Shown piece by piece: positions 1 through 32,348 of a DNA stretch of 32,348 nucleotides. A model generated the notes under the pieces. The model saw only the letters and a program-made list of their open reading frames with translations, made no database searches and was not told the origin of the DNA. Position 1 is the stretch's first letter. Each line of letters starts with the position of its first letter. Location: the NCBI GenBank assembly GCA_039680575.1, contig JBDKSP010000033.1, forward strand, positions 1 through 32,348, in the 5' to 3' direction. The position numbers were made by a program, and so were the translations under genes. Source of the DNA: Armatimonadota bacterium. Lineage in GTDB: Bacteria > Armatimonadota > UBA5829 > DTLH01.

Positions 1-322
1 GTCAATATACATACCTCCAAGATGATATACTGACTACTTCGACATCAATGCATAAAGTACCTATCTGTAATAAATGTCACTCCGCGCATGCAATTGTCAT
101 AAAACAAATTTCAGTGCGTTCGCCCTGTCATAGTGATAGACCAGCCGTCTTTATCATAATGATAGACAGGCATAGCACTGCCACTTGCCCACTGCTATGC
201 CTGTCTTCCGGCTAAGCCTATTCTAAAGGGTTTTGGCGGTTGATGTAACGCGTAAACAATATCGTTTCAGCCAAAACTCAATAGTTGCAGGAAGTAAAAG
301 TACTGCCGTTTAAGACACGAGA

Positions 323-532
323 CTATATCTTTGCGCTTGCCATTAAGGAGTTACCGAGAGAAGTCTGAAGTTTTCCGGTTATTACCGCTTCGACTGTCTC
401 GCCGACCTGCGCTCCCGCTCCGATAATCACCACCATAGTCTCATCGGGCAGATGAGCTATGCCGTCATTGTTGCAGATGCCCTGTCGATCGATCTTCAGA
501 ACGATCTCATCCCCGGTCTGGTAATGTATCAT
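323..532 (-). CDS. Stand-alone TRAM-domain protein (resembles the YacL C-terminal TRAM)
   Basis: 69 aa with GIAHLPDETMVVI..G..VGETV..VIT..LQTS.G pattern; GGAG RBS upstream. Confidence 0.75.
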   Translation of the reverse strand: MIHYQTGDEIVLKIDRQGICNNDGIAHLPDETMVVIIGAGAQVGETVEAVITGKLQTSLGNSLMASAKI

Positions 533-582
533 CTTCGCACTCCTAACAATACATTAGTCGTGAAACGAACAGTATTTCGGTC

Positions 583-885
583 CTATTCAATAGCCTTTTG
601 CGGACACTCTCCGGCTGAATACATCTGGACGCCGCGTCCGGCGGTAAGGGAACCCACTAGCACCATGATAAACAGCAGGCCGATTCTATAAAGAATAAAA
701 AGGGCCGACAGGCTGAGGGCAGTCGTTGCGGGTTGAGCGCCGGTTCGCGAAGATGAAATGGCAAGTGCGTCCGCAGGCAAGGTAAACAACCTGTACGCGA
801 TGATAAACGAGATTACTAATATTGCTATGCCGATAGCGAAAACTGTCAAGCCTGTGATTCGGGCTGATAGGTCGCGATTTTGCAT
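583..885 (-). CDS. Small membrane protein, two predicted TM helices, unknown function
   Basis: Two hydrophobic stretches; GAGG RBS; co-oriented with neighbours. Confidence 0.65.
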   Translation of the reverse strand: MQNRDLSARITGLTVFAIGIAILVISFIIAYRLFTLPADALAISSSRTGAQPATTALSLSALFILYRIGLLFIMVLVGSLTAGRGVQMYSAGECPQKAIE

Positions 886-1029
886 GCAGTCCTCACGGTC
901 TACGTCATTCTTGGAACTACGTATTTATCTTACCCAACTTCGGTTGAATACTACTTATTATGTTTGCCAATGGATTCCTCCATGGTTTTTAGAAAATTGA
1001 GGATTTATGTATGGATGAGTAAGGAAGGT

Positions 1030-1395
1030 CTACTCCCCGAACGCATTCTGGATGATTTCCACAGAGACGGGTTTTCCACGCTCGAATTTCACTTCGACTA
1101 CATCGAACCTGCAGTCCGAATCCGATGCATTTTTGGAGGAAAGGTAGTGTTTTGCTGTGATTATGAGCTTCGATTGCTTCTTTCTGTTGACCGATTCAGC
1201 GGGGAAGACGGGAAAATCGGAGCGGCGGCTTCTGACTTCGACGAAGACTATCGAACCCCGGTCACACGCGATGATGTCGATCTCACCGTAGCGGCAGCGG
1301 TAGTTGGTCTCGATGACCTCATAACCCCGGCGAGTGAGCTCTCCGGCCGCGAGTCCTTCGGCCCTCTTTCCTAGAAGAGACTTTTCTGTGGGCAT
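1030..1395 (-). CDS. yraN: YraN/UPF0102 family putative endonuclease
   Basis: LGKRAE..A...L...GY....NYR...GEIDII......FVEV and RFDVV motifs; follows rnhB as commonly seen. Confidence 0.92.
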   Translation of the reverse strand: MPTEKSLLGKRAEGLAAGELTRRGYEVIETNYRCRYGEIDIIACDRGSIVFVEVRSRRSDFPVFPAESVNRKKQSKLIITAKHYLSSKNASDSDCRFDVVEVKFERGKPVSVEIIQNAFGE

Positions 1396-2021
1396 TCGCC
1401 GTTTACTTTCCGGGCTACGGGAGAAAAACTCATTCTATGGATGGCGCACGCGCCATGCTCCTCGATGGCCTTCAGGTGTGCCTGAGTACAATAGCCCTTG
1501 TGCTTCTCGAAGCCGTAGTGAGGATACTTTTTAGCCATCTCGCGCATGATGCAGTCCCGCGTTACCTTCGCCACAATCGACGCAGCAGCGATGGATGCGC
1601 TCTTTGAGTCACCTTCGATTATGGCTGACTGTTCCACGCCGATGTCCGGGATGGCGTGGTCGCCATCGACCAGTACAAAATCAAAGGCAGCGCCCATGTC
1701 TTTGAGCGCCGCCCTCATTGCTTCGTATGTAGCCTGCAAGATATTTATCTTGTCGATGATCTCCGAGCCGACTATTCCGACCCCGACTGCCTTCGCGTCT
1801 GTTGTTATCCGCGCATAAGCCCTCTCGCGCTGCGCTTCCGAGAGCTTCTTCGAGTCGCGTATGCCGGTCAGATCGAAGTCCGGGGGAAGGATCACCGCCG
1901 CCGCCACTACCGGCCCCGCAAGCGGGCCTCGCCCTGCCTCATCAACCCCTGCTATTTCAGCGTGACCAGATCGCTGCGCTTCGCGCTCGTATTTGAAGAG
2001 ATCGTTATCCGGCATAGTCAT
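1371..2021 (-). CDS. rnhB: Ribonuclease HII
   Basis: GVDEAGRGPLAGPVVAAAV, DSKKL, SIAAASIVAKVTRD, HKGY motifs; start uncertain (2045, 2021 or 2015). Confidence 0.96.
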   Translation of the reverse strand: MTMPDNDLFKYEREAQRSGHAEIAGVDEAGRGPLAGPVVAAAVILPPDFDLTGIRDSKKLSEAQRERAYARITTDAKAVGVGIVGSEIIDKINILQATYEAMRAALKDMGAAFDFVLVDGDHAIPDIGVEQSAIIEGDSKSASIAAASIVAKVTRDCIMREMAKKYPHYGFEKHKGYCTQAHLKAIEEHGACAIHRMSFSPVARKVNGECPQKSLF

Positions 2022-2032
2022 AAGATCAGGCG

Positions 2033-2980
2033 TTACCTGTCCCACTGGAACCTGTTGAACGGGAAGAAAGTAAACATCGCCCTGCCGACAACCCTGTCGC
2101 GGTCGAGCGGCCCCCAGAAGCGGCCATCGCTCGAATGGTTGCGGTTGTCGCCCATCATAAGATACTCGCCCTTGGACAGCTTGATCCGCTCATGGCCGTT
2201 ATTAGTGATAAGCTGGAGCTTACCTGCATCGGCTGCCTCTAACAGATACGGATCATTAAGGATAGGATATTCGCCATCCGGGTCTTCAGCCATATACGGT
2301 TCGTTCAGAATCTTCCCGTTCCGCCAGACATAGCCCGGGTGTATTTCTATTTCAGGGTTCAACATATCAAGATAATCAGCTAGTTGCTTGTTGCTGATAC
2401 GCTTCCCCTGAACATAAACCCCGTCTTTAGTGAGCTTTACCGAGAAATCGTCGATCTTATAGCTTCTGAAATCGTACTGATATTCATAACCGACTTTACT
2501 TGCGATTTTATCTTCGATCTCCAAGCGGGCAAACTTCCTGCCGTCCACAAGGACATATCCCGGCACTACGTATATCTCATCACCCGGAACACCGACAACA
2601 CGTTTGATATAATCGGTCTGCGCGGATTCCAGCATTCCACTTATTTTAAGAGCCGCAGGAGGAGCCTTGAACACGACAATATCCCCGTGCTGCGGGTCTT
2701 TCACCCGGTAGACCGCCTTATTCACGAGAATATGGTCATGCACCAAAAGCGTCGGTACCATAGACTCAGACGGTATGAAAAATGCCTGGACGAAGAACGG
2801 CCTTATGATCAGAAATACGAGTCCCATCGCAATGGCGAGGGATTCGGCTATTTCCGCCATGGACTTAGCCGAGGGCGTTCCCCGCTTGAGCAGCGCGAAC
2901 CTGATCCCTATAAGTACGATTATCGTTACAACAACCGTATACCAGGGCAGATTAGCAAGCCACTCGGTGATGTTGCTCAT
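2033..2980 (-). CDS. lepB: Signal peptidase I
   Basis: [10 protein letters not shown] (catalytic Ser), [11 protein letters not shown] (Lys), [15 protein letters not shown]; two N-terminal TM segments. Confidence 0.95.
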
Positions 2981-3318
2981 CTCTTTTCCTTGATTCTTGC
3001 GGCCTTTCCGACTCTGCCTCGGAGATAGTAAAGTTTAGCTCTTCGGACATCACCTTTTCTTGTTACTTCGATCTTAGCGATCTTTGGTGAATGAAGTGGG
3101 AAGACCCGCTCGACACCTATGCTGTTCGAAATCTTTCGGACTGTGAAAGCGGACTTCAAACCGCCGTCCTTCTGTCCGATTACTACACCCTCGAATACCT
3201 GGATGCGCTCTTTACCACCTTCGACTACCCGCACGTGCACACGAACGGTATCGCCAGGTCCGAAGCTCGGAACATCCTCTCGGAGCTGTTCGCGCTCCAG
3301 TTGCTCAATTATCTGCAT
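2977..3318 (-). CDS. rplS: 50S ribosomal protein L19
   Basis: [29 protein letters not shown] ... [13 protein letters not shown] at 3318 with GAGGAGG RBS. Confidence 0.98.
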
Positions 3319-4108
3319 TAACGTCCTCCTCAATAGAGTCCTGAGTTACAGGTTCTAACTTCTTAGTATTCCGCTGTTCTTCTAAAAGTTCCAGCAATAT
3401 TTTTCTGTCTTTATCTGTAAGGGCAGCCTTCTCCAGAAGCTCAGGCCGCCTCTCAAGCGTCCGTTTCAGCGACATCCTTCGACGCCACTCTGCGATCATT
3501 TTGTGATGCCCCGAGATCAGGATGTCCGGCACCCGCCACCCGCGGAACTCCACAGGCCTCGTATAATGCGGATATTCGAGAAGCCCTTCCGAAAAGGACT
3601 CCTCGACCGCCGATTCCTCATCTCCAAGCACACCCGGCAAGAGCCTTGCGACCGAGTCTATCAAAACAAGCGCAGGAAGCTCTCCCCCGGTCAGCACATA
3701 GTCTCCCATCGAGATCTCTCTATCGACCAGGCGCTCCCGGACACGCTCGTCCACGCCTTCATAGTGTCCGCAGAGTATTATCAACCGGCTTTCGGTAGAA
3801 AGTTCTCTGGCGATCTTCTGCGAATAGGGCTCGCCCTGCGGAGTCATCATCAAAACCTTCGACTCTCCAGGCTTCTCGCCCTCACGTATAACTTCGACCG
3901 CCTCGAATATGGGGTCTGGTTTCATAACCATCCCCGCGCCCGGACCAAATGGCGCGTCATCCGTGCTTCGATGCCTGTCATGCGTATAATCCCGCAGGTC
4001 ATGGACCCCAACTTCAAGGGCTCCCTTTTCCTGCGCCCGCTTGACTATGCTGTACCCGGACCCGGCTTCTATAACTTCCGGAAAGACGGTGATGACATCA
4101 ATCTTCAA
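3305..4108 (-). CDS. trmD: tRNA (guanine37-N1)-methyltransferase
   Basis: [44 protein letters not shown] motifs. Confidence 0.98.
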
Positions 4109-4117
4109 AATACAACC

Positions 4118-4201
4118 CTAATCCTCGTTATTCACGCTTGCTGTGAATAACGCTTTATTAGCAAGAGCTTTATTCGTTTCTCGAATAAAGCGGGCTAATC
4201 C
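4118..4201. repeat. Double-hairpin intergenic cassette flanked by 7-bp direct repeat CTAATCC
   Basis: CGTTATTCAC/GTGAATAACG (4126-4152) and GCTTTATTCG/CGAATAAAGC (4167-4191); CTAATCC at 4118-4124 and 4195-4201. Confidence 0.6.
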
Positions 4202-4710
4202 GATATCATCCCGTCGATCAGTTTCACGATCATTTTGCCACCGGCCAGATCGATCTCCTGCACGAACTCTTTTACCGCAGGAATCATCGCTTTCGGCGTG
4301 ACATAGATGTCGTTTCCGGCTCCCTGCAGCACATCAGTCACCTTGCCGATATTCTCTCCATCAGTAGTATATACGTCGAGCCCCAAAATATCGTGCACAT
4401 AGTATTGACCGGCATCGAGCTCCATAAGCTCCGATTCGTCGATCCTGAGTTCTGCGCCCCTGAGTCCTTCGGCAGAGCTTCGGTCGCCGCATCCCTCGAA
4501 CTTGATGAGCGCTCCTCCCTGGTGGAAGCGGATACTCTCAATTCGAGCCAAACGGCCCTGTCCGGTCTTGGGCTGAAGCCAGACTTCCTCCTGGTCTTCG
4601 AACCTTTCGGGAAAATCGGTCTCGATCTTTACTTTGACCTCTCCCTTGATGCCGAACGGAGCAACTACCGTTCCTATGACTACATCAGGTTCTTTTCCGG
4701 AACCGGTCAA
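4195..4710 (-). CDS. rimM: Ribosome maturation factor RimM
   Basis: IGTVVAPFGIKGEVKV, YYVHDILGLDV, IPAVKEFVQEIDL; between rpsP and trmD. Confidence 0.95.
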   Translation of the reverse strand: MTGSGKEPDVVIGTVVAPFGIKGEVKVKIETDFPERFEDQEEVWLQPKTGQGRLARIESIRFHQGGALIKFEGCGDRSSAEGLRGAELRIDESELMELDAGQYYVHDILGLDVYTTDGENIGKVTDVLQGAGNDIYVTPKAMIPAVKEFVQEIDLAGGKMIVKLIDGMISD

Positions 4711-5111
4711 CCCTCTTTGATCTCCTGAACGATACCGTCTTTTATGGTAATCTCTGCGCCGCTCATCTTTTCGACCAGGTTATCCCCGACCGCGACATCA
4801 ACTTCGCCTTCTATCGTGCCCTGGACAAACTCGGACCCTACCTCGAGCCCAGTGATCTCCTTCAGCTTGCCATTGACCTCAGCCTTCATACTCTCATGGT
4901 GCTGTATTTCCGCTTCGATCTCCCGGCGCAGGCGTCCCGCCTGTTCGATGTCCGCCTTCGCCACCTCGGGCACGTAACGCCGGAGCTGAAATTCGAGCTG
5001 CTGGCTTGCCGTGTCAATCCGGGCAAGCGTTTTCGTGAGTTCTTCCTTCAGATTGCTCTTGAACTCCTCGGTGACTATCGCTTTTATCGTTACCGCGCGT
5101 TTAAGCTTCAT
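4707..5111 (-). CDS. ylqD: YlqD family protein
   Basis: LKRAVTIKAIVTEEFK, coiled coil, LEVGSEFVQGTIEG..VGDNL..EITIKDGIV; GGAGG RBS; conserved position. Confidence 0.85.
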   Translation of the reverse strand: MKLKRAVTIKAIVTEEFKSNLKEELTKTLARIDTASQQLEFQLRRYVPEVAKADIEQAGRLRREIEAEIQHHESMKAEVNGKLKEITGLEVGSEFVQGTIEGEVDVAVGDNLVEKMSGAEITIKDGIVQEIKEG

Positions 5112-5205
5112 TGTCCTCCACCGGTACATAAAATAAGCTCAGATCAGGGACCCTGATTTCAGACATGTCTGAAACGGCATCCATAATCCGAAATACTCGG
5201 CCTGC

Positions 5206-5436
5206 TTATGATACTATGTCGATAAAGACCTTGTTGCCTTCCTTCATAGCCGCGGCTTTTGCCACGGTGCGGAGGGCGTTGGCGATCTTGCCGTCTTTAC
5301 CGATGACTTTTCCCAGGTCGCTCTCATCCACATGGACCTGGTAGGTCACGGCGCCGTCATGAGCGACTTCCATGATCTCGACCCGGTCCTGCTCATTTAC
5401 AAGCGCCTTAACCAGAATTTCAATCAGATCTTTCAA
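5206..5436 (-). CDS. khpA: KH-domain RNA-binding protein KhpA (YlqC)
   Basis: 76 aa, DLGKVIGKDGKIANALRTV GxxG loop; directly downstream of rpsP. Confidence 0.93.
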   Translation of the reverse strand: MKDLIEILVKALVNEQDRVEIMEVAHDGAVTYQVHVDESDLGKVIGKDGKIANALRTVAKAAAMKEGNKVFIDIVS

Positions 5437-5478
5437 GATTGTCCTACTCCCAATCGGAGAGATTTAAGAGACAGCCGA

Positions 5479-5820
5479 CTATGCTTCCTCGGTCTTTGCT
5501 GCCGCTTTCTTCCTTCTCTTGGGCGCTGCTTCAGGTGCAGGAGTCTCCTCAACAACCGGAGCTTCAGTCTGAGCGGCTCCGATTACGCCCGATTTCTTAA
5601 GGAGTCCTCTTGCTGTGTCAGTCGGCTGCGCTCCGCGGCCAAGCCACAGTTTAGTCTTTTCCTCATCGATCTTCATGATCGGCGGCTCAGTGGTCGGATC
5701 GTAGTAACCCAACTGTTCGATGAATCTTCCACCGCGAGCTGTGCGGCTGTCGGCCACTACTATCCTGTAGAAAGGCCTTTTCTTTGCGCCCATTCTGCGC
5801 AGTCTGATCTTTACTGCCAA
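5479..5820 (-). CDS. rpsP: 30S ribosomal protein S16
   Basis: [41 protein letters not shown] start, GGAGG RBS. Confidence 0.98.
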
Positions 5821-5870
5821 TACATAGCCTCCAATTTAGTGTTCGAATTCCAAGTTTTACCTATTCTCCG

Positions 5871-5968
5871 GGACCGCTTTTCATCCCGAAGAATAAATTT
5901 CGGTTTATTATGCTTCGGACCGCTTTTCATCTACCCGTGGTCCAGTAGGACCACGGGTAGAAGCACGA
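5871..5968. repeat. Intergenic palindromic repeat mosaic (REP/BIME-like)
   Basis: 15-bp direct repeat GGACCGCTTTTCATC (5871-5885, 5917-5931) and hairpin TCTACCCGTGGTCC-AGTA-GGACCACGGGTAGA (5930-5961); related copies near 30.3 kb and 32.3 kb. Confidence 0.7.
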
Positions 5969-5973
5969 CTGTG

Positions 5974-7326
5974 TTATTTAAAGAACGGCATCGGCGGCAG
6001 TTTCTTGCGTTTTCCGGACTTCATCGATTCCTCGTAGCCCGTCAACTGCCGCATCATCTTCCGCATTTCATCAAACTGTTTTATCAAGCGGTTTACATCC
6101 TGAATGCTGGTACCGCTCCCGTCCGCTATCCGTCTTCTCCGGCTGCCGTTTATTATCGCAGGTTCGCGCCGCTCTTCTTTTGTCATGGAGCGGATTATAG
6201 CTTCGACCTGGCCTATGTCATGCTCGTCAACCTTGATCCCCTGCAGTTGCTTCAACTGGCCGAAACCAGGGATCATCGAAATGAGCTGATCGAGCGGGCC
6301 CATCTTGCGCATCTCCTGAAGCTGGTTCAGGTAGTCATCGAACCCGAACTGGTTCTCACGGAGCTTCTTTTCGAGCTCCTTGGCATGCTCCTCGGTCACT
6401 GTGGCCTGAGCTTTTTCGATCAGGCTCAGCACATCACCCATTCCGAGAATGCGAGATGCCATCCGGTCCGGGTGGAACGGCTCCAGGCCGTCCATTTTCT
6501 CGCTGGTTCCTGCAAACTTGATCGGCTTTCCCGTCACGCTCTTGATGGAGAGCGCCGCGCCGCCTCTGGCATCGCTGTCGAGCTTTGTCATAATGACGCC
6601 GTCTATTGCGATTGCGTCGTTGAACGCCTTTGCAACATTCACGGCATCCTGGCCGGACATGGAATCAACGACGAGGAGCACTTCAGTGACGGGAATCGAT
6701 GCCCGGATGCGCTTCAACTCGTCCATCATCTCGTCGTCTATGGAAAGCCTTCCGGCAACGTCGAGGATTACATAATCGTGTCCTCCGCTCGCCGCGGCAG
6801 ACATCGCAGCTTTGCAGACGGCTACTCCGTCCTGCTTGTCGCCCATCGAGAAGACCTTCACCCCGATCTGCTCACCAAGCGTATGAAGCTGCTTGATAGC
6901 CGCCGGGCGGTATACGTCCGCGGCGACTAGGAGCGGGTTTTTCCCCTGCTTTTTCAGATTGAACGCAAGCTTTCCGGCGGTCGTTGTCTTGCCAGCTCCG
7001 TGAAGGCCTGAGAGCATGACAACGGTCGGAGGCTTAGCGGCTACCGTGAGCTTCGCCTGCTGCCCCCCGAGAAGTGAAATCAACTCCTCGTGGACGATCT
7101 TTATGACCATCTGCCCGGGCGACAGGCTTTTCATCACATCCTGGCCGACAGCGCGTTCCTTCACGCGCGCGACGAAATCCTTCACAACGCGGAAGTTGAC
7201 ATCTGCCTCAAGGAGGACGAGCCGCACTTCACGAAGCGCCTCATCGACATCTTTCTCCGTAAGCGCGCCTTTCCCCGTCAGCCGCTTGAACGCATTCTGA
7301 AGTTTTTCGCTCAGGCTCTCGAACAC
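5974..7326 (-). CDS. ffh: Signal recognition particle protein Ffh
   Basis: LLEADVNF, GLHGAGKTTT, DVYRPAAI, DVAGR, TKLDSDARGGAALS, Met-rich M domain; GTG start at 7326 with GGAG RBS. Confidence 0.98.
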   Translation of the reverse strand: MFESLSEKLQNAFKRLTGKGALTEKDVDEALREVRLVLLEADVNFRVVKDFVARVKERAVGQDVMKSLSPGQMVIKIVHEELISLLGGQQAKLTVAAKPPTVVMLSGLHGAGKTTTAGKLAFNLKKQGKNPLLVAADVYRPAAIKQLHTLGEQIGVKVFSMGDKQDGVAVCKAAMSAAASGGHDYVILDVAGRLSIDDEMMDELKRIRASIPVTEVLLVVDSMSGQDAVNVAKAFNDAIAIDGVIMTKLDSDARGGAALSIKSVTGKPIKFAGTSEKMDGLEPFHPDRMASRILGMGDVLSLIEKAQATVTEEHAKELEKKLRENQFGFDDYLNQLQEMRKMGPLDQLISMIPGFGQLKQLQGIKVDEHDIGQVEAIIRSMTKEERREPAIINGSRRRRIADGSGTSIQDVNRLIKQFDEMRKMMRQLTGYEESMKSGKRKKLPPMPFFK

Positions 7327-7431
7327 CTGTTTACTCCATCCAATCAGCAAAAGCGGGAACTCGAGACGTGACTTAGGGAGCGGATGCCGACATCCGTTCC
7401 CAAAAACAATCTCGGTTCCCTACTCTGTTAT

Positions 7432-7460
7432 AGTATATCGGCTACAGGAACCGTTGTCAA
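7432..7460 (-). promoter_or_regulatory. sigma70-type promoter of ffh
   Basis: TTGACA-17 bp-TATACT on the minus strand, about 105 bp upstream of the start codon. Confidence 0.8.
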
Positions 7461-7576
7461 ACAAACGAAATTGCCTCAAAATGACAGAGTCCTTCGCTGC
7501 GTTTGAGCGCATTCCAAATACAGATGGGGGTTCGGGCATGGATACCGCGAATAGAACGGATGCGTCCCTGATGTTT

Positions 7577-8410
7577 CTACCCCTTCACCCCGGAGATAAC
7601 GACTCCCTGGATGAAATACTTCTGCGCTGCAAAAAACAGCACGAGGAGCGGAAACATGACGACGGTCGATGCAGCCATGAGGAGATGCCAATCGGTCGTG
7701 TACTGACCCTGAAACGCCCAGAGCGCGAGCGCGAGCGTCCGTTTGCCAGGATCAGATAAGTAGATAAGCGGGCCCATGAAGTCGTTCCAGTGAGTCATAA
7801 AGGCAAATATCGCAACAGCCGCAAGCGCGGGTTTGACCTGCGGCAAAAGCACCCGCCACCACACCTGAAACGTACCTGCCCCGTCTATACGCGCAGCCTC
7901 GTCCATCTCTATCGGCAACGACATAAAGTACTGTCTCAAGAGGAATATGAAAAACGCCGAACCGAACGCCGCAGGCAGTGTGAGCGGCACGAATGTATCA
8001 TAGAAGCCGAGGTTCGACCATATTTTGAACACCGGGACCATCGTGACCTGCGCCGGTAGCATCATCGTCGAGAGCAGCACGATGAAAAGCGCGTTTCTCC
8101 CGGGAAACCGCATCCTGGCGAAGCCGAATGCGACTATCGAAGATGACAGCACCTGAAGCACGAGGCAGGTAAGCGTGATCTTGACCGTGTTCAGGAGATA
8201 AAGCTGGAACGGCATCACCGAAAGGGCTTTTGCATAGTTCCCCCACCTGACTGGGTTCGGTATCCACTGCGGCGGGTCGAGAAAGATGTTCGCCGGGTCC
8301 TTGAGCGACGTAGAGATCAGCCAGAAAAACGGGATCATGACTATTCCTGAACCGATCAGAAGCAGTGTATAGCCGAGAAAAGATGCTCTCGCATTCCGCG
8401 CTCGCTTCAT
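7577..8410 (-). CDS. Carbohydrate ABC transporter permease (MalG/UgpE type)
   Basis: EAA motif EMDEAARIDGAG; multiple TM helices. Confidence 0.93.
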   Translation of the reverse strand: MKRARNARASFLGYTLLLIGSGIVMIPFFWLISTSLKDPANIFLDPPQWIPNPVRWGNYAKALSVMPFQLYLLNTVKITLTCLVLQVLSSSIVAFGFARMRFPGRNALFIVLLSTMMLPAQVTMVPVFKIWSNLGFYDTFVPLTLPAAFGSAFFIFLLRQYFMSLPIEMDEAARIDGAGTFQVWWRVLLPQVKPALAAVAIFAFMTHWNDFMGPLIYLSDPGKRTLALALWAFQGQYTTDWHLLMAASTVVMFPLLVLFFAAQKYFIQGVVISGVKG

Positions 8411-9321
8411 TGTTTCACCTCCGTCTCATAGTAGACCCATCTGCCGGAGAGTTTGAAGACAAGGAGCGTGAGCACGAGCACGATTGCGAACAGAATCCAT
8501 GCAAGAGCCGATGCGTAGCCCATCTGAAGATATTTGAATGCCTTTTGATACAAGTACAGCACATAAAACAGGGTGGAATATCCCGGACCGCCGTTCGGGG
8601 TCATGATAAACGATGCCGTAAACACCTGAAAACTGCCGATTATCCCCATTATCAGGTTGAAAAAGATCGTGGGAGAGATCATCGGGATGGTAACGGTCCA
8701 GAATTTCTTCCAGGAGCCCGCGCCGTCTATCTCGGCGGCTTCGTAAAGCTGCGTCGGGACTCCCTGAAGCCCGGCGAGGTAGATAATCATCCCGCCGCCT
8801 ATCCCCCACAGGCTCATTATGACGAAAGATGGGAGCGCCCATGCCGGGTCTGAAAGCCACGGTTTCGGACCGATGTGCATCAGGCCGAGAATGTAGTTCA
8901 ACACCCCGCCCTGAGGCTTCAGTATCCAGAGCCAGAGCATCGTGACTGCGACTCCGGGGAGTATGGCCGGGATATAGAATATCGACCGGAACAACCGCAT
9001 GCCTTTGAGCTTTAGGTTGAGGAGCACGGCGAGCGAAAGCGACCCGATGAGCCCCAGCGGGACGCTGAACGCGGCGTAAAGCGCCGTCACCTTGAGCGAC
9101 TGCCTGAACCGGAAGTCATCGGTAAAAATCGTTCTGTAATTTTCGAGCCCGACAAACTTCGCGGGGGTGATGAGGTCCCATTTCATCAGGCTGATGATGA
9201 ACGAGAAGACCATCGGCCCCAGCGTAAGCAAAAGGAACCCGATGAGCCACGGAGCTATACAGAGATAGCCCTCAAAAGCCTCTTTTCGCGCTAATCGACC
9301 TCGTTTTTGCCTTTTACTCAT
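8407..9321 (-). CDS. Carbohydrate ABC transporter permease (MalF/UgpA type)
   Basis: FVGLENY, LYEAAEIDGAG, MGYASALAW. Confidence 0.93.
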   Translation of the reverse strand: MSKRQKRGRLARKEAFEGYLCIAPWLIGFLLLTLGPMVFSFIISLMKWDLITPAKFVGLENYRTIFTDDFRFRQSLKVTALYAAFSVPLGLIGSLSLAVLLNLKLKGMRLFRSIFYIPAILPGVAVTMLWLWILKPQGGVLNYILGLMHIGPKPWLSDPAWALPSFVIMSLWGIGGGMIIYLAGLQGVPTQLYEAAEIDGAGSWKKFWTVTIPMISPTIFFNLIMGIIGSFQVFTASFIMTPNGGPGYSTLFYVLYLYQKAFKYLQMGYASALAWILFAIVLVLTLLVFKLSGRWVYYETEVKQ

Positions 9322-9331
9322 CCTGATGCCT
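9289..9331 (+). repeat. Direct repeat copy 1 flanking the RAYT cassette
   Basis: 9289-9324 is identical to 10043-10078 (36 bp); 9320-9331 also matches 10080-10091. Confidence 0.9.
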
Positions 9332-10040
9332 TGATGGGTCGGGGGTTCCTAGCCCCGACCCTGTTTCACGGGTATCCATACCCGTTGCTGATCTACCAAG
9401 TAAGTGGTGCTATCGCTATTTCAGGATCAACTTCCTGATAGTAGAACTTCGCGCTGGAATGTTTCCAGTCAGAAGGATCATCAACATAACCAGCCCGAAG
9501 AGGGTTTTCATGTATATATTTCAGTTTTTGATCAAAGAACTTCTGGCTGTATACCTGTTCAGGGTGAAACTCATCCTGCCAGAACTTATAATCCGCTTGT
9601 TTTCCACCTGCTGATCTCATAGCCCTAATCCAGACATCTCTTCCATCTGTATGCATCATTTTTATGATCTTCCTAGATGTAAATCCCTTAAGATCAGCTA
9701 TAACTCTAGAGAGTGCTCCATTTTCTTGAGAACAGATTAAATGAAAATGGTTAGGCATAAGAACATATGCGTGGATATTTAGCCCCTTTTTCTGTGAACA
9801 ATATACAAGGCTATCTTCCAGAACTTGGAAATACTCATTTTTACTGAAAACAGGCAGCCAGTAGACTATAGTGCTGGTAATGAAATAAGGATATTCACGC
9901 TCGTGTATTCGATACCTTTGTGACACTGCTTATAACCTCAAAACCGGTCCTGTAACTGCAAGGTATAATTATGCCAAAACGGGTCAGGGGACTTGGATGT
10001 CCCAGAAACGGGCACGGGGCATGGATCCCCCGTGCCATCA
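9332..10040 (-). mobile_element. RAYT/REP cassette (REPtron-like) inserted in the ABC operon
   Basis: Y1 HUH gene flanked by inverted TGAT+9-bp-stem hairpins (9332-9361 and 10011-10040) plus inner hairpins; visibly AT-richer than its flanks; long direct repeats outside. Confidence 0.8.
9393..9926 (-). CDS. REP-associated tyrosine transposase (RAYT/TnpA-REP, Y1 HUH family)
   Basis: YFITST, AYVLMPNHFHLI (HUH), DLKGFTS, FWQ..FH, YIHENP (catalytic Tyr), W.HSS; GTG start with GAGGT RBS. Confidence 0.9.
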   Translation of the reverse strand: MSQRYRIHEREYPYFITSTIVYWLPVFSKNEYFQVLEDSLVYCSQKKGLNIHAYVLMPNHFHLICSQENGALSRVIADLKGFTSRKIIKMMHTDGRDVWIRAMRSAGGKQADYKFWQDEFHPEQVYSQKFFDQKLKYIHENPLRAGYVDDPSDWKHSSAKFYYQEVDPEIAIAPLTW

Positions 10041-10042
10041 GT

Positions 10043-10091
10043 CGCTAATCGACCTCGTTTTTGCCTTTTACTCATCCTAATCCTGATGCCT
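10043..10091 (+). repeat. Direct repeat copy 2 flanking the RAYT cassette
   Basis: 49 bp; same as 9289-9331 plus a 6-bp AATCCT unit overlapping the substrate-binding-protein stop codon. Confidence 0.9.
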
Positions 10092-11387
10092 CAACAACTG
10101 GTCCACGACCGGCGTGACTTTTTCGCAGGCCGTTTTTGCGGACTCCTTACCGAGGAGCGCGAGCGAGATTTCAGCGTCCAGAATCTCCCTCATCTCAGGC
10201 ATAATAGAAACCGACGGCTCAGGTTTTCCATATGGAATCAGATCGAGAAAGACTTTACGGTGCACCGGAGGCTTGGCGAGTTTGAGGTACGCACCGGACT
10301 CCGCGACAGACCTTCTGGACGGAATGATCTGCGAGTCGATAGCCCTTTCTCTCTGATACTCCGGTCCGGTCATCCACTTGATAAACTCCCATGCTTCGTC
10401 CTTATGCTGAGATCGGCTCATTATCGCGTATGCGCCGCCGCCGATGAAGGTAACCCGCTCTTTTCCCTTGGGGAACGGGGCAACATCGTAAGTGAAACCC
10501 TTGAGACTGTCCTTGAACACCAACTCCGCTGCCCAGCTTCCGCTTATGTACATCCCGATCTTCCCCATCATAAAAAGCTTCGAAGGACCAATCTGCGCGT
10601 TCTCTTCAGAGTTAGGGGCGACATGATATTTGTTTATCAGATCACTTTCCCACTGGAGCGCTTCGTAAGCTGCAGGTTGAGATAACATGCAGCGCTTCTG
10701 ATCGCTGCTCACAACCTGCCCGCCGTTCTGGAAAACATAACTCTGCCAGAACATGTCCGTAGCCGTCCCCCACTGGTCAAGCCTGCCGTCGCCGTTTAAG
10801 TCTTTCGTGAGTCTCTTCGAGACTTCTACATATTTATCCCAGTCCCATGACCAGTCGGGATAAGAGAGCCCGGCTTTGTCGAACATGCTCTTGTTGTAGT
10901 ACATCGCATAGATGTCTATATCCGTCGGAAGGGCGTAAAGCCTGCCTTTATGCCTCCCCCAGCCATCGACGGCCTGCGGGTAGAAGTCCGAAAGGTCGAA
11001 AGACTTGTCGCTTTTGACGAACGAGTCGAGATCTGCAAAAAGCCCCTTCGCGGCGCAGGGATGGGACCACATGGAACTTACACGGGTGACATCCGGCGGA
11101 CGCCCCCCAGCGGTGGAGATCATCAACTTGTCGAAAATCCTGACGTGCGGGGTAATCTGGAGTTCTACTTTGATTTTCGGGTGGGTCTTCTCGAACCGGG
11201 CGATGAGGGAGCGAAGGCTCTTTTCCTCGCTTTCGTTCCCCCAGGAGACGAAGCACAGTGTGACCCTATCCTTGGTCTTCTGCCGGGCGCAGCCGGCCAA
11301 AAGTCCTGTGCTGAGGATAACAGCCAGAACTACAAAAACCCATCGAACTACTCTAGAGGTTCGAAACTCGGAACCGGTCATTTGCAC
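10077..11387 (-). CDS. Sugar ABC transporter substrate-binding lipoprotein
   Basis: Lipobox LLAGC; AGGRPPDV, MYYNKSMFDKAGL.YP..W.WD, EAWEFIKW typical of family 1 solute-binding proteins. Confidence 0.92.
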   Translation of the reverse strand: MQMTGSEFRTSRVVRWVFVVLAVILSTGLLAGCARQKTKDRVTLCFVSWGNESEEKSLRSLIARFEKTHPKIKVELQITPHVRIFDKLMISTAGGRPPDVTRVSSMWSHPCAAKGLFADLDSFVKSDKSFDLSDFYPQAVDGWGRHKGRLYALPTDIDIYAMYYNKSMFDKAGLSYPDWSWDWDKYVEVSKRLTKDLNGDGRLDQWGTATDMFWQSYVFQNGGQVVSSDQKRCMLSQPAAYEALQWESDLINKYHVAPNSEENAQIGPSKLFMMGKIGMYISGSWAAELVFKDSLKGFTYDVAPFPKGKERVTFIGGGAYAIMSRSQHKDEAWEFIKWMTGPEYQRERAIDSQIIPSRRSVAESGAYLKLAKPPVHRKVFLDLIPYGKPEPSVSIMPEMREILDAEISLALLGKESAKTACEKVTPVVDQLLRHQD

Positions 11388-11389
11388 TC

Positions 11390-12100
11390 CTACGGCATCA
11401 GTGTCGAGGCGCGGCGCCTGCGGGCCCCGGGCGGGATACCGAACGCAGTGGCGTTTTGGGTGTAGACTTCTATCCCCCGCACCCTCGCGAGCGACTTATA
11501 GTAATCTATGTAAGGGAATTTCACGACTTCCCCACGGAAGAGAGCGTATTTCCGCACCATCTTCTCCCAGACTGCGATGTCCGCATCGGTTATCTCGATA
11601 TAAAGCTCCGGTACGAAGTCCTGGTAATCCTCCCAGTTCTCCGTGTAGTATAGAGATTTAGCCTGATGCGGCGGAAGTATACGTTCGAACCCTGCGGTAG
11701 CAGCATAGAACATAGCGTCAGGAACAGCCGTGTTACATGCGACATGGTCTTTGTGCATCGACCATTTCCAGTGAGTCAGTATTACATCAGGTTTGCAGTC
11801 ACGGATAACATCGCAGATTGCAAGCTTCACTTCATCACTGGATTTGAGCTCACCGTCCTTGTATGGCAGCGTATATAGATCGGCGCCGATTACGTCCGCC
11901 GCTGCCATCGCCTCATCCCGCTTCTGGTTCCCATAAACTTCAACGCTTTTAGTCGGATGCCCTTTCTCCCCGAGCGTAGCGTGGCAAATCGCCACTTTTC
12001 TGCCAAGGTTCACATGATGCACAAGAGCCATCCCAGCAGAAATTTCAACGTCTCCAGCATGGGCCCCTATTGCGAGGATGCTAACTTTTCTATCAATCAT
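11390..12100 (-). CDS. PIG-L/LmbE family deacetylase
   Basis: ILAIGAHAGD (variant of HPDD), TLGEKG, R..EA..AA..IGA, PDVILTHW...HKDH. Confidence 0.85.
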   Translation of the reverse strand: MIDRKVSILAIGAHAGDVEISAGMALVHHVNLGRKVAICHATLGEKGHPTKSVEVYGNQKRDEAMAAADVIGADLYTLPYKDGELKSSDEVKLAICDVIRDCKPDVILTHWKWSMHKDHVACNTAVPDAMFYAATAGFERILPPHQAKSLYYTENWEDYQDFVPELYIEITDADIAVWEKMVRKYALFRGEVVKFPYIDYYKSLARVRGIEVYTQNATAFGIPPGARRRRASTLMP

Positions 12101-12102
12101 CT

Positions 12103-13044
12103 TTATTTAACCAGCGCCTTTCTCATGACGACATACCGCCTTGACTCTACAAACCCCGCTTGCTGATACAGTTTTGCAGCCTTATCGTCAGTCCACATAA
12201 ACCATGCATTGTGCAACCCTTTGTCCCTCATCGCATACAAGCACCTGAAGAGAAGCACTGCACCAATGCCTCTTCCTCTCTCCTTCACAGCAACACCGAA
12301 CGGGCCGAATCGCTCCCCCTCATGCTGCGCAAACCCTAAAACCCGGTCTTTTTCGGCAGCTATCCATAGACTGTTCGGGAAATCCCTGTCGCTTGAGACC
12401 CGCGACATAGTCTCCCTCACGTACCGCTGCCAGTCGCCGGCAAACTCTGCCCTCACGAACTCCAGAAGCGGCAATATGTGGCCGGGATTGAACTGCTCCA
12501 CCGAGACTCCTGCTTTTGCGAGTTGCTGTTCCTTCTCTGACACCCATTCAGGAGTTTTGAGGCCTGGAAGGGACGCATCCATCGAGAGAGGCCGGTAGAC
12601 CTCCTCGAAACCGTTTTTCTTGAAGAACCCAACCGCTCCGGGATATGCGTTCACATCCACGCCGGGGGTAAAATAATTCGGCGCGTAGGGTGAAACCCAA
12701 ACGCTGGTCGATCTCTTCTCTTTTAAATACGGTTCAAGGCATCTCAACAATTCCATCCCGATCCCGTTTCCCTGATGTGACGGGTCTACGGCGATAAGTG
12801 TGATCCATGACCGGTCGAAATCCGGTATCTGGTCCTCGATCGGAAGTTTTCTCACGATTCCGAGGACGAACCCGGCCACTTCGCCGTCTTCCACCGCCAC
12901 AAGCGCACCATTAGAGTCGAAATTAGGGTCCAAGAGCACCTTCCGCTGAAACAGACCGCTTGGAATCCGGTCTGCGACAAGCGTCTTTTCAAGTAAAGCT
13001 GCCACTGCCTCGAGGTCGGATGGTTCAAATGGTCGGATTGTCAT
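12103..13044 (-). CDS. Tandem-domain GNAT N-acetyltransferase
   Basis: Two acetyl-CoA motif A copies (VDPSHQGNGIG; VAVKERGRGIG), FFKKNGF and LYQQAGF. Confidence 0.88.
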   Translation of the reverse strand: MTIRPFEPSDLEAVAALLEKTLVADRIPSGLFQRKVLLDPNFDSNGALVAVEDGEVAGFVLGIVRKLPIEDQIPDFDRSWITLIAVDPSHQGNGIGMELLRCLEPYLKEKRSTSVWVSPYAPNYFTPGVDVNAYPGAVGFFKKNGFEEVYRPLSMDASLPGLKTPEWVSEKEQQLAKAGVSVEQFNPGHILPLLEFVRAEFAGDWQRYVRETMSRVSSDRDFPNSLWIAAEKDRVLGFAQHEGERFGPFGVAVKERGRGIGAVLLFRCLYAMRDKGLHNAWFMWTDDKAAKLYQQAGFVESRRYVVMRKALVK

Positions 13045-13077
13045 CTCTAGCTATATCAATACTCTCTGCACAACATC

Positions 13078-13610
13078 TCGAATCGCGAAAAACGCGAAGA
13101 AGCGCGAAAGACACGAAAATCTAAGCCGAAAGACTTGCTAATTAACCGCAGCATATCTTCCCTGCTCATTTACAAAGCGCTTCACTTGTATCTTCGGCCC
13201 TCCAAAGTTTATGAGGAGTGCCAAACGGTAGCCGGATGCTTTGAGATAGCATAATGTCTGCATCATATCCTCAGGCAATAGCTCTTTTCGAGCTTTGGTC
13301 TCTACTATGCAGTCCCCAACAACGAAATCGACTCTTCTGGTATCTATGTGCTTGCCTTTATACATTACCGGCACATTCTCTTCTCTGGCAAAGTCAACTG
13401 ATGCAGCTTCTAATTCCAATGCCAGGCTGCGCTGGTAGACGACTTCTTGAAAACCAGGTCCGAGTTCCCTATGAACTTCGATAGCTGCTGCAATTATCCG
13501 GCCTGTAATATCTTCGAAGTCATACCCTTTGGTTGATAAAGCACTGCTCTCCAAGTATCTGAGTCCCCCTTTCGCGTCTTTCGTGCGATTTCGCGCATCT
13601 CGCGATTCAA
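13078..13610 (-). mobile_element. Putative GxxExxY element with terminal inverted repeats
   Basis: 13078-13118 and 13570-13610 are inverted repeats (32/41 identical) built from CGCGAA-like units; AACATC at 13072-13077 and 13611-13616. Confidence 0.6.
13138..13554 (-). CDS. GxxExxY protein (PD-(D/E)XK nuclease-like)
   Basis: AAIEVHRELGPGFQEVVYQ (GxxExxY), RVDFVV...IVETKA, Q...YLKASG...LLINFG. Confidence 0.92.
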   Translation of the reverse strand: MESSALSTKGYDFEDITGRIIAAAIEVHRELGPGFQEVVYQRSLALELEAASVDFAREENVPVMYKGKHIDTRRVDFVVGDCIVETKARKELLPEDMMQTLCYLKASGYRLALLINFGGPKIQVKRFVNEQGRYAAVN

Positions 13611-13614
13611 AACA

Positions 13615-14388
13615 TCAAACCCTGTACATCCGCATCGCATTCGCGGTAGTAATCTCGGCTGCGGCATCCAAGTCGATACCCTTCAGCTCCGCTATTTTTT
13701 CCGCGACGAGCTTCACAAACGCGGGCTCGTTTATCTTCCTTCCCCTGTACGGCATCGGGGTCATATACGGCGAATCGGTCTCGATCAGGAGACTCTCTAC
13801 AGGGACTGCGCGCACCACATCGACTAACTTCTCGGACTTGGAATACGTGACCGGCCCGGCCACACCGATATACATCCCTAGTTCGATAACGCGCATGGCG
13901 TATTCGGTATCCTCAGCGAAACAGTGCATCACCCCGCCGGCAGCCGGAAGCCCTTCATCTTCAATAATTCTGAGCGTATCAGCCCCGGCATCGCGGCTGT
14001 GAATAACAACAGGAATGTCAAGCTCTTTCGCCAGCTTCAGTTGACTGCGAAACACAGATTCTTGTAAATCTCTGGGGGACAAATCCCTGTAAAAGTCCAG
14101 CCCGATCTCCCCAAAAGCCACGACTTTGGGATGTACGGCGAGCTTTCTAAGCTCTGTAAGGGACTCATCCGTTACGGATTTTGCATCATGCGGATGCACT
14201 CCGACTGTTGCCCAGACATTCTCATACTTATCTGCAATCTCGACGGCACTTCTGCTCGAGGGCATATCCCATGCGACGCAGGCTATTCGATCCACACCCT
14301 CAGCCTCGGCACGGGCGAGTATACCGTCTATGTCGACTTCAAGCTGACTATCGTTTAGATGAGCGTGCGTATCGAAAAGCGTCTGCAT
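13615..14388 (-). CDS. tatD: TatD family metal-dependent DNase
   Basis: DTHAHL, GVHPH, GEIGLDF, IHSRDA, GVMHCF, ETDSPYMTP. Confidence 0.95.
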   Translation of the reverse strand: MQTLFDTHAHLNDSQLEVDIDGILARAEAEGVDRIACVAWDMPSSRSAVEIADKYENVWATVGVHPHDAKSVTDESLTELRKLAVHPKVVAFGEIGLDFYRDLSPRDLQESVFRSQLKLAKELDIPVVIHSRDAGADTLRIIEDEGLPAAGGVMHCFAEDTEYAMRVIELGMYIGVAGPVTYSKSEKLVDVVRAVPVESLLIETDSPYMTPMPYRGRKINEPAFVKLVAEKIAELKGIDLDAAAEITTANAMRMYRV

Positions 14389-14389
14389 C

Positions 14390-15211
14390 CTATAATTCCT
14401 TCAAAAGTTCTTTCATAAATTCGTCTATGGCGCTGTTTACCAGGTCATGGCGCATATAGAAGCAAAAGTGTTCACTGTTTTCTATTACTTCCAGCTCCGC
14501 ATTCGGAATTCCCTCATAAAGCACCTGTGCCTGAGCCAGAAACTCTGCGCTGTCCTGCGCTCCGGCTATAACGAGCGTCGGAGACTCTATATCCGGGAGC
14601 CATTTGGTGGAATCGAACTCTTGAATGAGGTTTATGCGTGCATTGAGAGTTTTCGATGTCAGCCTGGCGCTGTTAGCCTGAAGCCACTCCCTTTTCCCGA
14701 TATCAGCAGCCGGTGCAGCCGGTTTCAGTCCCAAATACCTTCTCAGGATCGACTGAAAAACCGATTCAATTCGGACCGGTCCCGGAGACATCCAATCGAG
14801 AATCTCATCCGAAGAGGCTTCATGGAGTTCTGAAAACGCGGATATAAGCACAAGCCCGTCGACGCGCTCGCGGTGAATGCGCGCCATGTTCTGCGCGATC
14901 ATGGCGCCAAAGTCGTGCCCGACCAGCACTGCGGACTCCACCTTGAGAGCAGTCAACAGCTGCGCCAGGTCTTCTATAAGGAGGTCCAATGTATAAGTGG
15001 CCATGCTGCGTGCCATTCTGACATCGTAGCTGATGGTTCGGTAGCTTTCCCGTAGACCCGTGAATTGGTAGCTGAACCACTCCTTGGAGCCGACCAACCC
15101 TGGGATAAAAACAATCGGGAGTCCGGTTCCATCGCCCTCGCAGGACACTAGCACACCGTTGATATTAATGGAAGACAACGGCTTACCTCTAAAATGGGGA
15201 TTCGGAACCAC
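14390..15211 (-). CDS. Alpha/beta-fold hydrolase
   Basis: PIVFIPG, LVGHDFGAMIA nucleophile elbow, PTLVIAGAQD, SEH. Confidence 0.88.
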   Translation of the reverse strand: MVPNPHFRGKPLSSININGVLVSCEGDGTGLPIVFIPGLVGSKEWFSYQFTGLRESYRTISYDVRMARSMATYTLDLLIEDLAQLLTALKVESAVLVGHDFGAMIAQNMARIHRERVDGLVLISAFSELHEASSDEILDWMSPGPVRIESVFQSILRRYLGLKPAAPAADIGKREWLQANSARLTSKTLNARINLIQEFDSTKWLPDIESPTLVIAGAQDSAEFLAQAQVLYEGIPNAELEVIENSEHFCFYMRHDLVNSAIDEFMKELLKEL

Positions 15212-15369
15212 TTGTATTTTACATCCTCCGGTGTTTTATGTCAATGCGCGTACGCAATTCGGGGTTTTATATAAAGGACTCCACAGTTGCTCTTTCAGCC
15301 AGGGAACGCAAAACCGATATCGACAGTCTGATCAATATGGAGGGCGGGCGGTTTGATGCCTGTTGTTAA

Positions 15370-17454
15370 TTGATGAGAAACATTCTGACCGGATTATTCC
15401 TATTGCTACTGTGTACGCAGGCAGCCTGGTGCGAGCCCACGATCACCGAACAGACAATAAAACTCCTCTCACCCGCAATTGAAGTCTCACTCGAGCCCAC
15501 GCACCCCGTAATAGTCTCGTATAGTTTCACCTCGAGACCCGGCGGCGAATCCTGCCTTTGGGGTGCTGTAGACCGGTGTGAGCCTGAGGTAATCATCTAC
15601 GACGGCAAAGACGGGAGCTATAAATCCTCACGCTCAGAAGAAGCAAAGCTGGAATATAAGGTCAGGTCAAGTCCGTCTGTTGCTGTATATCACTGCAGCT
15701 TCATTTGGATGGATAAACCCACAGTCGAGTTCGAGCTGATCTTCTCGCTTGCGGGAAACAGGCTTACCGTAACCTCCAGGCTGCTCAACGAACTGGGAGA
15801 CTTCAGAATATCATCCATAAAACTACCGCTCATCTCAGTCAAAGCGTCCCAAACAGGAGCCAGGCTTGCCATGCCTTACGCCTCCGGACGGCTGGTGGAT
15901 GTGGAAAAGGCCAGTCCCGTCGAGATGACACACAGGATCGATTCGACCAACATCGTCCCAATCGGGATGATCTACCGCGACATGATGCTCGGGCTGGTGT
16001 CACTCAGCTCTCCTGACGACAATATAATCTCGAAGATCTGGATCGAACCAAAGTCCTGCGAGCTTTCGGTCGAGTTCGTCAAGCGAGCTAAAGCGGATAA
16101 ACCACCGCTCATCTTCCTGTTACAGAGCGATTCTTCCTGTACAGTAACTATTGTCGAGCCCAATGGAGATAAACCCCTCGATTGGACAGCAGGCGCGGCA
16201 CTCGTTAGGGATATCACGCCAAGGAATATAAAGAGCACCTACACCGGCAGCTTCATCTACAGCATTATGCTGGGAAGCTCGGACGGAACAGACTGGATGA
16301 GCCAGAACGAAGCACTGGATTTGATCCGGCGCGTCAACCAGCTCACCGGTGGAGCGAAGCAGGTGGTCTACCTGTCCGGCTGGAAGCGCTTGGGCGGTGA
16401 TCCCGGCGCATCCGGCGCCGGCAAGCAGGTGAGCGGGCTCAACAGTGTTACAGACCTGATCCAGCAGGCAAAACTCGAAAACGCAACCGTCAGCATAACT
16501 GACAATTACAACACTTTGGAAAGAGGAAACCCCGACTGGGACGAGTCAATAATCGCCAAAGACTCTTGCGGCGAGCTGGCGGCGGGACTCGGCCCCGGTT
16601 ACGCCATCAGCCCAGCGAAATATACCAAATTTGCGCGTGAGCGGGCTGAAATAACAGTGGATTCACTCGGTATAGAGAAGACGATACGCCTGGAAAGGTT
16701 CTCGGACAATCCCGAAAGACTGGATTTCAACCCTAAATCGCCATCGAACAGACAAATGTGCATAATGGGTAAGCTCGGCATCATCTCGGAGTTCAACAAG
16801 CTGGGAATTGATGTCATTTCGGACATGTTTACCTCCCCGTTCACCGGCAAAATAAGCTATTTCAGGCGGATCAACAGAAACCGTGACTCTGCGTGGTCTG
16901 CTGAGGAGCGAATACCTTTGGTCTCGATGATCTACCATGGAAAAGTTATCATCAGCGACATTGCGACCACGGACAAAGACATTCTGGACATCATTCTTAA
17001 CGGCTGGACGGTAAGCGCGGAGTTTGGCAAGTCCACAAAGGACGCGGAGATAACCGACCTGTACTATTTGGTCACTCTTCCCCTGAGCGGGTTTACCGAC
17101 CGCACGATAACCGGCTACGAGAAGAATGGTTCGGTAGAGCGGGTAAGCTACGGTTCTGGCAATTATGTTGAGGTCGATAAGGAGAAGTCCAGCTATCGCA
17201 TCGTACAGGGCGGCGTTACCATCGCATCGAATTTCAGCACGATGATGCGCCTTCCCGACAGCCGGATAGCTGTATATTCACGAAGCGGCGGCAAAATAGC
17301 GGTGGATGTACCGAAGTATTGGGAGGACGTAAAGAGAATAGAGGTATCACTTCCTGAGGGGACCGAAAAGCCCCCCGTTACGCTGAAAAATGGAAAACTC
17401 ACGATAGACACCTCGCCGCATGTAGCCTACTGGGTGAGTTACGCGGGTACATAG
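15370..17454 (+). CDS. Secreted glycoside-hydrolase-like protein (GH101/GH129-like, tentative)
   Basis: Signal peptide; VVYLSGW, S.TDNY, GIDVISD, IPLVSMIYHG resemble TIM-barrel endo-alpha-GalNAcase-like proteins; family recalled from motifs only. Confidence 0.55.
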   Translation: MMRNILTGLFLLLLCTQAAWCEPTITEQTIKLLSPAIEVSLEPTHPVIVSYSFTSRPGGESCLWGAVDRCEPEVIIYDGKDGSYKSSRSEEAKLEYKVRSSPSVAVYHCSFIWMDKPTVEFELIFSLAGNRLTVTSRLLNELGDFRISSIKLPLISVKASQTGARLAMPYASGRLVDVEKASPVEMTHRIDSTNIVPIGMIYRDMMLGLVSLSSPDDNIISKIWIEPKSCELSVEFVKRAKADKPPLIFLLQSDSSCTVTIVEPNGDKPLDWTAGAALVRDITPRNIKSTYTGSFIYSIMLGSSDGTDWMSQNEALDLIRRVNQLTGGAKQVVYLSGWKRLGGDPGASGAGKQVSGLNSVTDLIQQAKLENATVSITDNYNTLERGNPDWDESIIAKDSCGELAAGLGPGYAISPAKYTKFARERAEITVDSLGIEKTIRLERFSDNPERLDFNPKSPSNRQMCIMGKLGIISEFNKLGIDVISDMFTSPFTGKISYFRRINRNRDSAWSAEERIPLVSMIYHGKVIISDIATTDKDILDIILNGWTVSAEFGKSTKDAEITDLYYLVTLPLSGFTDRTITGYEKNGSVERVSYGSGNYVEVDKEKSSYRIVQGGVTIASNFSTMMRLPDSRIAVYSRSGGKIAVDVPKYWEDVKRIEVSLPEGTEKPPVTLKNGKLTIDTSPHVAYWVSYAGT

Positions 17455-17523
17455 CCCCAACATAGAGGAGACCAGCCGCCGCTCCATAACACAGCTCTTT
17501 TATATGACCGCAATAAGCTCGAC

Positions 17524-17539
17524 TGGCACAAAACTTGCA
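17524..17539 (+). promoter_or_regulatory. sigma54 (-24/-12) promoter
   Basis: TGGCACAAAACTTGCA matches TGGCAC-N5-TTGCA, about 100 bp upstream of the PEP-CTERM gene. Confidence 0.8.
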
Positions 17540-17638
17540 CCAGCCACATGGTAGAAATACTAGTGGGGTTCAGGTGACACCTGAATCTCTAACCGAAGAT
17601 TTTCGGCAATGGTTGAAATATTCAGTAAGGAGATATTG

Positions 17639-18298
17639 ATGGCAAGAGTATTGAAAGTAGTGTCTGCAGCAGCTTTATTCGTGTTGTTGTCCGCTTCCAT
17701 GGCACAATGCAGCGTGCTGGCGTCGAGCACTTTTGACAACGATAACGACGGTTGGAAAATCACCGGCGATGCCCAGCAAGGGTCCAGCGCCCCCTATTGG
17801 GCGGCATCAGGAGGTAATCCCGGCGGGTTTATTTATGCCACTGATGATGTTCAGGGCGGAGTATGGTATTGGAGCGCCCCGGGCAAGTTCCTTGGAAATA
17901 TGTCCGCAGCATACGGATACACCCTGGATTTCGACTTGATGCAGACCCCAACCGATACCCAGTTCGAAGCCGATGACGTTATAATCACCGGGGGTGGGCT
18001 CACCATGAAGTTGAACACCTCATATAACCCAGGCAATAAATGGACGCATTACTCCGTTAACCTGGCTCAGGGCGCGGGTTGGACGGTCAACGGAGCTGCA
18101 GCAGCAAGCAGCAGCATAAACACCGTGCTATCGTCTGTCACATCCATCTGGATCAGAGGTGAATACCGCACCGGTTCGGACACGGGATCGCTGGACAACG
18201 TAAAACTGAGCGGGGCTGTTCCTGAACCGGGATCACTTGCCGGGCTCGCTTCCGGATTAGGTGCTTTGATGATGGGTTTCATCAGGCGGCGAAAGTAA
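17639..18298 (+). CDS. PEP-CTERM protein with a laminin-IV (laminin B)-like domain
   Basis: Signal peptide; YWSAPGKFLGNMSAAYGYTL.F and VLSSVTSIWIRGEY; C-terminal VPEP-TM-RRRK; AAGGAG RBS before ATG 17639. Confidence 0.88.
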   Translation: MARVLKVVSAAALFVLLSASMAQCSVLASSTFDNDNDGWKITGDAQQGSSAPYWAASGGNPGGFIYATDDVQGGVWYWSAPGKFLGNMSAAYGYTLDFDLMQTPTDTQFEADDVIITGGGLTMKLNTSYNPGNKWTHYSVNLAQGAGWTVNGAAAASSSINTVLSSVTSIWIRGEYRTGSDTGSLDNVKLSGAVPEPGSLAGLASGLGALMMGFIRRRK

Positions 18299-18303
18299 GC
18301 ATC

Positions 18304-18324
18304 GGGGGAGGCTGTACCTCTCCC
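18304..18324. terminator. Hairpin between convergent genes
   Basis: GGGGGAGG-CTGTA-CCTCTCCC; no clear U tract. Confidence 0.4.
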
Positions 18325-18330
18325 TCATCC

Positions 18331-20091
18331 CTATCTCACAGGGATTGTAAACGTAAAAACACTGCCCTTGCCAAGTTCGCTTTTAACTGATACTTTACCG
18401 CCGTGGGATTCTACAAGATGTTTCACGATCGATAGTCCCAGCCCCGTACCGCCGGACGCCCTCGAACGCGCCTTATCTACTCTATAGAACCGCTCGAATA
18501 TGCGGGGGATGTCTGCGGCGGGAATGCCGGCGCCGGTATCGTCTACACTCACCGTCACGAACCCGTCCTGCTCTACTGCTGAGACTGTCACCTTACCCCC
18601 GCTTGAAGTGTAAGTGACGGCATTGTCTACCAGGTTGACCAGCACCTGCCAGATAGCGTCCTTGTCTGCATGTAACGATATACCGGGATCCGCGTCGATC
18701 ATAAGTGAGACCCCCTTGCGTTCGGCAAAAGGATGGATCTTTGCAGTCGCGTCTTCTGCTACTTCTCGTATACTGAACTCTTCTTCCATGGGAAGTCTCT
18801 GTCCGGCTTCTGTTTTTGTAATCTCCAGCAGGTCGTCAGAAAGCCTTACAAGCCGGTCGATCTCTTTTACGATGTTTTCGGAGAATTCCTTTGCGATTTC
18901 CGGTTTTTCCCTCCCGCGCAGCGCAACTGTTTCCGCCATCGCGCGGATGGATGCAAGCGGAGTGCGGAGTTCATGGCTTACATTCGCAACAAAATCTCGC
19001 CTCATCTCATCTACTCTGCGGGCTGCGGTAACATCATGCATGACTATGACTACACCATCCGAATGGTCACCCTCACCGAGCGATGTCGCATAAATTCGCG
19101 CCGTTCTCACAGTCTGTACGGCAATCTGGATTTCCATGGTCACTGGATTATTGGTCCGAATCACTCGTTCGATCAACTCCGCGAACTCGTGGTTCAGCGT
19201 AGCCTCGATAATCGTACGCCCTGCAGCGCACGCTCTATCGATTTCCAGCATATCGGCTGCGGCTGGATTGATCACATCAATATGCCCCGATTTGCCGAGA
19301 ACGATCAGCCCGTTATCCGTCTTCTCGAAGACGGTCTCCATCTTTCGATTGTCCTCCCGAAGCCGGCGGACGGTCCTTCTTAACTCGGCTGCGAGAGAGT
19401 TCAAAGTAAGCCCGAGCTCAGTTACTTCATCCCCTGAGCTTGCAGGCAGCGAGATATTCAGCCCGAAATCCCCATGTGCAATACGCCTCGCGGTACTGGT
19501 CAGTCCGACTATCGACGTAACTACCCCACTTGAGAGCTTAAGGCTGACGATACCGGCAACTATCAGTGCGATCAGCGCTGCAACTGCGAATGTAGTCCTA
19601 ATTTGTGAAGTACCGGAAGCCACATCTGAAAGAGGGTCGGATATACGGACGACTACCGTCCTACCGCCTTCCCGGCAGCGGACTGCGACATACATCATGT
19701 CATAGTTGAGAGTACCACTGCGGCGGACGGAATATCCTTCGCCTGATGAAAGTGCGGCGGCTATTTCAGGACGCCCGGCATGTGAAGGCATCCGGGATGG
19801 ATCAAGAAGCGAGTCTGCAAGCACACAGCCGGTCGGACCGACCACCGTAATACGGCGTCTGAGACCTTTTCCGATCCTGACCGTAAGCTTTTCGCGCTGG
19901 GGCTGGTCTGTATGCAGCATAACAGCGCCAAGAGCGCTGGCTTCCTGCTGAAGCTGGCGGCGAAACCCCGAAATATACCGGTCTTCCGTTCGATCTTCCA
20001 GATAAACGCCGAGAAGCGCCACCGTTATAAGCACTACGAGCAGATGACCGATGGTCATTTTCCAGCGTATACTCCGAAATCGACGCATCAT
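18331..20091 (-). CDS. PhoR-like sensor histidine kinase (HAMP-PAS-HisKA-HATPase)
   Basis: H..RPEI..A periplasmic motif, [47 protein letters not shown]. Confidence 0.9.
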
Positions 20092-20783
20092 AGCTCCTGC
20101 TCGCTGAATTTATAACCCAGACCACGGACAGTCAGGATATAGCGCGGTTCTCCAGGGTCCGGTTCGATCTTCTCCCTGAGTCTTCTGACGTGAACATCGA
20201 GAGTCCCTGCATCGATGTATACATCCTCGCCCCAAACACGCTCAAGAAGCGCCGATCGTTCCATAACCCTGCCCCGGTTTATAAGCAGCATGTGGAGCAA
20301 ATCGAACTCCTTCGGCCTGAGCTCGACCTGCCGGCCATCGACTCTGACAACATGGCTCGGAATATCCATCTCGATATTTCCTGCCCGGAGGATATCGTTT
20401 TTACGGACTTCCGTTCTGGCACGCCTCAGCGCCGCACGGACCCTGGCAATCAGTTCGAGCATACCGAACGGCTTGGTGACGTAGTCATCAGCGCCGACTT
20501 CAAGCCCAACTACCTTGTCTATCTCGCGCGATTTGGCCGTGAGCATGATTATCGGTATATCCAGCTCTTTACGGATAAGGCGGCAGACCTCTAGCCCGTC
20601 CATCCCAGGCAGCATAACATCCAGCAGGATGAGGTCCGGCCTCTCCAGGCGGGCTGCATCCAGTCCGGACAAGCCGTCTGTCGCCTGCACGACCTGGTAG
20701 CCCTCCTGCTCGAAATTGTAGCTTATCGTTTGCAGAAGCGGCAGTTCGTCTTCGACAATCAATATTTTGGGCATACGCATCAC
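20088..20783 (-). CDS. OmpR/PhoB family response regulator
   Basis: [43 protein letters not shown]. Confidence 0.93.
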
Positions 20784-20934
20784 TCTTGCGATAAATGGTA
20801 GATCGAGTCCATTATAGCATCACCTGAAACTCTTTGTTACTATACTTGACTGGTGAATATCAGGTAACAATTCGCGGCATGTAAAGCCATCTATACCAAT
20901 ATCTCTCGGATGCTCTACGAATCGACACTACCGG

Positions 20935-20974
20935 TAAAAAACAACAGGCCCCAGAGTGATCTACTCTTGGGGCC
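20935..20974 (-). terminator. Rho-independent terminator after the prepilin-like gene
   Basis: GGCCCCAGAGT/ACTCTTGGGGCC stem followed on the minus strand by TGTTGTTTTTT. Confidence 0.65.
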
Positions 20975-20998
20975 CGTTCTATTCTGAAAAAGAAGGAG

Positions 20999-21790
20999 CT
21001 ATGGGTTAATAGCCACACTCCTGCGATTCTTTTGGGTATTAGGAACATTCCACCAATGGCCTGGCCCACTATCTGATTCATCCCAGTAAGCGTTTGTGAT
21101 ACTCTCCGGCATCTCCGAGAGAGGGATGACCTTAACATGGCAATCAGCGAACAGAATTATCGAACCATTGCCATGCAGTTTGGGGCTACAAGAGCCAAGA
21201 AGAGGATCAGTATTCGTCAGGAAAGCACCATTCGGAATCAGATTCTTGTTATCGCACATTGTTGTAGGGCGGCAAACAGCGTCACAGAGACGGTCCATCT
21301 CACGGATCATCAATGTACTCGATGCAATCGATATAATCGACTCAGGCTGCTCCAGCAAATTGAAGTTGAATGCATATGAGGTGGCTGCAGAAGTATTATT
21401 TGTGACCTCTCTCGCATTCGGGCATTTCCAGACAGACTGTCCTTCGCCTTTCTCCGACACTTTTTCAACATTGGAGTACAGCGCTTCGACCCAGTTAAGA
21501 CCGTACTCGAAAGGCTTGAACGGAATCGCCGGATCTGTAGATTCTGGTGAAAGCTTTACGGAACTTGCCAAATTACCATTCGGATCCCGATTGGTTGGAT
21601 ACATATCATCCCAGTCAGTCATGTAGCTCTTAACAGCCTTACCCATCTGATTCAAGTTCGATTGACAGGAACTGGTACGTGCTGCTTCTCGAGCCTTTGC
21701 AAAAACAGGGAACAGTATAGCGGCCAGAATAGCGATAATCGCTATAACGACCAACAGCTCTATGAGTGTAAAACCTCTTCGTCCTTTCAT
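20999..21790 (-). CDS. Prepilin-type N-terminal cleavage/methylation protein, DUF1559 / H-X9-DG-CTERM-like
   Basis: [31 protein letters not shown]...CQSNL; C-terminal [23 protein letters not shown]. Confidence 0.9.
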
Positions 21791-21816
21791 TTATGAACGC
21801 CTCCTTCTCAAATTTA

Positions 21817-21846
21817 ATTGTATAGGTACAAAGAGAACTGTGTCAA
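21817..21846 (-). promoter_or_regulatory. Possible sigma70 promoter of the prepilin-like gene
   Basis: TTGACA-18 bp-TACAAT on the minus strand. Confidence 0.5.
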
Positions 21847-21863
21847 GTATGGTTTTCTTAAAA

Positions 21864-24137
21864 TCATCCTCCCTTCTTAACGTCGGACTGAACTGAAAAG
21901 ACCGGCTCGCGGTCAGGCAAATAGCGCTCCGACGAAGATATAATATCGCCATTTTTTGCATGAGCAAAAACCACCCAGGTATAATAGCCGCCAGGAGACA
22001 GACAACGGCGCCTGGACTCTACTGATTTAGTGTTCGAAACAAATCCATCCGGCGATACCTCAACAGATGTCGCTCTTATTCTGGAGCGTGTCCAGCATTG
22101 GTAACCATCCGGCAATGAAGAAAATCTGGAGACAGCTGGGCGAAAAAACGGACAAATTAATAACGAAACAGTGAAAAAAGCAGCTCCGGGATACGGTTCC
22201 CATCTGAGAACAGGCCTTTTTCCTGTATACACCCGATCCAACGGGCTGATCAACTTTACGATCGGTACAAACCTTACATCAGACAACGTGATAGCCTGCT
22301 TATCGATGTGGACAGGCGGAACGCCATTAGAAATTACATGCCCTGCTGGTATTCCCTGAGTATCGAATCCTATAACCACTTCATAATCACCATACGGGAC
22401 ATTCCTGATCTTGAATACTCCCCGGCTATCTGTTGTCGCACCCGCACCGAACCACAGTGGTACAGTATGCGCACTGTTGAACTGCATTGTACTATCAGGT
22501 GATGAAGCATCGATATGTGGTTGAACGAGCGCCAAATATATTCCCGGGAGCGGCTTATCATTCGATATGATCCTGCCCTTAACGGTAGCACGCGGTGATG
22601 GTGAAATTGCTGGCACCCTGACCCTATCCGCCCTCTTCTCAGCGTATCGTACCGCGCGAGCCGCCCATGATCCCTGCTTTGAACCGTTCAGATTCACTAG
22701 ATAGAATGTATACTGGCCAAGCGCATTCTGTTCGTTTCCAAGCAGCTCATAAGCATGACCGAGTATCAGGCCTCCCTCACCGGATCTCCAACGCGTGAGT
22801 ACCGGATCAATCCCTTTGGAACACTGGACCGCTTTTTCATGGTTTTCCTGTGCAAGATAGGAAAGAGCCAGAAGCACTGAGGCAGACCCGTGGTAATTCG
22901 GATAGCGTTTGTATAATCGCTCAAGAGTATACATAGCATAATCGAATTTCCAGGAAGAATACTGGCACTTTGCTTTCAGATATAATGCGTGCGCGGCATA
23001 TATACTGCGTGGATACCTCTTCAGCAACCTGTCACAGAGCATGATCTTGTGCAGATCGTTATACGCTTCAAACGTCCTCCTCCATCCACCATCGCTCATA
23101 AAATGAATATATGTCCGGGTTCTGATTGGATGAGACTTCACGGCGGACAGGTACAGGTTAGCTCCATTTCTGGAATCAGAAACATAGATTGCTGCACCTG
23201 CAAGGAGAAGAGCACTAAGACTTACTACCGTTATCTTGTATTTGATATTTGAGATACCAGGCAGTATAACGAACAAGCCAAATACCGTAACAATTCCCGA
23301 CAATGGGATAAGGCATATACTGGCATAAACAGCGGTACGCTCGCTGTATGCAGACTGCATTATTAAAGAACCGATGCAGGAATGTGCTGTAAAGAGTGTT
23401 CCGGAGACCCAAGCGCCTAGGAGTCCGCCTCGTAAAATGCCATTTCGGAGCAAATCGCCCCTGAATACCCATGATAAGGCAGCACCTATGAAAGAACCGC
23501 ACAGAAATCCGCCGGCTAGATCGGATAATAGATAGGGATAAGAGCGCAATTCCGGTGGATATGCAAGGGTATTGAACGTACCTATACCGCCAAATGCTAA
23601 ATTACCACCTTTATCCAACGCAACTTTCAGTATCAGAATAAAGATGACCCACCCCGCGGCCGCAGCCAATCCACGTACAGCGCTTATACGAATATCCCTC
23701 ATCCAATATGGTGAAGACATATATGATACAAGAGCTATACTGAAGGCAAGTGCTGTCGCAAATGCCGGAATATACACGAAGGGCGCCAGATAGAAGACTG
23801 CTGAGAGCTTAACAACCGCCAAAAAGGCTGCCAATACCAATAATATGGCTATAACAGCTTTGAGAAATACACTGAATATATTACCCCTTGGATATACACC
23901 CGCTAGTGTATATCCTAAGAGAAATAGACCGATTACTATTAGCAGTGAAGGAAACCATACTGTTTGCTGAATGGTATTTAGGACATCGCGCCAGATAGTA
24001 TCAGGCGCGGAGAGTGCGTGAAGCCATTTTGCAGCCTCCAGAATACCAAGGCCAATACCGGCAATAATTAGTCCCAAAATAATTAGAAGAAACCTTTTCA
24101 ACGGAGAGCCTCTTCCTTGGACCTTGTAATCTGGCAA
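21864..24137 (-). CDS. Multi-pass membrane protein with TPR-like repeats and a C-terminal beta-sandwich (carboxypeptidase-regulatory-like) region
   Basis: Many hydrophobic helices in the N-terminal part; LLKRYPRS.YA..ALY..A TPR-like; TTDSRGVFKIRNVPYGDY. Confidence 0.7.
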   Translation of the reverse strand: MPDYKVQGRGSPLKRFLLIILGLIIAGIGLGILEAAKWLHALSAPDTIWRDVLNTIQQTVWFPSLLIVIGLFLLGYTLAGVYPRGNIFSVFLKAVIAILLVLAAFLAVVKLSAVFYLAPFVYIPAFATALAFSIALVSYMSSPYWMRDIRISAVRGLAAAAGWVIFILILKVALDKGGNLAFGGIGTFNTLAYPPELRSYPYLLSDLAGGFLCGSFIGAALSWVFRGDLLRNGILRGGLLGAWVSGTLFTAHSCIGSLIMQSAYSERTAVYASICLIPLSGIVTVFGLFVILPGISNIKYKITVVSLSALLLAGAAIYVSDSRNGANLYLSAVKSHPIRTRTYIHFMSDGGWRRTFEAYNDLHKIMLCDRLLKRYPRSIYAAHALYLKAKCQYSSWKFDYAMYTLERLYKRYPNYHGSASVLLALSYLAQENHEKAVQCSKGIDPVLTRWRSGEGGLILGHAYELLGNEQNALGQYTFYLVNLNGSKQGSWAARAVRYAEKRADRVRVPAISPSPRATVKGRIISNDKPLPGIYLALVQPHIDASSPDSTMQFNSAHTVPLWFGAGATTDSRGVFKIRNVPYGDYEVVIGFDTQGIPAGHVISNGVPPVHIDKQAITLSDVRFVPIVKLISPLDRVYTGKRPVLRWEPYPGAAFFTVSLLICPFFRPAVSRFSSLPDGYQCWTRSRIRATSVEVSPDGFVSNTKSVESRRRCLSPGGYYTWVVFAHAKNGDIISSSERYLPDREPVFSVQSDVKKGG

Positions 24138-24637
24138 TAGCCACGGGAATCAACCCCTGCAACGATCTTTCCATCGGTAGTAGGATGTACAGTAAACACA
24201 ATGAATCGGCCTGGATTTACCTTTGTGGATGCAACAGGCGTAGTATTGAGAACACTCGTAGCTGCATTACCAATAACAATTGTTACGGCTATGATTATTG
24301 CGATAGATGCGAATGCAGCAAGCCATCTACTTCTATTGAAGGAATCGAAGATCCTTGACGCAAACCCGGATATGAACCTATATTTGGCACGATATCGAGC
24401 ATCAATGGCCGCCGCTTCACCTGCAACGGCGGTTGTAAAACTATCAGAAGCGGTAATTCCATCGGTAATCGTATGGAGTGAGCGTTCAAGGCCGTCGATA
24501 GAAGATTTATATGCAGAATAGGCATCAGAACATGATTCACATTCAGCCAGATGAGCCTGTAATATGAAATGAAGATCCTCTTTGATCTCCTTATCCGCAT
24601 CGAGAGGTATTAATTTCTTTGCTTGTCTGCAATTCAT
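24098..24637 (-). CDS. zf-HC2 anti-sigma factor
   Basis: MNC....LI...D and HLAECESC (HxxxCxxC); one TM; directly after the ECF sigma gene. Confidence 0.85.
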   Translation of the reverse strand: MNCRQAKKLIPLDADKEIKEDLHFILQAHLAECESCSDAYSAYKSSIDGLERSLHTITDGITASDSFTTAVAGEAAAIDARYRAKYRFISGFASRIFDSFNRSRWLAAFASIAIIIAVTIVIGNAATSVLNTTPVASTKVNPGRFIVFTVHPTTDGKIVAGVDSRGYCQITRSKEEALR

Positions 24638-24650
24638 AATCGAACACTCC

Positions 24651-25205
24651 TTACATATTCGATCTATCGATATCTTCTGTAAGATATTGTTTGAGCAACG
24701 TTCTTGCTTTCGCTAATCTCGACCTAACGGTTCCAACAGGAACCTGCTGCACGAGAGCGATCTCCTCATAGGACAAATCATCATAATGGCGAAGGACAAT
24801 CGCCTCACGATAATACTGTGGAAGCCGGCTAAGGGCATATTTGACTTCAAGTGATCTTTCCCTTGCTACAAGGAGATCATCCGATTTCAGTTGATTGGCG
24901 GGAGTAACCCCCTCGATCTGCGAAGGGACCTCTTGTCCTCTCTTATTATTCCTGGCCCAATTGCGGGCTGTATTTATAGCAACCCTATGCAGCCATGTAC
25001 CAAAACTGGAATTATGCTTGAATGACTTGATGCATCGAAATGCTCTTATAAACGTCTCCTGCGCTGCATCCTGAGCATCATCCGCATCACTAAGCAGTAG
25101 GTAAAGCACGCGGACGGTCCGGTCCTGATATTTACGGACCAACTGCTCAAACGCATCGATATCACCTGATTGACAAGCATAAACCAGCATGTCATCGTCA
25201 TGCAT
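24651..25205 (-). CDS. ECF RNA polymerase sigma factor (SigE/SigW-like)
   Basis: GDIDAFEQLV, DAQDAAQETFIRAF, FGTWLHRVAIN, LSYEEIA....PVGTVRSRL. Confidence 0.93.
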   Translation of the reverse strand: MHDDDMLVYACQSGDIDAFEQLVRKYQDRTVRVLYLLLSDADDAQDAAQETFIRAFRCIKSFKHNSSFGTWLHRVAINTARNWARNNKRGQEVPSQIEGVTPANQLKSDDLLVARERSLEVKYALSRLPQYYREAIVLRHYDDLSYEEIALVQQVPVGTVRSRLAKARTLLKQYLTEDIDRSNM

Positions 25206-25234
25206 ATAACGTTACCCTCTACAGGAGACAATAA

Positions 25235-25262
25235 TTAGACACGACAAGTTGGGGGAAAGTTC
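25235..25262 (-). promoter_or_regulatory. ECF-sigma autoregulatory promoter
   Basis: GAACTT-16 bp-GTCTAA about 30 bp upstream of the ECF sigma start, matching the sigmaE-type consensus. Confidence 0.75.
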
Positions 25263-25286
25263 GCGGGGAAGGATAAATACATATAA

Positions 25287-26006
25287 TTATTTATCGACTG
25301 TGACAGTTGCCTCGAACCCGGAGTCCCGCAGCGACTTTGCAAGTTCCTCAGCATTCTCTCGGCTGCGAAAAGCGCCAAGCTGAACAACATATAGCTGGCG
25401 TCCATCCCGTTCTATATGGTGAACGGCAGGCGCAAAACCGGCTGATGCTAGTTTTGCGGATAATGCATCGGCATTTGCCTTATCTGCAAACAGACCGGCG
25501 TGGACCCTATGAAGCGGTTGAGAAGAGGAATCTGCATCTGATTCGGGCTTCGATTCAACGGAAGATGGAATAGCTGTTTCCGCATTCGATGAATCTACAG
25601 TATTTGACGATACCGCCGGTGAGGCATCAGACTCACCGGCAGGATTGGAAGATAATTTATTAACAGTAACACTTGAATCCGGAGATTTAGAGGTCTCAGA
25701 ATGACGATCAGACTGCGCAGGCTTGTGTGGATATATCTCTTTTATAGAAACATCGTCCCCCGTTGTTACTCTGGGAGAACGGTTGTGAGACGGAAGAGGA
25801 CTTTCTTCACCATCGTGCAACACAGAAGGCGGCACCACCGTACACGTTTCAATAGACTGGCTATGATTCTTATACCAGGGGCCAATAACAAAACATCCAA
25901 GCAAGAACATTGCGACAGTCGCAAGCAGAAAAGCAACTGTGGGAATGAAGTGAGGAGATAACAATTTCCGCTCAGAATTAACATTGTCCGATGTACGGTT
26001 ACTCAT
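25287..26006 (-). CDS. SPOR-domain protein (FtsN/DedD-like architecture)
   Basis: N-terminal TM, Ser/Pro-rich linker, VHAGLFADKANA and YVVQLGAFRSRENAEEL; start 26006 or 26024. Confidence 0.85.
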   Translation of the reverse strand: MSNRTSDNVNSERKLLSPHFIPTVAFLLATVAMFLLGCFVIGPWYKNHSQSIETCTVVPPSVLHDGEESPLPSHNRSPRVTTGDDVSIKEIYPHKPAQSDRHSETSKSPDSSVTVNKLSSNPAGESDASPAVSSNTVDSSNAETAIPSSVESKPESDADSSSQPLHRVHAGLFADKANADALSAKLASAGFAPAVHHIERDGRQLYVVQLGAFRSRENAEELAKSLRDSGFEATVTVDK

Positions 26007-26020
26007 AAATGTCCTTCCAC

Positions 26021-26890
26021 TCACACAGTGCCGAGGAGCCCTAATATACGGTTGAGATCATCTTCGTTATAGAACTCGATCTCGATCTTCCCACGGTCGC
26101 GGCCTATACGTATGGATACGCGTGTGCCGAATAACCTGCGAAGCTGATCCTGAATATCGAGCATATTGGGGTCGAGCTCTTCGACAGCGGTCTTCGCTGC
26201 TGGTAATGTTTCACGTGAAACATTCTCAGCAACTTTCTCTCTGCATAGACGTTCAGTATCTCTGACTGATAGATGCTCTCCGATAATACGCTGCCATATC
26301 GATCTTTGACGGTCTGCATCGTTTACACTCAATAATGATCTAGCATGTCCTTCTGATATCTGTCCGCTTCCCAGACTCTTTTGGATTTCTTCTGACAGGT
26401 TCAATAATCTGAGTGTATTAGTTACACTCGGCCTGCTTTTACCTATTCTGAAAGCAACATCATCCTGGTTCAGGCTGAATTCATCTATCAGTCGCTTATA
26501 TGCAAGTGCTGCCTCCAGAGGTCCTATGTCTTCCCTCTGCAGGTTTTCTATCAATGCTACTACCAGGCTCTGTTCGTTTGTATACTCTTTTATAGTTGCT
26601 GGTATTCGTGAGAGTCCGGCTGCCGTTGCAGCTCTAAGCCTTCTTTCTCCTGCTACCAGTTCATATGTTCCGTCACCATTTTTCCTAACGACTATTGGCT
26701 GCAATATTCCATGCAGTCTTACAGAACGCACAAGATCCTGAAACTTCTCGTCGTCTATACTCTTTCTTGGCTGATACGGGTTAAATACTATCTGATCGAT
26801 CTGTATATCGTTCGTTGGCCGATTATCACGTGTTTCACCCGCACCCGGAATTAACGCGCCAAGCCCTTTACCTAGCCCTTTCTTTTCCAA
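26021..26890 (-). CDS. parB: Chromosome partitioning protein ParB/Spo0J
   Basis: KGLGKGLGALI, NPYQPRK, ELVAGERRLRA, ALIENLQREDI, GKSRPSVTNTLRLL. Confidence 0.96.
   Translation of the reverse strand: MEKKGLGKGLGALIPGAGETRDNRPTNDIQIDQIVFNPYQPRKSIDDEKFQDLVRSVRLHGILQPIVVRKNGDGTYELVAGERRLRAATAAGLSRIPATIKEYTNEQSLVVALIENLQREDIGPLEAALAYKRLIDEFSLNQDDVAFRIGKSRPSVTNTLRLLNLSEEIQKSLGSGQISEGHARSLLSVNDADRQRSIWQRIIGEHLSVRDTERLCREKVAENVSRETLPAAKTAVEELDPNMLDIQDQLRRLFGTRVSIRIGRDRGKIEIEFYNEDDLNRILGLLGTV
26207..26222. promoter_or_regulatory. parS centromere site inside parB
   Basis: Perfect consensus TGTTTCACGTGAAACA; palindrome extends to 26205-26224. Confidence 0.92.
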
Positions 26891-27644
26891 ACGCCATCAC
26901 CTCTTCGGAGAACATTCGATACGCTTCAGCGCCTTTCGATTTCGGATCGTACGCAATTATCGGCAGCCCATGGCTCGGAGCTTCAGACAAACGCACATTT
27001 CTCGGGACAAGGACCCCAGACACTTGATCACTAAAGAAGGTCTGGACTTCTTTTACTACCTGCTGCGATAAATTTGTCCTGTAATCGTACATTGTAAGCA
27101 GCACTTTTGCTATTTCCAGTTCCGGATTCAGGTGCTGCTTTATCAACTCAACAGTCCTCAAGAGTTGACTTATCCCTTCTAGCGCATAATATTCACACTG
27201 TATAGGCAATATTACATAATTTGCCGCAGTTAGAACATTAATTGTGAGCAGTCCCAGGGATGGAGGACAATCTATAATAATCATCTCATACTCGTCTATC
27301 ACCTGCCCCAGCGCATTCTTCAGCTTTGTCTCGCGGGACATCATCGACATCAGTTCTATGTCTGCACCCGCCAGATCCAGCCTCGCCGGTACAAGGTCGA
27401 GGTTCGGAGTGTTGGTTTTGATTATTACATTCTCTATCGGTTCGCTGTTTATCAATACATCGTATATGCAGGCGTTCAACCCGGATTTGACTACTCCTAC
27501 ACCACTCGTCGCGTTCCCCTGTGGGTCAGTATCTACAAGCAGGACTCGTTCACCGGCTACAGCGGCACAAGCCGCCAAGTTGACCGATGTTGTTGTCTTA
27601 CCGACTCCGCCCTTCTGGTTCACTACAGCGTATATTATTCCCAT
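26868..27644 (-). CDS. parA: Chromosome partitioning ATPase ParA/Soj
   Basis: NQKGGVGKTTT, DPQGNATSG, IDCPPSLGLLT, PRNVRLSEAPSHG. Confidence 0.96.
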   Translation of the reverse strand: MGIIYAVVNQKGGVGKTTTSVNLAACAAVAGERVLLVDTDPQGNATSGVGVVKSGLNACIYDVLINSEPIENVIIKTNTPNLDLVPARLDLAGADIELMSMMSRETKLKNALGQVIDEYEMIIIDCPPSLGLLTINVLTAANYVILPIQCEYYALEGISQLLRTVELIKQHLNPELEIAKVLLTMYDYRTNLSQQVVKEVQTFFSDQVSGVLVPRNVRLSEAPSHGLPIIAYDPKSKGAEAYRMFSEEVMAFGKERAR

Positions 27645-27780
27645 CCGCTTCTCCCGAAACTGTTGAGCTTATTAATTAACTTCTCCAATTCCTTCGATTC
27701 TTCCTCCATGCCGGTACACCAAGAAAGAGAGGCATGAACTACCGCCTCTCCTCCGGTATATCAAATACTTCGTCTAACCG

Positions 27781-28071
27781 TCATCTGATACGGTCAGCCG
27801 CCCTCCGCCGCATCATCATGTCCGCAACATCTTCGCCGCTTACTTTGTAATCGCCGTTAGCGATCCGTTCTTTCAGGTTATTTACGATATCCTCTCGAAT
27901 ATCGGGAATATCCCTCAATGCGTCCTGCGCGACTGCTATTCCCTGCTCCAGCGGTGTCATATGAGTCCTAGCGCTCTTTCGAGGCATATTCTTCGGCAGT
28001 ATTTTCTCATCTACCCTGGATTCGGTTGCGCTTGCAGCAGCATTACCGCACTCGATGCTTGAAATCTTCAT
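27781..28071 (-). CDS. flgM: Anti-sigma28 factor FlgM
   Basis: MKI start; PDIREDIVNNLKERIANGDYKVSGEDVADMM C-terminal FlgM motif; sigma28 promoter upstream. Confidence 0.88.
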   Translation of the reverse strand: MKISSIECGNAAASATESRVDEKILPKNMPRKSARTHMTPLEQGIAVAQDALRDIPDIREDIVNNLKERIANGDYKVSGEDVADMMMRRRAADRIR

Positions 28072-28134
28072 CTTCTTTTCCTTTCCATCTCAGGGCCACC
28101 ATGCAAAAAAAGGCAGACCTTCGACTCAAGAAGA

Positions 28135-28228
28135 ACGGCAACCTGGCTGGCATCTCTCGCACTATTTGTGCTTAAGGAAGCTCCATTGGCTTTGCGTCCC
28201 CTTCTTTCGAAGAGTTTGCCTTTTCGAT
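28135..28228 (-). ncRNA. c-di-GMP-I (GEMM) riboswitch
   Basis: Minus strand GGCAAACTCTTC-GAAA-GAAGGGGACGCAAAGCC...TAA..ATG..GCCAGGTTGCCG; hallmark P2 with GNRA loop and GCAAA/ACGCAAAGC. Confidence 0.88.
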
Positions 28229-28248
28229 TTTACTCAGTATATCTTCTA

Positions 28249-28275
28249 TTATTGGCGGTGTTTCTAATATCTTTA
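28249..28275 (-). promoter_or_regulatory. sigma28 (FliA) promoter
   Basis: TAAA-15 bp-GCCAATAA (consensus TAAA-N15-GCCGATAA) just upstream of the riboswitch. Confidence 0.75.
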
Positions 28276-28372
28276 GGGTTAATCGAAATATATTTCCAAT
28301 AATTTTATGGATTTCTGATTACCGCTTTACTGAAACTCAATAATAACTCTGGTTGTCCATAACCTTAGGTCG

Positions 28373-28401
28373 AGTTTATCATCCCTACCCAGGCATGTCA
28401 A
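28373..28401 (-). promoter_or_regulatory. sigma70 promoter pointing toward flgM
   Basis: TTGACA-17 bp-TAAACT with an extended -10 TG. Confidence 0.65.
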
Positions 28402-28502
28402 CTCGTTTGCGACAGCACTATCTTGCCTCACGCTCGTATCGCTAATAGTAAGTTTTCTTTACGGATTCTTTACCACCCGGACCGGGCAGTGAGTTACCCA
28501 CC

Positions 28503-28580
28503 TCACCCACCGGGCGAGCATCCTGCAGACAGGACCACGGTTGCCAGGATTATGGCAGCCAATACTAATTTTCTTAGCAT
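28503..28580 (-). CDS. Tiny lipoprotein MLRKLVLAAIILATVVLSAGCSPGG (extends to 28494 if UGA encodes Sec)
   Basis: Not in the ORF track; strong RBS GGGAGGTGAT, basic N-region, hydrophobic core, lipobox SAGC. Confidence 0.65.
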   Translation of the reverse strand: MLRKLVLAAIILATVVLSAGCSPGG

Positions 28581-28653
28581 CCTAACTATCACCTCCCGAC
28601 CATGGGTTATTATCCCGATACTATTCGTAATATACCGTAAAAAGAGTCGATAT

Positions 28654-29022
28654 CTACTCGATTACTGGCTCTCCCCGAACAATAATCTCGCCTGTTTCGC
28701 GGTCATATTCACGGAAGTAGCATGTAAAATAGTTTCTATGGCAGGCGGCGACCTTCTGGTCGATCCTTATGTTGAGCGATTTTCCTTCGCAGTCGATAGT
28801 TATCGACTTGACTGTCTGCGTGTGGCCGGAAGTCTCGCCTTTCATCATAAGCCGTCCGGCGCTCCGTCGAAAGACATGTACCAGCCCCGTTTCAAGCGTC
28901 TTTTCTAGCGCTTCCATGTTCATATAGCAAAGTGTAAGCACCTCACCCGACTTATCGTCCTGTATAACGGCGGGAATAAGCCCCTGATCGTTGAAAACGA
29001 GCAATTTTACCAGTTCTTTCAA
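28654..29022 (-). CDS. hisI: Phosphoribosyl-AMP cyclohydrolase
   Basis: GLIPAVIQD, YMN.EAL..T, KGETSGHTQ, DC, ACH....CYF. Confidence 0.93.
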   Translation of the reverse strand: MKELVKLLVFNDQGLIPAVIQDDKSGEVLTLCYMNMEALEKTLETGLVHVFRRSAGRLMMKGETSGHTQTVKSITIDCEGKSLNIRIDQKVAACHRNYFTCYFREYDRETGEIIVRGEPVIE

Positions 29023-29024
29023 AC

Positions 29025-29786
29025 CTAAATACTCCTGACTGCGACCCCCCGCTCTGCGAGGTAGTCCTTTATCTGTTTTATTGAATATGTCCGGTAGTGG
29101 ACTATGGAAGCGATCAGCGCCGCATCAGCGCCTCCCGCTGTTAAGGCGTCGTAGATATGTTCCAGTGTCCCAGCCCCTCCCGAAGCGATGACCGGAATAC
29201 CGACCGTATCCGCTACTGTCCTTGTAAGTCCGATGTCGTACCCGGCCTTCGTGCCGTCGCAGTCCATGCTGGTAAGCAGGATTTCACCCGCTCCGAGTTT
29301 TTCGACCTCTACTGCCCATTTTATCGCATCGACTCCCGCTGGCCGGCGTCCGCCGTGCGTGTAGACCTCCCACGAGCCGTCGTTATTCCTCCTGGCATCG
29401 ATCGCGACGACCACGCACTGCGAGCCGAACCTTTCAGCGGCTTCAGTTATAAGCCTGGGGTTCTTCAGCGCTGCTGTGTTCACACTCACCTTGTCCGCGC
29501 CGGTCATCAGGATCGAACGGAAGTCGTCCACCGATTGAATCCCCCCGCCTACAGTGAACGGAATAAAGACTTTTTCGGCTGTCCGGTTAGCGACATCTAT
29601 GATCGTGCCGCGCTTCTCATGGCTCGCAGTAATATCGAGAAAAGTGATCTCGTCCGCGCCTTCAGCGTCGTAGAGTGCAGCAAGTTCTACCGGGTCCCCT
29701 GCGTCCTTTAGATCGACGAATTTGGTCCCCTTGACAACCCTGCCGTCCTTTACATCCAGGCAGGGGATTATTCTCTTCGAAAGCAT
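29025..29786 (-). CDS. hisF: Imidazole glycerol phosphate synthase subunit HisF
   Basis: [47 protein letters not shown]; true start 29786 (the ORF track over-extends). Confidence 0.97.
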
Positions 29787-29895
29787 AAACCCAGTGTAAC
29801 TTTTAACACACCATCTTTGCAAGACCTCGTCGCAGTATGCGCAACATAGGGTAAGATAACCACGTGAAATGAAAAATCCATTGGGGGAAGTATCG

Positions 29896-30219
29896 ATGGA
29901 TATAGATGAAATAAAACTGTCGAATATCGATTCTCTTTCGGAACTCAGCGGTTTGCCGGAGAGCATCATGGCAAACGACATGGTAAGCGAACTCGAAAAA
30001 GAACTGGTGCGTATGGGCAAACCGGACAAAGATGCCGCTACCATTATACACAAACTGTCAGAGGCCTATGCTAAAGAACGCGAACAGACCGTGCAGGCCT
30101 GTTACATGGCTGGATATCTGAAAGGGCTTGCCGACATGGCGCAAAGGATGAAACACATGCTTGCAAACAGGGACGAAACCGAAACCCGCAGCGGTGAAGC
30201 TCGAAAAAAAGTGGTTTGA
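29896..30219 (+). CDS. Hypothetical helical protein
   Basis: Protein-like composition, GGGGGAAG RBS before ATG 29896, divergent from hisF. Confidence 0.6.
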
Positions 30220-30342
30220 GTTTCAGTTGTCAGCAGGAATCAGTGGAGAGACTGCTAATATTTTATCTCTCCACTAATCCCCATTTCGTATCTTTTTTCG
30301 CGCTTTTTGCGATTTACATGTTATTCGGGGCCGCAGTTCGCC

Positions 30343-30412
30343 CTACCCCGTGGACCTATTGGGCCACAGGAGTAGTAACCGTGGACCTACCAGACCACGG
30401 GGAGAAGCACGA
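30343..30412. repeat. Two tandem copies of the CCGTGG...CCACGG palindromic repeat
   Basis: CTACCCCGTGGACCTATTGGGCCACAGGAGTAG and CCGTGGACCTACCAGACCACGGGGAGAAGCACGA; similar to 5930-5968 and 32278-32311. Confidence 0.7.
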
Positions 30413-30439
30413 TTCTCCACCAATAATCCCTAAATCCCT

Positions 30440-31606
30440 TCACTTCACATCCACGGGCATTCCGCCCGAGCGCATGGACTTGGCGGCAGCGCAGCCGACG
30501 GCGACGCTCATCCTTCCCGCAAGCGGCGTTGCGACCGGCTCTTTGCCGAGCAGCACCATATCCAGGAAGTCTTCACATATCATAGGATCGGCTCCCCCAT
30601 GAGTGCCTTCTGCCGGCCTGATGTCGTAAGTCCTGTCGGCAAGTTCCTTCCATACACCGCACTCACCCGCCAGGCGCGCTGCTGAACTCGGTCCGGGGAC
30701 GGAGCGTCTCATCTTCAACCAGACCTTGCCTTCCGGTTCTGAGTTTTCTATCCTTCCTTCAGTGCCGATGAAGACGTAGTTGCGATGGTAATCCGGCGTA
30801 AAATGGCACTGAAGGTATGATGCCTTGATCCCGCCCTCCATTTCCATTATCACAACGTTATTGTCCTCGACGTTGACCTCTTTTCTAAACGCGCACTGGT
30901 TGAGATTGTCGAAACTCCCTTCAGTGCAGGTGCGTTTGTCCGGGCAGTCGGGACATCTGAGGTCGTTCGGCTTGTCTCCGCCGAAGAAATCGAGGCTTCC
31001 GAACGCCGCGACCCTCTTCGTATACCGTCCCGTGATCCAGTGGATCATATCTATATCGTGCGAGCCCTTCTGTAGAAGAAGTGAGGTAGTATTCTTTCTG
31101 TCAGCGTGCCAGTCATGGTAATAGAACCATCCTCCGAAGCCCACGAAGTGCCGCACCCACACAGCTTTGATCTCCCCTATCGCGCCGGAGTCGACTATCT
31201 CTTTCATCACACGGAAGATGTTCATGTAGCGCATATTGAACCCTACCATGAGGTGCTTGCCGGAGGCTTTCCAGGCTTCCAGTATCCGGTCGCAGCCTTC
31301 CGTAGTGATTGCAAGCGGTTTTTCGCAGAATACATGCTTTCCCGCCTGCAGAGCGGCGATTGCATGCTCCTCATGGCAGTAGTCGGGCGATGTGACCGCT
31401 ACGGCGTCGACATCGCTCCTCTCCAGAAGCGCCCGGTAGTCCGTAGTCGTGAAAATGTCGTCGCCCATCCTCTTGCGGAAGTCTGCCAGGTGGTTTTCGT
31501 TGATGTCGGCGCCGGCTACCATAACCGCGCGCTTACTCTTCTGCCAGTAATTGGCAAGGCTGCCGCGCCCGCAGACTCCAATAGACCCTATTCTCAGCTT
31601 ATCCAT
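30440..31606 (-). CDS. Gfo/Idh/MocA family oxidoreductase
   Basis: IG.CGRG, AGKHVFCEKPLA, MVGFNMRY, HDIDMIHW. Confidence 0.93.
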   Translation of the reverse strand: MDKLRIGSIGVCGRGSLANYWQKSKRAVMVAGADINENHLADFRKRMGDDIFTTTDYRALLERSDVDAVAVTSPDYCHEEHAIAALQAGKHVFCEKPLAITTEGCDRILEAWKASGKHLMVGFNMRYMNIFRVMKEIVDSGAIGEIKAVWVRHFVGFGGWFYYHDWHADRKNTTSLLLQKGSHDIDMIHWITGRYTKRVAAFGSLDFFGGDKPNDLRCPDCPDKRTCTEGSFDNLNQCAFRKEVNVEDNNVVIMEMEGGIKASYLQCHFTPDYHRNYVFIGTEGRIENSEPEGKVWLKMRRSVPGPSSAARLAGECGVWKELADRTYDIRPAEGTHGGADPMICEDFLDMVLLGKEPVATPLAGRMSVAVGCAAAKSMRSGGMPVDVK

Positions 31607-31710
31607 TTCTGCAGCTTTGAATACTCCTTTAAAAAAGCAATCTACTGTTGCGTTAAGCTCTTCACGGGGAAATTCCTGCAGTTATTTGGCGCGTTGGAGC
31701 AGAAAACTGC

Positions 31711-31744
31711 AAAAGCCCGGAATATTGGCTATCCCGGGCTTTTT
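31711..31744. terminator. Rho-independent terminator with U tracts on both strands
   Basis: AAAAGCCCGG-13 nt-CCGGGCTTTT just after the 31764 stop codon. Confidence 0.75.
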
Positions 31745-31763
31745 CGGCTGTCACAGTTGGTCT

Positions 31764-32072
31764 TCAGGCTGTTTCTCTGCCGCTCAGGAACATCTTTATC
31801 TTCTCAATGAGGTTCGAGAACCATCCGGGGCCTCGGCTTTCGTCCGGCAGCAGTTCTTCAGCGATGAGATTCTCATTCAGGCCGCCGTATTGCTCCACGA
31901 ACTCCATTATTGCCTGTTTTACTATATCGGGGTCGCGGTGGAACACACCGTACCAGCCGCAGATAAAACACTCTGTGTTCTCTACTCTGTTGAGCGCGCC
32001 GCAGAAATCGCATACCTTGAAGTCCCGTTCGGAGAACCGGAGCTGCCCTGATTCTCTCTCTTCGCGGTGCAT
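31764..32072 (-). CDS. Small zinc-ribbon hypothetical protein
   Basis: CDFCGALN....ECFICGW (two CxxC); GGGAGGGG RBS; terminator downstream. Confidence 0.7.
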   Translation of the reverse strand: MHREERESGQLRFSERDFKVCDFCGALNRVENTECFICGWYGVFHRDPDIVKQAIMEFVEQYGGLNENLIAEELLPDESRGPGWFSNLIEKIKMFLSGRETA

Positions 32073-32253
32073 CGTTCCACCCCTCCCTTTCGTTTAGCAT
32101 GAATAGGGCTTGCACCCAAGCCCATGAATTATATGCCCGCGCATGTTGGATAATAAACATAGAAAAACAGTGTTGAGGTATGAGTTATGAGGTCAGCTCG
32201 ATACAAAAATTATAACTGAGTAACATCCTGTCTTAATAGCGGGTCAGCTTGAT

Positions 32254-32334
32254 GTAGTGGCCGTCCTCCGTGGCGGCCATCTACCCCGTGGACCCACCGG
32301 ACCACGGGGAGTTCCGCAGGAGCCGGACTCTACC
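32254..32334. repeat. GTAG-type REP / REPIN-like cluster
   Basis: GTAG-TGGCCGTC..GGCGGCCA hairpin, central CCCCGTGG..CCACGGGG hairpin, and an inverted GTAG-AGTCCG..CGGAACT hairpin on the minus strand. Confidence 0.65.
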
Positions 32335-32348
32335 CATGATTGCTACTA

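Follow-up and report, generated by a model that had tools for sequence, protein, structure and literature searches.

A GxxExxY nuclease gene between inverted repeat arms: candidate selfish mobile DNA of an apparently undescribed type

Described systems and the layout of the cassette

In the outline given by Bertels and Rainey (PMC3116915), REPIN-RAYT systems comprise one or a few repeat-flanked gene copies together with gene-less inverted extragenic doublets, and their turnover is slow. The cassette described here, found at the junction of a tatD and a GNAT gene in the window (the whole stretch of 32,348 nucleotides of Armatimonadota DNA that was analysed), resembles that outline in having one repeat-flanked gene, gene-less inverted extragenic doublets and slow turnover, with no fixed duplication here. 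It differs in that the flanked gene encodes a predicted PD-(D/E)XK nuclease instead of a Y1 HUH transposase, in that non-palindromic arrays built from 9-10 nt units make up the arms in place of short palindromes, and in that internal deletion of a cassette has given rise to at least one of the gene-less elements. DDE insertion sequences with MITE derivatives combine terminal inverted repeats, a single gene, deleted derivatives and relocation. The cassette shares the inverted repeats round one gene, the internally deleted derivatives and the relocation, but it has no DDE/RNase H fold and no fixed target duplication, it is far smaller (138 aa), and GxxExxY cassettes are rarely carried on plasmids or phages.

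Furuta et al. describe transposase-free nuclease-fold genes between imperfect inverted repeats, leaving open whether their own products or an enzyme in trans is responsible; in the examples treated there, the repeats occur nowhere else in the genome, and the empty site agreed with a duplication of 8 bp (PMC2853133). As in those restriction-modification units, a nuclease-fold gene lies here between imperfect inverted repeats with no transposase, and a few GxxExxY cassettes with long duplications (L235, L227, L141) recall the "insertion with long target duplication" of that account. Unlike them, the cassette holds no methyltransferase or specificity gene and its arms are a dispersed repeat. The GxxExxY family (PF13366, PDDEXK_3) is widespread, and one survey enters it as a family whose function is not known and which has been transferred several times, the same source placing Tn7 TnsA, XisH, Cas4, YhgA-like proteins and the putative PDDEXK_2 transposases among PD-(D/E)XK proteins linked to mobility (PMC3424549). 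The GxxExxY protein appears to share the catalytic fold of TnsA, XisH and Cas4, and both Cas4 SSO0001 and XisH are among its structural matches. These proteins are accessories to a separate joining enzyme (TnsA needs TnsB, and Cas4 works with Cas1), whereas no gene for a joining partner lies inside the cassette.

Intergenic TAACTGA heptamers of Beggiatoaceae and cyanobacteria, a 7-nt unit proposed as possible regulatory sites (PMC4679880), are likewise short tandem intergenic repeats oriented to neighbouring genes, but the sections dealing with them mention neither GxxExxY nor paired inverted arms round a gene (PMC4679880). The cassette is also unlike a homing endonuclease element, since near-identical copies occupy unrelated sites and not one conserved site. 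In one account, a GxxExxY gene beside a reverse transcriptase was also called cas4 (10.1101/2021.01.26.428298). We found no description of such GxxExxY cassettes in the open-access literature searched. The curator comment on TIGR04256 may already refer to inverted repeats near these genes and to a transposase as their possible product; if this is so, the basic arm association stands in a database, though it is not worked out there. Since the defining features of insertion sequences, REPIN-RAYT, restriction-modification units and homing systems were tested and did not apply, we provisionally treat the cassettes as a new class, which behaves like selfish mobile DNA of an apparently undescribed type and for which we infer the role of the enzyme.

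Profile matches identify the upstream host gene as a TatD-family nuclease (13615..14388, minus strand) and the downstream one as a two-domain GNAT acetyltransferase (12103..13044, minus strand). The 5' (upstream) arm (13570..13612, minus strand) starts immediately past the tatD stop (13615-13617) and consists of a terminal T-run, GAATC and four units of CGCGAA type that recur every 9-10 nt; its sequence is common to the cassette of a same-genus relative (G001; the genome holding the window is G000) as far as 13612. Adjoining this arm, 9 nt ahead of a TTG start, is GGGGGA (13564..13569, minus strand), probably the ribosome-binding site of the GxxExxY gene (13138..13554, minus strand), whose 138-aa product has a predicted PD-(D/E)XK nuclease fold. 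The 3' (downstream) arm (13076..13118, plus strand) is inverted relative to the 5' arm, its outermost four bases being unlike the run present in G001. Between the cassette and the GNAT start, a spacer (13045..13071, minus strand) forms a ragged junction that has no counterpart in the empty G001 junction. The preliminary description, made from the letters of the window, had proposed inverted ends of 41 bp with four units each, and these are present: 13078-13118 aligns without gaps to the reverse complement of 13570-13610 at 32/41, each arm carries four C(G/A)CGA(A) units (offsets 6, 15, 25 and 34; period 9-10 nt), and the pair is the longest inverted repeat within 12500-14200. Open reading frames and a profile search also agree with it that the GxxExxY gene is the only one between the arms.

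Relocation and gene-less arm pairs

An empty allele of the tatD-GNAT junction, which had been suggested as something to look for in relatives, was found: the two genes are directly coupled in G001, G002, G003 and several distant relatives, which marks the filled state as derived. In G001 the cassette instead precedes valS, where it is 91.7% identical over 533 bp with similarity stopping at the arms, and the valS site of G000 has no cassette. These reciprocal filled and empty sites indicate that the cassette has relocated. The proposal of a roughly 530-bp element at operon junctions therefore stands for the arm-gene-arm unit, though not for the 6-bp target duplication that was part of it. Neither junction pair is clean, since both filled alleles contain roughly 30 additional bp. 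Since arms also precede valS in G004 and G005, valS may be the older site, from which the cassette was lost in G000. A strain about 95% identical (X2) carries the cassette at the same tatD-GNAT site in its contigs, and another X2 contig, possibly from another organism, has a 321-bp internal deletion. Excision junctions had also been suggested as a check; no joint removing the cassette was seen in contigs of four of six runs (X1, X2, X4, X5), contigs dropping rare variants and X4 and X5 covering little of the stretch. The contigs of X5, an RNA run, reach neither junction of the cassette.

The valS 5' region gathers insertions: by eye, L275 (G004) has an HTH and PIN-like gene pair and an arm, L271 (G001) the cassette and an apparent T-box terminator remnant, and L274 (G005) has arms. 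At L016, L019, L022 and L024, loci of more distant relatives, the tatD-GNAT spacer holds a small opposite-strand gene with CxxC motifs.

Arm sequences, most of them gene-less, are scattered through the whole genome, which the preliminary description had missed. At E<1e-6, nhmmer recovers 31 near-full copies of the 41-bp arm from G000, 29 of them beyond this cassette, and the genome has a single intact GxxExxY gene; with a looser motif there are 79 arms, compared with 1 when the genome is reversed. Neighbouring arms no more than 600 nt apart point inward in 13 cases, outward in 0 and in the same direction in 1, enclosing spans of 30-344 bp, and inside these 14 other arm pairs there is no other plausible gene. 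With a strict end motif only 9/31 arms have a partner, which reads as many arms having lost or changed theirs. The intergenic arm repeat reaches 22 to 117 matches per genome in 4 of the 5 genomes checked most closely. One G000 element (L317, C57:11865-12103), also present in G001, has a second, diverged GxxExxY gene reduced to its N- and C-terminal ends, which are joined to each other between arms of CGCGGA type, an arm type with 18 matches in G000. Because this element is an internally deleted second cassette, we read the gene-less, inward-facing arm pairs as derived from the cassette by internal deletion. Collecting the GxxExxY genes of G000, as had been proposed, thus yields one intact and one deleted copy, both with arms, and duplication is not a trait of the family.

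The GxxExxY protein and its arms

Testing the other GxxExxY genes of this genome for inverted arrays had been suggested; such arrays were also found at GxxExxY loci elsewhere, with a unit sequence that differs by lineage. Sufficient flanking sequence was available for 172 of 188 loci, and taking out near-duplicates left 144; an inverted-repeat score of at least 30 was reached at 88/144, compared with 9.9% of mismatched flank pairs, and 56/144 fell under this threshold. The direct orientation also scores at least 30 at 54/144, because whole hairpin units flank some of the genes. In a second set of 40 further loci (39 scored, two apparently repeating loci of the first set), 32/39 passed against 4.0% of mismatched pairs, and a locus's own partner arm was the best match in 27/39. 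Arm similarity rises with protein identity, a score of at least 30 occurring in less than 3.1% of pairs below 60% identity and in 85% of those above 90%. Arm sequence follows protein lineage, a pattern that co-inheritance alone could give.

Among cassette pairs with at least 85% protein identity, 38/76 share neither flank (the pairs are not independent). Cassettes follow a same-strand stop in 28/36 cases and precede a same-strand start in 27/36. GxxExxY genes are patchily distributed, occurring in 30/61 related genomes with 1-9 matches per genome. Three arm patterns occur in 23/61 genomes, 21 of which are GxxExxY-positive, a co-occurrence that is partly circular since the patterns were taken from cassettes of the same genomes, kin also not being independent. 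In L209, L216, L219 and similar Bacteroidota cassettes, a TGA in the arm can serve as the stop of the upstream gene, and the next start lies 5-9 nt beyond the other arm.

The 138-aa product belongs to the GxxExxY / PDDEXK_3 family, with profile matches to TIGR04256 (E=7e-36, 123 bits against a cut-off of 35) and PF13366 (E=3e-33, 115 bits against a cut-off of 22), and its closest titled homologs are mostly Armatimonadota records. The conserved positions are E37, D76, E85-x-K87 and Q99-xxx-Y103; across 142 proteins, E37, D76, K87, Q99 and Y103 are invariant (100%) and E85 is found in 99%. We take the QxxxY motif to be RecB/Cas4-like. A structure model (pLDDT 89) has a PD-(D/E)XK fold, and its best matches are the N-terminus of the type IIG restriction nuclease BpuSI (Z 8.6, rmsd 2.7, 98 aligned), a restriction-like protein (Z 8.2) and Cas4 SSO0001 (Z 7.8, rmsd 3.3, 100 aligned), which are tied within about 1 Z at values near 8 that are modest; further structural matches include Hjc and XisH. 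Among the fold matches listed there was no RNase H/DDE or HUH entry, a weak likeness still being possible. A PDB sequence search with the protein returned no match, and the ESM Atlas matches were only to GxxExxY clusters. The modelled fold and the E...D...ExK residues place the protein in the PD-(D/E)XK superfamily, as the preliminary description had stated for GxxExxY proteins. Since the catalytic residues and QxxxY are conserved in the 142 proteins, the protein is probably an active nuclease.

How the cassette might move

We favour, with a probability of about 0.55, a selfish repeat-armed system that is REPIN-RAYT-like in its organisation and is run by the GxxExxY nuclease plus host repair. 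Several GxxExxY copies would bind their cognate arms as DNA along the 9-10 nt units, each about one helical turn; the nuclease would nick or cut near the outer ends of the arms; and host repair would complete the insertion, leaving ragged junctions and no fixed duplication. Host repair would be needed for this joining because the PD-(D/E)XK fold hydrolyses DNA and is not, to our knowledge, able to join strands alone. The cassette, co-oriented behind a host stop codon, probably borrows host transcription, and it would be tolerated because it is intergenic and read from the host operon. We would give even odds to a wider proposal, in which GxxExxY proteins mobilise a new, minimal class of prokaryotic transposable element of ~0.5 kb. 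A lone restriction-type nuclease would then be addressed by tandem-repeat arms specific to its lineage, strands would be joined by host repair, and the nuclease would also maintain gene-less arm repeats in the spacers of many phyla. The arm of each lineage offers both a ready substrate and negative controls, so the function is directly testable. If the nuclease does move the element, this would amount to a new transposition chemistry in an autonomous element that ranks among the smallest known, and would account for a class of intergenic repeats.

It is possible, though we consider it unlikely, that the arms are instead non-autonomous, REPIN- or MITE-like sequences moved in trans by a RAYT/HUH transposase or by host repair, with GxxExxY as cargo such as an addiction nuclease or a hitch-hiker. 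RAYT-like genes occur in 41/61 genomes, including 29/30 GxxExxY-positive genomes compared with 12/31 negative ones, and in all 23 arm-positive genomes. G000 has two, one of them in the window, where it is flanked by palindromes other than the cassette arms, and the palindrome beside it recurs inside gene-less elements. The absence of a fixed duplication, as in HUH systems, and the PD-(D/E)XK fold with no known strand-joining step of its own are also in keeping with a mover in trans. However, among the 12 genomes with a RAYT-like gene and no GxxExxY gene, 10 have none of the three arm patterns and the other 2 have 3 matches in total, while G020 has a GxxExxY gene and no RAYT match. The arm pairs of G000 enclose no alternative gene, arm type tracks nuclease lineage, and tandem arrays of this kind are unlike REPs.

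The window RAYT-like gene itself (9393-9926, NF047646) lies between two GC-rich hairpins (region 9289-10088) and is bracketed by a direct repeat of about 46 bp (9289-9336, 10043-10088), a duplication of sequence from around the start of the next gene. The RAYT gene is missing from this place in G001, and the junction there is not a clean single copy. One relative, G033, has 53 RAYT-like matches, many of them in tandem, against 1-13 in the other relatives.

The preliminary description had also suggested that the arms pair in the operon mRNA and loop out the gene. As a full account, with the loop possibly processed by the nuclease and the insertion thereby rendered harmless or regulated, we consider this improbable. 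The transcript of the window is indeed predicted to fold with its arms paired (z=-4.45 against 20 shuffles), the stem extends through the hexamer by G.U pairs, and this copy is G.U-rich (11 G.U against 2 A.C). The arms are also strongly co-oriented with host transcription, 23/31 starting within 120 nt behind a same-strand stop compared with 118/400 random non-ORF positions, and the two arms of each locus match each other better than those of other loci. Yet across the family mRNA pairing is not supported as the constraint on the arms, since the coding strand has no G.U bias: under four alignment settings, mismatches in 60 loci were G.U in 61 cases and A.C in 69 (p=0.54), and those of the second set were 34 and 25. 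Equal numbers of G.U and A.C point to strand-symmetric mutation, as expected without RNA selection, and the excess of G.U beyond the arms is still present at a distance of 12-20 nt and seems to be a matter of base composition. Rfam has no match in the cassette, and pairing in mRNA would leave the relocation unexplained. Such symmetry fits duplex recognition, or hairpins on either DNA strand. Template switching, an established process at inverted repeats, may also explain why the two arms of a locus resemble each other so closely.

A cut-and-paste insertion of the classical kind, duplicating 6 bp of its target site, seems to us a shade more improbable still. AACATC does directly abut both outer ends, as the preliminary description had reported (13072..13077 and 13611..13616, plus strand), and the reciprocal filled and empty sites are what such movement would leave. 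The chance of the hexamer match is 2.6e-4 at a fixed register and about 0.65-0.9% with several registers (0.65% with 25), for a match that was selected after the fact. The left copy overlaps the arm terminus, and in the right copy two bases belong to the tatD stop and two are the terminal TT of the arm, a TT that precedes 25/31 arm copies in G000. Similarity to the G001 cassette extends to 13612, inside the right hexamer; ends placed by this common sequence leave no more than 2 bp duplicated. The single AACATC expected at an empty site is absent from the G001 tatD-GNAT junction, and the G001 copy of the cassette has no flanking duplication. The search for duplications took in 36 anchored cassettes out of the 88 with arms and covered the register of the hexamer, registers with some slack and every offset up to 19; none of the 35 others has even 4 bp duplicated at the hexamer's register. 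In the second set, 0/34 have at least 6 bp and 2/34 at least 5 bp, compared with 1.0 expected. No duplication of fixed length was found in the 36 anchored cassettes, in 101 loci examined by local alignment of 60-nt flanks or in the 34 further loci. Nor is the predicted fold of the protein of DDE type. We read the AACATC pair as probably a coincidence or a one-off repair scar and not a target-site duplication. A degenerate duplication taking in more of the tatD 3' end was rejected as well: it scored 12, no better than the hexamer, and 59% of mismatched pairs reach that score.

The 60-nt flank alignment did score at least 24 at 6/101 loci, compared with 0.2 expected. Four of these (L031, L100, L165, L198) are repeated modules and two (L141, L235) are true long duplications; with L227, a diverged relative of L235, they form Bacteroidota cases with long flanking direct repeats, from 18 to more than 50 bp. 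The upstream reading frame of L235 apparently has its end duplicated, and the neighbours of L235, L227 and L141 are, we presume, type I restriction-modification genes.

Movement appears to be slow, most copies being common to the congener. Of 28 G001 arms compared with G000, about 12 have an arm at the matching site, 2 are decayed and 4 absent, ten sites not being settled, and of the 7 gene-less G000 elements tested among 14, 5 are wholly or partly common to G001 and 2 are cleanly absent. The GxxExxY gene reads as vertically descended under purifying selection with one relocation: 33 codons differ between the G000 and G001 cassette genes, 26 synonymously and 7 by replacement, and divergence at four-fold sites is 16/56 (0.29) compared with 0.34-0.41 for host genes. 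Although these observations, the single intact copy and the rarity of GxxExxY genes in plasmid (7/72,556) and phage (2/50,697) records would suit a domesticated host gene with regulatory repeats, whose apparent relocation was an old duplication followed by differential loss through hairpin-promoted deletion, the derived filled state at tatD-GNAT, the patchy distribution and the unrelated neighbours of the cassettes make this the least probable account.

A second repeat, with a 7-nt period, wraps many of the G000 arms, for example in L321 (C88:2606-2811) and L323 (C4:10190-10533). A TIGR02436 four-helix-bundle gene was sought in G000 as a partner of these outer repeats and was not found. G001 cleanly lacks two nested 7-nt-repeat elements; the 4-5 bp repeat at TAGCT in these cases could be either an insertion site or the result of hairpin deletion. 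AGCT recurs 7, 14, 21, 28 and 35 nt outside the arms at 44/79 arms, compared with 70/400 random spacers, a pattern not seen beside the gene-carrying cassettes (3 and 1 of 36).
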